A stretch of 64,000 nt of DNA. It comes from a virus. The stretch spans positions 10,702-74,701 of IMG/VR virus record IMGVR_UViG_3300045988_115158. One strand, given 5' to 3'. The position numbers and the translations under genes are program-made. Below the pieces are notes generated by a model. The model was not told the DNA's origin, searched no databases, and saw nothing but the letters and a program-made list of their open reading frames with translations. Shown piece by piece: positions 1-64,000 of this stretch (positions are counted from its first letter, which is position 1; the number at the start of each line of letters is the position of its first letter).

Positions 1-197
1 TACCATATGCATACATATAAGTATCTCTTATATAATTAAAATTATCTTGAGATAAATAATGTCTAGCATATAATGGATCTTCTTCACTATCTTTAAATCC
101 ATTCTTAATAAGCTCATCCAAATCTATAGAAGGTTGAGCCCATCTATACATTTCTACAAAACACTTATGTAAAGCTTCCTGTAAAATGTCTTCTCTG

Positions 198-482
198 CTA
201 ATCATCGTTGTTAGTATAAAATTCTAATAATCTAAAATTATCTGCTATATGTTTAGTATCTATTAATTCATTGACTACTTCTAATAATGTGCCTTTACAT
301 GTATCAAATTGATTACTATCTATATTGTCACAAAAATACCACAGATCGGTATCTGAGCAATATGAAATTCTTCCTACAGCCATACCTTCTTTATAAGCGA
401 TAATTATACCTTTATAATTATTAGTAATAGCTGCTAAGTCTATAGTAGTATCACTACTTTTAGGAATAGTAATATATTTCAT
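198..482 (-). CDS. hypothetical protein; tandem paralog of the next ORF
   Basis: Intact 94-aa ORF. Collinear similarity to the adjacent 88-aa ORF (IILAYK..VG.I.Y, DTxLWYF/DITWEYF). Confidence 0.5.
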   Translation of the reverse strand: MKYITIPKSSDTTIDLAAITNNYKGIIIAYKEGMAVGRISYCSDTDLWYFCDNIDSNQFDTCKGTLLEVVNELIDTKHIADNFRLLEFYTNNDD

Positions 483-748
483 TATTTAAAATCAATTAAT
501 TTAAAACTATCGGCGTAATTATTTGACATTATAGCTTTTAGTAATGCTAGCAAATTTTCATTACATTTAAAACTACAATCTATAGTAATATCATCGAAAT
601 ATTCCCATGTAATATCTTCATTGTTATAGCCAATGAATCCAACTGGTTTATTACATTTGTATGCTAAAATAATACCCGAAGTATTCTCATTTATATCAGA
701 AATATCTATAAATTTATCGGATATTTCTGGAAGTCTTATGTCTCTCAT
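482..748 (-). CDS. hypothetical protein; tandem paralog of 198-482
   Basis: 88-aa ORF abutting its neighbours by 1 nt. Paralogous sequence. Confidence 0.5.
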   Translation of the reverse strand: MRDIRLPEISDKFIDISDINENTSGIILAYKCNKPVGFIGYNNEDITWEYFDDITIDCSFKCNENLLALLKAIMSNNYADSFKLIDFK

Positions 749-2274
749 TAATTATTTCCTTTAATAGTTCCCATCAAAATATCTTTATCTTTTACAATAG
801 TATAATTAATACTCCATTTAGTATGTCCAAAATTAGCTGTAATATAATTACTACTACCATACATACTACCTACTGATATATAATCAAACTGCTTACCAGT
901 AGTATAAGCATAATTATGTAAATCACCTTTTACTACATAAATATGAGGACTACATATACCTTTTTCTGCTATATAATTAGCAAAGAATAATTCAGTCTGA
1001 GGATTTAAAGTAAGAGGAAATTGTCTAGTCTGAGAATTATTATCTTTACCATGAGCATATAGGAATTGATGATCTCCAATGATGAAATTATCAATAGGAT
1101 AGTTACTAATATAACTCTTAACATTATATTTAGTTAAATATGCAGCTAAAAGTTTCTGATTTAACCATTCAAAATCACCACCATGATTAGATTCTCCTAT
1201 AGAGAGATAATTAAAATCTTTACTTTTTACTTTTACTGTAAGAGTAGCAAAGAACTCCATCATACACTCTATAAATGCTTCACTAATTTCTTTATTATCA
1301 AGAATCTCAGGAAGCTCATGACCCCCTCTAGTAGTTTCTTTATTGAACCCATCAATAGAATCTCCAAGATTAACTACATATACAGAATGATATTCTTGTC
1401 CCACAAAAGATTCCACAATTCTAGATAATCTAGATTTAATTTCTGGAACATCATAAGAAGGTAACTGTACAAAACTACTATATTTAGCATTATAAGCTCC
1501 GATATGTAAATCAGATAACCATATAATTAAATCAGGATATTTTGCTTCTTTATTATTAATGTTTACTGGAAGCTCTTTATAATCCTTTACTGTATTTTTA
1601 ATAGTATCTTCTATAAGTTCCTTATTTAAAGACTTAGAGGTTTCCTTAGTTAACTTAGTAACTAAAGCTCTTAAATCCTTTACTTCATCTTTCTCTATTC
1701 TTTTTAAGAAATCATTCTCTTTTTCCCTAAGATGCATTTCTTTTAATTCATCCTCAGTATATTCTTCATACATATGAGGGGCAAATGGAGAGGATGCTTT
1801 AGTAATATTAAAAGCTCGTAAAATTCTTTTAAAGTCAATAAGAGAATAATCTGGGAAATATCTGCTGACAATCTGCTGGGTTAAACCAGAACCGTAATAA
1901 GTATACATTCTATATACACTATTCATTTCGTTTCTAGTAAAGACTCCTGTGATTGCGGGCTTATTTCTTCTGAAAATCTCAAACTTATATCCAGTAATTT
2001 TACCAGTATCCTCGTCTCTTATTTCCCAAGTATTAGAAGCATCATCTGTATCTTTCTTTACTTCTTTTTTCTTAGTATCCTTTAGTCTGTCATATAATTC
2101 CAATATCTTCTTATCATCTTCATCTTTATTTTCTTTCTTTCTAAGATTTCTCATTGTAATATATACAGTATTTATATTTTTTCCTGATATAGTACACTGA
2201 GCTTTTAAAGAACGATTATTATTAATTGCATCATTAAAGAACTTAATATAAGAAGATTTTGTTGCTTGTTTCAT
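748..2274 (-). CDS. calcineurin-like metallophosphoesterase (SbcD/Mre11-type fold) with N-terminal extension
   Basis: 508-aa ORF. Motifs LSDLHIG (DxH), NLGDSIDG (GDxxD) and SNHGGDF, in the canonical order. Confidence 0.6.
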   Translation of the reverse strand: MKQATKSSYIKFFNDAINNNRSLKAQCTISGKNINTVYITMRNLRKKENKDEDDKKILELYDRLKDTKKKEVKKDTDDASNTWEIRDEDTGKITGYKFEIFRRNKPAITGVFTRNEMNSVYRMYTYYGSGLTQQIVSRYFPDYSLIDFKRILRAFNITKASSPFAPHMYEEYTEDELKEMHLREKENDFLKRIEKDEVKDLRALVTKLTKETSKSLNKELIEDTIKNTVKDYKELPVNINNKEAKYPDLIIWLSDLHIGAYNAKYSSFVQLPSYDVPEIKSRLSRIVESFVGQEYHSVYVVNLGDSIDGFNKETTRGGHELPEILDNKEISEAFIECMMEFFATLTVKVKSKDFNYLSIGESNHGGDFEWLNQKLLAAYLTKYNVKSYISNYPIDNFIIGDHQFLYAHGKDNNSQTRQFPLTLNPQTELFFANYIAEKGICSPHIYVVKGDLHNYAYTTGKQFDYISVGSMYGSSNYITANFGHTKWSINYTIVKDKDILMGTIKGNN

Positions 2275-2351
2275 ACTTTTTTAAAAATTAGATAGCTGTT
2301 ACGCCTTTATAAATAAAAGTATCTAGTAAAATAAAAGGTATCTAAATTAAA

Positions 2352-2386
2352 AAAGGCAGATACTCTCGCGAGCACCTGCCTTACTT
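2352..2386 (-). terminator. rho-independent terminator downstream of 2405-3085 gene
   Basis: Minus strand reads ggcag-(16 nt loop with cgcgag palindrome)-ctgcc followed by TTTTTT. Confidence 0.5.
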
Positions 2387-2404
2387 TAAAAATTATGAAT
2401 AAAA

Positions 2405-3085
2405 TTAAAATTCCAAACCAAAAACCATCCATCTTCCATTACGAGCACTCTTAGATGGAGTATAAGTTACAGTAGCTACTACTGGGTCAGAGCCAATAGA
2501 CTCCTTACCCTGAACGATATCGATCTGACCCTTAAAGCCCTTCTTAATAAGTTCCTTAGCCATTTCCTTAGCTGCGGTCTTAGTAGGACGAATAACCTTT
2601 GTATCTGGTTCAACACGACCAGTATCGTTACCATCCTTATCAAGAATTGCTTCACCAGCCTTCTCATTCTTTACACGCTCAGACTTCAAAGTCTTCAGTA
2701 CTTCCTTTGTATCGTGATCTACCAAATCAAACTTCTTCTGAGTATCACGCTTACCCTCAGTCTTAATATCAACAATCTTCCAAGGACGCTCACGTGTACT
2801 TACAACAGCACTAGAAAGAGTTACAATGAAACCACTACCAGGAGCATTCTTAGTCTTTCTCTTCAAATACTCCAGCTTAAATTCCTTCTCATCATTAGAT
2901 GTTACTTTAGCATTCTTCTCATGGAATTTCTTCCATGCCTGTGTTGCATCACCATTAATATGAAAATTCTCTTTCTCTACCTGTGCTACTGCTGCTTCCT
3001 TTGTTTCTGCACTTACTTCAAAACTCTTAAAATTAAAAATTTCACTCATTTTCAAAAATATATTAACATTAATTCTTATTATCAA
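2405..3085 (-). CDS. hypothetical Lys/Glu-rich protein; locally GC-elevated gene (likely starts at internal Met near 3049)
   Basis: 226-aa ORF. Clearly higher GC (about 40 percent) than surroundings. Has its own terminator. No recognisable motif. Confidence 0.45.
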   Translation of the reverse strand: MIIRINVNIFLKMSEIFNFKSFEVSAETKEAAVAQVEKENFHINGDATQAWKKFHEKNAKVTSNDEKEFKLEYLKRKTKNAPGSGFIVTLSSAVVSTRERPWKIVDIKTEGKRDTQKKFDLVDHDTKEVLKTLKSERVKNEKAGEAILDKDGNDTGRVEPDTKVIRPTKTAAKEMAKELIKKGFKGQIDIVQGKESIGSDPVVATVTYTPSKSARNGRWMVFGLEF

Positions 3086-3176
3086 ATCATCTGCGATGTT
3101 TTTTCTTTATCTTTGTAATGCTAATATAATCTATATTTTTTGCCTCCAAAAAGAAAATTATAAAAAATTAATTTTT

Positions 3177-3536
3177 TTAGAATGGAAGAAATTTTCCCAT
3201 TAATTCTCTTATTTTTGTTGGCATATCTTTTGGTTGCACGCCAAATGTTGGAAAATCGGTACATCCATATGAAAAATCCTCAGTGATGATAGCAATAGCT
3301 TGTATTGTATCTTCATCAAGACCTGTTTTTTCTGCTAATTTAGCAGTTACTTCATAATAAGTAACTCCAGGTTTTTTCTTCTTCATAGAATTTACCATAT
3401 ATCCAAGTAACGATATAAGTGCAAATTTTAAATTTATACTTTCTCCTAAAGACCCTAAACTAAAGTATTTACGATATAAATCGGAAAGTTTAGTATAATC
3501 AGGTCTCTTGAGTAATTCCGAATCCCTCATAACCAT
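3177..3536 (-). CDS. hypothetical protein
   Basis: 119-aa ORF in operon context. Confidence 0.4.
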   Translation of the reverse strand: MVMRDSELLKRPDYTKLSDLYRKYFSLGSLGESINLKFALISLLGYMVNSMKKKKPGVTYYEVTAKLAEKTGLDEDTIQAIAIITEDFSYGCTDFPTFGVQPKDMPTKIRELMGKFLPF

Positions 3537-4545
3537 GCATACAATAGAATGCTACTAATTTAAGAAGGTGAGTAAACTCTTTAAATCCTTTATTAAAAAG
3601 TTCTCTAGTCATAGGAACTACTTTAGTATTAAAATTTGGAATAGTTTCTACTACTAAGAAATTACTTCTAATTTTAGGATTCTCAATGTTATAATTCTTC
3701 TTAGCAGCCATAGTTAATAACCAACTATATAAAGCCATCTCTCTATAATAGTGATATTTAATAAGAGCTCCTTTAGCAAAGTTATTTATTAAATCTCCTG
3801 TGGTTTTTAAATCATTTACAGTGATTATTCCTTCTTCTTTATCTATACTATAATTATCAAGTTTAGACTTAATTTTTAGTATAAAAGGTTTATGCTCTGG
3901 AGCCTCTACTAAAACATCTATAAGGAAAGCTATTTCATTACCAATAATTGGTTGTTCTAGTAATCCTTCAGGGTTTAGTAAAGATTGAATTTGTGTATCA
4001 CTATCTAGAGACTCTAGACAGACTTTCAGTTTAGCATGATTTTTAGGGTCTGTAAATATTGGTGTTCTAGCATCATTATTTTCTTTTTCAAAAGCTTTTC
4101 TATCACACCAGTATTGAGCACAGTCTGCTAACACTTTTTCTATTTTTTTATCTGACATTTTATCTTTATAATAATCACACTTATCAGATGCTTCTAATAT
4201 AATATCATTAGTAACATTGATACCTTGTGTTTTCTTATAAATATAATCTGCCATTGCCCCCATTTTAGCAGTAGGTCTGCTAACATCTGTTAGAAAGAAG
4301 TCATCAGGTTGTAAAACTAAAGTATGTAACCAACTACCAAATTCCAAACTAGTTGTATTTAACTTAGTCTTACCCCAATTATCAAAGAACTCTGTTGGAG
4401 AACCATCTTGATCTGGATTTATCTTAGATAATCTAGAGTTTGAGATATAATTATTATACTTTTTAGAGAAATAAGTATTGTCATCAATATCTTCAACTCT
4501 TAAAGTCTCTATCAGAGGTTTAATAGAAATTTGACTTAATTTCAC
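3499..4545 (-). CDS. PD-(D/E)xK nuclease, RecB/Cas4-like
   Basis: 348 aa. C-terminal VNDLKTTG (D-x-K-T) followed by YREMALYSWLL (Q/E..Y motif). Same motif set as the 58058-58975 protein. Confidence 0.5.
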   Translation of the reverse strand: MKLSQISIKPLIETLRVEDIDDNTYFSKKYNNYISNSRLSKINPDQDGSPTEFFDNWGKTKLNTTSLEFGSWLHTLVLQPDDFFLTDVSRPTAKMGAMADYIYKKTQGINVTNDIILEASDKCDYYKDKMSDKKIEKVLADCAQYWCDRKAFEKENNDARTPIFTDPKNHAKLKVCLESLDSDTQIQSLLNPEGLLEQPIIGNEIAFLIDVLVEAPEHKPFILKIKSKLDNYSIDKEEGIITVNDLKTTGDLINNFAKGALIKYHYYREMALYSWLLTMAAKKNYNIENPKIRSNFLVVETIPNFNTKVVPMTRELFNKGFKEFTHLLKLVAFYCMHGYEGFGITQET

Positions 4546-5056
4546 GTAAGTAATTGTTAAAGTCTTCCGACTCTTTTATACATTCATACCCATATTCTAT
4601 CTCTTCTTTATCTAAACTATAAATCTTACCATAAGGACCCCATTTTTCATTAGATTCAGAAGCTATTAATAAGCAAGGCAATCCTGCTAGATTCATCTGA
4701 ATAAAATTACTAATAGAATCATCAATGAAAATATCAACTCTACCTTTTATATACCGAGCTTTATTAGCACGCTGATATAAGACTTGATAAACAGGTTTAT
4801 TAGGATAACCATTATTCTTTAGCCATGTTTTACTATAGTCTTTATTGCATACTCTTTTAGTACAATATAATTCAGGTATAAAGTTTATTTTATTTTTTAC
4901 TGGAAGATTTATCCACCATTCTCTGTCTTTTATTAAAACTTGTTGTACATTTTTTGTTATTTCTCCATCAGACTTAGGATATCCAAATCTTTTTAAATAT
5001 GGATTCATAAACTCATTTAATGTATCATCTAAATCTAAACCAATTCTTAATTTCAT
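4520..5056 (-). CDS. HAD-superfamily 5'(3')-deoxyribonucleotidase-like
   Basis: N-terminal GLDLDDTL (DxDxT) and later IFIDD motif. Confidence 0.55.
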   Translation of the reverse strand: MKLRIGLDLDDTLNEFMNPYLKRFGYPKSDGEITKNVQQVLIKDREWWINLPVKNKINFIPELYCTKRVCNKDYSKTWLKNNGYPNKPVYQVLYQRANKARYIKGRVDIFIDDSISNFIQMNLAGLPCLLIASESNEKWGPYGKIYSLDKEEIEYGYECIKESEDFNNYLREIKSNFY

Positions 5057-5298
5057 AGATTAAATAATTCCTCAATATCTCTTATATATGTTACCCCAAT
5101 ACCTTTCTTAGCCAATTCAGCTCTGATATTTATCCAGCTATCATTGTTATCAAGAATAGCGTATGTATCATCGTCTAAATTTAAGTACTTATCAACTTCT
5201 TCTTTAGCCTTTTCAACAGCTTCCTCATATGAAGATGCTGTTAACTTATGAAGTTTATTTTTATTACTCTGACAAATTGCAAAAATATAATTATTCAT
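5053..5298 (-). CDS. hypothetical protein
   Basis: 81-aa ORF, translationally coupled. Confidence 0.4.
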   Translation of the reverse strand: MNNYIFAICQSNKNKLHKLTASSYEEAVEKAKEEVDKYLNLDDDTYAILDNNDSWINIRAELAKKGIGVTYIRDIEELFNL

Positions 5299-5479
5299 TT
5301 GGTATTGTTATATATAATTATCATTATAATAATAAATAATATCATCATGGTGATTGGGAGTGATAAAAATATTACCACTGCTAATGTTACCCAACTCCAT
5401 AATAATATTCCAAAAATCTTAAGTAAAATTAATATTATACTTATTATAAAATCTATTACTCCTAAGATTAATAATTCCC

Positions 5480-5989
5480 TTATATTAAATTATTACTTTT
5501 AGAATAACATTCTAATAAAGTATAGAAGAAATCCATAGGAACCATTGCTATTGCTCCTGGACTAACACTACCTTCTGTCGGAGCTTTTTTCCAGCATAAT
5601 ACAAATGGTTTATCTTTATATGGACAAGCATCTTCTATCTTAAAATATGCTGGAGTATTAGCAGTATGTTTGGCTTGAATATTTACAGGTAATTTTCCGG
5701 ACCTATCAATTAGATCAACTTTATTATTATCTGTAAACTTACTCTCTCCTCTAGCACTTACACACTCAGTATACCCCATATCTCTAAGATGATGAATTAT
5801 ATCTGCTTCCCATGCACTTCCTTTATTTCTAGACTTTTTAGCTTGATAACTCTTCTTAGTATGGCTATCTATCCATTCATATAAAGTGCCATCAGCCATT
5901 TTTCCAGATTTATTACACCTAATTTTAAGAGCTGCTTGACTTATTTTAGTTTTCTCAGAGCATTCCTCTATAGATGTATAATCGTGCAC
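5480..5989 (-). CDS. PD-(D/E)xK-fold nuclease, Hjc-like Holliday-junction resolvase candidate
   Basis: GSAWEADIIHHLRDMGY...VDLIDRSGKLPVNIQAK pattern (E..., D-x-D, Q/E-x-K). Confidence 0.4.
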   Translation of the reverse strand: MHDYTSIEECSEKTKISQAALKIRCNKSGKMADGTLYEWIDSHTKKSYQAKKSRNKGSAWEADIIHHLRDMGYTECVSARGESKFTDNNKVDLIDRSGKLPVNIQAKHTANTPAYFKIEDACPYKDKPFVLCWKKAPTEGSVSPGAIAMVPMDFFYTLLECYSKSNNLI

Positions 5990-6035
5990 ATCGCCGTTCT
6001 TATATGTTATTCTAATAGCAGTATTCAGATTCTAA

Positions 6036-7046
6036 TTACTTTTTGACATAGTTACTTAATTTTTTTATATAATATTTTATAAATTTTAAAGTATTCTGTC
6101 GACCATATTTTTTATAAAAATCACTTATATCTTTTACTTTGAATTTATGAGGTATAAAGAAATAAAGTAATTCTGGATGATTCCTTCTTATTTTAGCCAT
6201 ATTAAACATTCCAGGTCTATCATTATCATAAAAAGTTACTATATAAGTAAATCTTTCTTTTAGATCATTTAACATATTTTCAGATAACCATTGTGTTTCA
6301 CTATTTGGAGCACAGGCTGTTACACCTAAACCTCTTAAACACATAGTATCCTTCATACTTTTAGTTATAACTAATAAAGTACCTTTTTTAGGTAACTGAC
6401 TATAACCCTGAACCTTTTTAGAGGGCCAATTTGTTAGAAATCTATATTCTTTACGTTTAGGATAATAAATTCTCCACAATTCTTTACCTTGCATTGTTCC
6501 TCCATAATATCCGAAGATAAAGTTATCTTTGGTTTTTATAGTTTGAATATTACCATTTAAAAATACAGTACGACAAGAATATACTTTATATTTATTTAGT
6601 AATTCTAAAGAAACTCCTTGTTTACCCCACCATTTTAATTCATCTTCTGAGAAATCTTTTATTTCTACTCGTATATCTGCTGGCTCATTTGTTTTAACAA
6701 AAGAAGTGCTTGATTGTATTACAGAATGATAATTATTTTGTCCTTTTAATAAGCCAAAATCTTTAGCTATAATATCTAATGCTTGATGGTATTTACAAGC
6801 ATATTTAGTCATAACTACAGATATAAAGTTTCCATAAAAGCTCCCATTAAAATCATGGAATATAAGTTCTCCTTTAGAGTTACGAAAAAAGGAAGCCGTA
6901 GGATTTTTATCTTTACGTAAAGGATTACAAATTAATTTTTTTGAAACTTTTACGCCAAGATAATACTCCATATAGGCTTCCTCTGTGTTATATTTAAGTA
7001 AGTAGTCCTTAGTAATATCTGGTTTATAAGAAAAATCTAATTCCAT
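6036..7046 (-). CDS. DNA primase (zinc-binding domain + Toprim)
   Basis: ICNPLRKDKNPTASFF...FHDF resembles the DnaG CHC2 zinc finger. C-terminal TKSMKD...YDNDRPG (Toprim E and DxD). Confidence 0.55.
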   Translation of the reverse strand: MELDFSYKPDITKDYLLKYNTEEAYMEYYLGVKVSKKLICNPLRKDKNPTASFFRNSKGELIFHDFNGSFYGNFISVVMTKYACKYHQALDIIAKDFGLLKGQNNYHSVIQSSTSFVKTNEPADIRVEIKDFSEDELKWWGKQGVSLELLNKYKVYSCRTVFLNGNIQTIKTKDNFIFGYYGGTMQGKELWRIYYPKRKEYRFLTNWPSKKVQGYSQLPKKGTLLVITKSMKDTMCLRGLGVTACAPNSETQWLSENMLNDLKERFTYIVTFYDNDRPGMFNMAKIRRNHPELLYFFIPHKFKVKDISDFYKKYGRQNTLKFIKYYIKKLSNYVKK

Positions 7047-7069
7047 AAAAACTACTTACTTTATAATTA

Positions 7070-7840
7070 CTACATATCTGCCAGCATAGCATCGAAGTCT
7101 TCATCTTGAGCCTCCTTGCCTTCAGTAGAGTCAATAGATTTAGCCTCTTCTGAATCAGCTGCTGGTACAGGAGTAGTAGGCTTACGCTTCTCCATATCCT
7201 CTTTCTGCTTAATCTCATAACTAGAGAATGACAATTTATCTTCCTCTAAGCTAGCAAAATTATCACGGATATAGAACTGTCCATCACTATTAATAGCTCC
7301 AATATCAGGAATCTTAGCAAATACATTACCAGTTTCCTTTGAAATTCCCTTTTCATCCTTTTTCTTTTCCTTACGACCGCTAAGCTTTAAATAAAAGTTT
7401 TTATTCATACAATGCTTAGTCAATACTGCCTGGAAAAGCTGCATAAATTGGTCAGTACTCTTACAAGCAGGAGCTTTAGTTATAAACAATTCTTTAGCTT
7501 TATCACCACCTACTACTGTTATAATATGCAGCATAAAACCTTTAAGCTGTTCAAATGCTGAAGGAAGTACATATGGGAATTCTACACCCTTAGAATCCTT
7601 TCTCTTACCCTCATATCTTTTAGCAGAACTTTCATTAGGATAAAACAATGATTCTTGATAAGTTCCTTGCTCTCCTTCAAAATGAAGTACCAGAGATTTC
7701 CAAGTTGTATTAGGGTCTTGCTTACCTTGACCCTCCTTAACTTCTATACTTTTTAACTGAACGAGATAAATTCCATAAGGACGAAGACCTTTCTTACTTG
7801 TAGGATTAATATCACCAAGACCACCAAAATTTAAATTCAT
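7070..7840 (-). CDS. hypothetical protein (possible ssDNA-binding/recombination accessory)
   Basis: 256-aa ORF between primase and ATPase genes. No firm motif. Confidence 0.35.
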   Translation of the reverse strand: MNLNFGGLGDINPTSKKGLRPYGIYLVQLKSIEVKEGQGKQDPNTTWKSLVLHFEGEQGTYQESLFYPNESSAKRYEGKRKDSKGVEFPYVLPSAFEQLKGFMLHIITVVGGDKAKELFITKAPACKSTDQFMQLFQAVLTKHCMNKNFYLKLSGRKEKKKDEKGISKETGNVFAKIPDIGAINSDGQFYIRDNFASLEEDKLSFSSYEIKQKEDMEKRKPTTPVPAADSEEAKSIDSTEGKEAQDEDFDAMLADM

Positions 7841-7852
7841 ATTGCTATATTA

Positions 7853-8458
7853 TTAAAGATTATCGAAATTAAAATCATTATCTGAGATTTCTGTATCATC
7901 TGCGTTGCCGTCAATAAGACTAGCCATTTCGTCATCTAATTCATCTTCTGATGCAATATCCTCTGCTTCAGGAACTACATCTTCTTTAATCTCAGGCTCT
8001 CGATTACCTGTTAATATAAACAATCCATCAATTTTAGGATGTGGAGTAAAAGTAAACTCATTACCATGCTCAGCAAGGTTCTGGTTATTCTTTCCTCTAT
8101 ATGAAACTGCATTCTTCTGAGTTAATTTATTACCTGACTGCGTACCAAATGTTTCAGCAGCTCCGATAACTAAGCACTCTTTCTTATTAAGTTTCTGCTG
8201 TTTAATATCTACTTTATCTCCTGGTTCTACACCAAGAGCCTCAACAGCAGCCTTATTAAGAATGTACTTATTCTCCTCAAGAATTAATAGTGGATTAGGA
8301 TTTGTATCATCTACTTCTGAATCTTTCTTTTTAGAAGAAGACTTACGAGTAGACGGCTTCTTTACAGAATCATCCTTCAACTCACGTGTATCAGTTAAAA
8401 TTTCACCAGTTTCTTCATTAAGCCACTCGGACTTAATTGTCATTTTAATTAGCTTCAT
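7853..8458 (-). CDS. hypothetical protein with acidic C-terminal tail
   Basis: 201 aa. Ends ...EISDNDFNFDNL, an SSB/gp32-like acidic tail. Weak. Confidence 0.4.
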   Translation of the reverse strand: MKLIKMTIKSEWLNEETGEILTDTRELKDDSVKKPSTRKSSSKKKDSEVDDTNPNPLLILEENKYILNKAAVEALGVEPGDKVDIKQQKLNKKECLVIGAAETFGTQSGNKLTQKNAVSYRGKNNQNLAEHGNEFTFTPHPKIDGLFILTGNREPEIKEDVVPEAEDIASEDELDDEMASLIDGNADDTEISDNDFNFDNL

Positions 8459-9197
8459 TTAAAATATTGTCATCATTATTGGTTTCATTATGGTCATCTG
8501 CGATTTCTTCTTCCTCACCATATTCAAAGTTATGGATAGTATCTAAAACCTTCTGCATATTAGGTTCAATCAGTTTATCTTTAAAACATCCATCAACACT
8601 ACGACAAGTATCGTTACCATTGGTTTTAGTTCTAAAGAAATAACTAATATTGCCCTCATCATCAACCTGGCGTTCAGTATATAAAATATAAGAAAATAAA
8701 CCATCAATATTTACGGTTCTATCCAACATTTTACCACTAGAATATAACTGCCAATGTTCATCGAGGTCAGTACCAGCATTAATAATATGACTAATGAATA
8801 CTACATTAAGATCTTCACGCAGTTCACTAGCTTCCATGATTAAATCATAATAATTTTTAGCAAACACAACGTGCTTATCCCAACCCTTTTCAAGGGCAGA
8901 ATCCATTATATTATTTGAAAGACAATAGTTAGCATCATCTACGACTACTGTCTTAATATCAGAACGTAATTTATCAATAATCTTTAACCACTTACCAATA
9001 GTAGTATAATCATTAGACACAAGCCAATTTCCAACTGGCTTCTTATTTACAACTTCAGCTTTCTTGTACTTACGTCTAAATCCAGGAATTTGAAGTTGCT
9101 TGTTAGTACAACTAATGATAAATGTTGATTTATAATCTAAATAACGCAAAGAAGTGCTTTTTCCGGTACCACTCAAACCTGCTAAACCAATAATCAT
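8445..9197 (-). CDS. P-loop NTPase (recombination/replication ATPase)
   Basis: N-terminal GLAGLSGTGKST Walker A. VVDDANY Walker B-like. Confidence 0.55.
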   Translation of the reverse strand: MIIGLAGLSGTGKSTSLRYLDYKSTFIISCTNKQLQIPGFRRKYKKAEVVNKKPVGNWLVSNDYTTIGKWLKIIDKLRSDIKTVVVDDANYCLSNNIMDSALEKGWDKHVVFAKNYYDLIMEASELREDLNVVFISHIINAGTDLDEHWQLYSSGKMLDRTVNIDGLFSYILYTERQVDDEGNISYFFRTKTNGNDTCRSVDGCFKDKLIEPNMQKVLDTIHNFEYGEEEEIADDHNETNNDDNILNEAN

Positions 9198-9484
9198 AAA
9201 CTATAGTCTAATTTACTTTTCACTTTTTCATCTTCAATATTATCTGTTAAATTATTATTATCTGTAGCTCGGTATTTAGAATAATCATAAATCTCGGAAG
9301 GGGGAGGTAATTCTACCCATTTATTCACCATGCCATCAAAGAAACAACAATCAGCTACTTGATTTTCTCCATATCTTGATTTTAACACAAGAATACTTCT
9401 AAATCTATAACCCATTTCTTTTACTTGATATCCTCTATAAGAAGAACGTTTATCAACTTGAGGATTATAGACAGCTAGAATCAA
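9194..9484 (-). CDS. hypothetical protein
   Basis: 96-aa ORF, 4-nt overlap with upstream gene. Confidence 0.4.
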   Translation of the reverse strand: MILAVYNPQVDKRSSYRGYQVKEMGYRFRSILVLKSRYGENQVADCCFFDGMVNKWVELPPPSEIYDYSKYRATDNNNLTDNIEDEKVKSKLDYSL

Positions 9485-9657
9485 TTCTGCTGCCTCACTT
9501 GCAATATATTATCCTACGGGCTCTTTATCCCACAGTTCTATACTTTTATTTATATGTATAGTTTAGACTATATCTTTAATTTATTTCATATTCTCACGAA
9601 CCTTACTTTAAACAGTGCCCCGCTTTCGTGGAAGATTTTATAGCTTCTAATATAAAA

Positions 9658-10845
9658 TTAGTTCAGCGTCACTTCTAGTCGTTTAGCTTTTTCCTCTATT
9701 TCTAGAGGGTTTAGCACAGGAACTTCTTGCTCTTGTTCAAGATTTACCCTGTTTAACGGAGTTTTAGGTACACCTAATTTGTACATAAGAGTGTAATGCA
9801 TATATGGAGTTATTAACTCTTTTAAGTGCTCAAAATCTGAAATACTTAGTCTAATTGTTTGATCTGAATGCTTAGACCAATGCAAGTTAAATTTTGTAAG
9901 CATTACTTCTTGAATAACTTTAATATCTGCATCTGTAAAACAGTTTGTACAAATTGTTATAGAACCATGGTCATAACATCCATCATCCATTATCCAAACT
10001 GCAATACCCAAAGGTTCAATGTTGTCTATAAGAGATTTATTAATATATTTTATTTTATTATTATGATATAATTTATTATAATAGGCTCCCATAGCATCAT
10101 TTACTTTAAAATGTGTATACAAACAAGCATACCATTTACCTTTTATATCATTAAAGTTATCTTTAAAAGATACTTTTCCACAAAATCTTCTTAATTTATT
10201 ATATTTCCAATAAAAATATTCCGCTTGTTTTAAACTATGTGCAAACATTCCAGTTCCACTTTCATCTCTAAGATACCCATCTCCTAATAAACATCCTAAG
10301 AATACTTGAAATTCCTCCGAAGATAATTCATTTAATCTATTTTTATTTTTATTTGGAGATAGCCCTAAAGATCTAGCATATTCTGAAATAGCACTATTAC
10401 TAGTATTTAATTCTTTAGCAATATCTACGTAAGTTAATCCTTGATTATATAAATCAATAAATTTATTTTCATCAAACTTTGGTTTATATTCAAAATTTGA
10501 ATCTAAATTTTTACGTATACGCCAGTTACGTACAGTAACATGATTTAATTGAACTATTCTAGCAATTTCAGAGTCATTTTTTCCTTCTTTATAAAGTTTA
10601 TACATTTCTTCATCATACTTTGCACGATTTTTATAAAGAGACCCATAAATACCCTGACCAATACTCGGAATATTAATTTTCTTTTCTTTAGGTTTTAAAA
10701 TATCTTTAGCACTTAAATTAAATTCAGATAATCTCTTTCGAACTACTGAGAGAGTTACTCCTAGTTTATCTGCTAATTCTTGTCTAGTATGGCAAGAATT
10801 AGCTGCTTCAATAAAATCACTTTTAGAAATTTCAATTTTTTTCAT
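9658..10845 (-). CDS. free-standing LAGLIDADG homing endonuclease with N-terminal HTH repeats
   Basis: LGCLLGDGYL and VWIMDDGCY motifs. Three sigma70-r4-like HTH repeats at the N-terminus. Located immediately downstream of the intron-containing helicase gene. Confidence 0.65.
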   Translation of the reverse strand: MKKIEISKSDFIEAANSCHTRQELADKLGVTLSVVRKRLSEFNLSAKDILKPKEKKINIPSIGQGIYGSLYKNRAKYDEEMYKLYKEGKNDSEIARIVQLNHVTVRNWRIRKNLDSNFEYKPKFDENKFIDLYNQGLTYVDIAKELNTSNSAISEYARSLGLSPNKNKNRLNELSSEEFQVFLGCLLGDGYLRDESGTGMFAHSLKQAEYFYWKYNKLRRFCGKVSFKDNFNDIKGKWYACLYTHFKVNDAMGAYYNKLYHNNKIKYINKSLIDNIEPLGIAVWIMDDGCYDHGSITICTNCFTDADIKVIQEVMLTKFNLHWSKHSDQTIRLSISDFEHLKELITPYMHYTLMYKLGVPKTPLNRVNLEQEQEVPVLNPLEIEEKAKRLEVTLN

Positions 10846-10910
10846 ATACTATAATTTTTAATATTATAGTAATATATTATCTAAAATGGATTATTATCAA
10901 AGCTTTTATT

Positions 10911-11558
10911 TTATTTTTTAAAAGTTATATAAAAATATTGCGTTAGTGTACCAGTTTCCTTGATATCCTCAACCATTGGTTCCATGAAAGCTTCATTTTT
11001 CTTTCTTTCCATGTTAGCTACACTTCTATTAGACTGCATAATGAAAAGAACAGATAAATCAGTTTTATTTCTAACAACTACAAGTTTATTAGCACATTCG
11101 TCAATCTCTCCTTTTTTAGTGCGTCCATTAGCAGGTATTAAAAGTCCCGCATGGTCAATTACAGCTAAAACAGTTTGTTTAGGATTATTAGGAGTATAAT
11201 GACCATCTTTAAAAGTGCCCTCTTCTTTAAGAACCTGCATAATTTCAGATATTACTTTATCAGAAGTATGGGCACCATCAAATATAATTAATTTTTTATA
11301 TACCTTTTCTAACCATTCATATCCTAATTTTACATATTCATATATATCATCTGGTAAAGTATAATCTTTACCTATAGAAAGTATCTGTTTAGCAGATATT
11401 CTAATATGATAAGTATCATACAAATACGTACTTAATAGTTTAGCTATAATAAAGAATTCTTTCATCTCAAGAGCAAAGAAGATAATCTTAATTTTATTAT
11501 CTTCTAGGTGCTCTTTTAATGGAATATAAACATATGAATATAGGGCTGCACTTGATTT
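10911..11558 (-). CDS. DnaB-family replicative helicase, exon 2 (from Walker A lysine onward)
   Basis: Frame extends upstream of the annotated Met as KSSAALYSYVYIPLKEHLEDNKIKIIFFALEM..VIDHAGLL..FIMQSNR. This matches DnaB GKT-FSLEM-DYLQLM-QLNR motif order. Confidence 0.6.
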   Translation of the reverse strand, partial: KSSAALYSYVYIPLKEHLEDNKIKIIFFALEMKEFFIIAKLLSTYLYDTYHIRISAKQILSIGKDYTLPDDIYEYVKLGYEWLEKVYKKLIIFDGAHTSDKVISEIMQVLKEEGTFKDGHYTPNNPKQTVLAVIDHAGLLIPANGRTKKGEIDECANKLVVVRNKTDLSVLFIMQSNRSVANMERKKNEAFMEPMVEDIKETGTLTQYFYITFKK

Positions 11559-11939
11559 CAGTTATGTTATCCTATAGGCTTTTTATCCTATAGTTCTATA
11601 GTTTCTTATTTACTATAGCTCGGCGTACATATTCACCTTCAGCATTGCCTGTTAAGGGCAGACCACTCTTGGAACTATTGTATTCTAACAGAAATAGTTC
11701 AGCTATTAACTAGACTATTTATTAGGCTCAAGTTCTACGCTCTACGATGCTACAGACTCTTTAGTTTCTGTAGTTATCTCGGTATTAGCATCACAGCCTT
11801 CACCGATATTGGTCTGAATTGGTCTATATGATTTCTCATATAGCTGGCGAAAATATATAAATTTCTCATATTTTCTATCTAAATATATAGTGCAATTATC
11901 ATATAAATATTTTATTATATTGTAAGAAATTTTTTAATC
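11559..11939 (-). other. group I-type self-splicing intron (ORF-less) inside the DnaB P-loop codons
   Basis: Separates ...ASSGIG (ending in T) from KSSAAL.... The intron ends in G. Multiple stop codons. Shares a conserved hairpin core with the intron at 13907-14255. Confidence 0.55.
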
Positions 11940-12103
11940 ACCAATACCTGAACTAGCAAACAACAATGTAAAAGTACTTTTAGTAAGTCCACCTGTTATT
12001 TCTTCTAGTTTAGGTAACCCTATACTTAATCCATGATTTCTTCCTAATCTACCGTTTTCTACTTCTTTCTTAAAACTCTCTAAACTCACAGAGTTGCAAC
12101 AGT
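11940..12103 (-). CDS. DnaB-family helicase, exon 1 segment (no start codon; -1 frame relative to 12086-12697 ORF)
   Basis: Reads ...NHGLSIGLPKLEEITGGLTKSTFTLLFASSGIG, the DnaB motif preceding Walker A. Opens right after a TAA. Confidence 0.5.
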
Positions 12104-12697
12104 ATTACAGTCCATTCCAGTGTCTCCATTCTTTAAAGCTTCAAGATCTTCCCATTTTTCATCTACAATAAATGTAGCTAGGCTATAATTAATAATACCA
12201 TTATCAGTATTAGCTTCCCAATCTAGTAAATCAATAATCTTTTTATGAAGTTCTTCATTCCAATGGATTTTCTTTCCATAAGTTCTATAAGCATCTTCAA
12301 GACTATTAAACTTTTTAGAAACACCTAGCATACTAGTTAAGCATCCATTAATATTTCTAAATCTAGGATAATGTTCTCTAAGTTCTTTTCCCATTTCAAA
12401 GGAACTCTTAGCTAAACATTTTAGGAAGTTTTTATTAAATGGTATCTCTTCAGGAACTAGTTTCATTCCTGGAATAATTTTATAACTTTTAAGGATAAGA
12501 CCTTTATCTTGTAAAGATTTAAGTATATCTATAAAACTTCCTACATACTTTTTATCAATAGCCAAATACCTACGAAGATAATCTTCTGAATAATCTTCTA
12601 TATAAGCATTTATAGCTTTAATAACAAATAATTCAGTAGGAGTAATATTATATTTTTCTAAAATTGTTATTTCTTCATCAATGTTTAAATCAAACAT
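12086..12697 (-). CDS. DnaB helicase N-terminal domain ORF (probably fused to downstream exons via frameshift or indel)
   Basis: 203-aa ORF ending 16 nt inside the exon-1 frame. The combined length (~450 aa) fits DnaB. Confidence 0.45.
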   Translation of the reverse strand: MFDLNIDEEITILEKYNITPTELFVIKAINAYIEDYSEDYLRRYLAIDKKYVGSFIDILKSLQDKGLILKSYKIIPGMKLVPEEIPFNKNFLKCLAKSSFEMGKELREHYPRFRNINGCLTSMLGVSKKFNSLEDAYRTYGKKIHWNEELHKKIIDLLDWEANTDNGIINYSLATFIVDEKWEDLEALKNGDTGMDCNTVATL

Positions 12698-12775
12698 ACA
12701 GTAATTCGGATAATTAAAAGTCTTCCATACTGTAATTAAGTTAATCTCTTTTCAGAGCGATATTAATACATAGAT

Positions 12776-13906
12776 TCAGAATCTAAAATCAAATTTAGGA
12801 ACTATCTTTTCACCTGGGGTAAAGTCTTTACCTTGTAACACTTTATCCAATTCTGATTCGTCTATAGTTATAAAAGAATCTCCCTTATGAGAATCATAAA
12901 ACCACTTAGTTTCTTGAGTTCTATTTAATACTATATTGAATATTTCTGCTGTCTTACCTTTTTCAAAGCGGATTGATCTTCCTCTCCGTTGACAAGCTCT
13001 AGTAGTTGAACTATCTAATCCAAATATAATAGCTACAGAAAGACCTTTTACATCAAGTCCTTCATCAGCTTTTTTTACTGTAGATAATAGAGTTATCTTT
13101 CCAGAGTTAAAATCTTCAATAGCTGTAGCACTTCTTTTCTTAGAAGTTCTACTAGAATATACAGTAGCATTAGGAATTTTTTCTGCCATTTTAATATTAT
13201 TAGCAAAAGTTATTATTTTTTTATCCTTTCTAGCTTCTATAATTTTCTTTACTATTTCAATTTTCTTTGGATGATTATTTATGAAAGCTTTTTTCTCATG
13301 CATAGTAGACCAAAATCTGATAGCATGATAATTTATACTTTGTAATACTTCAGACTTTTTATTAGGATCACTACACATAGAATCTCTTAGGAGTAGTTTA
13401 TTTCGCCAACCCATAGGACCAGCTAATTTATTAACTAACTCCCAAGAGAATCCGAAGAATTCAAAATGAGAAATGAATTCTTTATTTATTTTTTCATATT
13501 CTTCTAAATCATCAACATTTACTAAGACTAGATATTCTTTATATGGGCTAACCCAACCATTTGCAAGACAAGTATTAATATCAATAGTATCAATTACTGG
13601 ACAGTATTTTGCTAATATTTTATCTCTACCATCAAGACGCTCAAAAGTAGCTGTAAGACCTAAGATAAATTGGTATTTTACTACTTCAAATAATCTTACA
13701 AAAGTCTCAGCTGCATATCTATGCGCCTCATCCAGTACTAAAAGATCATATTTGACAGGATGTTTTATTACAGTGTTTATTATTTGTACATCACAACTTA
13801 ATCCTAGCCCATTAGAATCTATATGACCACACCATTGTTTTTGTAAAGTTTCTGTTGGCACAATTATTAGTACTCGATATTGTGGAAAGTGTTTTAACAC
13901 TGTTTT
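12776..13906 (-). CDS. SF2 DNA helicase (UvsW-like), exon 2
   Basis: Begins KTVLKHFPQYRVLIIVPT. LVLDEAHR (DEAH), GLTAT (motif III), QRRGRSIR (motif VI). Confidence 0.6.
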   Translation of the reverse strand, partial: KTVLKHFPQYRVLIIVPTETLQKQWCGHIDSNGLGLSCDVQIINTVIKHPVKYDLLVLDEAHRYAAETFVRLFEVVKYQFILGLTATFERLDGRDKILAKYCPVIDTIDINTCLANGWVSPYKEYLVLVNVDDLEEYEKINKEFISHFEFFGFSWELVNKLAGPMGWRNKLLLRDSMCSDPNKKSEVLQSINYHAIRFWSTMHEKKAFINNHPKKIEIVKKIIEARKDKKIITFANNIKMAEKIPNATVYSSRTSKKRSATAIEDFNSGKITLLSTVKKADEGLDVKGLSVAIIFGLDSSTTRACQRRGRSIRFEKGKTAEIFNIVLNRTQETKWFYDSHKGDSFITIDESELDKVLQGKDFTPGEKIVPKFDFRF

Positions 13907-14255
13907 AATACAGTTTAGTCCTGTTCTGGATTTCGGTCTTGTTATCGTATAGCTTTTTATCTATACTTCTTACTATTACTAATAAGCCCCGCATAAATTT
14001 TTACCCACTTATTTCAGTTGGGGTATCGAACACTCGTGGAGAAATTATATTCTAATGAAAATAGTCTAGCTATTAACTAGACTATTTATTAGGTTCATTC
14101 TCTATGCTGTACGGTGTAGAAGATTTTTTAATTTCTTCTATTACCTCGGTATTACCCTCTATAGGGCTTTCACCGATTTTGCTCGATAATAATTTCGAAG
14201 ATTCCTCTATCGAAACGGCATCGTAATTAACAGGTATATGACCCGCTTTTACAGT
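13907..14255 (-). other. group I-type intron inside the SF2 helicase Walker A codons
   Basis: Separates ...IVASTGFG from KTVLKHF.... Contains the hairpin aatagtctag/ctagactatt also present in the DnaB intron. Exact splice boundaries are ambiguous by a few nt. Confidence 0.5.
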
Positions 14256-14387
14256 ACCAAAGCCAGTAGATGCAACTATTGTCCCTACACAACGATTTTT
14301 TATCCATTTTCTACGACACTCTTCTTGTCGTTCATCTCTAGTGATTTTATGAAATAGTTCTCCTTCAATCAGAGAGTTTGTAGCCAT
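14256..14387 (-). CDS. SF2 DNA helicase, exon 1
   Basis: MATNSLIEGELFHKITRDERQEECRRKWIKNRCVGTIVASTGFG. The annotated 101-aa ORF runs on into intron sequence. Confidence 0.5.
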
Positions 14388-15351
14388 TGTAATCAGCTAC
14401 TGCTTTGATTTGTTTAATACGCTTCTCCCACTCTGAAGCTTGCCATCTAACCTTATTTTCGAGATGCAGTAAAACTTTATCTCTTAAGGTTTCCAATTGT
14501 ACTTTAGTCAGATCATTATAACGCTTATCATATTTATCCTTACGGAAGGTAAGCATTGCGCTAAACTCTTTTAGAGTTAAGCCTTTTCTATCATCAATTT
14601 TTAAAACAAGACCTTTTCTGTCTTCAGGATTCTTAGGGTCTCTCAATTTAATATTTAGAAGTTCAGCAACTTGCTTAATTCTATCTACTAAACGACCATT
14701 CTCGTCTTTCTTATTTAATTCTAATAACTCAGAACGTGTAAACCACAATCCAAGCTCAGTAATAAATGTAAGAGTAATGTGTTTACGGACACATTTACCT
14801 AAAGCAGATAAACAAGCTTCTCTAACGATATACAATGGTAATGAAGCAAACATGGTAAATGAATCTTCATCACTATTCATAATATCATTAAGAGTCCACT
14901 CTTTAAAGAGAGTCTCTGCAATAGCACTAACATTTGTCTCGCCTTCACCACTTTCTGCATTCTCTTTAGCAAACTGTTCTGCCTGAGCAGTAATCTGCTG
15001 ATTGAGCATATTAAAGAAACTAGTTCTTACAATACCTTGTCTAGTACTACCTTCACCTGGGTACAATAGCCAAATTAAGAACAACTCAGCATTACAGCGA
15101 GTTCTTTGATCTTCAATCTGTTCCAACAAAACTCGTCGTCCAGGATTTTCATAGTTGTCACTATAAAGCATTGATTCACAATGTTTATATGCTTTACATA
15201 ATTCTTCTTCAGTCATATCTACCATTTTCATGGAAGACTGAATGCGTTCACCATCTACAATTTTTCTGGAACCTTTCCAGAGAAATGTTTCTACATCATT
15301 ATTCTTAGCTTCAAAAGCTTGATTGAGTTTATCACCTAAAACTGTTGTCAT
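14365..15351 (-). CDS. hypothetical protein upstream of helicase
   Basis: 328-aa ORF, overlaps helicase start. Confidence 0.4.
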   Translation of the reverse strand: MTTVLGDKLNQAFEAKNNDVETFLWKGSRKIVDGERIQSSMKMVDMTEEELCKAYKHCESMLYSDNYENPGRRVLLEQIEDQRTRCNAELFLIWLLYPGEGSTRQGIVRTSFFNMLNQQITAQAEQFAKENAESGEGETNVSAIAETLFKEWTLNDIMNSDEDSFTMFASLPLYIVREACLSALGKCVRKHITLTFITELGLWFTRSELLELNKKDENGRLVDRIKQVAELLNIKLRDPKNPEDRKGLVLKIDDRKGLTLKEFSAMLTFRKDKYDKRYNDLTKVQLETLRDKVLLHLENKVRWQASEWEKRIKQIKAVADYNGYKLSD

Positions 15352-15367
15352 AAATCTTAAAGATTAT

Positions 15368-15706
15368 TTATTGTATTATTATATCATCTACGTTTTTAGG
15401 TCTCTGAGGGACAAACTTAATAAACCAGACATTATTATATCTGTATTTCTGTTGTGTGTCTCCATCGTACCATTCATCTATCCCTGCTATTACAGGCTTC
15501 ACTTCGAGATAACCAATATCCCCATAATTTATAGTAGCAGCGCTCCAATTAGGAGGTTGAGTACACATAAGGTATTTAGTCTTTTCTCTAAGCTTATCCT
15601 CATTATCTAACAATTCGAATACATATATCACATAGCCTAAGCTATCATTAAATTTCTCAAGTAATTTACTATAAACAACCATTAATTGATAAATAAATTT
15701 CCGCAA
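15368..15706 (-). CDS. hypothetical protein
   Basis: 112-aa ORF. Confidence 0.4.
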   Translation of the reverse strand: MRKFIYQLMVVYSKLLEKFNDSLGYVIYVFELLDNEDKLREKTKYLMCTQPPNWSAATINYGDIGYLEVKPVIAGIDEWYDGDTQQKYRYNNVWFIKFVPQRPKNVDDIIIQ

Positions 15707-15914
15707 TAATATGGTAATCCTTTTTCAAGGCGTAAATATTATTTATCAATTTTTAGTAATTTTAGTTATCTAGGATTATAATTTCTGCATCCATACTTAG
15801 CAAAATTACATTTAAGCATGTCCATATTTACTAAGCATTTATATCTTTTACAATTCTTACAATCTCTATCTGGAAATTTAAATTTCTTACCGTCAGTATC
15901 CTTTATGTAAGTAT

Positions 15915-16313
15915 CTAATGTATTAGAGCACATATTATAGATAATATACTTATACCTCCAAATAAATAATTCAATTTTGATAATTTTTTATTTTGCATAT
16001 ACAATTCATTATTTTTATCAGATTGAATCTTTATTTGATAATTTTTATATGTTAGCGTACTATCCAGCGTATTTACTAAAGATTTGTAGTTATTTATTTG
16101 AATTTTTTGTAGACTATCATTTACTAGTAAATATTTATGCTCATTAAAAATAAGATTAGTTATTTTTAATTGATACGGTGTCAATAAGAAGTTTTCTCCC
16201 GACTTCTTGAATGTAGTTTGTGAAAAACTGCATGTCGCTATCAGGAGACTGCTTAATAATATTGTCCTTCTCTTTAACATAGATAGTTTTATTATAGTAG
16301 ATAGCAGTATCAC
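15915..16313 (-). CDS. putative lipoprotein/membrane protein
   Basis: Signal-like N-terminus ending LIATCSF. C-terminal hydrophobic segment. Overlaps next ORF, so the start is uncertain. Confidence 0.35.
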   Translation of the reverse strand: MILLSTIIKLSMLKRRTILLSSLLIATCSFSQTTFKKSGENFLLTPYQLKITNLIFNEHKYLLVNDSLQKIQINNYKSLVNTLDSTLTYKNYQIKIQSDKNNELYMQNKKLSKLNYLFGGISILSIICALIH

Positions 16314-16488
16314 ACTTATTGATATTAACTTTAATAGAATTTTTCTTACTATTTAATGAGTCTATTTTTCTTTCTAAGGTATCTGTAGGCATTACAGTAG
16401 TAGATTTAAACCCTTTATATAAAAAGATAGTAGCTCCTATAATAGTAATAAAAATTAATATTAAAATTAATCTATCTAAAAGTTTCAT
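16156..16488 (-). CDS. membrane-anchored hypothetical protein
   Basis: N-terminal TM helix ILILIFITIIGATIFL. Confidence 0.4.
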   Translation of the reverse strand: MKLLDRLILILIFITIIGATIFLYKGFKSTTVMPTDTLERKIDSLNSKKNSIKVNINKCDTAIYYNKTIYVKEKDNIIKQSPDSDMQFFTNYIQEVGRKLLIDTVSIKNN

Positions 16489-16934
16489 TAATCTGCTACT
16501 GCCTTATCATATAAAGCTGCTTTTTGAGCTAAAGCTGCTTTTTGAGCTAAAGCTTCAGCTTCAGCTTTTTCATATTTATCTTTAGCTTTAGCATATGCCA
16601 CACTATACTGCTCAGGATATTGTTTTACGTGATTAACTTCATTATCAAGTATATATTTTACAGTCTCAATATTAAGAAGTCCTGCTCTACCTAATAGTAC
16701 GTTGGTATTTCTATCACTAATACTTTTACCATAAGCAATTTTCTTACCAAGTTCGTTGTTGTGTTTATCTACCGGATTACAGAAAGATACTCCAAAACTA
16801 AGAATTCTAGTAGGATTTTTAGATATAGTACTTTCTCTAAGAACAGCGCATACTACAAAGTAATGATCTTTACCTTCAAAGTCTACAAAACTACCTTCTC
16901 TGTAATCTACGAGTTTCTGCTTAGTGTTTGTCAT
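16488..16934 (-). CDS. hypothetical protein with C-terminal AEALAQKAAL tandem repeat
   Basis: 148 aa. 18-bp tandem DNA repeat near 16505-16545. Confidence 0.45.
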   Translation of the reverse strand: MTNTKQKLVDYREGSFVDFEGKDHYFVVCAVLRESTISKNPTRILSFGVSFCNPVDKHNNELGKKIAYGKSISDRNTNVLLGRAGLLNIETVKYILDNEVNHVKQYPEQYSVAYAKAKDKYEKAEAEALAQKAALAQKAALYDKAVAD

Positions 16935-17200
16935 AATTTTTTAAATTTGGAATTATTAATAATATAATCTAGAGGAGCTGATACTAAGTCAATGGATTTT
17001 ATAATTCTGTATCCAATTTTTTTAGTAACTTGTACCCTCTCTTTAAGAGGTTTACTTGAAGATATAAACTTGCTACCTAGCAATTCCTCTCTATCTTTAT
17101 AATGAGCATATGCTGTAAGTTCATAGACGAACATCTTAGAAACTGTAATGTCTCTATGATGTTCGTCTCTCCAAGTAGTTATAGGAATGGACTTAATCAT
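16931..17200 (-). CDS. hypothetical protein
   Basis: 89-aa ORF, overlapping stop/start. Confidence 0.4.
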   Translation of the reverse strand: MIKSIPITTWRDEHHRDITVSKMFVYELTAYAHYKDREELLGSKFISSSKPLKERVQVTKKIGYRIIKSIDLVSAPLDYIINNSKFKKL

Positions 17201-17514
17201 TCCTCCATCAAAGTAGTATTGTTAGGAGTTTCCCCCACAATATCATATAATCTATGAAGTTCTTTTGTATAGGAATCTAAATATTGTTGCATAGTAAAAG
17301 CCTTTTCAGAATTAGCTTTAGCTACTCTATATCTAGCAATTGATGCCATAGCTCCAGATAAGGTTAATCCATATCCTGCTAAAGTAAGTTCCTCTCTAGC
17401 CTCTCTAGTTTTAGATTTGGCATTAATGGTCTTCATAATATATAAATCCCAATGAGGACAACTTTCATCATTTGTTGAAGATCTTAATTCAAAATCAGAC
17501 TCTTTAATTATCAT
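17197..17514 (-). CDS. hypothetical protein
   Basis: 105-aa ORF. Confidence 0.4.
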   Translation of the reverse strand: MIIKESDFELRSSTNDESCPHWDLYIMKTINAKSKTREAREELTLAGYGLTLSGAMASIARYRVAKANSEKAFTMQQYLDSYTKELHRLYDIVGETPNNTTLMEE

Positions 17515-17791
17515 AGATTACTTTGATCCAATACCACCAGGTCTTGTTGTTACATTCTTTACTGTTTGAGGGAGCTTATCCCACCATACCTGCTTCTGAC
17601 GAAGTCTTTCAAGCTTTGCCTTATACTTCATTTTAACTAGAATTGAAAATTAAAAGAAAATTAATCATCTGTGTAATATTAAAATTATCTAGGTAAAATA
17701 CCATAATTTAGTCATAGACACATCTAGAATAGCCTACAAACTTCTAAATTTAGAATCATGAACAATTTATCACTCTAGAAATGAAAATGTC

Positions 17792-17971
17792 TTAGAGAGA
17801 CTCTGAGACATTACCTTCAAAGTGCTCATCAGCATACTTACGAGCATCTTTGATATCATCGAAATATCTACTTGGTTTTAATCGGTCACTACGTTTTACC
17901 GCAATTTTACCACCAGTAGTATGATAAATAGTAATAGTGTCCACTGTTGCTTTTACAATTTCTTTAGCCAT
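17792..17971 (-). CDS. small hypothetical protein (below ORF-track cutoff)
   Basis: ATG...TAA ORF of about 59 codons (MAKEIVKATVDTITIYH...). Followed by an inverted repeat and T-run. Confidence 0.3.
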   Translation of the reverse strand: MAKEIVKATVDTITIYHTTGGKIAVKRSDRLKPSRYFDDIKDARKYADEHFEGNVSESL

Positions 17972-17973
17972 AA

Positions 17974-18189
17974 TTAATTATTTTTAAAAATTTTACTTAA
18001 AGTTTCTGTTAATTCAGGATACAGGTAATACAGTGCTAATAACGTATTTATAATTGGACATACTAATATTAATATTGTTATTATATTAGTAGGAACATTA
18101 ATTTCAGTCCATCTGTCTATAACAGCAAATGCAGATCCAATATAAATAGTTATACCTGCAACAATTATTATTGATATAACTAAATACAT
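17974..18189 (-). CDS. small membrane protein
   Basis: Two hydrophobic helices. Confidence 0.4.
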   Translation of the reverse strand: MYLVISIIIVAGITIYIGSAFAVIDRWTEINVPTNIITILILVCPIINTLLALYYLYPELTETLSKIFKNN

Positions 18190-18602
18190 TATTCTAATAA
18201 TTCTAAACTAGCATTACTAGCTAATTCATCCGCTAGATTATTACCAAAACAATCTTGATGTCCCCTAACATGGGTAAATTTAATATTTTTTATTAAAGAT
18301 TTAACTCTTTCATATTCTTTATCTAAAATATTCCAGAGCTCTACATTCTTTTTTTTCTTCCATCCTTTAGTAAGACATCCTAATACATATTGACTGTCAC
18401 TTATAAATTCTACTTCATCTATTGGAGTTTTAATGGACTTAAAAGCACATAGCATAGCAATTAATTCCATTTTATTATTAGTAGTATGTTTAAAGCCTTT
18501 AGAGTATTTTTTAAATACTTTATCATCCTTCATCCATACTATTCCAATACCTCCCTGGTCAATAGAAGATTTATAAGCACCATCAGTATAAATCTGTAAC
18601 AT
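18189..18602 (-). CDS. rnh: ribonuclease H (RNase HI-like)
   Basis: IYTDGAY...GGIGIV, ELIAML, DSQYV, HVRGHQDCFGNNLADELA. These are the D-E-D-H-D catalytic motif positions. Confidence 0.65.
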   Translation of the reverse strand: MLQIYTDGAYKSSIDQGGIGIVWMKDDKVFKKYSKGFKHTTNNKMELIAMLCAFKSIKTPIDEVEFISDSQYVLGCLTKGWKKKKNVELWNILDKEYERVKSLIKNIKFTHVRGHQDCFGNNLADELASNASLELLE

Positions 18603-18604
18603 AG

Positions 18605-18931
18605 TTATAAAGATATGTAATCTGCATATTCAAATACTATTCCGTTCTTTTCAGGATCAAAATACGTTGTAGACATACAAAAAGTATCAAAACTATGAGC
18701 TTTTCTATAACAATTTAATAAATCCCTAACATACTCTTCAGTATCACTTATTGTGGAAATATAGCAATGTCCCTCACCTTTAATAACAATTCGTATATCT
18801 GAAGCATCATCTAAATCTCCAGTATTAGAACTAATTTCCCAAGTTCTATTATCTGTAAATAATGCTTCTAACTCTAAATTAATGTCATGAATTAAGTCAG
18901 GGTCTAATTCATTTTTATTTATAATGATCAT
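18605..18931 (-). CDS. hypothetical protein
   Basis: 108-aa ORF. Confidence 0.4.
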   Translation of the reverse strand: MIIINKNELDPDLIHDINLELEALFTDNRTWEISSNTGDLDDASDIRIVIKGEGHCYISTISDTEEYVRDLLNCYRKAHSFDTFCMSTTYFDPEKNGIVFEYADYISL

Positions 18932-19072
18932 TTTTATTCCAAAGTATTAAATAACAACGTTCTCCTTCTAAATTTGAATACCACAATATACATTGGTTAT
19001 CTGTAATATCTAATCCTGGATCAATTATAATTATTACCAAAATAATAGTTATAATAAGTCCCAAAATATACA

Positions 19073-19882
19073 TTAGATAACTTTAAACATTGTAACATTC
19101 TCAGGAAGATTGTCCCAGTCTTTATAAGAGTTAGTAAACCATACGTGATTAAAGTTTTCTGACAGATTCTTTATACCTTTAGGATTTACCATATGAGTGA
19201 CTACGATATTTAAACGTTCCTTAGGGATACCTAAAGCATTAAATGCTTTAGCAATACCACAAAAAGTTCCTCCACCATCACATAAATCATCAAGAATTAA
19301 TAATGGTTTATCACTAATTATTTCAGGATTGTCTATTTTAATCTCTAAGATTCTTCCAGTAGTTAAATCTCGAACTTTACTACAAGTAATTGCTGTACTA
19401 TTATATCTGAATTCATTTCTCTTTTCAGCTCCAGCATCTGGGAAAACTAATTGAAATTCTTTCCAAGTATTATTAGATGGATTCTTTTCAGCGTAAAGAG
19501 GCATGAATTTAGCTCCGAATCTAGGATCATAATAAACATCAGAATGAGGTTCTAAGATTTCAATAGTCTCTGCATTACAATTTTTTAATACATTTAAGAC
19601 TATTTTTAAAGTGAATGGTCTATTGAAAACCATTACTCGATCCATTCTCATACTCATTAAGTAATAGATATTTATTTTATATAGAACTTCATGTCTATCA
19701 AGGATATCTAAAACTTGCATAAGTATAAACAAGTCTTCGGCATTAGTAATTCTACATTTTACTAATACTTGTTCCTTATGACTAAATTCTTCTAATGAAA
19801 TTTGAACTTCCCCATCAGGGAATCTAGAGATAGAATATTTAATATCACTATCTTCTAGATGTACTAAATTTAATTGTTGCAT
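19073..19882 (-). CDS. ribose-phosphate pyrophosphokinase-like enzyme (PRPP synthetase family; candidate ADP-ribose pyrophosphokinase of an NAD+ reconstitution pathway)
   Basis: PRTase-type motif LLILDDLCDGGGT. Length and layout like Prs. Adjacent to NAMPT-like and macro-domain genes. Confidence 0.55.
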   Translation of the reverse strand: MQQLNLVHLEDSDIKYSISRFPDGEVQISLEEFSHKEQVLVKCRITNAEDLFILMQVLDILDRHEVLYKINIYYLMSMRMDRVMVFNRPFTLKIVLNVLKNCNAETIEILEPHSDVYYDPRFGAKFMPLYAEKNPSNNTWKEFQLVFPDAGAEKRNEFRYNSTAITCSKVRDLTTGRILEIKIDNPEIISDKPLLILDDLCDGGGTFCGIAKAFNALGIPKERLNIVVTHMVNPKGIKNLSENFNHVWFTNSYKDWDNLPENVTMFKVI

Positions 19883-20364
19883 AATTTATAAATATAAAGA
19901 GTTATTGTTGAATCATTAGCAAAAAGTTCTTGAAGCATAGGATAAACTACTCCATCCCAATCTCCTCCTGCTAATCCACATCCTAATTTATAAGGAATAC
20001 CTACTTCTGTTACTTCTTCGTCTTCACAAAAAGCTTTTAAATTTAACAAAGCTTTTTTAAGAGCATTATAATCAGTATGTCTATTTTCAAAAGGAGCTAC
20101 TGATTCAGTGAAAGAATATTCACCAAACAAATTAGCTACAAATTTAATAGGAAATTCTCCAGTTACACATATTTGACATTTACCTAATAAATCTTTAGAA
20201 TATTCAAAATTTTTACAGATATCAACATATTGTGTATATACAATATTCCATTTATTTTTAATAAACCTAGCTATACCTGCTCCCATTACTCCTAAACAGT
20301 TAGTTTGATGAGCTATAAGAGGTAAGTTTGATTGGAGTAAATCTCCATTAACAATTTTTATCAT
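19870..20364 (-). CDS. macro-domain protein (ADP-ribose binding/processing)
   Basis: GDLLQS..LIAHQTNCLGVMGAGIA macro-domain signature. Confidence 0.55.
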   Translation of the reverse strand: MIKIVNGDLLQSNLPLIAHQTNCLGVMGAGIARFIKNKWNIVYTQYVDICKNFEYSKDLLGKCQICVTGEFPIKFVANLFGEYSFTESVAPFENRHTDYNALKKALLNLKAFCEDEEVTEVGIPYKLGCGLAGGDWDGVVYPMLQELFANDSTITLYIYKLCNN

Positions 20365-20631
20365 ACTAATGTTGAATTTACACGTTCACGAATTTCAGAA
20401 AGAGAATATTCTCTTACTAATTCTCCATCTACAAAGACTGTTTTAAGACAACCTTGCAGTTCTGCATCCTTAGTCTGCTGGTCATAAGCGACATACTTAC
20501 CATTCTCTTCTTCAACTCTAATAAGACCTTTAAGAGAGTTCTTTGTTCCATCATCAGTCTTTGGGTGCTTATAGATTTCTATAAGTTTACCATTAATTAT
20601 ACAAGCAGTTGCTTTTACTGCAACATAAAAG
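20362..20631 (-). CDS. nicotinamide phosphoribosyltransferase-like (NadV/Namat-like), 3' exon
   Basis: No Met. Reads ..FYVAVKATACIINGKLIEIYKHPKTDDGTKNSLKGLIRVEEENG.... This is the NAMPT C-terminal conserved region. The frame opens right after a TAA. Confidence 0.55.
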
Positions 20632-21568
20632 CTTTTACTTTATCCCATTTTCTAGTCATATAGTCACAGTTATCTATGTACATATATAACTTTTCAAGGT
20701 CTTTCCTTGAAGCAATTTCTGCTTTTACATAACCTTTATTACTTGTTTTAATATTAAATCTTATTCCATATAATTCCTCTATTTTAGAGAATAATTCTAT
20801 AAATCTATCTTTCCAATTTGGATGTACTTCTATTCTTAGAGCAATAGAACCATGATTAGTTTCAGTTTGATTGCTAATCCATATAGACCCATCACCATCT
20901 ATTAAACCTATTAAAAAATAGATTAATAAATCTTTAGTATAGAATATATCCAATTTTGGAGGATTATACGTTTTTGGATTAGTATACTCTAAAATAGAGT
21001 ACCATTTTTCTTGAAATTTTTTATCTTGAATACGTAAATCAACAAACTCAGAATTTTCTTTAGAAAATCCTCCAGACTTAATTCTTAGTGTTATTTTACA
21101 TTTAAGATGTTCAGCTAACACCTTTAGATAATCTTTATCCTTGCCTGATAAACATATACATAATTCTCCTCTAGGAGATAAATGACCATCAGCCATAATA
21201 AAGCCCCACCAATAAGCCGATTTACTAGTAAGATTATCTAAAAATTTTAAAGAACCCTAACGCTTTCTTTCAACTTTAGAGGTTACTTTTAGTAATCTGG
21301 CTTTATTCATCATCTAAGAATAAGTTCTAGTAGGGAAAGTATTCAATAATGTTTCCATATCAGAATTTTCCCAATGAAACTTTAGAAGATCTTCCTCTTC
21401 ATTTGTCCATCTCTTATTCTTTTGGATACCAAGCTCTCTAGCTTTTTTCTATAAAGCTTTAACAGTTCTATTTAAACCAAACTCATCTATACATTCTTGT
21501 GCTGTATGGTCTAAATAAAAGGTATTCAAGATTTCAATTTCTTTTTCTGTCCAACTTGCACATTTCAT
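20615..21568 (-). CDS. LAGLIDADG homing endonuclease with Myb/SANT-like N-terminal repeats; contains 3 in-frame TAG codons
   Basis: Frame from ATG at 21568 reads WTEKEIEILNTFY.., WTNEEEDLLKFHW.., ..AYWWGFIMADGHL.., ..LIGLIDGDGSI. TAGs occur at three positions with no TAA or TGA. Confidence 0.55.
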
Positions 21569-21843
21569 ATTATATAAATTTAAGTAGTTTTAACTGTTTA
21601 AATATAATAATTTTCAGTAAAAGTTACAAGTAATAAAAGTTAAATTATGTTAATTTTTATGGACTATATCATAATCCCTATATTTAGGGATTCCGGATGC
21701 TGTAGGCTCACCGTAGTGTCCTTAGTCTCTGAACCTTCCACAGTCTTCCCTGTGGCTCGGCTGCTGATTAAGAATTAACAAACTCTTCCCAGCAATTCTT
21801 CCGGTTATTCGATATGCATTACTGCATAAAGGGGCTCGCAGTT
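20632..21843 (-). other. group I-type intron in the NAMPT-like gene, carrying a LAGLIDADG endonuclease ORF and a GC-rich structured core (21660-21810)
   Basis: Exon ends ..RDSLGF(tt) and resumes (c)FYVAVKATA. U precedes the 5' splice site and G ends the intron. The intron core is markedly GC-rich relative to the genome. Confidence 0.5.
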
Positions 21844-22424
21844 AACCCAAGAGAATCTCTACTCTTAAACTGATAAGTATAAGATCCAATACCAAGAACA
21901 AGATTACAAGCTGCCATATGAGCATTTTCTAATCGAGCATAGATATCACGCTGACGCTCTAGAGTGATAGAATCTCCATAGAGCAACCCAACCTTGGTGC
22001 TTGGATAACGATAATCGTTCACAGTAGTATTCCATCCAAAGATTTTACCTAGCATATAATATGCTCCATAATACTGACCTTCAGATACTTCTACATAATG
22101 ACTTTCATCATCATCCATAAATGGATTGAAATCACAATAGTACTTGCCTTCCTTCATTGCAGTGTGGTAATGAGGATTTGTACGAAGACCACAAATAATA
22201 TCCACTGGGTCACCACTATCAGGACGAATTACTACTCGACCATCACGCTTCATAATGTCTTTTTTCAGACGAGGGAGAATACGTTCTACCACTCTCCAAA
22301 AATCATAAGTATCACTAACTATAGATACAATTCCAATAGGATATAATTCATTTATCAATCTTTTAATTGACAATAATTCTCCAATAAGTTTTTTGTCCTC
22401 TTCAGACGCTTTTTGAATTTTCAT
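21819..22424 (-). CDS. NAMPT-like enzyme, middle segment (ends in intron-derived residues)
   Basis: IVSIVSDTYDF and VVIRPDSGDP NAMPT/NAPRTase motifs. The last ~8 residues (LTASPFMQ) are intron read-through. Confidence 0.55.
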   Translation of the reverse strand: MKIQKASEEDKKLIGELLSIKRLINELYPIGIVSIVSDTYDFWRVVERILPRLKKDIMKRDGRVVIRPDSGDPVDIICGLRTNPHYHTAMKEGKYYCDFNPFMDDDESHYVEVSEGQYYGAYYMLGKIFGWNTTVNDYRYPSTKVGLLYGDSITLERQRDIYARLENAHMAACNLVLGIGSYTYQFKSRDSLGLTASPFMQ

Positions 22425-22500
22425 ATTTATACGCTTTTTTCAAATTATCAATAGCCCATAAAGGCTGTAAATTTTTATAACAGAAACACTCTTTTTGCTA

Positions 22501-23343
22501 TTAGAACAAATTTTTGTCTCCATTTATATCAATATATCCAATTAATTTACCAAAATCATCTAAGATTATTTCTTCTACATTATCTTCAAAATCACTAATA
22601 GTAGAGCAAGCCACTGAATGTTCCGAAGCCGGGACAGTTGCAGCTACAAGTTCTTCAGTAACATCTGCATTGTAATAATGCTCTACTGCTTCAATAGCAG
22701 GAATTGTTTCACTACCACAGAATGAAGTCATATGAGCCATACCTGAAATAATAGCAGCATCAAGTCCTGCCATACCTCTCATTGAGAAATCGTGACAAGA
22801 GAAACCTAGATTTACATCTTCTGGGAATCCAGTCTTTCTAGCATGTTCCATAAGTCTCTTTTTATAGAGACGAGCACTTGTTGCAGAAGTACAAGGAAGC
22901 CATAGAGTACAACTAATTAAAGTTTCCAAGTAATTAGTCAACCAAAAGAAGTCCGGAAGAGTGTTCTTAATAGTCATCATAGGTACTCTTATAGGACAGA
23001 TAGAACCTTCAGGAAGAGCTTTAATTTCAATAGGAAGATACCCCAAATCATAAAGTTCTTCAATATGCTTTGTCCCAACCTGGTTAAGGTCTACAAAGTT
23101 ACCTACACGATAAGCAAATTGCTTAATAGCTTCTTCCTTAGGAAGAGCAAACCATTTATTAAATTCCTCTATCAAATACTTCTTTACAAAGTACTGAATA
23201 CCAAATACTACAGAACCTTCTGTAGCTTCTGGGAAGTAACGATTACTTCTAGGAGTCCAGTTACTATAGACCATTTGTGTACCCTCTGGGTACATACGAT
23301 GATGACCAAGCTTATAGCCATCAGTTGCATTAATAATTTCCAT
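22501..23343 (-). CDS. NAMPT-like enzyme, N-terminal segment (separate ORF, 76-nt gap to next segment)
   Basis: N-terminal TDGYKLGHH motif. 280 aa + 201 aa + 3' exon add up to NAMPT length. Confidence 0.55.
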   Translation of the reverse strand: MEIINATDGYKLGHHRMYPEGTQMVYSNWTPRSNRYFPEATEGSVVFGIQYFVKKYLIEEFNKWFALPKEEAIKQFAYRVGNFVDLNQVGTKHIEELYDLGYLPIEIKALPEGSICPIRVPMMTIKNTLPDFFWLTNYLETLISCTLWLPCTSATSARLYKKRLMEHARKTGFPEDVNLGFSCHDFSMRGMAGLDAAIISGMAHMTSFCGSETIPAIEAVEHYYNADVTEELVAATVPASEHSVACSTISDFEDNVEEIILDDFGKLIGYIDINGDKNLF

Positions 23344-23833
23344 TAATTGATTCTTTTAATGTTAAACCTATACTATATTTATAAAACACTTCAGTTATAT
23401 AACTCTTAGTTTTTTTGTGGATTTTCATATGAGGCTGTTGTTTAAGCCACCATGTATATTCTCTTCTAGGGTCAGCTCCATATGTTTTAGCTGCTGCTAA
23501 ATAATCACATATAAGTTCTAGAACATATTTTTTAGGCATTTTAGCAGGAATTCCTCCATTATCTAAGGAATGTATCCAATATTCATAATGGTGAGGATTC
23601 CTTCCTCTATGGTGAAGGAATGTTTGACTATATCCTAATATTCTACACTCATTCGCTAAAGAGCTCATTTTATCATCCCAATACTTAATAGCTCTTGAAA
23701 ATTCTGTAAAACTAAATTTAGACAAATCATGAGTAATACCTTGCCAATATAATCCTATTTGAAAGCAATATTTAGCAACATAATACTTATGAGTTAAGAT
23801 TCGCTTTATTAATTTCAGCCAAACTAAATTCAT
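23330..23833 (-). CDS. hypothetical protein
   Basis: 167-aa ORF. Confidence 0.4.
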   Translation of the reverse strand: MNLVWLKLIKRILTHKYYVAKYCFQIGLYWQGITHDLSKFSFTEFSRAIKYWDDKMSSLANECRILGYSQTFLHHRGRNPHHYEYWIHSLDNGGIPAKMPKKYVLELICDYLAAAKTYGADPRREYTWWLKQQPHMKIHKKTKSYITEVFYKYSIGLTLKESINGNY

Positions 23834-24057
23834 AATGCTGATAATTTATTTATATAAATATCTGAATATTTCTTTCCAAGTTTTTGCATTATACTATAGA
23901 AACTTCTTCTAAAACTGCTATCTTTCATACACAATATCTTTATATTAGAAATTAAATCTTCTGGTATATGTGCTTCAGAATATTCTTTAGACACTGTTTC
24001 AGAAGATTTAATTAATTCTACTAATAAAGATACTTGATTAGCTTTTTGATAATTCAT
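23830..24057 (-). CDS. hypothetical protein
   Basis: 75-aa ORF. Confidence 0.35.
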   Translation of the reverse strand: MNYQKANQVSLLVELIKSSETVSKEYSEAHIPEDLISNIKILCMKDSSFRRSFYSIMQKLGKKYSDIYINKLSAL

Positions 24058-24239
24058 AAGTGAGAATCCCTAATTGCTGTATAATATCCTAGAATAAAAA
24101 AGTCTTTACACTTTCCTAACTCTCTATTAAACATTAATAGATATATAGGAGACTCTGCAATTAATGTTTTCCAAGCTTTATTTACTTTTATTTCAAGAGT
24201 ATCTGAATTCATAATCCTTCTTTTTCTAAGGAATTCCAA
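24054..24239 (-). CDS. hypothetical protein
   Basis: 61-aa ORF. Confidence 0.3.
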   Translation of the reverse strand: MEFLRKRRIMNSDTLEIKVNKAWKTLIAESPIYLLMFNRELGKCKDFFILGYYTAIRDSHL

Positions 24240-24275
24240 TAGTCTGCTTCTAGATCATTCCAATAATCATCTAGA

Positions 24276-24503
24276 TCACTTATAATATCTGTTAGATCTT
24301 CCATCAGGTATACAATATAAAATTAGCAATATAATACAGAGTATAATTATGAGTCCTATTCCTATTAAGAATGGGCTAAAAACAACTAACCATGAAATAT
24401 CTGAATGTAGAATAACTTTAGCAACTAATAAAATAATAAAAGTTACTGGAATAACCCATCCTCCACATCCTAAATTTACATTTACTTTGTCATTTGACAA
24501 CAT
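24276..24503 (-). CDS. small membrane protein
   Basis: Two TM helices. Confidence 0.4.
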   Translation of the reverse strand: MLSNDKVNVNLGCGGWVIPVTFIILLVAKVILHSDISWLVVFSPFLIGIGLIIILCIILLILYCIPDGRSNRYYK

Positions 24504-24672
24504 TTAATAAAGACTTTATATAATCAATAGATTCCTTCACAGAAAGACAGTCACCACTCTTTAACATTACATAAGAGCTTTCTCCAGCTTCTTCTACTAC
24601 GGAAATATCATCTACGGCTATTAAATATCTTCTATTAATACTATTGCTGTCTAATGTTAAATCAATAAACAC
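24490..24672 (-). CDS. hypothetical protein
   Basis: 60-aa ORF. Confidence 0.3.
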   Translation of the reverse strand: MFIDLTLDSNSINRRYLIAVDDISVVEEAGESSYVMLKSGDCLSVKESIDYIKSLLNVVK

Positions 24673-24738
24673 ATTTAATCATATTAATAATTTTCTACTA
24701 ATAATCATCTGCGTTATGATAAGTAAGATAATATAATA

Positions 24739-24939
24739 CTATAAAGATTTAATTCTAGTACAGATCGTTTCTACAGCATTATTAAACTCTTGCTTATTAC
24801 TATCTAAAATAGTTTCTCTTAAAAACCCTAAATATGAAGTACTACGACTAGTAATAGAAGGTAATCTAAGATTTACTACAATACATTTATTACCATCTAT
24901 TCTAATTCGTAATGCCCCACACTTTTTATACTTAACCAT
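24739..24939 (-). CDS. hypothetical protein
   Basis: 66-aa ORF. Confidence 0.3.
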   Translation of the reverse strand: MVKYKKCGALRIRIDGNKCIVVNLRLPSITSRSTSYLGFLRETILDSNKQEFNNAVETICTRIKSL

Positions 24940-25047
24940 TTAAATTAATAAATATTAGTAATGCTAATACAAAAATAGGGACTAATAAGATAAACTTACT
25001 AGTCCCTTTCTCCTTGCCATCAAAGGCTTCTACAATTTCTTTTAATG

Positions 25048-25470
25048 TCATCTGTTCATCATATAATTAAAAAATTTATTTTTTGGAAGAGTTCTTAATA
25101 ATTTTAAAGTATCACTTGCGTAGAAATATCCATCAGTATAATAGTGACTTCCTTCAGGAATTATAAATAAACCTATAGTATCAATAGATTCATTAATATC
25201 AAAACTATTATGTGTATCTCCACGACATTCATATCTTCCAGCATAAGGACTTATTATCTTTATATTATATCCAAAAGAATGTAGTCCTATATCTACAGAT
25301 ACACTATTCTTATTTCTGTCTAAGTATGATGTATAAGTTTCTCCTATATTATATCTATAATTAAATATTGGTGAATAATAACCGAACCTACCATAATTTA
25401 TTAGAGCTTTCCATACACATATGTTAGAAGTAGCTACACATTCTTCTTTATATCGCAAATATAAACACAT
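25048..25470 (-). CDS. hypothetical protein
   Basis: 140-aa ORF. Confidence 0.4.
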   Translation of the reverse strand: MCLYLRYKEECVATSNICVWKALINYGRFGYYSPIFNYRYNIGETYTSYLDRNKNSVSVDIGLHSFGYNIKIISPYAGRYECRGDTHNSFDINESIDTIGLFIIPEGSHYYTDGYFYASDTLKLLRTLPKNKFFNYMMNR

Positions 25471-25853
25471 TATTTAAGAATTTTAACTTTTACATGTTTT
25501 ATACTGATTCGTTTAGAGTTTTTGGGGTGTATTAATATATCAATACGATGTTTATGTCTTTTATTCATGACATCCCTAACTTCATATATTCCAAATCCTT
25601 CTATAAACACTTTTTTAGGTTTATTCTTTGGAAATAAATAAAGTAAATCACGGGATATAGCACACCACTTAATTTTATTATGTTTTAAATGGTGTAAATT
25701 TATTTTAGAACCATCAGCTGTAACTAATGGTTTACTGTCACATTGACTCTTTACTGGCTGATAACAAGTAAGAGTTACATGAGTTATTGTTTGAGCAATA
25801 CTTTTAGTGCATAAGAAACATAATAATATTAATATAAATTTAAATCTTCTCAT
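25470..25853 (-). CDS. secreted hypothetical protein
   Basis: N-terminal signal peptide MRRFKFILILLCFLCTKSIAQ. Confidence 0.45.
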   Translation of the reverse strand: MRRFKFILILLCFLCTKSIAQTITHVTLTCYQPVKSQCDSKPLVTADGSKINLHHLKHNKIKWCAISRDLLYLFPKNKPKKVFIEGFGIYEVRDVMNKRHKHRIDILIHPKNSKRISIKHVKVKILK

Positions 25854-25868
25854 TATAAATAATCTTTA

Positions 25869-26270
25869 TTAGTTATGGTATATATTACCACTCATAGTAC
25901 TAACATTTCCACCAACATTACCACAAGTAACATCACCACTCATTGTTAATACTCCACCTTTAACGTCTTTACAAGTTACATCACCACTAGCCGTATTAAT
26001 AGTTGTAACATCTCCTGTAACTGAAACATTACCACTACCAGTATGTACACTAGCTACATTACCTTCTATTTTCACTTCTATAGATGGACTTTTAAGATCT
26101 TCTCTTAATTTTCCATTTACATAAATTTTACCATTATTAATACTAATGGTTTGTGCTCCTTCTATTTTAACATTGTTAATCCAAGTAGTACCATTAATAT
26201 CATTTAATGTTGTTTCAATTGTATTAATTATTTCCATAATATATAAAATTTTTAAAATGTATACAAACAA
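25869..26270 (-). CDS. beta-helix repeat protein (bactofilin-like SG(D/N)V(T/S) repeats)
   Basis: Repeated GNVASVHTGSGNVSVTGDVTTINTASGDVTCKDVKGG... units. Confidence 0.4.
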   Translation of the reverse strand: MFVYILKILYIMEIINTIETTLNDINGTTWINNVKIEGAQTISINNGKIYVNGKLREDLKSPSIEVKIEGNVASVHTGSGNVSVTGDVTTINTASGDVTCKDVKGGVLTMSGDVTCGNVGGNVSTMSGNIYHN

Positions 26271-26276
26271 AAAAAG

Positions 26277-26304
26277 TCGAGCTTATTGCCCGACTCAACA
26301 TCAG
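26277..26304 (-). terminator. rho-independent terminator
   Basis: Minus strand has a gagtcgggc..gctcgac hairpin followed by TTTTTTT. Confidence 0.45.
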
Positions 26305-26695
26305 TAAGTACCCCTTTGGTACTTACAAATTAAATAATAAGATTAAATAATTGGAGGCATGTATAATCTACAATACTGATTAGCATACCAAATCCAACCC
26401 TTCTTAAATGCTTTTAAAGTTCTTTTTAAAATTTTCATCATAATAAATCAAATTTAAAGTTTAACTTATAAAATATCTAGGAGGAGAGTTTAAAAATTTA
26501 AGAATCCCAGGTAAATCACCCCTGTTAGAGACATGGTCTCTATTTTTATTATTTAGGATTCTATAGGAATGCAAAAAACGTCGAACCATTCCAGTTCGTA
26601 GGTTCTACGACACCTAATAGGCGAGTATGCATCGTTGAGAGGCACCCTATAAGTTACGTTGCTCCTGTAACTAGTATTCTAGAGCTTTATCATAG

Positions 26696-26773
26696 TGTGA
26701 GATGTGGGAATCAAACCCACGCAAGCCTTCACATTGGAAGTGTGATGTGCGCCTTCAACTACACTAATCTCAC
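26696..26773 (-). tRNA. tRNA-Gly(UCC), extended variable region
   Basis: Acceptor gtgagat/atctcac. Anticodon arm tcaca-cuUCCaa-tgtga. T-arm gtggg-tttgatt-cccac. Confidence 0.55.
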
Positions 26774-26785
26774 ATTGTTTAATAG

Positions 26786-26859
26786 TGGAGCGTAGGAGAT
26801 TCGAACTCCTAAGAATGCCTGCGTGCAAAGCAGGTGCTGACCATTTGAGCCGACGCCCC
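26786..26859 (-). tRNA. tRNA-Ala(UGC)
   Basis: Acceptor ggggcgt/acgctcc. Anticodon arm cctgc-tuUGCac-gcagg. T-arm aggag-ttcgaat-ctcct. Confidence 0.55.
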
Positions 26860-26869
26860 AAATTGGAGA

Positions 26870-27346
26870 TTACTCTCCAGTTAATTGTTTTATTTTAAGT
26901 TTAGCTTGTGTTAATTCATATATTAAATCAGATATAGTTTTTTTATTATCTTTAAGATGTTTTTTGAGAGCTTTAATAGCTAATTTCATGCTATTAAAGT
27001 TCTTTAAATTATTTGCTATGGATTCTAATTCTTTAAAAGACTTAGTATCATCAAACAAAGATATATTAACTTTAGCTTGTAATTCTTTAATTTTAAGATT
27101 CTGTTTTTCAATCTCATTTTCTAAAGACTGAATCTTATTATTTAAGGAAGCTATAGTCGATCCATCTTCTAATTCATCTATATAGGATTCTAATTCTCCG
27201 ATTTTTTGTTCTAAACCAGCATAATGCTTTTTTCTTTCAGCATCATACTCTTTAAACCTATTTATTTTGCTTTTTAAAACAGCTATAATAAAATCCTTTT
27301 TATCATAAAAGTTTGCGTCAGATTGATAATTAAAAGTTTTTTTCAT
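26870..27346 (-). CDS. coiled-coil protein
   Basis: 158-aa ORF rich in heptad-like E/K/L repeats. Confidence 0.45.
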   Translation of the reverse strand: MKKTFNYQSDANFYDKKDFIIAVLKSKINRFKEYDAERKKHYAGLEQKIGELESYIDELEDGSTIASLNNKIQSLENEIEKQNLKIKELQAKVNISLFDDTKSFKELESIANNLKNFNSMKLAIKALKKHLKDNKKTISDLIYELTQAKLKIKQLTGE

Positions 27347-27366
27347 ATTATTTATTTTTTAACTAG

Positions 27367-27438
27367 TTGTGGGTATTGGACTCGAACCAATGACCGTTTG
27401 CTTATGAGACAAACAAGCTACCACTGCTACAACCCACG
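27367..27438 (-). tRNA. initiator-type tRNA-Met(CAU)
   Basis: C1xA72 mismatch (cgtgggt / acccaca + a). D-arm and T-arm nearly identical to bacterial tRNA-fMet. Anticodon loop cuCAUaa. Confidence 0.6.
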
Positions 27439-27447
27439 ATATTAAAG

Positions 27448-27519
27448 AGCTTCAAGTAGGATTTGAACCTACGACCCGCATTTTACAAGAATGCTGCACT
27501 ACCACTGTGCTATTGAAGC
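27448..27519 (-). tRNA. tRNA-Thr(UGU)
   Basis: Clean cloverleaf. Acceptor gcttcaa/ttgaagc. D gcac-agtggta-gtgc. Anticodon gcatt-cuUGUaa-aatgc. T gtagg-ttcaaat-cctac. Confidence 0.7.
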
Positions 27520-27664
27520 TTAAATAAAGGCGAATATGGCATTAGACGGGCGAACTATCGTGACCATATTCTAATAATACATTGAGCTATCAGGCATACT
27601 CGTGGATCGCCACCGCTACCTCTAACAACCGCCTAGTTAAATGCTAGGTCCTCTCTATTATTTG

Positions 27665-27741
27665 CGGAATATAAGGGACTCGAACCCTTAGTTTTACTAG
27701 AGTGACAGTCTAGTTCCCTTACCAACAGGGCTTAATACTCC
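27665..27741 (-). tRNA. tRNA-Asp(GUC)
   Basis: Acceptor ggagtat/atattcc. Anticodon ctaga-cuGUCac-tctag. T aaggg-ttcgagt-ccctt. Confidence 0.55.
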
Positions 27742-27812
27742 AGGCGCCTCTTGTGTACACATTTCTTTTCGAGAAGGTAGCTAACCTTAGAAATAAGAGG
27801 CATATATTATTG

Positions 27813-27893
27813 CGCCTAGACTAGGATTCGAACCTAGGAACCTTTCGGGGCAAGTTAACAGCTTGCTGCCGTTGACCACTTGGCTATCTAGAC
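27813..27893 (-). tRNA. tRNA-Asn(GUU) with ~12-nt variable region
   Basis: Acceptor gtctaga/tctaggc. Anticodon gcaag-cuGUUaa-cttgc. T ctagg-ttcgaat-cctag. Confidence 0.5.
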
Positions 27894-28340
27894 GAAAGTC
27901 CTGATTAATCAGGACATACAGTTGAATCAATAGCAGTAGTATCAACTACTGTAGTATCAACATTAATAGAATCATTTGAAGTTGAATTTACTGAATTATT
28001 TGAACCAGTAGAACAACTCAAGAGTGTAAATAACACACTAAATACAAGTAATTTCTTCATTTTTTATTCTTTTTTATCGTATTGACTATTATAAATCTAA
28101 ATTTTATTATTCAAAATATAATTTTAATAAAATTTAAAAATGAACCGAGAACTTCCCAATTCTCGGTTCTGTGTACTAAGGTAAGTACGACCCTTCCAAT
28201 TTCATGTTGAAATCTTCAAAAAAGTCAGTATATTTATAGATATATACATCTGGGAATCAGGTTAATCGTGAAATTCGTAACTATAACAGTCCTAACCCGT
28301 TTGTGATATAAATATAATTTAACTATAAAAATTATAAAAG

Positions 28341-28562
28341 TTAATTTTTGTTTACTTTATTATTTTTAATTAAATTATTTATTTCTGTCTCTGTGAGTTC
28401 TATCTTGTAATCCCCATAACTTAAAGAATAATTAAAATCAAATAAATAGACAAATTTATTATCTATATATTGAGCACATTGTGGAATTACACTAATATTA
28501 ATAACTGTAAATTTAATATTGTCTAAGACAATACTTTCATACAATTTAAATTTGCTAGTCAT
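28341..28562 (-). CDS. hypothetical protein
   Basis: 73-aa ORF. Confidence 0.3.
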   Translation of the reverse strand: MTSKFKLYESIVLDNIKFTVINISVIPQCAQYIDNKFVYLFDFNYSLSYGDYKIELTETEINNLIKNNKVNKN

Positions 28563-28727
28563 AATAAGCCAAAAGAGGGGACTCTAAATAGAGTCCCCTC
28601 AAAAGATTGAGTTTCCTTTTAATTATCACGACTATAATTCACGTTTCACAACGTTCAATAAGTATTCCTTATTACTGAGGTTATTATAGTTGTGAATTTT
28701 TTTTCTAAAAATAAAATCTTAAAAATT

Positions 28728-29096
28728 TTAATTCTGAATCATAGCACGAAGCTCTTCAATAGATTTATTCTCAAGAGCTTCGTCCTCTTTCTTTGCGATA
28801 AGCTCAGCAATACGTTTGTTACGAGCATCAATCTGTGCTCTATTAATATTGTCTTTACGAGCCTTTAATTTAATATTAATTACATCTTTTACGATGCCGA
28901 AACGAAGTTCATCATCATTTTCTTCAGCTGGAAGCTCTTCAATGAAAGACTTCTTAGGAGCCTCACTAATTTTCTTATCCAGCATAATAGCTAAAGTGTT
29001 AAGATTCTGCAGAGATAAGTCGAACAAATCTTCTGTAGTAATCATACCCTTGTTTGTCTTAAAACGTAATTTCTTTTGTAATGCTTCTTTGTACAT
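28728..29096 (-). CDS. hypothetical coiled-coil protein
   Basis: 122-aa ORF. Confidence 0.4.
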   Translation of the reverse strand: MYKEALQKKLRFKTNKGMITTEDLFDLSLQNLNTLAIMLDKKISEAPKKSFIEELPAEENDDELRFGIVKDVINIKLKARKDNINRAQIDARNKRIAELIAKKEDEALENKSIEELRAMIQN

Positions 29097-29108
29097 TGTT
29101 GTTAATTA

Positions 29109-31142
29109 TTAAATATTTACTTTATAAATTTTACCTGAATCTACTCTAACCATAAGTGAATTACGAGAAGTAGCTATAAATCCTAAACCACTCATCTGAT
29201 TATCATCATAAGGAGTCAAAGCTTTAGATGCTAATACTTCGAATACTCTCTTATGATTTTTAGTGAGTTCGTCTTTAAGATACTCATTAAAATATCCACG
29301 AACAGCATCTGGATTCTTACAATCCTTCAGCATAAAGAAATAGTGCTTAGCACCTACCTTATTATTTCCCCAGTAATTTGGAGATAAGCATATAGCAGAT
29401 ACTTCAATGAAGTTCTGAGTCTTTACTCCCCAAATTTCTTTAGATGCTGTAGTACTACTTAAATGTTCTTTAGTAAAGATAACTTCACATCCATTAGAAG
29501 TAAAGTCTAATACTGGAACATCGCTCTTATGAGGGACGTCTTTATCATACACATAAGTATGAACAACTCCATTAAGTTCTACTTCTACTTCAAATCCTAA
29601 ATCAATATTTTCAACTTTAGCAAAGTTGTTAACAAATACTTTATAAGTACCTGCTTTAGGAATTCCTGAGAAAATGATATTTTCTACAGCATTGCGAGAG
29701 AATTTCTTAGGATTATTACGTTCTTCAAAAGCACTACCTCCACAGGCATTCATATCTACATCAAGAAGGTCTGCTTTATTACCATAATGAATGTGTCCAT
29801 AAGGACTATTCATATGTAAATCCAAATCATCGTAGTTGTACCAATGAAGAGAGATTCTCATATAGCCATCTACCTTACCTCCTACTTCTTTAACACGTTG
29901 TTTAATAGCGTCAGAGATATTACCATTATATGCCCAAGCAAACCCATTATTCCATTTAAATATAGAAGGAGCTTCTTTATTAACTGGGGCAGTAAGAGTT
30001 ACTAAATTATTATTTAACTTATTGTCAAAGAATAATTCAAGCTTACTAGCCTTAGAAACAATATTATTAAGGAACTCTTCCATAGTTGTTGGGATAGCAG
30101 TCTTCTCAAAGTCTGTAGCAGTTTTGCTAGTATTAGAAGTTTCATTCATAAGAGAATCAAATCCTCCTAACATTCTCTTACGAGTTTCTCTATTTACAAA
30201 GATAACATCTTCAATAGATATATCTTCTACTTTAGCATGACGACGCTCTAAAGAATCTTCATAGCCAAGTTCTACTACAGTTTTATAAGCATTTTCTACC
30301 TGAGTTTTAGTGATAATACCTTTAGGTCTCTTATAATTATAAGGAGCAACCATAGCTTCAAACTTCTTAACTGAACTTTCAACATTGTTAGTATCAGTTA
30401 TGTCTTTAAGAAGCTGACCTATAGCACTATTAAGTATATGTGTTACAGCATCAGGAAGTACACAAGAAGATATCCAAGCATAATTATCTAACTTAAAACC
30501 TTCCAAGTGCTTATTCTCTATTGTATCAAGAGCAGTCTTTAAAGCACTCACTTGACGTAGATAAGTGTCACCTCTATAGAGGTTATCATCTGCAATTAAG
30601 TCTAATACTGTTTGTACAGAATTATAGTTGATTTCAGATAAAGTTCTTATCCATACATCATGTGAAGATTTAGCACCTGCACGGAATGTTGGAGTCTGAG
30701 ACTTATCCATAATTAAATTACTTGTAGGAGTAGCATAAAAATGATTCCAAGTAATTATTTCTTTAGAAGGTAATATCTGCTGATTACATTTACAACCCAT
30801 TGTAGTCTCTTCTGTAACAAATGCATTTCTAATTTTAGTATTTTTAAGCACTTGTAACATATTGTCTACAACTTTAGCAAACATTCCTTCAGCGTGAACA
30901 TCCTCCCAGTAAGAATGTATTTTATAGTTCTCATCTACAGAGACTAATGCTCCATAGCGAGTAATGAAATGTTTACAATTTACACAGTTAAATTCTTGAC
31001 GTACGGCTCCTTCAGGGAAAGATTCCATATAAGCCATCCATAAAAATTCTTTTTGAGTGTCAAGAATAAAGAGATGCTTATTCTCTTTAATCATCTTATT
31101 ACATGCTTCTGTAACAAGATTTCTAAAATCTAAGTATTCCAT
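29109..31142 (-). CDS. large hypothetical protein (677 aa)
   Basis: Long intact ORF with typical codon usage. No motif recognised with confidence. Confidence 0.5.
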   Translation of the reverse strand: MEYLDFRNLVTEACNKMIKENKHLFILDTQKEFLWMAYMESFPEGAVRQEFNCVNCKHFITRYGALVSVDENYKIHSYWEDVHAEGMFAKVVDNMLQVLKNTKIRNAFVTEETTMGCKCNQQILPSKEIITWNHFYATPTSNLIMDKSQTPTFRAGAKSSHDVWIRTLSEINYNSVQTVLDLIADDNLYRGDTYLRQVSALKTALDTIENKHLEGFKLDNYAWISSCVLPDAVTHILNSAIGQLLKDITDTNNVESSVKKFEAMVAPYNYKRPKGIITKTQVENAYKTVVELGYEDSLERRHAKVEDISIEDVIFVNRETRKRMLGGFDSLMNETSNTSKTATDFEKTAIPTTMEEFLNNIVSKASKLELFFDNKLNNNLVTLTAPVNKEAPSIFKWNNGFAWAYNGNISDAIKQRVKEVGGKVDGYMRISLHWYNYDDLDLHMNSPYGHIHYGNKADLLDVDMNACGGSAFEERNNPKKFSRNAVENIIFSGIPKAGTYKVFVNNFAKVENIDLGFEVEVELNGVVHTYVYDKDVPHKSDVPVLDFTSNGCEVIFTKEHLSSTTASKEIWGVKTQNFIEVSAICLSPNYWGNNKVGAKHYFFMLKDCKNPDAVRGYFNEYLKDELTKNHKRVFEVLASKALTPYDDNQMSGLGFIATSRNSLMVRVDSGKIYKVNI

Positions 31143-31204
31143 AAAATTTTTAAAAGTTAGAAAAAGAGGGAGAGATTATTCCCTCCCTCTGTGATACTTA
31201 ATGT

Positions 31205-32758
31205 TTATACATTTACATTGGTGTTTTCTACGTCGCCATTAACGTTAACATTCTTGTTAACCTTAGCATCAATGGTGTTAGCCTTCATAATGTCTGCCAT
31301 ATCTACACCTGTGGCATCTTTTACAATGTCACGAGTCTGCTTAATAATAGCAGGCACATTACCAGAAATACCAGAAGCCTCAGAACCATTAGTTCCATAA
31401 ACTGTCATATTGCCAATCTTACTCATAGGCTCAGCAATATACTTAGCCATATCAGGAAGAACTTTCTCATTAAGTTTAGAAAGCATGTCAATTACAGCAA
31501 TAGAGCCATACTTACTGTATGCTTCAGCCTTCTTCTGCATAGCCTCAGCTTCTGCAAGACCCTTAGCCTTCACACCTTCAGCTTCTGCCAAAAGTTTAGC
31601 TTTAGTACCTTCAGCTTCCGCAGTTAAGGTCTGCTGAGTAGCATATGCTTCAGCTTCGCCCTTAGCACGAATACCTGCTGCCTCCTGCTCCTGAGAATAA
31701 CGATTAGCTTCAGCCTTAGCTTTTACAGCCTTAGCAGTTTGCTCTGCCTTATAAGCTTCAGCCTCAGCCTCACGCTTCTGCTTCTCCAAAGCAGCCTGAG
31801 CATCAATTTCTGTCTGATACTTGTCAGCATCAGCTTTAGCATTTACATCTGCAAGATACTCATTCTGCTTAATCTTAATCTTCTCCTCAGATAAGGTCTG
31901 TTCTTTACGAGTCTTCTCAATATCAGCATCTACAGTCTTGATATTAATAGTCTTCTGCTGCTCCTGCTGCTGAATTTCATATGCAGCATCAGATTCAGCC
32001 TTCTTAATATCAGACAATCTCTTTAGTTCAGCTCTCTTAATAGCTAATTCATTATTACGTTCAGCAATAATGGTATCAGCCTTTACTCGTGCTTCATTAG
32101 CTTCATTGTCAGCCTCAGCCTGAGCCTTAGCTACGTCTCTATCAGCATTAGCACGGGTAATTTTAGCATTCTTCTGAATAGCTGCTGTATTATCAGCTCC
32201 CAAATCACGGATCAAGCCTTTCTCATCAGTAATATTCTGAATATTGCAAGACAAAATCTCAAGACCTAACTTAGCCATATCAGGAGCTGCCTTCTTCTGA
32301 ATTTCATCAGAGAATGCATCTCTATCAGTGTTAATCTTAATTAAGTCAAGAGAACCTACTACTTCACGCATATTACCCTCCAAAGAATCTTTCACCTGAG
32401 CAGCAATCTGCACAGAATTCATATTCAAGAAGTTCTTAGCTGCAAGTCTAGTGCCTTCTGTATCAGGTTTTACCCTAACTTTACATACGGCATCTACCAT
32501 TACATCTAAGAAATCATGAGTAGGAACTGGTTGTGAAGTCTTAACATCAACTGTTACTTGACCAAGATATACTTTATCTAATCGTTCAAGTACAGGAATT
32601 TTTACTCCACCACCACCGATAAGTACTCGTGGCTCCTTACGAAAACCTGAAAGAATGTACGCCATCGAAGGAGGAGCTTTAACATACATTGTAGCAATAA
32701 TAACAAGCAGTACAATAATAACGATTGCGATAACACCAATAAGAACTAAATGTTCCAT
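31205..32758 (-). CDS. flotillin-like SPFH/band-7 domain protein with long coiled coil
   Basis: N-terminal TM helix. SPFH-like region. Long AEAE/KAKA-rich coiled coil. 517 aa. Confidence 0.55.
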   Translation of the reverse strand: MEHLVLIGVIAIVIIVLLVIIATMYVKAPPSMAYILSGFRKEPRVLIGGGGVKIPVLERLDKVYLGQVTVDVKTSQPVPTHDFLDVMVDAVCKVRVKPDTEGTRLAAKNFLNMNSVQIAAQVKDSLEGNMREVVGSLDLIKINTDRDAFSDEIQKKAAPDMAKLGLEILSCNIQNITDEKGLIRDLGADNTAAIQKNAKITRANADRDVAKAQAEADNEANEARVKADTIIAERNNELAIKRAELKRLSDIKKAESDAAYEIQQQEQQKTINIKTVDADIEKTRKEQTLSEEKIKIKQNEYLADVNAKADADKYQTEIDAQAALEKQKREAEAEAYKAEQTAKAVKAKAEANRYSQEQEAAGIRAKGEAEAYATQQTLTAEAEGTKAKLLAEAEGVKAKGLAEAEAMQKKAEAYSKYGSIAVIDMLSKLNEKVLPDMAKYIAEPMSKIGNMTVYGTNGSEASGISGNVPAIIKQTRDIVKDATGVDMADIMKANTIDAKVNKNVNVNGDVENTNVNV

Positions 32759-32836
32759 AAATTTGTAAATGTTTAAATAATAAAAATTAAATATCTAAGA
32801 ATTAACTGATATTAATTCCAAGGGGGCATTTATTTT

Positions 32837-33991
32837 TTATAATTCGTAATTTACAAGACCTGTAGCTTTACTTGTAGAATAGCAACTATTAATTATATAT
32901 ATTCTAATATTCCCATAATCAGTCATAGTTACTACATATTTTTCTTTAATACTTACCATCAATATACGATCATCCTCAAAATAATCTCCAGGTTCCAGAT
33001 ATTTTAACTCTTTATCCTCAGTAGTGGAACCATAATCCTCATTGAACTTAGTAGACCATTCATTATAGAATTTTGTTTCTTCACTAGTATATTTCTCCCA
33101 ATCTTTCTTTTTAATTTCTTTAAACTTATAAAAAGCTTTTAATATATTCTTTATATTTTCAGGAGTAAATTTCAAGTCACATTGTCTGATTTGTACTTCT
33201 CTATACAAATAAGTAAATCTAGAGAATTCAATATTAAAGGTTTCTTTAATATTAGGAAGAGCTTCTACTCCATGAATATTAATTTCAGTTGCTATAGCTT
33301 TAATTAAGTCTATAGTAATAATATTCATAGAATGAGTTAACTCTATAACCTTTTCTATAGCAGTTTTATCTTCCAAAATATCGTTAAGAATTTCTCTAGT
33401 AACTTCCTCGGAAAGATTTCTGAAAGACTTTTTATACCTTATTCTAGAAGGTCTACCAAGAAGATTTGGGTCTACATTTAACTCATTAGTAGTAAGTAAA
33501 AATACCTTACGATAAATAGAGTTATAAGTACCATCCATGAAAGAAAGAACATCAGAAGAATTTTTAAATTCTTTCTCATATTCATCAAAGAAGAAGATAC
33601 AGTCAAAATCAATGGATGTAGATAAATATTTTATTAATTTACTATTAGTATCACTGCCCATTGATTGTACTAAGACTACAGGAAGCTGTAAACGATTACA
33701 AAGTTCCTTTGCAACGACCGTCTTACCAGTTCCTTTGATTCCCTCTAGCAGAACACCTAAATTTCCTGTAGTGTTCTCATATGTCTTTAAGACATAATCA
33801 ATAAATTTTTGGTTTAGACCATACAGTTTGTAATCAAACGTAAAAGACTCAGCGATTTTACTTAAGTAAAATCCAGTCATTGAGATTTTTACTTCATAAA
33901 TACCTTTCGGTAATCCTTCAGGATGAGATACTGTTGTCGCACTACCCTGACTAAAAACGTTGCCATCTTGCAACCAAATTTGTTTACCCAT
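32837..33991 (-). CDS. AAA+ ATPase
   Basis: Walker A GVLLEGIKGTGKT. Walker B-like IFFFDEYE. Confidence 0.55.
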   Translation of the reverse strand: MGKQIWLQDGNVFSQGSATTVSHPEGLPKGIYEVKISMTGFYLSKIAESFTFDYKLYGLNQKFIDYVLKTYENTTGNLGVLLEGIKGTGKTVVAKELCNRLQLPVVLVQSMGSDTNSKLIKYLSTSIDFDCIFFFDEYEKEFKNSSDVLSFMDGTYNSIYRKVFLLTTNELNVDPNLLGRPSRIRYKKSFRNLSEEVTREILNDILEDKTAIEKVIELTHSMNIITIDLIKAIATEINIHGVEALPNIKETFNIEFSRFTYLYREVQIRQCDLKFTPENIKNILKAFYKFKEIKKKDWEKYTSEETKFYNEWSTKFNEDYGSTTEDKELKYLEPGDYFEDDRILMVSIKEKYVVTMTDYGNIRIYIINSCYSTSKATGLVNYEL

Positions 33992-34652
33992 TTTGATAAA
34001 TGTTTAATAATTACTTTAATAAATTTATAAGAATGTCTATGTTGTATAACATATCATCAATTATTTTAATAGAGTTATTAATATGTTCTTTCATAATTAA
34101 CAGTTAAAATTAAACAAAAATCCCTGAACTATAATAATAGCCCAGGGATTAAAAACAAATAATAATAAAAACAGTTCTATGAACTAGTGGAGCTAGACGG
34201 TACTGCCCCGTCGTCTTGCCTATTTGCATCAAAACGTTCTTACAGCATAGGTTTTAAAGACTATCCTTGTCTGTTAGGGTTGACAAGATTAACATTGCCA
34301 ACTTCCACCACTCTGTTCCTAAAGTATACAGAGAACTAATAAAGAAATGGAAAATAGTGCACCTTTCTGTTCCTAAGCAAGTGCTGCTCGGTTTCTTAGG
34401 CTGCAATAGCGTAAGAAACAGGAGTCATATTGATAACTCTAGCGATTATTGTTTTGTTGTCTCTCCAACTGTCTTGCTGTGTTTCTTATCTCCTAGACAA
34501 TCAAATACTAGTTTAGCCCCCATACTTAAAAGAGTTCTAATTTAGAACTCTTTAATATCTTCTGATTCTTCGGCTATATGGAAAACCCATATCATACCAA
34601 TCATCTGGATCTATTCTATCTTCATTACCCATAATTTAAAACTTAATTAATG

Positions 34653-34982
34653 TTAAAAACTAAATTGAACATCTCTATTGACATCTAATAATCCTCCTTG
34701 CCAATTAGATTGAATATCCATACTGAACCATGTACCATATTTAGTTCTAGCAAACCAAATAAGATGATTGTCGTACTTAGGAATATAACAACCTATAAAA
34801 TAGTCAGTATTTCCATTCCATATCCAACTACAGTTAAGAGCATTATTAACTAAATGTATCTTTAGATGTATATCAGCCTTATTAAAAGGAATTACCTTCT
34901 TTACATAAGCTTTATATAATCTACTTGGTGAACATTTACCATCATCAAAGAAATTATAAATCTGTCTCTTTTTCGGAATCAT
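34653..34982 (-). CDS. hypothetical protein
   Basis: 109-aa ORF. Confidence 0.4.
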   Translation of the reverse strand: MIPKKRQIYNFFDDGKCSPSRLYKAYVKKVIPFNKADIHLKIHLVNNALNCSWIWNGNTDYFIGCYIPKYDNHLIWFARTKYGTWFSMDIQSNWQGGLLDVNRDVQFSF

Positions 34983-35676
34983 TAATCATACACTGTCTTA
35001 ATATATTTTCATTAACTGTACCATCATTTTCTCTAGTGAGATTGTCTAATAGTTCCAAATCAAATTTTTCTTTTCGAAATTTAAAACATTGTCTTAATAT
35101 AGCTTCATTAACTATGTTATCATTTGCTATTGCAAGTTTATCTAACAACTCTAGATTAAATTCTTCCTCTCGAAACTTGAACTGAATCCAGTTAGGTTCA
35201 AATTCTCTATAATCTAGATGAGACAGAGGTTCATCTGTATTTAATACATATTTAACTAGTCTAGTTAAACGTTCTCCAGCTAGTTTAGATACCACAAAAC
35301 CAGATAAATCATAACCTACACCTCTACTTCTCCAATATTCACCTACTTCAGGTTTAGAATCTGGAGCAACATAGAACATTTTATAATAATCTGAAGAACC
35401 TAAAGTTACATAAGTACCTAACTGACTACTACAACATATACCTAAACCAATATTAGAATACAAATTATTATCACGCTCTAATGTAAGAAATACTGGAACT
35501 TTATCAGGGTCTAAATTATTAATCTCACAATTACGTAGTGCAGTGTGAACATACTCAAGTAATTTAGACACTGATATAGTACTTAGTTTAGTATCTTCTT
35601 CACTTTTGTTCTCTTTAATGGCAGCATCAGAACATCTAGTGTGCCAATTTTTCCATTTATCTCCTTCTAAATACAT
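34954..35676 (-). CDS. hypothetical protein with internal ~30-aa tandem duplication
   Basis: Repeat EEEFNLELLDKLAIANDNIVNEAILRQC / KEKFDLELLDNLTRENDGTVNENILRQC. DNA repeats at 35020-35200. Confidence 0.45.
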   Translation of the reverse strand: MYLEGDKWKNWHTRCSDAAIKENKSEEDTKLSTISVSKLLEYVHTALRNCEINNLDPDKVPVFLTLERDNNLYSNIGLGICCSSQLGTYVTLGSSDYYKMFYVAPDSKPEVGEYWRSRGVGYDLSGFVVSKLAGERLTRLVKYVLNTDEPLSHLDYREFEPNWIQFKFREEEFNLELLDKLAIANDNIVNEAILRQCFKFRKEKFDLELLDNLTRENDGTVNENILRQCMINDSEKETDL

Positions 35677-35785
35677 AGCAATTAACTTATATAATACAAT
35701 AAAAAAGTCATAGAAACAATTAATATTCCTATCATAATAAAGAATAGAATTACAAATTGAATATCTGTATTCATATTATAAATAC

Positions 35786-35995
35786 TTAATCACCTCCAGG
35801 CAGGCTATCTAAATACTGTGGAATAGTTACTTCAGTATTATTTTTCTCTTTTTCAAGTTGCTGAATAGCGTTTGCCTGTCTATCTACAATTATTTGCAAT
35901 TCCAGAATTTTTGCTTTCTGATAATAGTAGCTAGGAACTGACCAAGCTAAAACAATTATAAAACAAATTGTTGGTAATATCCAAAGTTTATTCAT
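35786..35995 (-). CDS. small membrane protein
   Basis: N-terminal TM. Confidence 0.4.
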   Translation of the reverse strand: MNKLWILPTICFIIVLAWSVPSYYYQKAKILELQIIVDRQANAIQQLEKEKNNTEVTIPQYLDSLPGGD

Positions 35996-36017
35996 ATTTT
36001 TTATTTTTTTTTTATTT

Positions 36018-36257
36018 TTAACACCAAATTACATAAACTCCACATTTATCCTTATAACGAAGACTAACCTCAAATCCTAACTCTTTAAGATAATTATAAT
36101 ATTTGTCAACATTAGTTGGCGGAAGTATAGAACCAATCCAAGCTGCATAATTACCTTTACTAGCTTCTTTAATTATAGCAAAGTTTATTTGATCTAATAT
36201 ATGCGGGTCTAATACAGCAGACCTAGATATAGTCTTTGCTTCTGTTACTTTAATCAT
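36018..36257 (-). CDS. hypothetical protein
   Basis: 79-aa ORF. Confidence 0.4.
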   Translation of the reverse strand: MIKVTEAKTISRSAVLDPHILDQINFAIIKEASKGNYAAWIGSILPPTNVDKYYNYLKELGFEVSLRYKDKCGVYVIWC

Positions 36258-36658
36258 AACTTTTTAATTTTTAAACTAGCATCTTTAAACCATATATTAA
36301 GTCTATCTATAGCACTTTCCCATTCAGATTGAGAGCAGATTTTATAATATTTTAAAAAGTTAGTATTATCTGCATTAAATTGGTATATACCTATACATTT
36401 ACCACCAGGAGTGATTTTAGTTACAGTATATCCAGTACCATCATTGATAACTACTTTTAGATAAGATGTGTTATCTTTATAATAAGGATGTTCTCTAAGA
36501 GTGTGATTACTAACTTGCAGTTTTTTAGCTCTTATATTATTTATTATTTCTCCTATAATATTCTCTATATTATCTCTTTGACTTAGAAACTTTATTTTAA
36601 GTTTTTCCAAGTCCTCAATAGACATTTCCGAATAGTTATTTATATTTTCTGTTTCCAT
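36254..36658 (-). CDS. hypothetical protein
   Basis: 134-aa ORF. Confidence 0.4.
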   Translation of the reverse strand: METENINNYSEMSIEDLEKLKIKFLSQRDNIENIIGEIINNIRAKKLQVSNHTLREHPYYKDNTSYLKVVINDGTGYTVTKITPGGKCIGIYQFNADNTNFLKYYKICSQSEWESAIDRLNIWFKDASLKIKKL

Positions 36659-36799
36659 AACTATAATTTCTTTAATATTTTTACATTCTTAATTAATGGT
36701 TCGCCATCAGTACCAGTTTCATCTAACAAATCACCGGTTACTAGATATTTATTGCCAGTAAAGTATGCTACATTTTTTATAAAATCATTAAATGCCATC

Positions 36800-37024
36800 T
36801 CATTTTAAAGTACAATTAAATACAAAATAGTCAGAATTAAGACACTTACCTCCAGTGTATAATAAAGAATATCCTTTCAATTTAAAGAATCTTCTATATC
36901 CATCAGAACTAAGTTTTGTAGACATCTCCTTTAAAAGTTGCAAACGATCATTATTACGTTTCAACATTTCCTCTAATCTGAGCTTCTCAGATTCAAGAGT
37001 GTTTATTTCATTTGTAAAATCCAT
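36800..37024 (-). CDS. hypothetical protein
   Basis: 74-aa ORF. Confidence 0.35.
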   Translation of the reverse strand: MDFTNEINTLESEKLRLEEMLKRNNDRLQLLKEMSTKLSSDGYRRFFKLKGYSLLYTGGKCLNSDYFVFNCTLK

Positions 37025-37116
37025 ATGTTAATGTGTTATTTAATTAAACAAAAAAGAGCCTAACTAGATTAACTAATTAGACTCTTTAAAATAGAATAAT
37101 ATAATAAAAGAAATAG

Positions 37117-37189
37117 TGGGCTCGCCCGGGATTGAACCGAGAATAAGAGATTATGAGTCTCCCGTTTTAACCGATTGAACTACAAGCCC
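37117..37189 (-). tRNA. tRNA-Met or tRNA-Ile2 (CAU anticodon), elongator type
   Basis: Acceptor gggcttg/cgagccc. Anticodon ggaga-cuCAUaa-tctct. T ctcgg-ttcaatc-ccggg. Confidence 0.55.
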
Positions 37190-37389
37190 GAGTAGGTACT
37201 TCTAAGAATAAATAAGAACTCAGTACCTATATTGAGGAATCCGTCGTTGGATCAGTTCTACGCAATTTAGGCTTTTTAAGAAGCCTTAACTTACTAAAGT
37301 TTTCGCACAATTTTGATAAGAGCTCTACTTTCACAAGCAAAGCTCTTTTATTTTTAACAACTTATAAATTACAATAATGATAGAAAAAG

Positions 37390-37461
37390 GAAATGCGGAC
37401 AGATTTGAACTGTCGACCTTCTACTCAACGATAGACGCTCTAACCACTGAGCTACACATTT
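37390..37461 (-). tRNA. tRNA-like gene with non-canonical anticodon loop (6 or 8 nt, cgttga / tcgttgag)
   Basis: Perfect acceptor, D-arm (gctc-agtggtta-gagc) and T-arm (gacag-ttcaaat-ctgtc). The anticodon arm tctat-cgttga-gtaga is one nt short of canonical. Confidence 0.45.
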
Positions 37462-38283
37462 CAATTTATACTAGTATATTATATAGTTTTATTTAAAACG
37501 CATACTACTTTCGCAAGCAGTATGAGTTAATGTGTAAGTCATTTTATTGACTTATCAACTCAACTACAAGAAATTCATCAATTTTCACAAATTAATAATT
37601 AATATGTCGCTTAGACGGGATTCGAACCCGTAAGACCATTCCTGGTCAAGGGATTTTCCTACTACACTTGCTTTTATACAAGCTAACTTAAATAAAGGGA
37701 TTCGAACCCTTAATCCTCAAGAGATATTTAATGATGACTTTAGAGGCGCTTCCGTCAATCTGCTGCCGTATACCAATTCCGCCATATTTAAGTTATTGTA
37801 GTCTGGACTATTTTATTACCTTATCAATTAACTTCGAAGTAAGGAATTAGGTTTTACCTCTCTCAATGAGCGTCTCCTTTTTTACATAATGCATTACTAT
37901 TATAACCTTATTACTAAGGATGAAGTCTAAACCATTCCTTTTAATTAACTTAGGTATCTCCTCTATAGTCTCTACACATTTATGCTGTAACACTCCAATT
38001 TACATTTAAGATAGATTAGCGTTCTATCACAATTTAGCTCGTCACCACCAAAACCTATGTCACCATAAGTGAGGCTTCTGTCGCAAGTTAATTAGATTTC
38101 TGAATACTGCTTCTATAATCATTACTCTGCTTCTTACACAGATGCTAACCTTTTTACAATTAGTAATTAACTTGTTTAATTAGGGAGATTCTACTTCTAT
38201 TATTTCTAATGGAGCACTCAAATTCACCATTACTGGTGTTCCAAAAGTCCCTCGTGTATCCCAGTTCCACCACTAAGCGATAA

Positions 38284-38313
38284 AGCAACTAATTATCTGC
38301 TAGTTGCCAACAA
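38284..38313 (-). terminator. hairpin gcaactagcagataattagttgc (repeat copy 1)
   Basis: Identical 30-nt element also at 40721-40750. Lies downstream of a minus-strand gene end. Confidence 0.35.
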
Positions 38314-38347
38314 TATTTATTTTATAAATCCTATAACTATTATGGTA

Positions 38348-38707
38348 TTACAGTTGTTTTAACATATTTGTAGCTACGTGTAATGAAATATTCATAGTTG
38401 TATGAATATCATCATTTAACTTTAAGACATATGTATTGTTTTCATCATTCTTTCTAGTTATCTCAGATATGTATTTATGATTTATTAAAAATCCTTGTGT
38501 TGCAAGAATAAAATTAATACATAAAACACGTGAAATATTTTTTAATGAACAACACACAATAATACTATTGCCATGAACATCTATTATAGTACTATATTTA
38601 CCAGATGTTTTTATACATACAATGTCATTTATGTTTATCTGTCTGTACTCTCGTCCCTTAAACACTAAGAATGTATTAGAGTCAATTTGTATTGTTTTTA
38701 CTTCCAT
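38348..38707 (-). CDS. hypothetical protein
   Basis: 119-aa ORF. Confidence 0.4.
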   Translation of the reverse strand: MEVKTIQIDSNTFLVFKGREYRQININDIVCIKTSGKYSTIIDVHGNSIIVCCSLKNISRVLCINFILATQGFLINHKYISEITRKNDENNTYVLKLNDDIHTTMNISLHVATNMLKQL

Positions 38708-38712
38708 ATCTT

Positions 38713-39102
38713 TTAACCCATAATAAAACGAGCCTCTACAATATTTTCAGGATGATAAATAGTTTTAGTTAATCCTTTCATTGCCCATTTCACAACATCA
38801 GAATGTTTAACTCCACTTTTAAGTTCATGGTAAAACATTAAATCATAAGCTTCTCCACTTTTAAAAGTTACTTTGATTTTAAATGTAGGTTTTTCATCAT
38901 TTCTAATAAGTTCATCCATTTCTTCATCAGTTACCATGTAACTGAACAGAGGATTAGAAAGATGTTCTTTTTTGTATTTCTTTTCAAGTTCAGCTAAGTT
39001 TAACTTTGCACACTTGAGTACATGTTTACAACCAAATTTCTTAGCACTTTCTATTTGTGCTATTAAATTGGTTTTACTAATAAAATAATCTTGTCTTGTC
39101 AT
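38713..39102 (-). CDS. hypothetical protein
   Basis: 129-aa ORF. Confidence 0.4.
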   Translation of the reverse strand: MTRQDYFISKTNLIAQIESAKKFGCKHVLKCAKLNLAELEKKYKKEHLSNPLFSYMVTDEEMDELIRNDEKPTFKIKVTFKSGEAYDLMFYHELKSGVKHSDVVKWAMKGLTKTIYHPENIVEARFIMG

Positions 39103-39291
39103 AATTTATCTATAATTAATGTGTTAATAATCTATTTAAATAATAGGCAATTTTCACTGGTTATATTTAAACTATTCCATTGTCCTCAGTTATCTAACGT
39201 TCTTTCTCTTTTTAACCCAAATGATTAATTTTAAGGTAATTACGCTATTTAATAGAGTTACTGAGAGTTGTTTAGTACCTATTAAAATTAG

Positions 39292-39363
39292 AAGGATATA
39301 GAGGAGTCAAACCTCTTCTTTTGGGGTCAAATCCCAACGTGGCTGTCGTTACACCAATATCCC
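39292..39363 (-). tRNA. tRNA-Gln(UUG)
   Basis: Acceptor gggatat/atatcct. Anticodon ttggg-auUUGac-cccaa. T agagg-tttgact-cctct. Confidence 0.6.
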
Positions 39364-39378
39364 TTGTATCTAATGAAG

Positions 39379-39466
39379 CGGAGAAAGAAGGATTCGAACC
39401 TTCGAGCCATGTAATATGACTAACACCTTAGCAGGGTGCCACTTTCGACCACTCAGTCATTTCTCC
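39379..39466 (-). tRNA. tRNA-Ser(GCU), class II long variable arm
   Basis: 88 nt. Acceptor ggagaaa/tttctcc. Anticodon gcacc-cuGCUaa-ggtgt. T gaagg-ttcgaat-ccttc. Confidence 0.6.
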
Positions 39467-39477
39467 AATAAAGCTTC

Positions 39478-39491
39478 CTATCTTCACAGAC
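39478..39491. repeat. conserved motif CTATCTNTCACAGAC in a hairpin loop (copy 1 of 4)
   Basis: Copies at 39478-39491, 39664-39677, 43071-43085 and 43155-43169. Each lies between variable inverted-repeat arms. Confidence 0.5.
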
Positions 39492-39846
39492 AAGAAGCCT
39501 AACAACTCTTTAACGTTATAAAGTCCGCTGACTTCATATTTTAAACATTAATTGTATTAGTTTTTTAAATATGGAAGAGTAGCACTAGCGATGCTCGAAA
39601 TCGCCTTTTAACTTTGAAAAAGTTACGTCCTGACCAGCTAGACGATAGTGCCAAGTAGATTCTCTATCTTCACAGACTGAGAATCTCGTGTATTACAAAT
39701 GAATACTTTTAATAAATTAAAAATTAATGGTGCTCCCTGACAGTACTGACCTGTCTTCCCGAAATTAAAAGTTTCGTGCTCCACCTTAAAGCTTAGAGAG
39801 CTAATTTATAATCTTATTTTGCATAAGAATTTTATTCTTGTATTAG

Positions 39847-39916
39847 TGGAGATATGTGGAATCGAACCACAATCTCGGGATTTTTACCGTGCTCTAACCT
39901 TCTGAGCTATATCTCC
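39847..39916 (-). tRNA. tRNA-like gene, anticodon arm degenerate (loop taaaaat)
   Basis: Good acceptor (ggagata/tatctcc), D-arm and T-arm (tgtgg-ttcgatt-ccaca). Anticodon stem only 3-4 bp. Identity unresolved. Confidence 0.35.
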
Positions 39917-40024
39917 ATAGCCCACATTTCTATAAAGGAGAATAGTGGTAACACCTACCTATACTAATAAATTTATTAGTCAGGATTTATCCAAACACAC
40001 TAACAATATATCAAATTAAATTTA

Positions 40025-40108
40025 TACGGTAGAAAGGATTCGAACCAATGACCTTCTCGAAATGACCTATTATAAAAAGAGATGCTATAACCACTGAGCT
40101 ACTACCGT
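40025..40108 (-). tRNA. tRNA-like gene (84 nt), anticodon region unresolved
   Basis: Acceptor acggtag/ctaccgt and D-arm are clear. T region attggttcgaatccttt is shared with the 40539-40619 element. Confidence 0.3.
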
Positions 40109-40163
40109 AAGTACTAGTTTATATCGGAAAACTAGTAAAACGTTAACACATTATTATGGAAAC

Positions 40164-40514
40164 TTAAAAGCCAAATGAAAACATGGTATCTGCGGAAGTA
40201 CTAAGAGTTACGTAAGGAATTTTATTTCTTATTGTAATAAATACAACAAAGCGTCTTCCTGTATTAACCTCTCCACAATTATGGATTTCTACTCCATCCT
40301 TCATTTCAGAAGAGTATATTTTTAATACCATTTTACCAAACTTACTATTACTAAAAGTAATAGTTTTTCTAGCTTCATTATATACTACTGAAGTTTTAAT
40401 GTAAAATGGGTCACTCCATTCACCATCTTGATAAACAGTGATAGAACCATAATTAAACGCATGAGCTATTGTAGTTAATACAATAAAACTCATTAATAAA
40501 ATAATCTTTTTCAT
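40164..40514 (-). CDS. secreted hypothetical protein (start moved to MKKIILLMSF... to avoid tRNA-like overlap)
   Basis: Signal peptide MKKIILLMSFIVLTTIAHA. The ORF track extends to 40562 but that overlaps the tRNA-like gene. Confidence 0.45.
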   Translation of the reverse strand: MKKIILLMSFIVLTTIAHAFNYGSITVYQDGEWSDPFYIKTSVVYNEARKTITFSNSKFGKMVLKIYSSEMKDGVEIHNCGEVNTGRRFVVFITIRNKIPYVTLSTSADTMFSFGF

Positions 40515-40538
40515 ATTACTCAATCTTTTTAATGTTAG

Positions 40539-40619
40539 TACGGAGTAAAGGATTCGAACCAATATAACCTCTCTATGAATTGTGGAAATGAGGTGCTCTA
40601 GCCATTAAGCTAACTCCGC
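40539..40619 (-). tRNA. tRNA-like gene with enlarged anticodon loop (~11 nt)
   Basis: Acceptor gcggagt/actccgt. D gctt-aatggcta-gagc. Anticodon region cctcat-ttccacaattc-at(a)gagg. Confidence 0.3.
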
Positions 40620-40626
40620 ATGTGTG

Positions 40627-40711
40627 TGAGGGAAGAGGGACTCGAACCCTCAAGAGCATAATGCTAACAGTTTAGAAGACTGTGACGCTTCCAATTACGC
40701 GCTATTCCCCC
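40627..40711 (-). tRNA. tRNA with UCU anticodon (Arg by code) and unusual 15-nt variable arm
   Basis: Acceptor gggggaa/ttccctc. D gcgc/gcgt. Anticodon acagt-cuUCUaa-actgt. Variable tagcattatgctctt. T gaggg-ttcgagt-ccctc. Confidence 0.5.
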
Positions 40712-40720
40712 AAATAAAAA

Positions 40721-40750
40721 TGCAACTAATTATCTGCTAGTTGCCAACAA
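40721..40750 (-). terminator. hairpin gcaactagcagataattagttgc + T-run (repeat copy 2)
   Basis: Followed on the minus strand by atttttatttg. Confidence 0.45.
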
Positions 40751-40770
40751 TATATATGAACTTTACAGAA

Positions 40771-41034
40771 TTACTCTATTATTTCAGTTTCAGATATACA
40801 CCATTTACCATTAATTTTAACGGCTTCTACCTGTTTATTATTTACTGTCTCAAGAGATACTTTATTTTCTAAAGTTCTATTGAGCGAAATAATGTATTTG
40901 TTAGCCTCTTCTTTAGAATTAACTACACGAGACTGAATGCTATTGTTAATAACATTATATATCTTTCTTAAAACTTTCATAATTATAATTTTTATAAAGT
41001 TAATAGTATATAGAGCATTGTTTCTCAACAACAC
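40771..41034 (-). CDS. hypothetical protein
   Basis: 87-aa ORF. Confidence 0.4.
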   Translation of the reverse strand: MLLRNNALYTINFIKIIIMKVLRKIYNVINNSIQSRVVNSKEEANKYIISLNRTLENKVSLETVNNKQVEAVKINGKWCISETEIIE

Positions 41035-41149
41035 TCTATTATAGTTTCAAATATCCATTGTAAAAGTAAAAATTTGTTAATTTCAAATTTTATAGTTTAA
41101 ATCATCATATTTTGCAAATTTTAAACTTTAATACAATACAAAGACAATT

Positions 41150-41665
41150 TTATAGTATGTCTGCAATATCCACATCATCATCTCCTGGATCTGGATAATT
41201 TTCAATATCACATGTTGTATCATCCTCATTATATTTTGAATGATAAGCAATGTGCTCTAACTTATTAATAATATTATTTACTTTAGCTAATCTATTATAA
41301 GTAGAATCCAAAGCCTGATTTAAAGCATTTGCAATAACTTTACACATAGTGTGCATAGCTTTATCTCTCACAATTCGATTAGCTACTACCTGGTCGTCCT
41401 CATCATTTTTACTTAAAGTAATTTTAGAAACGACTGTTACAGTAGAATTATCAACAGTAAGTCCCCAAGAAGCAAGATTTTTAATGAAAATCTTTCTTTC
41501 TTTAGAAGTCGCAATTTTAAGGAATACAGAAGTATCAGCACTTGAAACTTTTATATTAGCTCCTTCTAAATAATCCATTATGTACTCTAAATCACAAGAC
41601 ATAGTACAAAACGTACTGTTACCAACTCTCTCAATGCTGTACTTTACTTTCTTAATTGTCTGCAT
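41150..41665 (-). CDS. hypothetical protein with acidic C-terminus
   Basis: 171-aa ORF. Confidence 0.4.
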   Translation of the reverse strand: MQTIKKVKYSIERVGNSTFCTMSCDLEYIMDYLEGANIKVSSADTSVFLKIATSKERKIFIKNLASWGLTVDNSTVTVVSKITLSKNDEDDQVVANRIVRDKAMHTMCKVIANALNQALDSTYNRLAKVNNIINKLEHIAYHSKYNEDDTTCDIENYPDPGDDDVDIADIL

Positions 41666-42047
41666 TTTCTTTCGTTTTAGATTGTTTGAACAATTTAATA
41701 ATGCCTTTTAAAGCATATTCTGGAACATTTCCACAAAGGCATCCACCATTTACATACAGTTTAATATTACCATAAGTAAATTTAGTAATCTCAAGATTTC
41801 CTTCAGCGCCATTAGATTCATTCTCTAACCATACTGGAAAATCTTTCCACTCATCTACAGTTAATGACTCATCAATAACTGAATGTTCTTCAATAGTTGG
41901 TTTCAGAGCTTTAAAATGCTTTAAGACTAAAGTCTTATGCACTGAATCAGCAAACTCTAGTTTCTTTGGTTTCTTGCTAAGAAAGAAGTAATCTTCACCA
42001 ATCTTAGCCACAACATTTTTCTGTTTAACATTAAATAATAATTCCAT
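41652..42047 (-). CDS. hypothetical protein
   Basis: 131-aa ORF. Confidence 0.4.
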   Translation of the reverse strand: MELLFNVKQKNVVAKIGEDYFFLSKKPKKLEFADSVHKTLVLKHFKALKPTIEEHSVIDESLTVDEWKDFPVWLENESNGAEGNLEITKFTYGNIKLYVNGGCLCGNVPEYALKGIIKLFKQSKTKENADN

Positions 42048-42058
42048 AATTTTTAAAA

Positions 42059-42457
42059 TTAATAGTTATATCTATCTAGTTCAAGATTAACTTCAGAAAT
42101 TAATCTAGATTTATATGTAGCTAATACTGTTTTATAAGTTTCAGAGTCAGCTTCATAATGACCTTCGATATATTCTAAAGTTCCCTCTTTGAACATTACA
42201 GTTTTAGATGATAAGTTATCTGATAGAAATATTATTCCATCAGATGTCAAAGATTTACTCCTAGTAAATCCTTTATTATACATATTAATATGTATATACA
42301 AACAATCGTAGAGACTTAAAGCATTGTTTATATTGCTTCTTATATCTCTTAGCTGATTAAGTTTTACTTGTTTTATTACTTTATTATGACTGGCAATAGT
42401 CCAAATCACACATAGAATAAAAGCAAGTATAACAATTACTAGCAAACCTTTATCCAT
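42059..42457 (-). CDS. membrane-anchored hypothetical protein
   Basis: N-terminal TM helix. Confidence 0.4.
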   Translation of the reverse strand: MDKGLLVIVILAFILCVIWTIASHNKVIKQVKLNQLRDIRSNINNALSLYDCLYIHINMYNKGFTRSKSLTSDGIIFLSDNLSSKTVMFKEGTLEYIEGHYEADSETYKTVLATYKSRLISEVNLELDRYNY

Positions 42458-42809
42458 ATATTCTTGGTTCTGTATTAATGTTTTTAGAACTCATATATTG
42501 GTAAAGCCATTTAACATTATTTACAACAAAAGTGTTACCTTTTATATCTGTAAATAATATTTTCTTGTACTTATCCATAATTAGTCCCGATAATACTAAC
42601 AAAGGATTTCTAATATATGCTGCAAATGTTCCTCCTTTTATACTTTCTCCAGAAATAATTCTTAATGTATTATTAAGATATTGATACTTCTTATTGAAAG
42701 CATTAGCATAGTTAGCATGTGTAGTCTTAGAAATATTGTACTCTGCATCAATCTGTGCTGAGAGCATTATTACTAATTCTCCCAGAGTATTGTGATTCAT
42801 TGTCACCAT
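42450..42809 (-). CDS. hypothetical protein
   Basis: 119-aa ORF. Confidence 0.4.
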   Translation of the reverse strand: MVTMNHNTLGELVIMLSAQIDAEYNISKTTHANYANAFNKKYQYLNNTLRIISGESIKGGTFAAYIRNPLLVLSGLIMDKYKKILFTDIKGNTFVVNNVKWLYQYMSSKNINTEPRIYG

Positions 42810-43329
42810 TGATAAATTCCTCCCAAAGATAATTGTGCTTGTAATGTTTCTAAGTCACTCTTGATTGGAAGTTCTTTACCATGAATAGCTTTGTACTCCT
42901 TACTTACTTGTGCAATAGTTTTCTTTTTAGAAAAAACTAATGCTGTAATCTTAATAATGTCTTTTGTCTCCATTTTTTTTAAACTATTTAATTATTAATA
43001 ATGTGCCATCACCTTTCTCATTAAGAGTCTGCTACTTTGGATATGCAGGATGTAGGTTTACACTAGAGCCCTATCTATCACAGACTGAACTCTAATATTT
43101 GTCTTTGTAATCTATTGTGTTTATGGACATAATAGATTACTAAAGTAACTAGCCCTATCTGTCACAGACCGAACTAGCGAAAATGATCTAAACTGTATAT
43201 TGTTGATAACTATTTTATTTTAAAAATACATAAGTCTTGTCTTATGATTAACCAATTTTCTTTCCAAGATGCCAACTATTTATTATACTCTATAGTACTA
43301 GAGTACAGAGATTATCTTCATTCTTTTAC

Positions 43330-43704
43330 TTAATAAACTTCACTTCTTAAAGATTCGTAACCTTCATACATTGGAAATTCTGAATTAAGAGTAATCTTAA
43401 TAAAGACTCTGTTGTCGATAGTTACAAGTCCTACAGTTTTAATATTGCGATTACAATTATCAAAACTAGTACAAATAACTGTATTAGAGGTAAAATCTGC
43501 TACGCCTTTAAAACCCATATCAACAAGAACTTTACACATTGGTGTTAAGTAATAAATTTTACCTTCTTTAATAACACAAGAAGAAAATGGAATTACTCTA
43601 TCACCAATGTGATAAGTTCTAGCATCATGATCTATTGTAAGAGCCTTACTTGCAAGACTCTCACAACCTGATACAATTTTTCTATTTAAGTTCTCTGTAT
43701 TCAT
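43330..43704 (-). CDS. hypothetical protein
   Basis: 124-aa ORF. Confidence 0.4.
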   Translation of the reverse strand: MNTENLNRKIVSGCESLASKALTIDHDARTYHIGDRVIPFSSCVIKEGKIYYLTPMCKVLVDMGFKGVADFTSNTVICTSFDNCNRNIKTVGLVTIDNRVFIKITLNSEFPMYEGYESLRSEVY

Positions 43705-44143
43705 CTATTACATCAATTAAGTCTTGGAATGTATATTTTCCAATATCTGATTTATCTTCAACCCAATAAAGAGCTTTAGCAATCTGTTTGAGTTCAGACT
43801 TAGTTAATTCACCCAACTTATATTGCTGAATTTTTTTAACTAGTCTTTGCATAGTATCATAAGCATTATAAGAGAAAGTATGTTCTCCACCAGATTTTCT
43901 AGTGTATGTAATATATTTACTATCACAATACTTTACATCATCTGAATGCTTAATAAGACCATTAACACAAGCATTCATTCGAGCTTCCAAAGCTTCTACT
44001 ATAATATTAGTATAAGCCTCAAATACTTCTTCTGCAAACTTCTTGAAATCTCTTTTTGATGGAGTTTCAGAGAAATTTACTTTTTTAATAGGAATAGTCA
44101 CAGAAATTGTATATTCCTTCTCATTTTGAAATACATTTATCAT
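43682..44143 (-). CDS. hypothetical protein
   Basis: 153-aa ORF. Confidence 0.4.
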   Translation of the reverse strand: MINVFQNEKEYTISVTIPIKKVNFSETPSKRDFKKFAEEVFEAYTNIIVEALEARMNACVNGLIKHSDDVKYCDSKYITYTRKSGGEHTFSYNAYDTMQRLVKKIQQYKLGELTKSELKQIAKALYWVEDKSDIGKYTFQDLIDVIDEYRELK

Positions 44144-44225
44144 AAATTCATTTCTTTAAAATCATCGTATGCTATTTTACTCATTCCTATAAGTAGAATA
44201 ATTAAAATAATATTTTGTAAGAATA

Positions 44226-44690
44226 TCATAACTTATAATTATTTTGTTGGTATTCTGCTACTAATAACTTAGCATTATCTGCAAGTGCTATAATGTTAGA
44301 TTTTAACAATCTTTTATACGCACATAAGACAATGTCATAGCATGTCTGTGTAGAATCATATGGTTCTTCTTTACGATCTTCCCATTGTGCGATAGTTCGA
44401 GTATTAAGACCATAGATTCCTCCAATATAAACCTCATTTATTGTCATAAGGTTTATATCTTTAGTTCTAAACATTCCATATTTATCTGGACCAAGGTTAG
44501 CATTACGAAACCCTTTACGCCAAATTCTTTTATGGAGTATCATACACTCAGATAGAGTATTGGCATTACCAATTTTAGTAAGCCAACACTCATAACTATT
44601 AACAAGACCTTGTTGAAGTTTATAATCTGCAACATTCTTGTTTAATTCCCTTTTATGGAAAATTTTATTCCAAATGTTGTATTTCTTCAT
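44226..44690 (-). CDS. hypothetical protein
   Basis: 154-aa ORF. Confidence 0.4.
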   Translation of the reverse strand: MKKYNIWNKIFHKRELNKNVADYKLQQGLVNSYECWLTKIGNANTLSECMILHKRIWRKGFRNANLGPDKYGMFRTKDINLMTINEVYIGGIYGLNTRTIAQWEDRKEEPYDSTQTCYDIVLCAYKRLLKSNIIALADNAKLLVAEYQQNNYKL

Positions 44691-44695
44691 TTTAT

Positions 44696-44995
44696 TTAAA
44701 TAGTTAAATTATTTATAAGTTTAAATATTGCAGTATCAATAGATACATAATACATTTTTCGTTGTGTAAGTTTCCCATTAATTATAAGATTCATCAACTT
44801 AGCTAATTCTACTGAATATGGAATATTAGTAGCTTTTACCAAGAGTTGGACTGCATAATTATGAGATTTACGATTGGCTACAGCTATGTTATGTGTCTTA
44901 ATGACTTGTTTACGCCAATGTAAGTGTTCTTTAGTTTTTATCTCTCGCAGATACAATTGATGCACCTGCAAGAGACTTGATCGACCTGTTAACAT
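44696..44995 (-). CDS. hypothetical protein
   Basis: 99-aa ORF. Confidence 0.35.
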   Translation of the reverse strand: MLTGRSSLLQVHQLYLREIKTKEHLHWRKQVIKTHNIAVANRKSHNYAVQLLVKATNIPYSVELAKLMNLIINGKLTQRKMYYVSIDTAIFKLINNLTI

Positions 44996-45327
44996 ATTAT
45001 ATGGAATTATTTATTCATATTTACTTGGATTTTTGTATTACTTCTATCCAATGCTTTATACACAGGATTATCAGCATACATACCTCTAGCTACAACATTG
45101 TTGTAGTATCTGTCCATTTCATTAGTTTGACTAGCTTGATTACGTACTACATTACGTAAATCAGAATTTTCTGACTAAAGAGTAGCTATTGTAAATAACA
45201 ATGCTACAACTACTATCCCTAAAAAAATAGTAGAGATTACAAAGATATTCTCTTTCATTTCTATAAAGTTTATTTGTTCAACTAAAAAGTGAGCAGTTTA
45301 AAGTCTTGCTCAGGACTAAAACAATCA

Positions 45328-45702
45328 TCAAATGATATCCCACTCTTTAAGAGCTTCTAGTGGTGTAGCACCATTATCAAGTTCTCTTTGTACCTCTTCC
45401 TCAAGGTTAAATTTAGCTGCAATGCGGATAGCATCCTCAGCAGTCTTAACTACTGAAGATTTAGCAGTTTTTACAACCACTTCTGTCTTAGTAGTAACCT
45501 TAATCTGTTTAGCTACCACATACTTACTTATAGCGAGTAACATGGTTAGCATAATAATGCTCATCGCTTCTTCACCATTCTTTGGAGTAAGATTGCTGAG
45601 GTACTCTATTACGGTATTTTTTGTGGTGTTTCCGTAAACCACCGCACTCTCAGAGTCTGCTGCTATGAGCAACTCCTCTGATTTAAACAATACTTTTATC
45701 AT
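45328..45702 (-). CDS. hypothetical protein
   Basis: 124-aa ORF. Confidence 0.4.
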   Translation of the reverse strand: MIKVLFKSEELLIAADSESAVVYGNTTKNTVIEYLSNLTPKNGEEAMSIIMLTMLLAISKYVVAKQIKVTTKTEVVVKTAKSSVVKTAEDAIRIAAKFNLEEEVQRELDNGATPLEALKEWDII

Positions 45703-45794
45703 TTTTTTTATGTGTTAATGTGTTAAACAATAGAACTCCAGTCAGGTTACAACCCTGATACAATGCTTTTATTTACTGGAGTTATAATGAATAA

Positions 45795-46304
45795 TTATCT
45801 TACGAATCCAGGTACAGAGACTATGAATCCGTTTTCTCTAACGCAATCAGGATGACCTGTTGCAGGAGCAACTACATCCGTTCTACCTTTCTCTTTTGCT
45901 GCAGCAAGTACCAATGCTGATACGATATAAATTGTACCTTCTTCAGGCTCTGGGAGATTCTCAATCTCACCATAGAGCACTGTGGAAATACCACAGCAAA
46001 AGTTGCTAAACTTATTAGCAACACGAGTAACTTTACCTGATGGATGGTATTCTGTACCATTATTAAGTGTGATTGTATGTGGTGTTAAGTTGATGAACTT
46101 ATTAGGAACAACCTCAAAGTCTTTTCTCATAAGATTGTCCAAATCACCCTCAGTGCCATCAAGCTCTTTATAGTGACACTTATACATGAGTTTGCCATCC
46201 ATAGTTGACCAATGACCAGTAATAACACCAGTCACACTTGTATCCTCAGTGTCTAATGCAAAGAGGATAATCTTTGTCCCGTCTTTTACGATTTTTTCTT
46301 TCAT
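45795..46304 (-). CDS. hypothetical protein
   Basis: 169-aa ORF. Confidence 0.4.
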   Translation of the reverse strand: MKEKIVKDGTKIILFALDTEDTSVTGVITGHWSTMDGKLMYKCHYKELDGTEGDLDNLMRKDFEVVPNKFINLTPHTITLNNGTEYHPSGKVTRVANKFSNFCCGISTVLYGEIENLPEPEEGTIYIVSALVLAAAKEKGRTDVVAPATGHPDCVRENGFIVSVPGFVR

Positions 46305-46306
46305 TG

Positions 46307-46633
46307 TTAATGTGTTAGTGATATAGTTATTTTATTTCCATTCTTTACATATGAGATATGAAATGGATCTAATGATTTAGCAAATTTATCTGCCAAGTCA
46401 TTATTATGAAATATTATTTCAATTCCACATTCTGATATAAAGCAGCTTTGAATATTATTATCTGCTTTTCCTTTTTCGATTATTGCTTTCATATTTAATG
46501 TTATTTTTATTTTATTTAATTGAGAGCAGTTTATACACTTGCTCAGGTGTTTGTGGTTATCTATGAATATCAATATCCATATCAGCCCCTCGATTTGCTT
46601 CAAATGCGTCCCAATCAAAACCTTCTTTTGCAA
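46307..46633 (-). CDS. hypothetical protein
   Basis: 108-aa ORF. Confidence 0.35.
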   Translation of the reverse strand: MQKKVLIGTHLKQIEGLIWILIFIDNHKHLSKCINCSQLNKIKITLNMKAIIEKGKADNNIQSCFISECGIEIIFHNNDLADKFAKSLDPFHISYVKNGNKITISLTH

Positions 46634-46859
46634 CTTTTAAACTATGCTCTACTTCAGTTACATAAGATTTAAGTTGTTTATAGAATGTAATTTTACCAGT
46701 GTGTGTTATAGACTGTCTGTATAGTTTATAACTACGTTCAGGATGTTTTGTAGCCTCTCTTCTTCCCCATTTAGTTAGTTGATGAGGACTGAGTCCTATT
46801 TTACACATTGTCAAATCATCACCAACAATTGTGTATACTACAATATAAAAATACTGCAT
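46557..46859 (-). CDS. hypothetical protein
   Basis: 100-aa ORF. Overlaps the previous one, so the start is uncertain. Confidence 0.3.
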   Translation of the reverse strand: MQYFYIVVYTIVGDDLTMCKIGLSPHQLTKWGRREATKHPERSYKLYRQSITHTGKITFYKQLKSYVTEVEHSLKVAKEGFDWDAFEANRGADMDIDIHR

Positions 46860-47524
46860 AACTTTATACGATTTACCTTATACTATCGCGAGGTTTTTAA
46901 ATGAATATTAAGCACTTTAGTTTTAAGACCTATAAACCACGTTGAGGTATGCTTTATGATATAGGATTTCGTCTAAAGTAAACTTTAGACAGGGATTTCA
47001 ACCTTTGGAATAAAAAACCTTTTTGTTTGTGTTGTTTGTGTTTTGTTTTGTTATTTTTAGTAAAACATCTTACAAAGAATAAAAATATTATTGTATAATA
47101 TCCTTAAAATTTATTTGATGTGATGATGATTTTTGGAGTGATATATAAGTTGGTTTTAGTGAGAGAGATTGGGAAATTGGGGAAAGATTTGGTTTGTGGA
47201 TTGGGGGTTAGTGTGCACACAAACTTATGCCAATCCATATAAATAACTAACCTTCCTTATCCATTCCCAACTTATCCCCCACCAACTCCAACTATCTCTC
47301 CAAACAGCATACTTGACCACGATAACTTTACCATTTTCAATCAACAACATGAAAATTCCAACAATTTGTGTCGGAAGTTGAACATTGTAGAATTCCAAAG
47401 TTTCGAGGTCAACAAGTCTATTTTTTCCATAAACTCCCTTAATAGTTTTGAACATATACAAAAAAATACAAAGAATTTATAAAAAAAAATTTTAAAGGAG
47501 AGAGAGATTACTCTCTCCCCTTTG

Positions 47525-47938
47525 TTACTTTGTTCCCTGAACATTAGTGAAGCGTTTTGCTCCACCATAATTATCCAGGGTCTCAATATCACAGGTAAAA
47601 CCTTTGAAGCCCTTCTCGTTGATGATTTTAACGGCGTCATCAATATCGGCAGCCCCAGGCGCCAACATAGCCAGCACTCGGTTACAGTTAATAGTACGAA
47701 CACCATCCAATTCAGCTATGGCAACGTTAGCCATAGTGGCAACCACTGCCTTTGAGGCAGCGATACCACGCATAACATCGCCTGGCATTGGTTGTTCTGA
47801 TGCCGACACTGATGTGTCATCAGTGAATGTAAATTTGATACCTGTGGTTTTACCATTAAGAGCTGCCATAACAGCAGCTGCACCCATGCTTACTTGGCGA
47901 AGTGCCAAAGCACCGCCATTCTTTACTGTAATTTTCAT
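47525..47938 (-). CDS. hypothetical Ala/Gly-rich protein; GC-elevated gene (start at MKITVKNGG...)
   Basis: About 45 percent GC versus about 28 percent around it. Ala/Val/Gly-rich sequence. Upstream divergent promoter region. Confidence 0.45.
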   Translation of the reverse strand: MKITVKNGGALALRQVSMGAAAVMAALNGKTTGIKFTFTDDTSVSASEQPMPGDVMRGIAASKAVVATMANVAIAELDGVRTINCNRVLAMLAPGAADIDDAVKIINEKGFKGFTCDIETLDNYGGAKRFTNVQGTK

Positions 47939-48335
47939 AATCTTTAACGTTTTAAATTTGTTAATAATTTTTTGTTTGGTTTTTACTCCAAATATGTGGG
48001 GGGCTCTAAGGGGCAGTCTACTCCCTCCCACATAATAAAAATTAATTTTTAAAATCCCACTCTCACCTTCTTTCTCCACAAAAATTCCTATTTTTTAAAC
48101 CCCAGGGGGCTATATAAAATCTTCTCCAAAAAAAATTTAAAATTTTAATTTAAAAATATTAGAATATTAACTTTTACAAAAATTAACTTTTAATATTCTC
48201 TACCTCGACTATATTATTCGTGTAATCAAAAAGAAATATTAAATGAATAAAGAACAACTAATACAAAGTATTAAAGACCTTCCTGATTAGTATAATATAA
48301 ATTTATAGGTTATTGATAATGTAATTCATATAACC

Positions 48336-48545
48336 ATGACTAAAAAGGTAGATGAATTTGAAGAATATTGTAGTAAATTAGATGATGAAACATTTAACAA
48401 TGCTTGTCTAATATTTGGAATTATCTCAGATATATCTTTAGAAGATTTTTCTTCTAATTTAGATAATTCTAAATATAAAAAATATAAACAAGAATTTAAA
48501 CACATAGTTGATTTTTTAAATGATAGAAACATTACAAAAAATTAA
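48336..48545 (+). CDS. hypothetical protein
   Basis: 69-aa ORF, first gene of the short plus-strand unit. Confidence 0.4.
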   Translation: MTKKVDEFEEYCSKLDDETFNNACLIFGIISDISLEDFSSNLDNSKYKKYKQEFKHIVDFLNDRNITKN

Positions 48546-48741
48546 TAAGATAGTTCCTAATCTTACAGTATCTCAATTAATAGAACTAGTAAATATTATT
48601 AATGGACCTAAATTAACTATAGACAATATGATTTTAAAAGGTATAAAAGATATACCACATAATGGGTTTATTGCAGTAGACACTAATAGTATTAAAACTA
48701 CTTCTACTGAAAATCCTTTTAGTGTTAGTAGTTATCTATAA
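48520..48741 (+). CDS. hypothetical protein
   Basis: 73-aa ORF. Confidence 0.4.
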   Translation: MIETLQKINKIVPNLTVSQLIELVNIINGPKLTIDNMILKGIKDIPHNGFIAVDTNSIKTTSTENPFSVSSYL

Positions 48742-48750
48742 AGATAATAT

Positions 48751-48785
48751 TCTCCTATGGTGTAATGGTTAGCACAGAAGACTCT
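48751..48785 (+). tRNA. amber suppressor tRNA-Gln(CUA), exon 1 (positions 1-35)
   Basis: tctccta-tg-gtgt-aatggtta-gcac-a-gaaga-cuCU. D-arm identical to the tRNA-Gln family. The exon ends in U. Confidence 0.6.
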
Positions 48786-49788
48786 TAAAAATTTTAAAGT
48801 ATGGAAAATAAAATTTATAAACTTACGGATAAAGAGTTTTCAGACTTAGTTAAGTCAAGTCTGAATATCTCAGAAGTTTTATTTAAACTTGGATATACTA
48901 CTGTTGGTAACAGTTGGGGATATTCACAAGTTAAACAAAGAATGCAAGATTTAAATTTATCAGGTAAAGATTTTAGAGGAAAATCAGCTATAGCCAACTA
49001 TAATGAAAAGAAAGAAATAGATGCTTCTAAATTATTATGTGAAAATTCAAAACACGCACGTAATATATTAAGAAGTTATATATTAAGAAACAAATTACTT
49101 CCTTATACATGTGCAATATGTGGAATTACAGAGTGGCAGGGCAAAACTTTATCTCTAGAATTAGACCATATTAATGGTGTAAATAATGATAATAGAATAG
49201 AAAATCTAAGATTTTTGTGTCCTAATTGTCATAGTCAAACTACTACTTATGGTGCTAAAAATAAACAAAAAGTAGAATCTAAATACGAGCTTTCTGATGA
49301 ATTAAAAAATTTAATTATTAGTTCTTATATAGAATTAAAAAATCAAAAGAAAGTTGCTGATAAATATAATTTAAATTCTAAAGCAGTAAAGCAAGTTTTA
49401 TCAGAAGCTGGATTAACTAAACAAAATCAAAAGTATGTTATACAATATGACTCTTCTCATAATGAAATAAGAAGATTTGGATGTATAGCTGAATGTTGTC
49501 AATGGTTAATGGATAATAATTTAGTAACTACTAAATTAATGAAAACTTGTAGAGCAACTCTAAATAGAAATATTGGCATTCTTTGGAAAAACTATTACTT
49601 TGAAATATTGGATGCTTAAAGGATAATTCATAATCTTTAAGTAGAATCTCTTTTAATTGACTTGGAAGCGTATATACTTAGTATAAAGTGACAGGGCGCA
49701 AGTTTAAATACAGCGTGAACGACTAAATAAAGAGACTGGTCCTAGGACTGGATGTGATAGTCTAATCCTCTACAGAGGTGTTAAAATG
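48786..49788 (+). other. group I intron in the tRNA anticodon loop (between positions 35 and 36), encoding an HNH endonuclease
   Basis: The 3' region carries R-like (gtgaacgactaaat) and S-like (gatagtctaatcc) core elements. It ends in G. Only the U/G rule-compliant splice gives a 7-nt loop, cUCUAaa. Confidence 0.55.
48801..49619 (+). CDS. HNH homing endonuclease (intron-encoded)
   Basis: CAICG...LELDHINGVNNDNRIENLRFLCPNCH. Standard code, no TAG. Confidence 0.65.
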   Translation: MENKIYKLTDKEFSDLVKSSLNISEVLFKLGYTTVGNSWGYSQVKQRMQDLNLSGKDFRGKSAIANYNEKKEIDASKLLCENSKHARNILRSYILRNKLLPYTCAICGITEWQGKTLSLELDHINGVNNDNRIENLRFLCPNCHSQTTTYGAKNKQKVESKYELSDELKNLIISSYIELKNQKKVADKYNLNSKAVKQVLSEAGLTKQNQKYVIQYDSSHNEIRRFGCIAECCQWLMDNNLVTTKLMKTCRATLNRNIGILWKNYYFEILDA

Positions 49789-49825
49789 AAATCTTTTAGT
49801 CAGGGTTCGAATCCTTGTGGGAGAA
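49789..49825 (+). tRNA. amber suppressor tRNA-Gln(CUA), exon 2 (positions 36-72)
   Basis: AAA-tcttt-tagt-caggg-ttcgaat-ccttg-tgggaga-a. Stems pair with exon 1 (gaaga/tcttt, tctccta/tgggaga). Confidence 0.6.
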
Positions 49826-49826
49826 C

Positions 49827-50108
49827 ATGATAGCAGCAATTTATGAATTAAATGGTAAGATTTTAAAAACAACTAATCTTACTAAAAAATTAAAACGATT
49901 AAAATCAGAACCTAAGATTCTATTTCAATTAGAGAATGGAACAGAAGCTGATTTAGACCAATGGATTAAAGACAACCAAAATATAAATTCTAATTCAGAA
50001 GAAGATATAGAAATTAAAAAATATCATTATAGAAATCCAATTACAGGATATACAATGACTTCTATATATGATAATCTAGATGTTAATGGTTATATAAAAA
50101 TTGATTAA
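49827..50108 (+). CDS. hypothetical protein
   Basis: ORF starting at the ATG right after the tRNA 3' end. The ORF track started it at an upstream TTG. Confidence 0.4.
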   Translation: MIAAIYELNGKILKTTNLTKKLKRLKSEPKILFQLENGTEADLDQWIKDNQNINSNSEEDIEIKKYHYRNPITGYTMTSIYDNLDVNGYIKID

Positions 50109-50266
50109 TGACTAACAAAGAAGTAAAAGACTTAAAGTCTAAAATGAACAAAGTACTTAATGAAGTACAGTAGATTATTGATACTATAGGAGATAATGAT
50201 TTACAAGATAATCAATTAACTCTTGATTTTTGTGATAAGTTAAATGAATTATCTGTTACTTATTAA
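50108..50266 (+). CDS. small hypothetical protein containing one in-frame TAG
   Basis: MTNKEVKDLKSKMNKVLNEVQ(TAG)IIDTIGDNDLQDNQLTLDFCDKLNELSVTY, TAA stop. Confidence 0.35.
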
Positions 50267-50289
50267 TAAATATTTGGGGATGGATATTT

Positions 50290-50345
50290 ATTAATTTAAA
50301 AAAATAGCCGAGGCTTCTCATTTGAGAAACTTCGGCTATTGTGGT
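50290..50345. terminator. bidirectional rho-independent terminator between convergent units
   Basis: Two-tier hairpin agccgag..ttctca-tt-tgagaa..ctcggct. Flanked by an A-run on the plus strand and a T-run on the minus strand. Confidence 0.55.
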
Positions 50346-50392
50346 TTTAATTATTTTATATATAAAAAATTTCCTCCACCAGTATTTTGAGC

Positions 50393-51487
50393 ATCATACT
50401 CTAATAAATCATCTCTGGTAAATATTTTATCAAAGGTTCTTAATCCTGAATGATAAGTACCATTATCTAAAGTATATAAATCTACTGTTTTAACATTGTT
50501 TCTAGATTTCATAGCTTCTATCTCATCTCTAATATTATCTATACTTCCGGAAACTAAACGAACTTCTTTACCCGCCTATATAATTATTCTTCCTCCAGCT
50601 ATAGAACCATATTCATCAGTTCTATTATTATTAGCTAAGAAATTTAGTCTGTTATTTACTGATTTACCATTTACTATAGCATTTAATATAGGACTTTTTC
50701 TAGAACCATTAGAATTACTTTCCATGAATAATACATTATCTTTAGAATCTGTTTTGAAACCAGTAACTGTATTTTTAAATGTTGGAGAAATCATACTTCC
50801 ATTAGGAATATCTGAATATTTACCAAAAACAAATTTACCAATAGAATCTATACCTATATAATTCTAATTATTAGGAGATATACTTTCTTTAGATTTGAAA
50901 TTAGAAAAAGCAGTAATAGGAGCTGCTATACTATTTATAGGAGTATAATCACCTCTATTTCTATAACCAAAAGTATGCTTTGTTAAATTTATGGATTCTG
51001 GTATACGATATCTTCTAGAGTTTATTTTAGTAGTATCATTTATAGTATAACTATTTGGAGATATTTCTATTTCTAAATTTTCTCTCTTCTTATTTTTAGT
51101 TACTTTTTTATTAGGAATTTTAATTCTTTTACTAGTATGCTCAGGTTCTGAATCAAAAAATAACTATAGTTTTCTACTTAATCCATTTCCTACTAAATTA
51201 ATCAACTATTTACCACGTTCCCATATTGTTTCTTCTTTCTATTTAGGAGTAGATATTTTTTTAGCAGTAGGCATTTCTTTATATTTTGTAGGGTGGTATA
51301 CTAAGGTAGATGTTGGTTTAGTAGGATCTACTCCTTTAGCCTAAACCTATGGAAATATTATACTATTAGCTTTATCAGAATTAATTTTAAAAGGGACTTT
51401 ATTTGATTTTCTTCTACCATACAACTACCCATCTTCATACCAATAATCATATATTGAATCATTGTCAGTAATTATCTATACAGCCAT
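50393..51487 (-). CDS. late (structural?) protein, TAG-recoded (~364 aa)
   Basis: Continuous frame MAVQIITDNDSIYDYWYEDGQLYG...TRDDLLGV with about 12 in-frame TAG. TGA stop. Includes ORF-track fragment 50576-50794. Confidence 0.5.
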
Positions 51488-52520
51488 GGTGTTCTTACTA
51501 TTACTGGAGTTCCTAATTTATCTAATATTTTTAATCCTAATACAGCTTTACTGTCTAAATCATATGAACTCCATTTCTACTTATATTCATCAGGATTAAA
51601 CTTCCAAATATCTTGTGCTCTATATACTTTCTTACCATTAGATGTTCCTTCCTAAACTAGATGTCCAGCAGCATCAACTCCATTATCTCCAAAGTCTAGA
51701 TTATTATTAGCACCTTTCCAAGGAGTTTTATTAGTTATATTAGAAGCTTTCTACATAGGGTTCTTAGTAAAGAAATCTAAAGTTTCAGTATTTTCATATA
51801 CAGGAATATCTTTATATGGATATATCTTTCTTATATAATTCTCATGTGGACCATAATCTACATTTATTTTCTTTACTCCATAAGAAGGATTTATAGTTTT
51901 ATTATATAAATAAGCATCAATCATATCATTACCTTTAGCTGCTTTCTAAAATCCAGTATATGCTTCAGGAGCATAGGTATTGTAACCTACACCAGTTGAT
52001 ATATAAGACAATACTCCAGCATGCTTTTTAGGACTTGCTTTATGCATATTATATACTATGTCTTCTATAGGATTTGCATTATTAGAAGTTCTCATAGCTA
52101 CTTCTACTCCACGTTTTAAAGGAGCTTTTACAGCATATCCTATTGCAGGAAGCATTACTAAATAATTACTAGCTTTAGTTGGATTCTTAGATATATCTAA
52201 AGCACCTTTAGTATAATCATATACTGCCTAAGCAGCTGGAGCTAAAGCATAACCTATTCCTGAATTAACTAATGCTTTAATAGGACTAGTATTATTATTC
52301 CAACTATCTACTTCTCTAGCATAAGCTCCTTTTATAGGATGGGTTCTATTTCTATTACTATAATTATATAATTTAGAATGAGTATGTCCTCCCTATTTTA
52401 TAGTCCCTCTATTATCTACAAATACATCTTGTACCCCATTTAAAGTTCTAACTGGAATAGCTCTCTACTAATATTTAGCACCAAAATATGGAGATTTAAA
52501 TCTAGGATGATTTAGTCTAT
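51472..52520 (-). CDS. late protein, TAG-recoded; 5' end unresolved (possible -1 frameshift at TTTAAAT near 52495)
   Basis: Frame ...FKSPYFGAKYQQRAIPVRTLNG...MLPAIGYAVKAPLKRGVEVAMRT...PWLYR, TAA stop. No in-frame ATG for the first ~130 codons. An upstream ATG lies in the +1 frame. Confidence 0.4.
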
Positions 52521-52582
52521 TATAATATTCCATATCTATAGCCATCTATTTATTCCGAGTATTATTATTTACTCCTTTATTT

Positions 52583-52939
52583 TGTTTACTTTCATCTACT
52601 CTTGGCATATTTATGTTTTATATTATGGGTATAAGTTACATTATTGGAATAATCTATAAATTTCCAATCAAAAACATTTCCTATAAAACTCTCTAAAAGA
52701 GATTTTCCGTATTTATAATGATTATAATTCTTAAAATTATTTAAGTCTATATTATCTCTATAGTATTTTAATTGATTTTGTAATCTCCATACCTGAATAA
52801 TATACCTTCTAGTAGTTTCAGCCCATTGCTATAATTCAGGGTATTTATAATAATCTCTATCAAAATAATCTTTACTTAAATCAATACATCTATTATATAA
52901 ACTTTCATCTATTAATGTTCCTACTCTTCTTATAAACAT
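52583..52939 (-). CDS. late protein, TAG-recoded (~118 aa)
   Basis: MFIRRVGTLIDESLYNRCIDLSKDYFDRDYYKYPEL(Q)(Q)WAETTRRY...HKYAKSR. Start overlaps the upstream gene end. Confidence 0.45.
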
Positions 52940-53813
52940 AAGCACTTCCTATTATTGGAGTTAAACTTTTAAATATATCTAAATTATTCCAATCAATATG
53001 CATTGTTCCTTTTTCATCTATAATATTAGGATTAAATAGTATTGATTTTGTTGGAGTTTGATAAGTTCCAGTTTTAAGTAAGTAAACAGGTCCATTACTA
53101 ACGTTTTGCATATTAGGATTATGTTTATTCCATTGCCATTCTCCAAAATTTCCAAGTAATTCTTTATTTTTATATTTAGGATACATTTTAGATGTTTTTT
53201 CTGGAGACAATAATGTTTCCCCACTTACTACTCCTTTACCATTTAAAGATTTATTTACTTGAATAGCTGAATTAGTCATACGCTCTTGTATTCCTTTTTT
53301 AACTCCTTGAGATAAATTACGAACCATCCCTATATGGCTATATCCAGTTTTATTATTAGTTATCAAATCTATGTCTCCTATAATTTTATGGTTATCTATT
53401 CCCACAATTTTTGAATTACTACTGATAACTCCAGGCATATAATGCATATTATAACTATTTGGAGCAGTTTGTTTTATTAATCTTTGTCTTAAATTAAATG
53501 CAGTATTTAAATGGTCTGGTGTAATACCATTAGTAATAACTCCGTTCTGTCTTAATAATTTCAACTATTTTAACTACTAAGAATTAAATCTAAAATTTTT
53601 AATACCAGTTTTTGCAGGACTACTATTAATAAATTTAAAAAAATTAGAAGTTCTATTAATAGATCCACTAGGAGCAATTCCAGTAATTAAATGAGGATTT
53701 CTATCGTCTACAGAATGTATTATGGTATTATATAATGATATTAAAGGATTAGGATAATCCCCTCCAAACGGCATTTTATAATTATAATATTCTCCATTAA
53801 TTCCTCTTGGCAT
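52905..53813 (-). CDS. late protein, TAG-recoded (302 aa)
   Basis: Joins ORF-track fragments 53577-53813 and 52905-53564 through ...RFNS(Q)(Q)LK(Q)LKLLRQNG.... TGA stop. Confidence 0.55.
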
Positions 53814-53815
53814 AT

Positions 53816-54031
53816 TTATACTTTATTTTTCCATATACTAGTTATACTATCTATACCTAGTAATCCCATACAACAATATAAAACTGTATCTATCATATCA
53901 GGAGCTTGTATCTAACTAATAGAACAGTATATTAGAATAATTAAACTTACTATCCATCCTAATATTCCACACACTCTTTTACTACTTATTCCAGTATGCG
54001 CTGTTATTAATTTAATTAAAAACTATTTCAT
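53816..54031 (-). CDS. holin-like small membrane protein, TAG-recoded
   Basis: MK(Q)FLIKLITAHTGISSKRVCGILGWIVSLIILIYCSIS(Q)IQAPDMIDTVLYCCMGLLGIDSITSIWKNKV. Two TM helices. Next to the lytic transglycosylase region. Confidence 0.45.
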
Positions 54032-54034
54032 TGA

Positions 54035-54355
54035 TTAGCTTAGATAACTAAACCAACTATAATGTTTTCTATTACTTAGATAATCTAAATTATTCTAATT
54101 CTAATAAGCCTCTCTTTCAAAAGAAATATTTTTATAAGCTAATTTAGTATTTCTATATATAATTAATCTAATTAAATATTCTATTACATACCATAAATAA
54201 AAGAATATATATAACAATTCTTGCATCTACTTAGTATGTATAGTTTCATGGTTTATATCTATTTTATTTGGCATTCTTCTACAAAATAATATTCCAAATA
54301 AATTTATACATTTAAAACCTTTTGGAGGTAAGATATTATTTATAATTATTTTCAT
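54035..54355 (-). CDS. hydrophobic small protein, TAG-recoded
   Basis: MKIIINNILPPKGFKCINLFGILFCRRMPNKIDINHETIHTK(Q)MQELLYIFFYLWYVIEYLIRLIIY.... Confidence 0.4.
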
Positions 54356-54424
54356 TGTCTTAAATATTTATTCCATAACTATTTATCTCTTTCATTTATA
54401 AAATCTAAAAATTTTTGTAATTCC

Positions 54425-54946
54425 TCAATCTTTTCTGTCAAAATATACGTATCCATTATTATTTTTATTAGGTTTTAAATTAAATCCATTACCTTTAGTT
54501 TTAGTAATATACAATGTGGGAAGAACATTAGCCCCATCATAAACTATTTTAGTTCCACCATTATTATAGCCATAATCAGAACCTAAATAGTCCATAGTAT
54601 AATCTAAAGGCTAACCACTATTAGGTTTTATATATTGATCTTTACTTAAATAATATATTTTATTATCTCTACTCCAAGATTTATCTCCTAAATCTGGATA
54701 AGTCGGATGAGTTTTAGTTTTATAAGTCCCTGAAGCTCCTTTATCAGGAAAATGTCCAGTAGGAATATATCTATTCCAATTATGTGCTAAAATACTATTT
54801 AACTATAACCAAGCTACTATAGGTTGGTCATTATAGTATTTTCTATAATCGTAATGGTCTTTAGACAAATCTTGATTACCCCATGCCTAAGATAACTATT
54901 TACTCCAAATATTATAATTATTATTATTTATTTTTTGCATGTATAT
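54425..54946 (-). CDS. late protein, TAG-recoded (~172 aa)
   Basis: MQKINNNNYNIWSK(Q)LS(Q)AWGNQDL...GYVYFDRKD. Start overlaps the upstream stop. Confidence 0.45.
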
Positions 54947-55574
54947 CAATAATATTAGGTATAATCTAAATAGGTAACTATATTTTAGGACTTAATTTAG
55001 TAACATCATTTACTATTGTAGTATTTCTTTTAGCTACCTATTCTAAATAAGATCTATTTAATTCCTAGTTCAACTTAGATGTGAAGTATGAACCTTGGCT
55101 TGGTCGAACTCCTTTTTTAGCTAATTTTTTAGTAGCTTCTTTTTTCTACTAATTTAATACTACGTCAACTTGTCTCTTCCTCATAGCATTAACTCTTGGG
55201 GAACGATGTTTAGGGTAATAATCAGGTTTGTGTACGCTAGATCTAAGAAATCTAGAACCTCCTTTAGTTAAAGCTGTTGCAAATTTAGCTCCTAATATAT
55301 CTGCCCCAGTTTCTAAAGTATTCCATACAGCATTTCCAAAATTACTTGGAGATTCTTTAAAAGTCTTGTACCATCCTCTACCAGCTTGATACCCATCTAT
55401 AACTAAAGAAGGTAACTAGCCTACTCCAGCAATAATTCCTCCTATAGGAGTGTCTACAGCGGTAGTACTTATACCTGCACCTAGTCCTAAACTACCTAAA
55501 GATATAGCTGCCGCAGTAGGTTCCCATTTATCTGCTTGACGATCTAATTCTTCAAAAATTTCAGGCATTTCTAA
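54930..55574 (-). CDS. Gly/Ala-rich late protein, TAG-recoded (214 aa)
   Basis: MPEIFEELDRQADKWEPTAAAISLGSLGLGAGISTT...IDIHAKNK. ATG overlaps the upstream TGA. Confidence 0.5.
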
Positions 55575-56223
55575 ATTTATTTATATATTTTGCAACACTA
55601 GTACCATTAGCATCAGACCCTCCTGCAATACCATACTTATAATAATTTTTAGTCCATTTTGGATTTAACCATGATGCTGCTATAGCTTCTCCAGTAACTG
55701 CTATACCATTACTTCTTAAAAATCTTGCATTATCATCATATAATTGTGATGCAGCTAATACTTGTGCATCAGGACTATTTTTAAATTGTTCTCTAGATAA
55801 ATTAGAATATTTATTTCTAGTACTATCTATAAACTAAAAATATCCAGCAGCAGAACTATTTTTAGACTAAGCTTTAGGATTAAATCCTGATTCTAAAGAA
55901 GCTATCTTCATTAAAGTAGTTTTCTTGTTTCCAGTGATACCATATTTATCTAAAGTCTATTCTAGTACCTATTTATTTTTACTAGGTGTATTATGGTTTA
56001 ATTTAAGCTAGGTATGTTTATATTGTACAGGCTCTTTAGCTTTATTAATAGAAAAATATCCATCTAAATTTAAACCATTAATATGAAAATCTCCAGTATT
56101 TAATTCAGGAATGTACTAATATTGTTTAGGAGTAAAATCTAAATCTAAACCTTTACTTTTTAGTACTTCTGTAGCAGGTTTATCAGGAATATCTAAAGCT
56201 TCATATTTAAAATATTCACTCAT
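55567..56223 (-). CDS. lytic transglycosylase (SLT-domain) protein, TAG-recoded
   Basis: ...LMKIASLESGFNPKA(Q)SKNSSAAGYF(Q)FIDSTRNKY... has the ES...GYFQF SLT catalytic motif. 7 in-frame TAG, TGA stop. Confidence 0.55.
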
Positions 56224-56465
56224 AATTTTATCAAACCATTATGTATTTTAGAATGACAATTTTTACAAACACAAACTGTTTGAGATAATTCTTTAATAAA
56301 TAAATCTGTAGGTATATGACTTACAGCTTGTGATATATTAAATAATTTTTCTCCAGTATGGTGAAATTCTAAACAACACTTAGCTGATTCACCACATACT
56401 ATACATTGTGTTTTATGTTCATTTAAAATCTTTTTATTTTCTTTATAATATTTATTCTTACGCAT
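56220..56465 (-). CDS. small HNH endonuclease (standard code) embedded in the late operon
   Basis: CIVCGESAKCCLEFHHTGEK...CKNCHSKIHNG. Overlaps the stop of the upstream gene and the start of the downstream gene. Confidence 0.55.
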   Translation of the reverse strand: MRKNKYYKENKKILNEHKTQCIVCGESAKCCLEFHHTGEKLFNISQAVSHIPTDLFIKELSQTVCVCKNCHSKIHNGLIKL

Positions 56466-57222
56466 AACTAGAATAATTACCAGGCTAATTAAAATTAATT
56501 AAAGCTAATGGTCCTAATCCTTTAGTAGCTCTATAATAATTAATTCTTTTCTTTACTCCAGGTCTTGTAAGTAATAAATCTTTTCTGTAACCATTATAGC
56601 CTTTTTCAGAGTTATACATGTACTTAGCATTTTTTTGTATTCCATCATAATACTACTAAAAATTCTAGGCTTTAAGTGAGTCTGGATACATTCTACTATG
56701 CCAATTAATTAGATGGTCTGCAAAAGATTGTGCATTAGGATATTTTTTATTATCTCCAGTAGCGAATCCAGTCCAACCTTTTTCTGCAACCTTTTGATTA
56801 GTTAAATCTAAAGCTGCCTGTGGGGTAACTCCTTTATCTACTAAAGCTTGATATATCTAAGTCACATTATTATATTGACTTCTAGTTCCAGGTATCTTAC
56901 CTGCTAACTACATTTTAAGAATAGTGCCTCCATTAGCATGTTTCCATTTAACAGAATTTCTAGCAAAATTAGCCCGACGTCTTTGTAAAGGAGTAGCATT
57001 AGGATTATTTAATACAGATTTAGCATGTTCCTATACAGATTCTCCGGCTGCTTTAGCTGAGGCAGTAAACTTACCCTTATTTTTATCTTTTATATGGATA
57101 GTATCTTTTCTATCTTTTATCTATCCGCCTTTCTTTAGTTTATTTATAAAACTAAATTGATTTTTAATCTTAAAATCCTAATAGGCAGAACAAATTCTTT
57201 CTTGTAATTCAGAATTAGTCAT
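56458..57222 (-). CDS. late protein, TAG-recoded (~254 aa), first gene of minus late block
   Basis: MTNSELQERICSAY(Q)DFKIKN...INFN(Q)PGNYSSYA with about 9 in-frame TAG, TAA stop. Confidence 0.5.
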
Positions 57223-57384
57223 AATGTAATAAATAAGATTAAAATACTTTTGAATATAAATAATCTATATATATACTTAAATAGTACAAAATAATAATAA
57301 CTTTACCTATTAAATATAGTAATAATGTTATTATAGATAACATATATATAAATATTACTTATAGTAATATGAAAAAAAATTATA

Positions 57385-58080
57385 ATGGTTATTTTAGATT
57401 ATTTAAAAAAATTATGGAATTTTATTTCCAACTTAACTTCAGAAACTAAAACTATAGTTATTTTTATATTATTAATATTTATACTAAATCCAATTCCTAG
57501 AAGTTATTATGAAAAAACTCTTTCTAATGTTATGAAACAATAGAAAGAAGAATTACGTAAAGAAGAAGATAATGGATTTAAACAAGCTCCTTATATAGCT
57601 TAGTGTGTTGATAATATAAAAATAAAAGATCCTGATTGCAGTAATGTTTTGCTATTAAGTTATCATAATACTAAGCATAGCTTACAGGGTTTTAGTTATA
57701 TTTATTTAGATTGTATAAGAGAAAGTGTAAAATCATATTCTGATGAATATGTCGGAGATTATTGGTAGACTTTATAGTATACTAATTACCAAGAAGAATT
57801 AAGTAAAATTGATGATACTGCTTATTTAAGAGTTGATAGTCTTCCTCAAATTAAAAACACTCTCCCTAGATTATATAAAAAGTTAGAATAGAGTGGGGCA
57901 TACTCAGCTGCTTTTTATCCTATAGAAGGAGTTAGAAATCCTATAGGAATAATAGTAGTTTTGTATAAATAGCCTAAACAATATGAGTTAGGTTATTATA
58001 ATACAGTTATTTCTCCACAAATTCAACGATTATCTACAATACTTGATGATACTGTAAATGGCAATGACAATGAAGATTGA
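57385..58080 (+). CDS. membrane-anchored late protein, TAG-recoded (231 aa)
   Basis: N-terminal TM (TIVIFILLIFIL). 7 in-frame TAG, TGA stop. Confidence 0.5.
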
Positions 58081-58975
58081 TAAAGAAAATGATGGAGTAG
58101 CTTTCAATGATTCTGCTCACGCTTACTGGGATATTAATAATCCAAAGAAAGAGTATATCTCAGTAACTACCTTAATAGGAAGTTATGCACAACCTTTTGA
58201 TTCAGATTTTTGGTCTAAGTACAAAGCTTTAGAAAAAATTCTAGATACAGATGTATGGAAAGATTTAAAAAAGACTTTACTTAATACTCATAGAATTACT
58301 GAAGAAATTTTAGAGGCTTATTCTGTAGACATTAATGACCTTAATAAAGAACAACAAAATATTCTTGATGCTTGGGACAAAAAGAAAATAGAGTCCTGTG
58401 AGAGAGGAACAAAAATTCACTCTCAATTAGAGCATTCTTTTTATAATATGAAGGATGATAAGCCTTTACAGAAATTTGGATTAGGAGGTAAATTTATATG
58501 TAAAGAGGGATATACTAAATTAGACTTAGAAAATGGTGTATATCCTGAGTATTTAATTTCCTGGTCTACTCCTGATAATGTTTTAAACTTAGCAGGACAG
58601 ATAGACCTTATGATTAAATCTGGTAATGATATCGTATTAGCAGATCATAAGACTAATGAAAAAATAGACTTAAAAGGAGGATTTAATGTAAATACTCGGA
58701 GTACCGCTAAGATGCAATATCCTTTAAACACTATAGAAGATTCGAATTATGGGCATTATGAGATGCAACTTTCTACTTATGCATTTATGCTTCAACAGAG
58801 ACATCCAGAATACGTAATTAAAGATTTAATTCTTAATCATTATGATCATAATATGAAAAATACTCTATATCATTGTATTTATCGAAAAGATGAAGTAAAA
58901 CGTATGCTTGCTGATTATTATAAAAAGAAAAAACAACAATTAAAAGCAGCGAGACGTAAACCTATCGTATATTAA
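58058..58975 (+). CDS. PD-(D/E)xK exonuclease (RecB/YqaJ/Cas4-like)
   Basis: ERGTKIHSQLE, IVLADHKTNEK (D-x-K-T), YEMQLSTYAFML (QxxxY). Confidence 0.55.
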   Translation: MAMTMKIDKENDGVAFNDSAHAYWDINNPKKEYISVTTLIGSYAQPFDSDFWSKYKALEKILDTDVWKDLKKTLLNTHRITEEILEAYSVDINDLNKEQQNILDAWDKKKIESCERGTKIHSQLEHSFYNMKDDKPLQKFGLGGKFICKEGYTKLDLENGVYPEYLISWSTPDNVLNLAGQIDLMIKSGNDIVLADHKTNEKIDLKGGFNVNTRSTAKMQYPLNTIEDSNYGHYEMQLSTYAFMLQQRHPEYVIKDLILNHYDHNMKNTLYHCIYRKDEVKRMLADYYKKKKQQLKAARRKPIVY

Positions 58976-58976
58976 T

Positions 58977-59249
58977 ATGAAATTACCTATTGCTTAGATT
59001 ATAGAAGGTCATGCTAAAGAAGCCCTAGGGTTAGATACTGATATTTCTGAAGCTAGATTAAAAATCTGTCATAGATGCCCGTTATTTAGTAACGCTCTAG
59101 GCGGAATGTGTAATAGTAGATTATGGTTAAATGTAGAAACGGGAGATGTGAGTACAAATGCACGACCAGGTTATCAAAATGGTTGTGGATGCCTATTGCG
59201 AAATAAGATTATGCTTGTAAACGCTCATTGTCCAGTGGATAAATGGTAA
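58977..59249 (+). CDS. small Cys-rich (zinc-ribbon-like) protein with one TAG; paralog of 59961-60089
   Basis: MKLPIA(Q)IIEG...CHRCPLF...CNS...CGCLLRNKIMLVNAHCPVDKW. Confidence 0.4.
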
Positions 59250-59272
59250 AAATTTAAAATGAAGTATGAATT

Positions 59273-59896
59273 ATGTGTGAATGTTCAGTGGAAAATTGTC
59301 ATAATAAAGTAATGGCAAAAGGATTATGTAGTAAACATTATTCTCAATTAAGAAAACATGGTAAAATATTTAAATATTCTAGTAAAGATAAAACAAATCA
59401 TATAGAAATTTTAGAAGACCATGCTGAAATATTTTTAATAGATAAAAACAATGAAATTTGTGCAAAAGCTTTAATAGATTTAGATGATGTAGATAAAGTA
59501 AAAAATATTAAATGGCATAGAAGTGAATTACAACGTAGTACTTACTATTGTTTATCAAATGATTCAAAACGGAAACGTATTCATAGGTTAATTATGGGAG
59601 TTACTGATAAAAATATTGTAGTAGATCATATTAATCATAATGGATTAGATAATAGGAAAAGTAACTTACGAATTTGTACTAATAGTCAAAATATTTGTAA
59701 TTGTCTAACTCCTAAAAATAATAAATCAGGATATAAGGGAGTTTATTGGTCTGAAGAGCGTAAAAAATGGTGTGCACAAATATCTATTAATAATAAAACT
59801 AAAGGTCTTGGAAGATATGATACTATAGAAGAAGCTATTGAGGCTCGTAAAAAAGCAGCTAAAGAATATTATGGAGAATTTGCCAATGAAGATTAA
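59273..59896 (+). CDS. HNH-AP2 homing endonuclease
   Basis: HNH: VVDHINHNGLDNRKSNLRICTNSQN. AP2-like: GYKGVYWSEERKKWCAQISINNKTKGLGRYDTIEEA. Confidence 0.6.
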   Translation: MCECSVENCHNKVMAKGLCSKHYSQLRKHGKIFKYSSKDKTNHIEILEDHAEIFLIDKNNEICAKALIDLDDVDKVKNIKWHRSELQRSTYYCLSNDSKRKRIHRLIMGVTDKNIVVDHINHNGLDNRKSNLRICTNSQNICNCLTPKNNKSGYKGVYWSEERKKWCAQISINNKTKGLGRYDTIEEAIEARKKAAKEYYGEFANED

Positions 59897-59960
59897 ACAC
59901 ATTTTTATAGGCATTTATAACTATATATTTAACTATAATAAAAAGATATCTACACAAAGA

Positions 59961-60089
59961 ATGTTAATATGTGAAAAATGTTAGTATAAACTAATATTAG
60001 ATAATTATAAATTTTGTGATATATGTGGATGTTCTCTAATATTAAAAACTACTGTTAGAGAAGAGCATTGTCCTGTAAATAAATGGTAA
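59961..60089 (+). CDS. small Cys-rich protein with one TAG; paralog of 58977-59249
   Basis: MLICEKC(Q)YKLILDNYKFCDICGCSLILKTTVREEHCPVNKW. C-terminus near-identical to the upstream paralog. Confidence 0.4.
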
Positions 60090-60090
60090 T

Positions 60091-60672
60091 ATGAATAAAG
60101 ACAGAGCAATTTTTAATCAGAATGAAAAATTAGCCATGACAGTTAATGGCTTAGAAAGTGGTGGTATGCACTTTAATGTTAATGAGAAACAAGCAGATGA
60201 TTTAGTAAAGAATGAAGCTATTAGTAAGTTTAATACTCAAGTAGATGAATATGTAAATCGTTTTGAAGAACATGCTAAAGCTTTAGAGAAAGCCGTTGAA
60301 GAATTTACTATGTCATCTAAAGCTGAGATTAGACCTATTGGTAATTATATTATTATAAAACCTTTTGCTGAGAATCCTTTTCAACGTATTAAAAAGGTTG
60401 GCGGACTTATCATTGATTTAGGAGGTCAAAAACCTCAATATAAAAATAATGATAATGGCGAAATTGAGGAAGAAGAGAATATTACCAAATCAGGAGTAAT
60501 TGTAGAGGTAGGTCCTGAATGTAAATGGGCACAGATAGGAGATTGTGTATTCTATCCTAGAACTAGTATTATTCCAGTGCCTTTCTATAAACAAGGCTTA
60601 GAGCTTGTAAATGAAGCAAGATTAATAGCAATAGTAAATGATAATTTAACAGAGAGATTCAATGGAAGATAA
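60091..60672 (+). CDS. GroES/gp31-like co-chaperonin fold protein
   Basis: IRPIGNYIIIKP...GGLIIDLG...SGVIVEVGPE...GDCVFYPR...LIAIV matches the Cpn10 mobile-loop/beta-barrel pattern. Confidence 0.45.
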   Translation: MNKDRAIFNQNEKLAMTVNGLESGGMHFNVNEKQADDLVKNEAISKFNTQVDEYVNRFEEHAKALEKAVEEFTMSSKAEIRPIGNYIIIKPFAENPFQRIKKVGGLIIDLGGQKPQYKNNDNGEIEEEENITKSGVIVEVGPECKWAQIGDCVFYPRTSIIPVPFYKQGLELVNEARLIAIVNDNLTERFNGR

Positions 60673-60874
60673 AATATATTTCCAACCAGGTGAGGTTGTT
60701 ACTTTAAAGTAGGACATTGGAAATGTTCCTAAGATGCTAGTAGTTAAAAAAGTAACTACTGTATTTAAAAATAAAGATACTGATGTATTAATTGGAATAA
60801 AGTGTAGATGGTTTACTACAGATGGAGTTTTGTAGGAAGCTGTGTTTAACACTAAGGATTTAATTAAATTATAA
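60662..60874 (+). CDS. small late protein, TAG-recoded
   Basis: MEDKIYFQPGEVVTLK(Q)DIGNVPKMLVVKKV...GVL(Q)EAVFNTKDLIKL. Confidence 0.4.
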
Positions 60875-61260
60875 TGGTTTCTTTTAAACAGGCATTTGAT
60901 GCTGCTAGAAAAGCAGGTAATCGCTGTTTTTCTTGGAATGGAAATGATTATAATACTATGACTAAAGAGGAATAGAATTCCGGAATTGGAGATTACTTTA
61001 GTAAATTCAAAGGTAATGTTGGAGATAATTCTAATTTTTAGAAAGCTGCCTCTAATATGGGTTCTCAAATGATGGGAGTATTTTAGAATCCTACTAAAGA
61101 TAAATATGCTGGGCAAGATTATAATATTGGAATATATTTTAAACCATAGTTTAATAGTCCTGCTACTAATTAGTTAATAGATTAGGCTACTCTTCCTCCT
61201 AGTACATAGGAAATAACTTCTATAAATGCCCAATTAATAATTTTAATCGATCACAAGTAA
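60874..61260 (+). CDS. late protein, TAG-recoded (8 TAG in ~128 codons)
   Basis: MVSFKQAFDAARKAGNRCFSWNGNDYNTMTKEE(Q)NSGIGDYF.... Confidence 0.45.
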
Positions 61261-61268
61261 GAGCTTTT

Positions 61269-61955
61269 ATGTCTAGTAGAGGACTAGATCCATATGCTTA
61301 TACTGGAGGTTAGAGAAAGGCTCTGAGAAAAGCCTTAAATTCTGGATAGGATGTTGAAGCTATCTTTAAATAGTGGAGTTAGGATAATCAACCTATATCT
61401 TATAATGCTGAAGGAGGTCTTTTAAAATTTGACGATGGAGGAACTATGGAAGATTTTAAAAAGTGGCTTAATTAGAAACTTCGTAAAGGAGAGTTAGAAG
61501 AATCAGACTTAAGTAAAGAAAAATTAGCATAGTTATATTAGACATTTAAAAAAGAACAATAGGGAGTACAAACTGCTATGAATGGTGCAAAACTTAATTA
61601 TATAAATCAATTAAATGGTAAATGTCCTTAGGGGACACATTTATCATATTATAGAATAGGAGGAACATTGTGTAAAAAGTGTGAAGCTGATGCTCATAAT
61701 GAAAGTTCTGATCCTATTAAAGCTTTTAAATAGAAATGTGGCGGTAAGGTTAAAAAGAAAGAATTAGGTGGTGAGGTAGATAATAAAAAACCTAAATTAG
61801 TAAAAAAGCCTCAATCTAAACCAGGAATGGTAAAACCAACTAATAAACGCCCAGGACCTAAAGATTTAAAAACACTTCCTAATGGTAAGTATCCAAAATA
61901 TTGGACAGCTACTTAGCGAGGTTAGTGGGATAGAGATCATGATGAAGGAGATTAA
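61269..61955 (+). CDS. late protein, TAG-recoded (about 15 TAG); Cys4 cluster
   Basis: MSSRGLDPYAYTGG(Q)RKALRK...CP(Q)GTHLSYYRIGGTLCKKCEADAH...KYWTAT(Q)RG(Q)WDRDHDEGD. Confidence 0.45.
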
Positions 61956-62041
61956 TGAGATATAAGCTAACTTCTAATTCTTTTAGAGGTTAGCTATTTT
62001 TATTTAATGTTAATATGAAATAATGAGTAAATGGTTTTAGT

Positions 62042-62610
62042 ATAATTAGACTTTAGGAAAGGTTGAATTAGATGAAACTGAATTATTACTAATAAAAGAA
62101 TTTAGAGATTTATTAGATAATAATCGTAATAAAAGTAAAACTGATCCTAAAGGCGAACATAAAGAAAGAGCTTTCAGAGAATTATCTTATATATATCTAG
62201 CTATTGATTGGAATTCCCCATATCATAATTATGATGAATAGGATAGACATGAAGCAGCTATTGATGATTCAGGGCTAACAGAGAATGAATTTAATGATTC
62301 AGTATTTAGAACTGCTTGTAGAAAGTATTAGGAAATTCAAAATTCTAATAGACTAGTTAGAATGGTAAAAGCTGCTGAAAGTACTGTAGATAAATTAATA
62401 GATTACTTTGAAAATGTAGATCCTCTAGAAAGAGACCCTTAGACTGGAAAACCTATTTTTAAAGCTAAAGATATTATGGCAGAAATTTCTAAATTAGATG
62501 AAACTGCTGATGGATTATTAGCTCTAGAAGGAAGATTAAAATCTTCTATGCAAGAATCATCTAGTATTAGAGGAGATGCTCAAGAAGGATTTGACCCAGG
62601 AGACTTTTAA
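62042..62610 (+). CDS. late protein, TAG-recoded; candidate small terminase by position
   Basis: MSKWF(Q)YN(Q)TLGKVELDETELLLIKEF.... Immediately upstream of the gp17-like terminase gene. Confidence 0.35.
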
Positions 62611-62612
62611 TT

Positions 62613-63313
62613 ATGGCTGAAGAAATTAAACGTAAACGAGGAAGACCTAAGAAAATACCTACAGTAATTGACGATGTAAAACCTAAAAAGAAGCCTAAAA
62701 TACCTAAAGAGATTTAGGATATGATTAATAAAGTACATGGCACTGTAGAAGATCCTATGAAGGAAGCGGTTGAAAGTCTTAAACCTTAGAAGATAGTTGA
62801 AGAATCTAAACCCGTATTAGAAATAAAAGAGACTGATACTGATGAAGCTATCTTAGGTAAAGTTAGAGATTAGTCTGGATGGGATGTAAAAAAAGATGAT
62901 CCTATACCTTATTTTGATGCTAATTTATCTTATGAGTTAACTGGATATAAACCTATTAATAAATACAGAGGTTTAGATTTTAATCCTTCATGGTTTACTG
63001 AAACTAGAGATACTTTTGTAAGAACTGGACATTATACTAGATTTAGAAGAAACTCTAGAAGCTGGAGAGCTTTTTGGAAAGAATAGTTTATACGATGTAA
63101 ATATGGTATGACTTCTCATGGTTATACTATTACTGGAGACCATTATTATTTCCTCAACTTTTATAGATTAAAAGATCTTGATAATGTTGAAGAAGCAGGT
63201 ATGGGACGTCAGGAAATTTTCCCTAATTTTCTAGAAGGATAGTACGAATGGTTTCATTATTTAAAATTAGCTAGAAAATTACGTATGAATGCCTGTATGA
63301 TGAAAGCCAGAGG
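62613..63313 (+). CDS. terminase large subunit (T4 gp17-like), 5' exon ending inside Walker A; TAG-recoded
   Basis: ...HYLKLARKLRMNACMMKARG parallels T4 gp17 ...KRMTVCNLSRQLGKTT. The frame then runs into stops and structured sequence. The 3' boundary is approximate. Confidence 0.5.
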
Positions 63314-63420
63314 GGCGGACTTACTGCCCTCCTATAAGGTGACTTATAGGTAATAAATTCCGAAATTTCGGTGAAGACTAAGGTGATTTAATCACGATAA
63401 TATTTTTAAATTTTTATAGT

Positions 63421-64000
63421 ATGAATAAAGAAGAACAAATTGAATTTATTAAGGATAATTATCCAGCAACAACACATCATATTTCTAAGAGAAGAGTTCG
63501 TCATAATTTTTTCTCTAGTATAAAAACAGAATTACAAGCTTATTTGTTAGGTTTTTATACTGCTGATGGAAGTATTGATGAAAAACGTAAAACTTTTAGA
63601 GTAGAACTACAAAAAGGAGATTCTGAAATAGTATATTTATTTAAAGATAGTATTTCAGAAGATGCTAGATTATATCAAACTAAAGAAAAAGACTTTATGG
63701 GACCTAGAGGAAAAGTAATACATGCCCATGGTAATATAGGAGTAGATATAACAAGTGCTTAGTTATGCCAAGATTTAGTAAATTTAGGTATAGGATATAG
63801 AAAAAGTTATGAGGACTTAAAATTACCTAATATTGATAAATCTTTAATAAGGCATTTCATTAGAGGATACTTTGATGGTGATGGGTGCATTTGTGGTTAT
63901 ATTAGAAATGATAATAGGAATCCAGATTATCCTAGAAAAGGATTTAGAAGATAGTTTGATATATGTGCTAAAAAATCTTCATTACTTCTTGATATATAGC
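63421..64000 (+). CDS. LAGLIDADG homing endonuclease (intron-encoded, TAG-containing), truncated by window end
   Basis: LLGFYTADGSI and IRGYFDGDGCI double motif. In-frame TAG in ..ITSA(Q)LC(Q)DL... Confidence 0.55.

Follow-up and report, generated by a model that had tools for sequence, protein, structure and literature searches.

Two neighbouring helicase genes on the minus strand of the window, the 64,000-nucleotide stretch of viral DNA analysed here, are each broken exactly between the Gly and Lys codons of the ATP-binding loop (P-loop or Walker A, GxGK[ST]). The DnaB-like gene carries a 381-nt insert at 11559-11939 (site ASSGIG/KSS, the slash marking the point of insertion) and the SF2 (ResIII/UvsW-like) helicase gene a 322-nt insert at 13934-14255 (site ASTGFG/KSRTGLNCIKTVLKHF). 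We consider it very likely that the two inserts are group I introns, perhaps of the IA subgroup, which are spliced to yield full helicases. This is supported by their boundaries, fold, and family, and by intron-less and endonuclease-bearing alleles. Such introns are well-known selfish elements, found here at a site where insertion recurs.

Split helicase genes and their intron-less alleles

The two genes and their introns are arranged as follows.

14256..14387, minus strand: SF2 helicase exon 1 (MATNS...IVASTGFG, ending with GGT; from the ORF list and the splice model)
13934..14255, minus strand: SF2 P-loop group I intron, 322 nt (ACUGUAAAAGC...GAUAACAAGACCG, terminal G at 13934; precisely missing in L125)
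12776..13933, minus strand: SF2 helicase exon 2 (KSRTGLNCIKTVLKHF...FDFRF, including the stop; in frame with ORF 12776..13900)
11940..12089, minus strand: DnaB-like helicase exon 1 (GTG start, VSLESF...LLFASSGIG; from the ORF list and the splice model)
11559..11939, minus strand: DnaB P-loop group I intron 1, 381 nt (GAUUAAAAAA...GAUAACAUAACUG, terminal G at 11559; missing in L125)
10946..11558, minus strand: DnaB-like helicase exon 2 (KSSAALYSYVY...MVEDIKETGT)
9502..10945, minus strand: DnaB intron 2, group I, 1444 nt (ETGT/PSEAAEL, presumably motif H4; missing in L004 and L125)
9658..10845, minus strand: LAGLIDADG homing endonuclease ORF inside DnaB intron 2, 395 aa, with N-terminal HTH repeats (Pfam LAGLIDADG_2, E=2.1e-26)
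9194..9501, minus strand: DnaB-like helicase exon 3 (PSEAAELILAVYN...LDYSL, including the stop)

The natural relative L125, which shows 89.5-95.5% identity to the window across aligned blocks, is devoid of the SF2 intron and of both DnaB introns exactly at the predicted bases; at the SF2 site, the break is exactly at 14255/13933. Its intron-less P-loop target sites read ACAGGATTTGGT/AAAACGAGA and TCAGGAGTTGGT/AAGAGTTCT. In the window, DnaB exon 1 terminates with ...GCTAGTTCAGGTATTGGT at 11940 and exon 2 opens with AAATCAAGTGCAGCC (KSSAALYSYVY...FFALEM); SF2 exon 1 ends with GGT at 14256 and exon 2 begins with AAATCCAGA at 13933. The predicted ligated exon junctions are ...ATTGGT-AAATCAAG for DnaB (11940/11558) and ...TTTGGT-AAATCCAG for SF2 (14256/13933).

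An earlier note on this sequence had placed both interruptions between Gly and Lys of GxGK[ST] and had given the DnaB insert as 381 nt between GIG and KSS. Both statements are confirmed, the latter by the sequence and by the L125 allele. The SF2 insert of ~349 nt with a GFG/KTVLKHF junction, as given there, was wrong by 27 nt, because L125 and the uninterrupted homologues give 322 nt and GFG/KSRTGLNCIKTVLKHF. The DnaB intron obeys the U/G rule as had been claimed, with U before the 5' splice site and the terminal G at 11559. The SF2 boundary had been considered ambiguous by a few nucleotides; once corrected, it also follows a U and ends in G.

The spliced DnaB product of 356 aa is identical to the uninterrupted L125 ORF (356 aa, same GTG start) at 338 of 356 positions (95%), and Pfam DnaB_C aligns to residues 20-310 without a break at either junction. 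The spliced SF2 product of 429 aa matches Pfam ResIII, DEAD, and Helicase_C and is 98% identical to uninterrupted proteins. These homologues, exactly 429 aa long, have an N-terminus identical to that encoded by exon 1 and read GFGKSR(I/V)GLNCIKTVLKHF across the P-loop. The Pfam DnaB_C and ResIII alignments run through the splice junctions.

A 203-aa ORF (12086..12697, minus strand) is located directly upstream of DnaB exon 1, with a stop/start overlap (GTGA), and the same arrangement is seen in L004 and L125. A Pfam search with this ORF gave no match.

Group I fold and splice-site anatomy

The fold was tested on a MAFFT alignment of 38 diverse members of the intron family, which was not fitted to any structure. 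A group I fold is supported: helices P2 to P9.1 are present, P3 and P7 form a pseudoknot, P7 has a bulge, the guide sequence pairs so as to leave a U.G wobble, and the intron ends in G. In this alignment, 94.4% of the cells are paired according to the structure model, compared to 34-42% in slid controls, and 52 of the 62 pairs vary on both sides, which none of 500 shuffles matches. The paired cells amount to 98.7% in P3, 100% in both P4 and P7, 95.5% in P6/6a, and 90.8% in P8. RNAalifold independently finds P2, P3, P4, P5, P6/6a, P7.1, P8, P9, and P9.1 and agrees for all nested helices. Within P7, a bulge at column 202 is followed by a G-C pair which is invariant (38/38 members), and the flanking pairs covary (201-338 AU/GC/CG; 205-335 AU/GC); this bulged P7 with its conserved G-C pair is the predicted guanosine-binding site. 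P7.1 is present and covarying (98.4% paired) and there is no separate P7.2 in the 38-member alignment. As reportedly defined by Michel and Westhof in 1990, subgroup IA2 has P7.1 and P7.2 between P7 and P3', and subgroup IA1 has P7.1 and P7.1a. G.U pairs are frequent (e.g., 21 at pair 92-280), which means that only the mRNA-sense strand can adopt this structure. The earlier reading as mobile group I introns is supported by the fold, by the boundaries, and by the naturally occurring alleles without introns, with the fold detectable by covariation as well as by RNAalifold.

The core elements of the two P-loop introns are located as follows.

11622..11742, minus strand: catalytic core of DnaB intron 1 (P7 5' strand GaGCGUA at 11736-11742, with the bulged A; 3' strand UACGCC at 11622-11627)
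11844..11848, minus strand: guide GCCAG of DnaB intron 1 (pairs with exon UUGGU, U.G at the splice site; directly 5' of P2)
13990..14109, minus strand: catalytic core of the SF2 intron (P7 5' strand CaGCAUA at 14103-14109; 3' strand UAUGCG at 13990-13995)
14216..14219, minus strand: guide GCCG of the SF2 intron (pairs with exon UGGU)

In both introns, the P7 strands enclose P7.1, P3' (11659-11664 in DnaB intron 1, 14024-14031 in the SF2 intron), and P8. The position of the terminal G (11559 and 13934) follows from the intron-less allele as well as from where the alignment to the covariance model R1 stops (see below). A P1 of at least 4 bp which ends with U.G is found in 42% of the family members, compared to 15.5% when partners are mismatched; in members with a short L1, the guide covaries with the exon. 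P1 of the two window introns has only 4-5 bp, and their L1 is long (30 nt in the SF2 intron, 89 nt in DnaB intron 1). A P10 of at least 3 bp occurs in 38% of the family versus 15%, with covarying 5-bp cases among the relatives; in the window, the P-loop introns have just 0 and 1 bp.

Covariance model searches

The earlier note had proposed Infernal with Rfam model RF00028 as a check. This fails on both P-loop introns, which are not matched at the gathering score or at E<=10, even when the intron is searched alone, though the introns of phage Twort, used as positive control, score 64-101 bits. Rfam gave no group I match for the P-loop introns at the gathering score in the whole window, nor at E<=10 in 3.2 kb and in the SF2 intron alone, and a whole-window scan at E<=0.05 found nothing further. 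Because RF00028 remains blank, the group I assignment rests on covariation, on a family covariance model which matches Twort, and on the splice-site anatomy.

This family model, R1, was built from the intron family and covers 154 positions in the 3' half. It matches the SF2 intron at 13934-14113, ending on the terminal G, and DnaB intron 1 at 11559-11746. It also matches two experimentally established introns of Twort orf142 with (rough) E-values of 6.5e-5 and 1.8e-3, mainly due to P7', P9, P9.1, and the 3' tail. DnaB intron 2, at an ETGT/PSEAAEL site which we take to align with DnaB motif H4, is matched by R1 with E=3.9e-8. Like the Twort introns, it is recognized by RF00028, which gave 30.9 bits (E=3.4e-6, below the cut-off of 50) when searched alone. 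One additional R1 match (44433-44519, E=0.003) is inside an intact 154-aa ORF and has several broken pairs; it was taken as chance.

Endonuclease remnants and mobility

Neither P-loop insert holds a full ORF, and to this extent their description as ORF-less stands. According to tblastn, though, both retain a C-terminal LAGLIDADG remnant, the one in DnaB intron 1 being:

11721..11921, minus strand: LAGLIDADG C-terminus remnant (NIIKYLYDNCTIYLDRKYEKF..., running into the ribozyme core)

This remnant comprises ~65 codons (43% identity to the L004 intron ORF, E=1e-12), and the SF2 insert keeps the last 42 LAGLIDADG codons (E=2e-19). In a relative (L004; MT835492.1), the same SF2 intron contains a 319-aa LAGLIDADG ORF. 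As is characteristic for a mobile intron, there are intron-plus and intron-minus alleles (L125 being devoid of all three introns) and an intron-encoded LAGLIDADG protein in a relative. The P-loop copies in the window are endonuclease-less derivatives of LAGLIDADG-bearing introns. The enzyme encoded in DnaB intron 2 is from a different LAGLIDADG family (LAGLIDADG_2 vs. LAGLIDADG_3/1).

Relation between the two P-loop introns

The two P-loop inserts are homologous and align from the guide sequence to the last base. They share an identical block of 26 nt (11701-11726 and 14068-14093), for which 100 shuffles gave an expectation of 0, and both introns carry a P7.1a hairpin.

11693..11719, minus strand: P7.1a hairpin, DnaB copy (AAUAGUCUAG UUAAUAG CUGAACUAUU)
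14060..14086, minus strand: P7.1a hairpin, SF2 copy (perfect 10-bp stem)

A shared element of ~35 nt with a perfect hairpin had been described previously. The homology is real and extends far beyond 35 nt; the stem is perfect in the SF2 copy (AATAGTCTAG/CTAGACTATT) but not in the DnaB copy (CTGAACTATT), which has one C.A mismatch and one U.G pair. P7.1a is restricted to these two introns and their counterparts in related phages and is missing in their nearest relatives.

The view that the introns are two paralogous sister copies could not be upheld. Without the hairpin, their cores are 61% identical, and both have closer relatives elsewhere. DnaB intron 1 is 73.5% identical to the ATPase intron of the crAss-like phage cr6_1, and the SF2 intron shares 72.4% identity with the intron that occupies this SF2 site in a different phage, L050. 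Direct paralogy would imply that one copy moved between the P-loops in this genome via the similar target TTGGT/AAATC. The flanks are indeed alike (13 of 16 bases around the site), and the 26-nt block shows the same restricted distribution as P7.1a. We nevertheless consider such a transfer distinctly improbable, given the core divergence, the closer kin elsewhere, the placement of the two introns in different clusters, and endonuclease remnants which are only 43% identical. Independent arrival, followed by exchange of a hairpin module between the resident introns, fits better.

Recurrence at the Gly/Lys site

The intron family has at least 120 copies in viral contigs, and at least six different ATPase genes carry a member in the P-loop. 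Members at the Gly/Lys site interrupt unrelated ATPase genes, namely the DnaB-like and SF2 helicases, a crAss ATPase, a staphylococcal terminase, and two others. Two paralogous ORF-less copies in P-loops had been considered unusual, but insertion into a P-loop is recurrent in this family. In a UPGMA clustering, examined for a single clade of P-loop introns, these are scattered, with distances near saturation. Compact members have the guide UUUGCC, which is complementary to GGU/AAA, and the P-loop members carry LAGLIDADG and GIY-YIG endonucleases, plus an untyped endonuclease in cr6_1, in different loops. We tentatively suggest that the family may be drawn to the Walker A Gly/Lys site by its own RNA and not by the endonuclease, even though we would not call this probable. 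If true, this would point to a reverse-splicing-like spread, with endonuclease genes swapped in later. In the literature on phage group I introns with P-loop or Walker A, we found no description of such a pattern.

Proposed mechanism and alternative explanations

The introns would be transcribed within the helicase mRNAs, and the intron RNA would fold into the P3-P9 core. The guide GCCAG or GCCG would pair with the last exon bases (UUGGU or UGGU), leaving a U.G wobble at the 5' splice site. Free guanosine, held at the bulged P7 G-C pair, would attack this site; the terminal G (11559, 13934) would then replace the guanosine, and the exons would be ligated. As ligation recreates GGU-AAA, it would restore the Walker A loops GIGKS and GFGKS and hence the full 356- and 429-aa helicases. 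Catalysis by the two P-loop introns is what we infer, as is any need for a protein helper. Both introns would descend from copies with a LAGLIDADG homing endonuclease gene in the P1 loop; with this gene lost, they would no longer home unaided, and they may persist because splicing renders them harmless and imprecise loss would wreck an essential motif.

With the LAGLIDADG protein lost, the introns might not splice alone but depend on a trans-acting maturase or on a chaperone from the host, which would tie helicase output to this factor. LAGLIDADG proteins often double as maturases, and such a gene is present in the neighbouring intron 2; the short P1, the long L1, and the missing P10 of the window copies are also consistent with a helper. 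We still consider this somewhat unlikely, because the core helices are intact and paired as well as in compact relatives and because the intron 2 enzyme belongs to a different LAGLIDADG family (LAGLIDADG_2 vs. LAGLIDADG_3/1).

It is very improbable that the inserts are unspliced, MITE-like mobile debris at the DNA level, in which case each helicase would be dead or made as an N-terminal and a C-terminal polypeptide. Terminal inverted repeats are lacking, the target is not duplicated at GGT/.../AAA, conservation tracks RNA pairing and the G.U pairs fit the sense strand alone, the exons are intact and 95-98% identical to uninterrupted alleles, and two separate chains cannot bind ATP with a Walker A motif interrupted between Gly and Lys. 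Against these observations stand the negative RF00028 result and the short exon 1 of each gene, with a stop soon past the junction. Other elements (a group II intron, an intein, or a translational bypass gap) have a negligible probability, with nothing in their support beyond the interruption itself and the length of DnaB intron 1, which happens to be 127 codons. Group II introns have a six-domain fold with domain V and usually a reverse-transcriptase ORF; no such family was found in the Rfam scans, and 322-381 nt is too short. An intein is contradicted by 11 TAA/TAG stops in frame 0 of DnaB intron 1 and by the length of the SF2 insert (3n+1, not a multiple of 3), and bypass gaps are only tens of nucleotides long. 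Read-through by a UAA-reading tRNA was ruled out, as frame 0 also has TAG stops.

Significance

Both helicase genes, and many alike in gut phage contigs, look broken or truncated until the introns are removed. Endonuclease-less introns slip past protein-domain searches, and the present family also slips past the standard RNA model. With a model specific to this family, split phage genes would be recovered by the hundreds. The locus provides a natural series from the empty site via the intron with endonuclease to the decayed endonuclease, together with module exchange between resident introns, which is useful for the study of the intron life cycle and of homing-site choice. The DnaB motifs which inteins target in bacteria are here targeted by introns, and the Gly/Lys site recurs across ATPases. 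This makes a clear case for the old question of why selfish elements converge on conserved codons.

Comparison with known systems

The td, nrdB, and nrdD introns of phage T4 are, as is generally known, phage group IA introns in DNA-metabolism genes, with often degenerate endonuclease genes and presence/absence polymorphism, as seen here; they differ in the genes affected and in core sequence.

The introns of Staphylococcus phage Twort orf142 are of subgroup IA2, and the record AF132670 itself notes "contains group 1 introns". They share with the present family the helix order, the extra P7.1 domain between P7 and P3', the P9 and P9.1 hairpins, the G(A/U)AACAnnnnnG 3' tail, and the AGUAAU-type P2 loop. 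In contrast, their P7 is GACUA/UAGUC (here GCRUA/UAYGC), the P4-P6 sequences differ, the present family has no separate P7.2, and RF00028 detects the Twort introns (64-101 bits) but does not match the P-loop introns.

Members of the ribozyme family studied here (R1 scores of 125-127 bits) also split terminase and tape-measure genes in Staphylococcus Sextaecvirus (6ec, CF1) and in Streptococcus prophages. The CF1 terminase is cut at ARKSG/KSFLV, its Walker A loop. These introns are from Firmicutes phages and have an HNH or GIY-YIG gene in the P5 loop, whereas LAGLIDADG is in the P1 loop here.

Group I introns of crAss-like gut phages were found through endonuclease domains (Yutin et al., 2021, PMC7886860), so that endonuclease-less copies like the present ones would be missed. 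The relatives of the window are gut contigs of 160-181 kb and the cr6_1 ATPase intron is a close family member; judged from distant protein matches, the window itself may belong among the crAss-like phages. Neither the ribozyme family nor the P-loop position is described in that report.

DnaB inteins occupy site b (P-loop) and sites a/c (motif H4) (Novikova et al., 2016, PMC4760082), that is, the same two motifs of the same protein family that are interrupted here by intron 1 (P-loop) and intron 2 (H4). Inteins are removed from the protein, whereas the present elements would be removed from the RNA.

Split helicase genes and empty sites

All genes in the helicase part of the window are carried on the minus strand. 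Two helicase genes are interrupted in their P-loops, and one of these contains a further insert.

11940, minus strand: end of exon 1 of the DnaB-like gene (...LLFASSGIG, GGT; sequence reading)
11939 to 11559, minus strand: insert in the DnaB-like gene, 381 nt (DnaB intron 1; sequence reading)
14256, minus strand: end of exon 1 of the SF2 helicase gene (...IVASTGFG, GGT; sequence reading)
9502–10945, minus strand: third group I intron, 1444 nt, splitting the same DnaB-like gene at ETGT↓PSEAAEL
9658–10845, minus strand: LAGLIDADG_2 plus HTH ORF inside the third insert

The DnaB insert ends with GATAACATAACTG↓AAATCA and exon 2 starts with AAATCAAGT (KSSAALYSYVY), exactly as proposed in the earlier note (381 nt at GIG↓KSSAALYSYVY). 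For the SF2 gene, that note had given 349 nt and the junction G↓KTVLKHF, which is 27 nt off. The point homologous to the DnaB insert end is GATAACAAGACCG↓AAATCC at 13934↓13933, so that the insert has 322 nt. This placement also follows from uninterrupted SF2 proteins in the protein database, which have exactly 429 aa, are 98% identical, and read GFGKSR(I/V)GLNCIKTVLKHF; GFGKTRxGLNC is retained in more distant homologues. SF2 exon 2 starts with KSRTGLNCIKTVLKHF and shares its frame with ORF 12776..13900. U precedes both inserts and G is the last base of both; the U/G rule, correctly claimed for the DnaB insert and called ambiguous for the SF2 insert, is obeyed by the latter too once it is ended at 13934. 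The Pfam DnaB_C match is unbroken in the spliced DnaB protein (residues 20–310), and the ResIII match spans the SF2 exon junction.

The 181-kb relative contig L125 encodes one of the uninterrupted 429-aa SF2 proteins. Its alignment with the window (89.5–95.5% identity across aligned blocks) breaks exactly at 14255/13933 and at 11940/11550, and a further break at 10948/9501 uncovered the third insert. The L125 DnaB ORF is continuous (356 aa), with 338/356 residues identical to the three-exon product of the window. The base before the third insert is C (GGTACAC↓TAACG), where U is the norm; in intron-less alleles, the site reads GGTACTC↓CAAGTG.

A 203-aa ORF (12086–12697, minus strand) upstream of the DnaB_C-domain gene has no Pfam match and may provide the helicase with a separate N-terminal partner. 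Its stop overlaps the GTG start of that gene (GTGA), an arrangement kept in L125 and in L004 (MT835492.1), a near-identical relative.

A family of group I introns

An Rfam scan of the window returned tRNAs only; RF00028, the group I model which the earlier note had named as a check, matched neither P-loop insert even at E<=10. By BLAST, the 3' 130–260 nt of the inserts recur in numerous phages, flanked by an endonuclease gene on one side and by the second half of an interrupted gene on the other (tape-measure genes of Staphylococcus 6ec and Streptococcus Javan355, the ATPase of crAss-like cr6_1); phiCD211, a Bacillus phage, and Lak phages gave further sequence-level matches. In viral contigs, a pattern scan yielded at least 120 loci. 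An alignment of 38 diverse members was made with MAFFT, and the fold was then drawn by eye. From 5' to 3', it comprises the guide sequence, P2, P3, J3/4 (AAAA), P4, P5, P6/P6a, the P7 5' strand, P7.1, P3', P8, J8/7, the P7 3' strand, P9, P9.1, and GAUAACAnnnnG.

Among the 38 members, 94.4% of cells are paired vs 34–42% with slid partners; both sides vary in 52/62 pairs, and 0/500 shuffles were as good. P3 (98.7% paired) and P7 (100%) cross in the group I pseudoknot. P7 has a bulged base followed by an invariant G-C pair and covaries at the outer pair (A-U/G-C/C-G) and one inner pair (A-U/G-C). RNAalifold recovered all nested helices without prior structure. The many G.U pairs assign the structure to the mRNA-sense strand. 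Where the P1 loop is short, pairing between the guide and the end of the 5' exon finishes with a U.G, and guide and exon covary (GUCGC with GCGAU, GUUUCC with GGAAAU, GCCAGU with AUUGGU). The 3' exon pairs with bases 5' of the guide in many members; this pairing is absent in the two window introns. The pseudoknot, the bulged P7 with its invariant G-C, the covariation, and the U.G at the 5' site argue for the group I reading proposed earlier. On this model, the P-loop inserts are nothing out of the ordinary for phage replication genes: mobile group I introns, which are predicted to splice. That so large a family is invisible to the standard model is worth recording.

R1, a covariance model built on the 3' half of this family, matches the third insert (E=3.9e-8) and two of three Twort orf142 introns (E=6.5e-5 and 1.8e-3); the Twort record was found with the published ribozyme sequence as query (98% match). 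With RF00028, the Twort introns score 64–101 bits and the third insert scores 30.9 bits. Since R1 links the family to introns which RF00028 scores, the P-loop introns appear to be a divergent branch of phage IA-type introns, beyond reach of the curated model. R1 also matched 44433–44519 (minus strand; 23 bits, E=0.003); this stretch belongs to an intact 154-aa ORF and has several broken pairs, and the match was taken as chance.

Recurrence of the Gly↓Lys target

In several other Walker A loops, too, family members lie at the Gly↓Lys junction.

cr6_1 ATPase: GTKGTG↓KTVMAK
SF2: GATGFG↓KTRVGLNC
Further Walker A loops: GAAGIG↓KTSL and GKPKSG↓KSTL
Terminase large subunit of Staphylococcus phage CF1 (L134, PP034387.1, 890–1915): ARKSG↓KSFLV, exactly in the Walker A loop

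Within this family, P-loop insertion is thus recurrent rather than unusual, and the target is itself worth recording. Lys-Ser/Thr opens exon 2 in about 10/87 distinct members; most are inserted elsewhere, e.g. in tape-measure genes. The CF1 intron carries a GIY-YIG gene in its P5 loop. The CF1 terminase is annotated as two CDS with the GIY-YIG gene between them, and the intron has a guide, UUUGCC, complementary to GGU↓AAA. In L012, L042, L060, L082, L093, L100, L106, L109, L110, and L123, two or three members lie within a few kb, so it is common for several neighbouring genes to be occupied.

Relation and history of the P-loop introns

The earlier note had taken the two inserts for paralogous copies sharing an element of ~35 nt. 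The similarity is real and longer: they can be aligned over ~300 nt to the last base, starting ~90 nt inside the DnaB and ~35 nt inside the SF2 insert, with an exact 26-nt block (0 expected in shuffles). Homology and the shared hairpin therefore stand, but sister copies were rejected: core identity is 61% with the P7.1a hairpin excluded, and each is closer to another intron, DnaB intron 1 to that of the cr6_1 ATPase (73.5%) and the SF2 intron to L050 (72.4%), a 306-nt endonuclease-less intron that occupies this site in an SF2 orthologue. The hairpin block has 87% identity (26 exact bases) between the two window introns and is confined to these and to the corresponding introns of seven related large contigs. 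Independent arrival, followed by a swap of this peripheral module between resident introns, would be the simplest reading of the sequences.

Neither intron has a full ORF, but "ORF-less" overlooks remnants: DnaB intron 1 still encodes ~65 residues of a LAGLIDADG enzyme (NIIKYLYDNCTIYLDRKY...; E=1e-12), and the SF2 intron retains the last 42 codons of a LAGLIDADG ORF. L004 shares DnaB intron 1 with the window and has no third insert; its SF2 intron has 951 nt in place of the first 61 nt (window 14255–14195), containing a 319-aa LAGLIDADG ORF whose last ~45 codons cross the guide sequence and P2–P7 and reach into P7.1. Because of these remnants and the intact L004 ORF, both P-loop introns are decayed endonuclease carriers. 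The three-state allelic series at the locus is worth recording. The SF2 intron is present in the close relatives L004 (2646–3857), L128, L132, and L133, in some with the LAGLIDADG gene and in others without it, and its P2 shows compensatory changes (UUUCGA/UCGAAA, UUCCGA/UCGGAA, UUCUG/CAGAA).

tRNA genes

The window has 13–15 tRNA genes in three clusters, all on the minus strand (26695–27893, 37116–37461, 39291–40711). One 86-nt tRNA (40024–40109, minus strand; ARAGORN) has the anticodon UUA and is predicted to read the UAA stop codon, so stop-codon recoding in part of the phage is a possibility. For the tRNA at 37389–37461 (minus strand; Rfam 53.5 bits), ARAGORN reports an abnormal anticodon of two bases.

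Comparison with known systems

The P-loop introns differ from the Twort introns in P7 (GCRUA/UAYGC vs GACUA/UAGUC) and in their P4–P6 sequences. The site of the third insert, ETGT↓PSEAAEL, aligns with DnaB motif H4. Dense group I introns, detected via endonuclease domains, have already been described in large crAss-like gut phages (PMC7886860). In bacterial DnaB, inteins occupy the P-loop and motif H4 (PMC4760082); here the same two motifs are split by DnaB introns 1 and 2, the latter (the third insert) lying near the motif H4 intein site.

Follow-up and report, generated by a model that had tools for sequence, protein, structure and literature searches.

Three adjacent genes on the minus strand of a viral contig encode a NAMPT-like, a macro-domain and a Prs-like protein, as the first-pass annotation had recognised. 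They raise two questions: whether together they form a pathway that rebuilds NAD+, and whether such a pathway could still operate when the NAMPT-like gene is in pieces. The window, that is, the whole 64,000-nt stretch analysed, covers positions 10,702 to 74,701 of IMGVR_UViG_3300045988_115158. From the sequence, we think that 23343-19073 on the minus strand is very probably NARP1 with its associated phosphatase (NARP1-AP), an NAD+ reconstitution pathway made up of Namat, Adpp and Adps. The features are as follows.

23343-20361, minus strand: NAMPT-like (Namat) coding sequence
22501..23343, minus strand: N-terminal Namat ORF, 280 aa
22402..22523, minus strand: remnant of a free-standing HNH homing-endonuclease gene
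21845..22424, minus strand: C-terminal Namat ORF, exon 1, from the ATG at 22424 to T21845, the first base of a Phe codon (end coordinate counted by hand along the sequence)
20624..21844, minus strand: group I intron, 1221 nt
20615..21568, minus strand: LAGLIDADG homing endonuclease ORF, 317 codons
20361..20623, minus strand: Namat exon 2, ending with TGA at 20363-20361
19870..20364, minus strand: macro-domain protein, 164 aa, Adpp homologue
19073..19882, minus strand: Prs-like protein, 269 aa, homologue of Adps (ADP-ribose pyrophosphokinase)

Similarity to NARP1-AP enzymes

The gene order is Namat-Adpp-Adps, and successive genes overlap at their stop and start codons. The ATGA at 20364-20361 combines the Namat TGA with the macro ATG, and the macro and Adps genes overlap by 13 nt (both overlaps counted by hand along the sequence). 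More than 15 related viral contigs have this gene string, and Namat is adjoined by Adps in nearly all of the 80 loci recovered. The adjacency of the three genes is not a matter of chance.

The two halves of Namat match NF006629 with 255 and 235 bits. The N-terminal ORF holds the NAMPT_N domain, the nicotinamide pocket and the catalytic His in 'ASEHSV', and its residues 7-249 align to SpβL1 Namat 12-252. Exon 1 of the C-terminal ORF codes for RPDSGDP, YGDS and the adenine-clamp helix GSYTYQFKSRDSLG, and exon 2 reads (F)AVKATACIINGK...NSTLV followed by the stop codon. The window Namat reaches 442 bits with 9w5x/9w5w, 350 bits with 9ke8, labelled only 'nicotinamide phosphoribosyltransferase', and 188 bits with human NAMPT. 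We identify 9w5x/9w5w as SpβL1 Namat from their residue numbering, which agrees with that of PMC12774641. In the alignment to SpβL1 Namat the equivalents of D13, Y15, R40, F189, S190, R192, A242, H245, R306 and D308 are conserved, as are those of G360, D361, G390, S391, R399 and D400 and the clamp-loop Arg. The adenine clamp has the consensus GS-X-Φ-X-Φ-X-Φ-TRD, in which X is aromatic, and is a mark of ADPR-PP specificity (PMC12774641). In the window Namat the motif is GSYTYQFKSRD, which fits the consensus with Ser in place of Thr, and it is also present in the validated Namats and in 80 of the 80 loci. The nicotinamide-binding Asp of SpβL1, D215, is replaced by Glu; as this Glu is conserved throughout the gut-phage clade, the change is probably tolerated.

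The Prs-like protein matches phrog_619 with 204 bits, a family common to the validated Adps of Gary, Bas63 and FADO. Against a profile made from NARP1-linked Adps outside the window's clade it scores 196.6 bits, more than the 144.0 bits of E. coli Prs, and the residues invariant in validated Adps are present (RxDR, HS, PDxGA, K169-x-R and DD..G..F). The macro-domain protein is 38% identical over its full length to Adpp of Vibrio phage Gary (KNV71_gp137, a purified enzyme; E 7e-28), with which it shares phrog_335. Adpp is the ADPR-1''-phosphate phosphatase of NARP1-AP (bioRxiv 10.64898/2026.01.28.702374), and macro domains are found in 15% of NARP1 operons, so that what the first-pass annotation regarded as an additional component has now been described as part of the pathway. 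The Pfam searches that it had proposed agree in part: Macro (34.5 bits, gathering threshold 22) is matched, as are NAMPT_N and NAPRTase (38.5 and 26.7 bits in the N-terminal ORF), but Pribosyltran stays below threshold at 19.9 bits.

By homology to the characterised enzymes, a host NADase effector of the SIR2, TIR or SEFIR type would cut NAD+ into ADP-ribose and nicotinamide, while a RES-type NAD+ phosphorylase would instead yield ADPR-1''-phosphate, from which Adpp would strip the 1''-phosphate to give ADPR. Adps would then use ATP to form ADPR-pyrophosphate, and Namat would swap the pyrophosphate for nicotinamide, giving NAD+ directly. Since all three proteins match the experimentally characterised Namat, Adpp and Adps of NARP1-AP, the NAD+ rebuilding interpretation appears to hold, and every sequence-level test for NARP1 favours the two-enzyme route originally proposed.

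The domain annotations themselves, Prs and NAMPT, would also suit an ordinary salvage pair, in which PRPP from the Prs-like protein is turned into NMN by the NAMPT-like protein and a host or phage NMN adenylyltransferase produces NAD+, as in NARP2 or in plain metabolic boosting; Namat enzymes can accept PRPP in vitro if no ADPR-PP is available. This was the outcome that the first-pass annotation had set against its own proposal, and we consider it extremely unlikely. The Prs model TIGR01251, which has a cut-off of 113 bits, gives the window protein 60.4 bits, compared with 422.7 for E. coli Prs and 96-138 for validated Adps, and the protein groups with the latter. The NAMPT-like protein has the clamp motif by which Namat is told apart from Nampt, and phage Nampt of the NARP2 type pairs with Nmnat, not with Adps. 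A six-frame motif scan of the window, a weak test, found no NMNAT-like motif. It has also to be asked whether the macro-domain protein is a de-ADP-ribosylase that acts on DNA or protein ADP-ribosylation, for example against DarT-type toxins, instead of a feeder phosphatase. Its top NCBIfam match is the DarG macrodomain (57.8 bits), and its top PDB match, 5m3i (37.9 bits), which we take to be M. tuberculosis DarG, scores slightly above Poa1p (30.9 bits, E 2e-6). However, 57.8 bits is far under the DarG cut-off of 250, the validated Adpp also matches the DarG model weakly (34.9 bits), and the window protein is without the C-terminal DarT-binding part. The position of the catalytic Lys of DarG is occupied by Glu82 in the window and by Gln in Gary Adpp. 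With the gene moreover lying between Namat and Adps in overlapping reading frames, a role of this kind seems improbable.

Two interruptions of the Namat gene

The first-pass annotation had noted an intron and homing endonuclease. This was correct for a group I intron with a LAGLIDADG ORF, but it covered only one of two independent interruptions, the HNH remnant at 22523-22402 and the intron at 21844-20624. The intron boundaries were set against the intronless alleles L002 and L007, and the insertion site coincides precisely with codons of a conserved element of the active site. The pairings are P1 GGGU/GCCC and P10 UUGCAG/CUGCGA, the terminal base is G, the core elements P, Q, R and S are recognisable by eye with the endonuclease ORF placed after P9, and P10 shows covariation in L010 and L119. 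An Rfam search of the window itself did not call the intron; the Rfam call is that of the ORF-less allele of L010 (213 nt), which is 96.7% identical to the window core and matches RF00028 with 58.9 bits (E 1.6e-14, gathering threshold 50). The LAGLIDADG ORF (Pfam LAGLIDADG_1, 36-40 bits) has its stop codon a few bases into the 3' exon and contains three in-frame TAG codons, at 21451-21449, 21316-21314 and 21259-21257 (converted by hand from codon indices), so that its full-length translation would require suppression of TAG as Gln. In L119 the orthologous ORF runs uninterrupted for 318 aa and has Gln at each of these positions.

Recoding of TAG to Gln is also seen elsewhere in the window. In-frame TAG codons are concentrated in one block of presumed late genes, one TAG stands at a conserved Gln, and TAG is rare as a terminator. 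These features resemble those of gut phages with code 15 (bioRxiv 10.1101/2021.08.26.457843; PMC9523058; PMC10607447). In contrast to these, the suppressor tRNA of the window, odd in structure, is called by ARAGORN with the anticodon UUA instead of CUA.

The HNH remnant was delimited by alignment with L003, L008, L005 and L007. L003 and L008 have a full insert of 716-746 nt with a 213-codon HNH ORF, and L005 and L007 have no insert. The full HNH gene lies inside Namat with stop and start codons overlapping on both sides. In the window the original ATG and the C-terminal 'NLQPLW' part are retained and a 520-nt internal deletion, whose junction is identical in L002, shifts the frame, so that the remnant divides Namat into two ORFs. 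The N-terminal ORF closes with TAA TAG after a 33-aa cassette-derived tail that uninterrupted alleles do not have. We infer that the free-standing HNH gene caused the split and was later crippled by the deletion. Translation of Namat would give two polypeptides, one N-terminal with 280 aa and one C-terminal with ~280 aa, which would assemble; the mRNA of the C-terminal one would first have to lose the self-splicing intron.

These two frames with TAA TAG between them might instead be a pseudogene, intact only because the HNH insertion that inactivated Namat is recent, in a decaying module where Adps and Adpp are relics or have another role related to ADP-ribose. The five closest split alleles have an almost invariant tract beside the insertion, the pattern of a recent spread, and they have recombined with uninterrupted alleles, which confounds their dN/dS. 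Most close relatives have an uninterrupted Namat. In MT835492.1 a deletion running from codon 32 of DUF5662 as far as the last exon has removed the gene except for the last 29 Namat codons, and in L113 the deletion takes Namat, the macro gene and half of Adps. Against inactivation, both ORFs are intact, with every catalytic and clamp residue kept, in 7 genomes from two lineages (the window, L002, L003, L004, L008, L119 and L120). A comparison of the window with L119 gives a dS of 1.4 and, for each Namat piece, a dN/dS of 0.15, which would indicate constraint on the split gene only if the split is older than the divergence of the two. The cassette-derived tail and head are partly conserved (ILDD..K.IGYID..G.K), and the C-terminal piece is provided with an ATG of its own immediately after the cassette. 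Working genes split by endonucleases exist, for example nrdA of Aeromonas phage Aeh1, which is split by mobE. An inactivated Namat therefore seems unlikely to us, and we prefer a Namat in two working pieces.

Known systems and variation among relatives

As in NARP1-AP of Vibrio phage Gary (bioRxiv 10.64898/2026.01.28.702374), the same three protein families form one tight cluster; the window Adps is 27% identical to that of Gary, the Namat is in the same PHROG, and the predicted chemistry likewise leads from ADPR-1P to ADPR, ADPR-PP and NAD+. The window differs in its gene order, which is the reverse of that in the characterised operons, in a Namat of three DNA pieces and presumably two polypeptides, and in the Glu at the nicotinamide-binding position. 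Host lineage and genetic code differ as well, because the window phage is TAG-recoded and from the human gut. NARP1 of Bacillus phage SpβL1 and Escherichia phage Bas63 (bioRxiv 10.1101/2024.02.11.579819; structures in PMC12774641) has the same pair of Adps and Namat, the resemblance to SpβL1 Namat extending to the catalytic residues, clamp helix and clamp loop described above. That system consists of two uninterrupted genes in the order Adps-Namat, whereas the window also has Adpp, as well as two insertions associated with endonucleases. In NARP2 of Vibrio phage KVP40 (Nampt and Nmnat) a NAMPT-family enzyme also restores NAD+ during infection, but it uses PRPP and an NMN adenylyltransferase, without Adps, in contrast to the Adps and Namat clamp motif of the window.

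The nearest relatives of the phage are from human faeces.

The interruptions also have counterparts. Aeh1 nrdA is a phage gene in pieces through a free-standing homing endonuclease, and T4 td has a phage group I intron with an endonuclease ORF; the window likewise has the remnant of a free-standing HNH gene within a conserved enzyme gene and a group I intron at active-site codons. Unlike in these, the target is an anti-defence gene, both endonuclease ORFs carry in-frame TAG, and a deletion has disabled the HNH gene while leaving the split in place.

Among the relatives four kinds of allele occur: intact, split, intron-only and deleted. As close relatives have lost Namat, the module is dispensable, and it may be decaying in this lineage. 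A three-enzyme operon for rebuilding NAD+ is already known from work published in 2024-2026. What is new here is the gene structure, a Namat that is cut by two selfish DNA elements and that, judged from its reading frames and motifs, still looks usable.

Identity of the predicted NAD+ rebuilding module

The PRPP-synthetase-like, macro-domain and NAMPT-like genes that the first-pass annotation placed side by side are indeed adjacent, and the ORF map and Pfam matches confirm its coordinates. All genes surrounding the module lie on the minus strand. Neighbouring frames overlap: the stop codon of the NAMPT-like gene and the ATG of the macro gene share ATGA, and 13 nt are common to the macro and Prs-like genes.

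Features of the module
23343-22501, minus strand: N-terminal Namat ORF, 280 aa, covering Pfam NAMPT_N and the first part of NAPRTase
76-nt gap, minus strand: between the Namat ORFs, opening with TAA TAG and changing the frame
22424-21819, minus strand: C-terminal Namat ORF as listed, 201 aa, middle of NAPRTase
21196-20615, minus strand: LAGLIDADG ORF as listed, 193 aa, in a stretch of about 1.2 kb
20364-19870, minus strand: macro-domain ORF (Adpp), 164 aa
19882-19073, minus strand: Prs-like ORF (Adps)

The proposal that these genes rebuild NAD+ also holds up at the level of homology. The likeness of the three proteins to Namat, Adps and Adpp (the NAMPT-like, Prs-like and macro-domain proteins of the published pathway NARP1-AP) and the clamp motif of the Namat fit this pathway, and profile searches of the kind suggested with the proposal return NAMPT_N and NAPRTase, PF01661 (34.5 bits) and TIGR01251 (60.4 bits, below the cut-off of 113) for the respective proteins. 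On these grounds we regard the module as an instance of the already known NARP1-AP, with a gene structure that is unusual and well resolved; its enzyme activities, splicing and the assembly of the Namat fragments are what we infer from sequence.

For Namat, the three coding pieces were joined conceptually and searched against solved structures. The joined protein scores 442 bits against 9w5x/9w5w, 350 bits against 9ke8 and 188 bits against human NAMPT. The entries 9w5x, 9w5w and 9ke8 share the label 'nicotinamide phosphoribosyltransferase' and nothing more specific; we take 9w5x/9w5w to be structures of the Namat of Bacillus phage SpβL1, because their residue numbering agrees with PMC12774641. 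The protein has the NAMPT-type fold (NAMPT_N and NAPRTase) and is nearer to the solved Namat than to Nampt. Of the NAD+-contacting residues of Namat listed in PMC12774641, the alignment shows D13, Y15, R40, F189, S190, R192, A242, the catalytic His (EHS), R306, D308, G360, D361, G390, S391, R399 and D400 (SpβL1 numbering) to be kept. Namat is separated from Nampt by the clamp-helix motif GS-X-Φ1-X-Φ2-X-Φ3-TRD with aromatic X at positions 3 and 7 (PMC12774641), which the window helix GSYTYQFKSRD fits, with Tyr at position 3, Phe at position 7 and one departure, Ser for Thr before RD. The clamp pattern is common to the validated Namats of Escherichia phage Bas63, Vibrio phage Gary and FADO (GS[YF]TYQY.TRD) and to 80 of 80 related loci. 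The clamp loop of Namat provides a stacking Arg, Lys or Tyr (R40 in SpβL1; PMC12774641), and R35 of the window, in 'TPRSNRY', aligns with R40, in 'TPRTSRV', in a loop that is two residues longer. Within the catalytic core (F189, R192, D215, the catalytic His, R306, D308) the nicotinamide-binding Asp215 alone differs; this second departure, to Glu ('GSET'), is kept in about 60 related loci and is therefore a feature of the clade and probably not damage. An Adps homologue lies one gene downstream of Namat, in the window as in related loci, well inside the ten genes allowed by the Namat criterion. By homology and genomic context, the NAMPT-like gene is Namat.

A segment of some 40 aa in the Namat C piece (~22204-22085, residues LRTNPHYHTAMKEGKYYCDFNPFMDDDESHYVEVSEGQYY), with many His, Cys and Asp, replaces about 11 residues of SpβL1 Namat, is unaligned to every solved structure and is kept in L119, a related viral locus. 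In phrog_12872 (547 positions), Adps-type proteins match positions 4-224 and Namat matches about 220-538, which suggests that natural Adps-Namat fusion proteins exist.

Profile scores set the Prs-like protein apart from bona fide Prs and group it with the Adps of phages, and we identify it as Adps. With the Prs model TIGR01251, scores are 422.7 bits for E. coli Prs and 99.9, 138.5 and 96.5 bits for the validated Adps of Gary, Bas63 and FADO, respectively. With a profile built from 31 Namat-adjacent Adps, the window's clade left out, the score is 196.6 bits for the window protein and 144.0 bits for E. coli Prs. The best PHROG of the window protein is phrog_619 (204 bits), as it is for these three validated Adps, with which the motifs RxDR, HS, PDxGA, K169-x-R and DD..G..F are invariant in the alignment. 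K169, invariant in 'SKVRD', probably corresponds to K162, the catalytic Lys in SpβL1 Adps. A tblastn search with Adps found 957 phage records, including Bas63, FADO and Prevotella phage Lak-B2 (37% identity), and a search of the PDB for an Adps structure returned Prs chains only, at 37 bits or less.

A macro-domain protein has been found in 15% of NARP1 operons, where it is recognised as Adpp by a match to PF01661, PF14519 or PF20016 within two genes of the NARP1 pair (10.64898/2026.01.28.702374). According to the same January 2026 preprint, RES-type NAD+ phosphorylases yield ADPR-1''-phosphate, which the macro protein of Gary turns into ADPR, and the three-gene NARP1-AP operon overcomes RES-type defence (10.64898/2026.01.28.702374). 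The window macro gene, with its PF01661 match, lies between Namat and Adps. Its product is 38% identical to Gary Adpp over the full length (E 7e-28), shares with it AHQxNC..MGxGIA and GCGLAGGDWD, and falls with it in phrog_335. Structures of yeast Poa1p also match (E 2e-6). A DarG-like role might be considered for such a protein, which scores 57.8 bits with the DarG model NF048014 (Gary Adpp, 34.9 bits). This score is far below the cut-off of 250, and at the position that we take to be the DarG catalytic Lys, in the 'PTK' loop, the window has Glu82 and Gary has Gln; a DarG-like role is therefore unlikely. This protein of only 164 aa has none of the marks of DarG, namely the 'PTK' Lys, a DarT-binding domain at the C terminus and a score that exceeds the cut-off. 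Homology and gene position identify the macro protein as Adpp.

The place of the macro gene between Namat and Adps is taken in 19 related loci by a gene for a HAD-like protein of about 140 aa (L012 7548-7979; L017, L018, L020-L026, L033, L036, L039, L040, L042, L073, L097, L099 and L101). It has an invariant DFDNT...DDRAG resembling the HAD-type DxDxT motif; Pfam support is weak (15 bits), and the best PDB match of its profile is 2obb_A (E 1.3e-5). The HAD-like and macro genes never occur together in this set. In the megaphage Lak-B2 (L118 3525-3917) the HAD-like gene lies directly upstream of the Adps homologue. The HAD-like protein may be an undescribed alternative phosphatase of the pathway, a lead that is possibly more useful than our main finding.

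Upstream, and overlapping the start of Namat by 14 nt, is a gene for a DUF5662 protein (23833-23330, minus strand; 110 bits) with HD-like 'THDLSK' and His-rich motifs; at another locus (L021 8077-8622) the DUF5662 gene lies between Namat and Adps. We do not claim it as an extra NARP1 accessory: of 20 DUF5662 loci that are more distant, about 14 have neither Namat nor Adps within 5 kb, and a link with NARP1 seems limited to this lineage. Upstream of the string of overlapping genes whose end is the NARP1 module sits the region's strongest terminator-like hairpin (25007-24977, minus strand; 13 pairs, then a T-run). Within the module there is no terminator-like site of comparable strength, and a sigma-70 promoter scan was uninformative (42 sites versus 49.6 expected).

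Two interruptions of the Namat gene

The first-pass annotation had the module burdened by an intron and a homing endonuclease. A group I intron with a LAGLIDADG ORF is present, but the interruptions are two, the other being the remnant of an HNH gene. At this first site eight uninterrupted alleles, among them L005 and L007, have the sequence EHSVMCAGGEDGEIETYRRLINDLYP, and three others (L003, L004 and L008) have 716-746 nt inserted, consisting of a 213-codon HNH endonuclease gene. The HNH ATG precedes the TAA of the N-terminal Namat ORF by 20 nt, and the HNH TGA follows the ATG of the C-terminal ORF at the same distance; two in-frame TAGs fall in conserved parts of the HNH ORF (CSNCG-TAG-EKPISEF and DPI-TAG-QKECFCYKNLQPLW). 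The window and L002 share one 520-nt internal deletion that shifts the frame and leaves the remnant at 22523-22402. Because the insert in the three alleles is a full HNH gene, we attribute the first interruption to a free-standing endonuclease gene whose insertion divided Namat into two ORFs. Other readings would be a small intron, an intein, a frameshift site or a bypass. We reject them since the full HNH ORF of L003 and L008 takes up the insert and extends into both Namat ORFs, so that a ribozyme core would have no space; the Cys following EHSV is native and not the start of an intein. The HNH cassette added a 33-aa tail, TISDFEDNVEEIILDDFGKLIGYIDINGDKNLF, to the Namat N fragment and gave the C fragment a new start, MKIQKAS..., with a head of about 20 aa.

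The second interruption is identified from its sequence as a group I intron, with self-splicing predicted. The intronless alleles L002 and L007 read ...AGAGATTCTTTGGGTTTCGCAGTTAAAGCG (RDSLGFAVKA). In the window the 5' exon ends in ...CTTGGGT and the intron opens with TAACTGCGAGCCCC..., while at the 3' splice site the intron ends in ...GCTTTTATG and the exon resumes with TTGCAGTAAAAGC. Excising 21844-20624 (1221 nt) gives back LGFAVKAT exactly, as in L002 and L007. The insertion point is the codon directly after the clamp helix. P1 is formed by GGGU/GCCC, in which the last exon base, U, can pair with the G of GCCC to give a U·G at the 5' splice site, and the terminal base of the intron is G (...TTTTATG). 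For P10, UUGCAG of the 3' exon can pair with CUGCGA in the P1 loop, and the pairing covaries (UCGCAG/CUGCGA in L010, UUGCAA/UUGCAA in L119). Rfam gave no group I match in the window itself, either at the gathering score over the whole window or at E up to 10 over 20300-22700, presumably due to the ORF of about 1 kb inserted after P9. The case for a group I core comes instead from the ORF-less 213-nt intron of L010, which is 96.7% identical to the window core and scores 58.9 bits on RF00028 Intron_gpI (gathering score 50, E 1.6e-14). A literature search for introns in phage NAMPT genes found nothing specific. A relative of the intron core is present on a second viral contig (L123 2152-2256; 76% identity over 110 nt), which also has an exact 36-nt match to the core.

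The LAGLIDADG frame (PF00961, 36-40 bits) runs upstream of the listed 193-aa ORF through three TAGs to an ATG at 21568, and a second motif, 'GFIMADGH', can be seen by eye upstream. The orthologous intron of L119 and L120 is 80.6% identical over 1.2 kb, and its endonuclease in L119 is an uninterrupted ORF of 318 aa with Gln at exactly the three TAG sites of the window (ALQKKA, YDQMMNKA, KRKRQGSL). It follows that the window endonuclease frame would be intact if TAG is read as Gln.

Possible selection on the split Namat and turnover of its alleles

Among the five closest split alleles dN/dS is 0.03-0.08. We do not accept these values as evidence of selection after the split; the site patterns are those of recombinants with uninterrupted alleles, and an invariant tract adjoins the insertion. 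Because recombination confounds this estimate we used L119, which with L120 belongs to a different lineage (77% amino-acid identity) and has both interruptions at the same sites and a homologous tail and head. Between the window and L119 dS is 1.39 and dN/dS is 0.15 in each Namat piece, and all catalytic and clamp motifs are kept. The 33-aa tail is looser (pN 0.34 versus 0.16), with ILDD..K.IGYID..G.K retained. If the split predates the divergence of the window and L119, these values point to purifying selection on the two-piece Namat. Split forms also recur, since PHROGs holds half-length families, phrog_16547 of N-terminal halves only and phrog_15800 of C-terminal halves only. On balance we lean towards a split Namat gene that is functional.

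Deleted alleles, which count against a functional split gene, are also found. In MT835492.1 Adps and the macro protein are 96-98% identical to those of the window, yet Namat is largely deleted, with the first 32 DUF5662 codons fused to the last 29 Namat codons (7362-7547) and about 3.3 kb lost. At another locus (L113 5001-5495) the deletion reaches into Adps, joining DUF5662 codons 1-63 to Adps residues 150-269. Alleles at 93-100% identity that are intact, HNH-split, HNH-remnant, intron-only, intron-plus-endonuclease or deleted suggest fast turnover of this accessory module. With its cut seven residues past the catalytic His, the split gene also offers a natural test of whether Namat tolerates a two-chain form.

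TAG recoding and the module in gut phages

With TAG read as sense, long ORFs add up to 42.2 kb instead of 31.2 kb, and the stop codons of ORFs of at least 120 codons are TAA (47), TGA (12) and TAG (4). Long ORFs that each contain 3-13 in-frame TAGs are clustered between 50 and 64 kb.

TAG-rich ORFs
57276-56458, minus strand
56238-55561, minus strand
52617-51472, minus strand
51517-50351, minus strand
61170-61955, plus strand
62595-63353, plus strand

In the ORF at 56238-55561 an SLT lytic transglycosylase domain match spans two TAGs, one of which sits at what we take to be the Gln of the lytic transglycosylase GLMQ motif. The ORF statistics, this TAG and the Gln sites of L119 together make the reading of TAG as Gln well supported, and the cluster at 50-64 kb indicates such recoding in presumed late genes. 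Such recoding has been published for gut phages. No CUA-anticodon suppressor tRNA was called in the window, although TAG apparently encodes Gln. The tRNAs have other oddities (40024-40109, 40539-40619, 37389-37461 and 39847-39916, minus strand): ARAGORN calls an 86-nt suppressor tRNA with anticodon UUA, two tRNA-like genes have an apparent loop of about 18-20 nt in the anticodon region, another has a 6-nt loop with anticodon 'tt', and two tRNAs are detected by Rfam only.

All three NARP1 genes are TAG-free, and both endonuclease ORFs carry TAGs. Part of the 33-aa tail and of the head of about 20 aa is conserved between cassettes whose dS exceeds 1. We speculate, and consider it rather improbable, that the tail and head reassemble the Namat halves into an active enzyme and that the TAG-bearing endonuclease ORFs are translated late only, once TAG is suppressed, with the TAG-free NARP1 genes acting early. 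If this were true, the selfish elements would be tuned to spare an anti-defence operon.

By homology to SpβL1, Bas63 and Gary, the pathway would convert ADPR (or ADPR-1''-phosphate via Adpp), nicotinamide and ATP to NAD+ through ADPR-PP. The window differs from the operons of these phages in its gene order, Namat-Adpp-Adps, its fragmented Namat and its recoded background. It differs from NARP2, which consists of Nampt and Nmnat without Adps, in having Adps. A six-frame scan of the 64-kb window, a weak test in a partial genome, found no NMN adenylyltransferase motif ((H/T)xGH or ISSTxxR), which fits the published report that no phage carries both NARP1 and NARP2. Our results widen the range of NARP1-AP, so far made up of cultured Vibrio phages, Bacillus phages and coliphages, to large and uncultured phages of the human gut with TAG recoding, and imply that NAD+-depleting defences, including those of the RES type, matter in the gut too.

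Follow-up and report, generated by a model that had tools for sequence, protein, structure and literature searches.

In the window, by which we mean the whole 64,000-nucleotide stretch of viral DNA analysed here, two homing elements have very probably invaded one phage Namat gene independently, leaving its coding sequence in three pieces, and both have been made tolerable. This judgement applies jointly to the whole explanation: a split by an HNH endonuclease gene, a group I intron, gene halves that remain separate, and late timing of the intron's endonuclease. Every feature of the locus lies on the minus strand. Its anatomy, homologies, covariation, recoding and population polymorphism are observed; we infer from the sequence that the RNA splices, that the enzyme is active in two pieces and that the endonuclease is made late. 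Published precedent exists for each ingredient. A preliminary description had reported a broken NAMPT-like gene at 20362-23343, and the ORFs, gap, intron and endonuclease that it described are all present on the minus strand, with small coordinate changes. Its upper bound stands, while the lower bound moves to 20361, since a TGA at 20363-20361 ends the gene.

Namat is a nicotinamide ADP-ribose transferase, an anti-defence enzyme that converts ADPR-PP and nicotinamide into NAD+. By homology, the host gene appears to be a Namat-type NAMPT homologue, the NAD+ reconstitution enzyme of NARP1, and not a PRPP-using NAMPT; the earlier NAMPT-like label is thus kept as homology and refined in identity. 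The assignment is based on the closest solved structure, the GSYTYQFKSRD motif and an adjoining Adps-like gene. The closest structure is SpbetaL1 Namat (9W5X/9W5W, E 8e-137), compared with E 7e-57 for human NAMPT, and the nearest annotated Namat homologues occur in Crassvirales at 56-58% identity. The Namat signature (SCH motif) is GSXΦ1XΦ2XΦ3TRD with aromatic X (PMC12774641). In GSYTYQFKSRD the X residues are Y, Y and F, Φ1 is T and Φ2 is Q, and the departures are an atypical K at Φ3 and S for T. Downstream lie genes for a macro-domain protein (20364-19870; Pfam Macro) and an Adps-like ribose-phosphate pyrophosphokinase homologue (19882-19073; PHROG 619, 4.9e-60), partners (19073..20364) that also match PHROG 335; with Namat they seem to form a NARP1-type module. 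The phage locus thus shares with NARP1 Namat (Osterman et al. 2024, 10.1101/2024.02.11.579819; Lan et al. 2026, PMC12774641) a Nampt-like catalytic core, the SCH motif, the neighbouring Adps-like gene and 9W5X/9W5W as top PDB match, but it differs in its three coding pieces, in the Ser and Lys of its motif, and in the macro-domain gene that separates Namat from Adps.

The first piece is contained in ORF1 (23343-22501, 280 aa, as previously claimed). Its homologous part, residues 1-246 (22606..23343), is defined by Pfam NAMPT_N and NAPRTase, by PHROG 448 and by alignment to homologues, and ends with PASEHSVAC, just past the catalytic-His EHS motif. The second piece, the first exon of the C-half (21845..22424; Pfam, PHROG 448 and alignment to homologues), begins with an ATG at 22424 and a basic leader, MKIQKA, holds the selectivity motif GSYTYQFKSRD and has U21845 as its last base. 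Its ORF2 (22424-21819, 201 aa) continues past SRDSLG into LTASPFMQ*, which the preliminary description had rightly recognized as junk. The last exon (20361..20623), delimited by alignment to homologues and its TGA stop, reads FAVKATACIINGK...KHPKTDDG...STLV. ORF1 covers positions 15-267 of PHROG 448 (NAMPT, 500 positions), and ORF2 with the last exon covers 263-496, so that the three segments together span the family profile, in keeping with the earlier proposal that all of them are NAMPT-derived.

The second break is, by its sequence and predicted structure, an IA-like group I intron of 1221 nt (20624..21844), which starts with UAACUGCGAGCCC, ends with ...GCUUUUAUG, carries a complete ribozyme core in its first ~190 nt, and is located three codons 3′ of GSYTYQFKSRD, the adenine-clamp motif. 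The group I nature suggested in the preliminary description was recovered by a local search with RF00028, which aligned the full-length model (1-253) to 21854-21638 at 59.3 bits (E 6.5e-15; curated gathering score 50 bits). The ORF-less copy of the intron in contig L015 scored 58.9 bits, and Rfam scans of the whole window and of 3.1 kb did not detect the intron. The core (21638..21854) comprises P1 (21848-21844 with 21836-21832), P2 (21827-21814), P3 (21804-21800 with 21697-21693), P4/P5 (21795-21761), P6 (21755-21738), P7 (21727-21723 with 21666-21662), a small P7.1-like hairpin (21718-21709) and P8 (21692-21673). The reading frame of the upstream exon runs to a TAA (21821-21819) within the P2 loop.

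The predicted fold was compared among nine related introns, in which 23 of 43 base pairs have double changes and 96.6% of cells are paired, against 29-42% in slid controls; the observed value was reached by none of 500 shuffles. Covariation is seen in P1, P2, P3, P6, P8 and P10, with double-change pairs at 5/5 in P3, 5/6 in P6 and 5/6 in P8, while no change affects P4 or P7. The core motif pattern is found at one place in the window, against an expectation of 0.08. The 5′ splice site has the U21845·G21835 pair of P1 (U·G in eight of the nine sequences), and the terminal base of the intron is G20624. The first seven nucleotides of the last exon, UUGCAGU, pair with intron positions 21842-21836 as a 7-bp P10, which covaries over four variants (exon bases/intron strand): UUGCAGU/ACUGCGA in the window, UCGCAGU/ACUGCGA in L006 and L015, UUGCAAU/AUUGCAA in L009 and UCGCAAU/AUUGCGA in L027. 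Judging from this structure, the RNA would splice at U21845/G20624 and restore SRDSLG-FAVKAT, and the predicted junction is identical, in protein as well as DNA, to the sequence of homologues that lack the intron. The group I rule noted earlier, an exon ending in U and an intron ending in G, agrees with the P1 U·G pair and P10, and the claimed GC-rich segment belongs to a 5′ portion of the intron that stands out in composition (21844-21655 has 44% GC, against 30% in the window and 28.5% in the endonuclease ORF). However, the proposed restart of the exon at 20631 with FYVAVK needs correction: the exon begins again at T20623 (SRDSLG|FAVKAT), 8-9 nt away, and the intervening sequence is not 1212 nt but the 1221 nt given above.

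The intron encodes a two-motif LAGLIDADG homing endonuclease of 317 codons (20615..21568), identified by Pfam LAGLIDADG_1, PHROG 4645 and its orthologues. PF00961 was matched at 36.2 bits (cutoff 23.1), the two motifs are GFIMADG (at about residue 121) and IGLIDGDGS (at about residue 226), and the first domain was matched weakly by PF03161 (E 0.027). The P9 loop houses the ORF, whose TAA stop (20617-20615) falls 7-9 nt into the downstream exon. Inside the ORF there are three in-frame stops (21451-21449, 21316-21314 and 21259-21257), every one a TAG. The L009 orthologue (80% identical) has CAA (Gln) at all three sites, and the L027 orthologue (61%) likewise has Gln at codon 40. The preliminary description was accurate on the ORF and its three TAG codons. 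Of the Myb-like repeats that it also reported, two helix-turn-helix-like N-terminal repeats of ~45 aa each (W[ST]xxE...L...RT...KAxxLG) can be discerned by eye, but they have no Pfam match at E<=1, only one to PHROG 323.

Between 48 and 64 kb, code 11 gives a coding density of 0.29-0.54, which rises to 0.80-0.97 when TAG counts as a sense codon. By these values and the orthologues, the late region of the phage is TAG-recoded, with the endonuclease TAGs probably read as Gln (code 15). In neither the window nor the 121 kb of MT835492.1 (96-97% identical) was a suppressor tRNA with a CUA anticodon found; such a suppressor was reported to be detectable in just 40% of TAG-recoded genomes (Borges et al. 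2021, bioRxiv 10.1101/2021.08.26.457843). Several aberrant tRNA-like genes are present in the window. The lack of TAG in the L009 and L027 orthologues suggests that recoding of the window's copy is recent. Genomes that are ~97% identical either carry or lack this ORF at one site. The three TAG codons and the stop in the downstream exon together imply that full-length endonuclease needs both suppression and an unspliced 3′ junction: amber suppression would have to be active before the complete protein could form, and translation would be possible solely from RNA that retains the 3′ splice junction. Homing activity may thereby be limited to late infection.

Comparable arrangements are found in T4, where the introns of td (I-TevI) and nrdD (sunY; I-TevII) are also group I introns in phage nucleotide-metabolism genes. 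In T4 the ORF is looped from a peripheral helix, as predicted for the window intron, and expression of the endonuclease is thought to be limited to late infection, as is proposed here. The 5′ end of the intron (UUGGGU|UAA) and its P7′ strand (GAUAUAGUC) resemble those of td, and the ORF, as in nrdD, is positioned 3′ of the core. Unlike the T4 introns, the window intron encodes a LAGLIDADG rather than a GIY-YIG enzyme, resides in Namat, has the stop codon of the endonuclease in the downstream exon, and would derive its timing from amber recoding rather than from a late promoter and RNA structure. In Agate phages, the endonuclease of a group I intron located within an early gene was reported to be TGA-recoded, and recoded stops were proposed to delay this enzyme until late infection (Borges et al. 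2021, bioRxiv 10.1101/2021.08.26.457843). The window likewise has recoded in-frame stops in an intron endonuclease of a standard-code early gene, although the recoding is TAG to Gln instead of TGA to Trp, the phage lineage is different, and relatives have at the Namat locus a further endonuclease family, which is free-standing and likewise TAG-recoded.

The first break appears, by homology, to be the remnant of this free-standing HNH gene, whose product would be dead in the window. A stump of 122 nt (22402..22523), recognized by homology to the intact gene of relatives, overlaps both ORFs, ORF1 at its end and ORF2 at its start. It keeps the HNH 5′ end METKICSN in the +1 frame and the 3′ end QKECFCYKNLQPLWAIDNLKKAYKYENSKSV*, that is, ~24 nt from the start and ~100 nt from the end of the gene, with the last 31 aa 84% identical to relatives (tblastn). 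Relative to the 642-nt gene of L007, ~520 nt are missing. An intact HNH ORF of 209-213 codons (~640 nt) separates the same gene halves in L007, L009 and L020, and L022 has a homologous ORF at this position. The ORFs of relatives contain a WHLDHIRPC...NLQPLW...N motif and several TAG codons, and the intact ones match PHROG 1035 "endonuclease VII" (1.8e-24) and PHROG 2255 "HNH endonuclease" with no Pfam match. The 76-nt gap between the ORFs (22500-22425), which the preliminary description had read as an insertion scar, does hold both ends of the HNH gene, whereas the partial duplication of ORF ends that it also saw (KLIG/KLIG) is not established, the tail of ORF1 having no counterpart in unsplit homologues. 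In L015, whose flanks are ~97% identical, Namat is unsplit; identity to this contig drops to 64% immediately downstream of the cassette and climbs back over ~500 nt, as would be expected for a co-conversion tract.

Briefly, the HNH gene would have inserted directly after the catalytic EHS motif, leaving two ORFs in different frames, and the cassette would have supplied an acidic tail to the N-half and a start codon with a basic leader to the C-half, before the window's HNH gene lost ~520 internal nt and became the stump. The tail (22501..22605) comprises 34 aa with a net charge of -7, plus TAA; it is absent from unsplit homologues and conserved in split relatives. N-halves of ~280 aa with this tail fall into 10 or more protein clusters, with identities of 63-91%. 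Across split relatives the tail carries a net charge of -3 to -7 and the leader one of +1 to +3, and all of them keep ORF2's own ATG and leader. AF2 modelled the tail of the N-half as a beta-hairpin (pLDDT 69-76) in an otherwise poor model (mean pLDDT 48.8).

The locus might instead be a decaying pseudogene without functional Namat, in which the split, the endonuclease stops and the stump are all products of decay. The whole Namat gene is deleted from MT835492.1, internal deletions occur in MT836666.1 and in protein P0012, and the HNH gene of the window is clearly degraded. Namat thus appears dispensable or decaying in relatives, and the window copy could be non-functional. We nevertheless regard decay as an unlikely account, because neither frameshifts nor stops interrupt the two Namat ORFs and the last exon, which cover the whole family profile, the layout of split and tail is conserved in relatives at 63-91% identity, the ribozyme core retains all its helices, and the endonuclease stops are all TAG, at Gln positions of the orthologues, in a phage that recodes TAG.

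As to how the split gene might be expressed, the comparisons indicate that the Namat halves are most likely separate polypeptides that no splicing joins. Healing of the first break into a single polypeptide, by a second small intron, by ribosomal bypassing or frameshifting of the T4 gene 60 kind, or by a split or degenerate intein, is very improbable. A matching TCT codon is visible by eye on either side of the insertion (GCT TGC TCT | ... GCG TCT | GAA), the tail begins with Cys as inteins do, and a mobile endonuclease cassette has been linked to T4 gene 60 bypassing (bioRxiv 10.1101/2022.08.31.505936). On the other hand, the AT-rich insertion of ~205 nt has no RNA-family match in the 3.1-kb scan and is homologous to both ends of a protein-coding HNH gene, the putative take-off codon has neither stop codon nor hairpin, and the ATG and leader of ORF2 are conserved. 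A split intein was rejected: the 34-aa tail and 6-aa leader (MKIQKA|S) are far below the size of the Hint fold, and none of ten tails gave a Pfam match, Hint/intein included, at E<=10.

Separate halves have a precedent in phage Aeh1, whose nrdA is split by the free-standing HNH gene mobE into "genes in pieces" and whose NrdA-a and NrdA-b were shown experimentally to reassemble non-covalently, aided by their tails (Crona et al. 2010, PMC3045599). In both systems an HNH insertion beside active-site codons halved an enzyme gene, an AT-rich insertion provided C- and N-terminal tails that are opposite in charge and match nothing in databases, and the endonuclease gene overlaps the downstream half; at the Namat break such tails are present, and unsplit homologues have none. 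By analogy, the Namat halves may reassemble non-covalently with the help of their tails. The enzyme here is Namat, not NrdA, and the charges are swapped, the N-half having the acidic tail and the C-half the basic leader. The arrangement also recurs in many related lineages of gut phages, and in the window the split and tails persist with the endonuclease gene reduced to a stump.

That the mosaic is an assembly chimera of co-existing strains is scarcely credible, for although the window comes from an uncultured metagenomic source and the locus is exactly where close relatives differ, the independent contigs L009 and L013 share the order N-half, HNH gene, C-half, intron with LAGLIDADG ORF and last exon, N-half proteins from other samples (P0001 and P0003) are 98-99% identical with the same tail, and reading frames and RNA pairings are coherent over every junction.

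A broader interpretation can be offered tentatively, as a possibility that we consider rather less likely than its opposite. The HNH cassette may be a mobile element equipped with a "repair kit" for the enzyme that it splits, in which a basic leader and an acidic beta-hairpin tail zip the halves together again. Selection may since have made this kit a permanent part of Namat throughout a clade of gut phages, outlasting the endonuclease gene; amber recoding and the exon-located stop would in turn make splicing and endonuclease synthesis mutually exclusive and separated in time. If so, co-adapted selfish elements would keep an anti-defence gene as a stable multi-piece gene. In crAss-like gut phages of the Delta and Zeta groups, which are rich in introns and inteins, late genes are TAG- or TGA-recoded and LAGLIDADG group I introns are numerous, with the core genes MCP, PolB, primase and TerL as reported intron hosts (Yutin et al. 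2021, PMC7886860). The window shares the recoding and LAGLIDADG introns with these phages, a likeness of features and not a placement in Crassvirales, and differs in that its intron resides in Namat.

The open reading frames ORF1 (23343-22501, 280 aa) and ORF2 (22424-21819, 201 aa) lie on the minus strand, 76 nt apart and in different frames. ORF1 covers positions 15-267 of PHROG 448 (nicotinamide phosphoribosyltransferase, 500 positions), and ORF2 joined to the segment 20623-20361 covers positions 263-496; the Pfam matches of the pieces are NAMPT_N and NAPRTase. With the insertion between the two ORFs taken out, the best match among solved structures is 9W5X/9W5W (E 8e-137), the structures of SpbetaL1 Namat (PMC12774641), and human NAMPT is matched at 7e-57. 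Namat proteins are characterized by the motif GSXΦ1XΦ2XΦ3TRD, whose aromatic X residues stack on the adenine of ADPR-PP (PMC12774641); the counterpart in the window is GSYTYQFKSRD. Judged from its sequence, the host gene is Namat, the NARP1 NAD+ reconstitution enzyme, and not classical NAMPT. A macro-domain gene (20364-19870, minus strand, Pfam) lies directly downstream, followed by a homologue of ribose-phosphate pyrophosphokinase (19882-19073, minus strand; PHROG 619, 4.9e-60), the family to which Adps belongs. The order of a NAMPT-like gene, a small gene and a Prs-like gene is also found in the Crassvirales phages DAC15 and cr85_1, which contain the nearest annotated Namat homologues (56-58% identity).

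The break between ORF2 and the last exon is a group I intron of 1221 nt (21844-20624). The search with group I models that had been suggested in the preliminary description returned RF00028 at 21854-21638, with the full-length model matched at 59.3 bits (E 6.5e-15; gathering score 50; 21875-21615 searched). Rfam detected no intron in the whole window in gathering mode or in a 3.1-kb scan (E<=10), and the match surfaced only once the query was shortened to about 260 nt, then 9 bits over the threshold. Although the intron is a bona fide group I intron, the default/gathering filters of Rfam cmscan overlook it when 64 kb or 3.1 kb of this AT-rich sequence are scanned, a practical caution for AT-rich phage DNA, and further introns in such genomes may escape them likewise. 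The ORF-less intron of a related IMG/VR contig, L015, matches RF00028 with 58.9 bits.

A 20-nt core word pulled 11 related introns out of IMG/VR, and a covariation alignment was built from nine intron sequences over helices P1, P2, P3, P4, P6, P7, a small P7.1-like hairpin and P8, with P7 pseudoknotted with P3. Paired cells amount to 96.6% versus 29-42% in slid controls, double changes occur in 23 of the 43 pairs, and the observed value was reached by none of 500 shuffles. The last exon base, U21845, pairs with G21835, a U·G pair retained in eight of the nine sequences, and the intron ends in G20624. The first seven bases of exon 2 pair with the intron bases immediately 5' of the P1 guide to form P10, which covaries: UUGCAGU/ACUGCGA in the window, UCGCAGU/ACUGCGA in the ORF-less alleles L006 and L015, UUGCAAU/AUUGCAA in L009, and UCGCAAU/AUUGCGA in L027.

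Joining 21845 to 20623 gives ...SRDSLG-FAVKAT..., which is invariant among unsplit homologues, and the joined sequence agrees with the DNA of the relative MT836666.1, cttgggtttgctattaaa. The predicted spliced junction in RNA is ...AGAGAUUCUCUUGGGU joined to UUGCAGUAAAAGC, and the intron-less target around the insertion site reads ...AGAGATTCTCTTGGGTTTGCAGTAAAAGC... The ORFs, the NAMPT homology (seen here with PHROG 448 and Pfam), the LAGLIDADG ORF and the TAG stops of the preliminary description all held; its exon restart did not, since the junction at 20631 ('FYVAVK') included 8 nt of intron and the exon resumes at 20623. The entire catalytic core is contained in the first ~190 nt of the intron (44% GC versus 30% for the window) and corresponds to the GC-rich structured segment noticed earlier. 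With 21 nt inserted between P7 and P3', the intron may belong to subgroup IA (compare the td and Twort introns). The exon-1 reading frame ends at a TAA within the P2 tetraloop, and a terminal hairpin, CAUAAAA/UUUUAUG, has the endonuclease ORF in its loop, where the alleles L015 and L006 are collapsed.

The break between ORF1 and ORF2 has a different origin. Unsplit homologues read EHSVMCAGGxEDELxTFKRLI at this point, and in the window about 205 nt are inserted following EHSVAC, with no other copy of this insertion within the window. In three related loci (L007, L009 and L020), an ORF of 209-213 codons lies between the halves at the same position, and L022 has a homologous ORF there. The intact ORF overlaps both halves, carries a WHLDHIRPC...NLQPLW...N motif and several TAG codons, and matches the PHROG endonuclease VII and HNH families. 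The window retains its first ~24 nt (METKICSN) and its last ~100 nt (QKECFCYKNLQPLWAIDNLKK...), and as this stump measures 122 nt versus 642 nt in L007, ~520 nt have been deleted. By homology, an HNH homing-endonuclease cassette entered at this break, and its stump is what remains. The insertion or excision scar that had been suspected at the 76-nt gap is thereby accounted for, both ends of the HNH gene being retained and the gene being intact in L007, L009 and L020. A second intron, a bypass or a frameshift at this break was rejected on the composition, on the homology to the ends of the HNH gene and on the conserved start codon that ORF2 has of its own.

At least ten protein clusters, 63-91% identical, represent N-halves of ~280 aa with a conserved tail, whose consensus is C[SA]..S[IV]D[IV].EV[IV]LDD...I[IV]GY[IV]D..G.K..[LF] followed by the stop. 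All C-halves start with M-x-[IV]-[RKQ]-[KQ]-A. The tail is acidic (net charge -3 to -7) and the leader of the C-half is basic (+1 to +3). AlphaFold2 predicted a beta-hairpin and a third strand for the tail (pLDDT 69-76) within a poor model of the N-half (pLDDT 48.8). An intein was rejected on the size of the pieces, which is too small, and on the lack of any Pfam match for the tail. In phage Aeh1, whose nrdA is split by mobE, insertion-borne, AT-rich and oppositely charged tails are essential for activity (PMC3045599). The architecture of the HNH-derived break in Namat is alike, the role of the tails having been shown experimentally in Aeh1 (PMC3045599), and from this likeness we infer that the Namat halves are two polypeptides that would reassemble.

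The endonuclease ORF of the intron (21568-20615, minus strand, 317 codons) matches LAGLIDADG_1 above the Pfam cutoff and contains a pair of LAGLIDADG motifs and, at the N-terminus, two repeats of ~45 aa. The repeats, previously called Myb-like, resemble helix-turn-helix units and match PHROG 323, with no Pfam Myb match. Searches of solved structures with the LAGLIDADG and HNH proteins yielded nothing significant. All three in-frame stops of the ORF (codons 40, 85 and 104) are TAG; in L009, whose orthologue is 80% identical, each of these codons is CAA, and codon 40 is Gln in the orthologue of L027 (61%). Coding density, computed in 4-kb bins over the window, is alike under both codes in 0-48 kb, where the standard code fits, and in 48-64 kb it is 0.29-0.54 under code 11 versus 0.80-0.97 with TAG read through. 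This latter region holds long ORFs on both strands with 3-13 in-frame TAG codons; three of the ORFs had no PHROGs match. Because of this density and these codons, TAG is taken as a sense codon in part of the phage genome, and the earlier reading of the endonuclease as TAG-recoded is borne out by the identity of its stops, the CAA codons of L009 and a late region that is dense only with TAG as sense. No other long ORF in the standard-code part has TAG codons within it.

Neither the window nor the related MT835492.1 yielded an amber suppressor tRNA with a CUA anticodon, which is consistent with the detection of such a tRNA in only 40% of TAG-recoded genomes (Borges et al., bioRxiv 10.1101/2021.08.26.457843). 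Four tRNA-like genes on the minus strand (40025-40108, 40539-40619, 39847-39916 and 37390-37461) pass the Rfam tRNA threshold and have aberrant anticodon arms. Two of them contain 11-15 extra nt in the loop, one being named 'tRNA-Stop, anticodon TTA' by ARAGORN; of the others, one has an arm 3 nt shorter and one a 5-6-nt loop. Given the lack of a CUA suppressor, these genes are candidates for the TAG-decoding agent. In addition, the stop codon of the endonuclease (20617-20615) falls in exon 2, so that the excised intron would be a non-stop message. Endonuclease synthesis would be limited to RNA that is unspliced or initiated within the intron, and to the time after suppression becomes active. 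For Agate phages, in which an early gene contains an intron endonuclease with TGA recoding, late-only production has already been proposed (Borges et al., bioRxiv 10.1101/2021.08.26.457843).

Different alleles of the locus are present in relatives. L015 is 95-100% identical to the window upstream of the HNH stump, and its gene is unsplit with an ORF-less intron. Identity between the two drops to 64% over 100 nt after the cassette, is 90-92% over the next 300 nt, and reaches 94-98% over another 300 nt that run through the intron core, a profile consistent with a co-conversion tract that came in together with the cassette. MT835492.1 (16835 region), a phage scaffold from human faeces (Mexico), is 96-97% identical and has lost Namat: a clean 3.28-kb deletion (window 23738-20457, 7-nt overlap at the junction) takes the end of a DUF5662 gene and all of Namat with its intron, except for the last ~97 nt of the gene. 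In MT836666.1 (5380-7365; Namat protein 73-79% identical), the gene is unsplit and intron-free, and its frame is open into an upstream AAA-ATPase-like ORF (661-aa stop-free frame). A deletion of 56 aa, including the KHPKTDDG region, begins 4 codons past the intron site and may be the footprint of imprecise intron loss. A more distant relative, L027 (4150-5670; ENA ERZ28633372 scaffold_197), has two group I introns in Namat, of which one lacks an ORF and the other carries a LAGLIDADG gene (317 aa), both with the 5' splice site GGGU/UA. Since they lie 39 nt apart, the adenine-clamp motif is a mini-exon of its own, which encodes exactly SYTYQFKSRDSLG. Megablast of the window against phage records aligned 158 nt only.

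Namat, a recently discovered phage counter-defence enzyme of NARP1, is a hotspot of homing-element insertion across a large clade of phages from the human gut, at the catalytic His motif and the adenine-clamp motif. Because these elements interrupt it, standard annotation yields fragments only (201-490 aa), and this length spread among relatives indicates additional interruption sites. The clade offers a natural allele series (unsplit, split with a live or dead HNH gene, deleted, intron with or without ORF, and double intron with a 39-nt mini-exon), on which two published proposals could be put to the test, namely that the fragmentation of a gene is neutralised by tails derived from the cassette and that the expression of homing endonucleases is timed through stop-codon recoding. 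Precedents exist for all parts, namely group I introns of phages that harbour a homing-endonuclease gene, genes in pieces that have cassette-derived tails, and recoded intron endonucleases; gut phages rich in introns with recoding have also been described (PMC7886860). The literature searched contained no earlier description of a phage NAMPT/Namat gene with an intron. What is new is Namat as the host gene, with both elements together at its two key motifs, as well as a split that persists after the HNH gene has died and an endonuclease copy, that of the window, whose amber recoding is recent.

The intron family is also inserted elsewhere in eight IMG/VR contigs (L008, L010-L012, L014 and L016-L018), with an invariant GGUUCAGAGACUAAGGACACUA[CA]GGUGAGCCUA core and a GAAA-capped P9. 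No host gene was recognisable among the upstream ORFs of these members (L008-L018), and some copies may therefore sit in RNA genes. The window itself encodes a second HTH and LAGLIDADG homing endonuclease (9658-10845, minus strand, 395 aa; PHROG 11023) with no internal TAG, whose neighbours lie at 10914-11465 and 12779-13900. The ORF immediately upstream of it (184 aa) stops within a weak DnaB_C match, and a nearby SF2 helicase ORF begins mid-domain, at ResIII profile position 124. Rfam reported no intron at 9400-11400, with the same filters that missed the Namat intron. This locus is probably another replication gene interrupted by an endonuclease or an intron.
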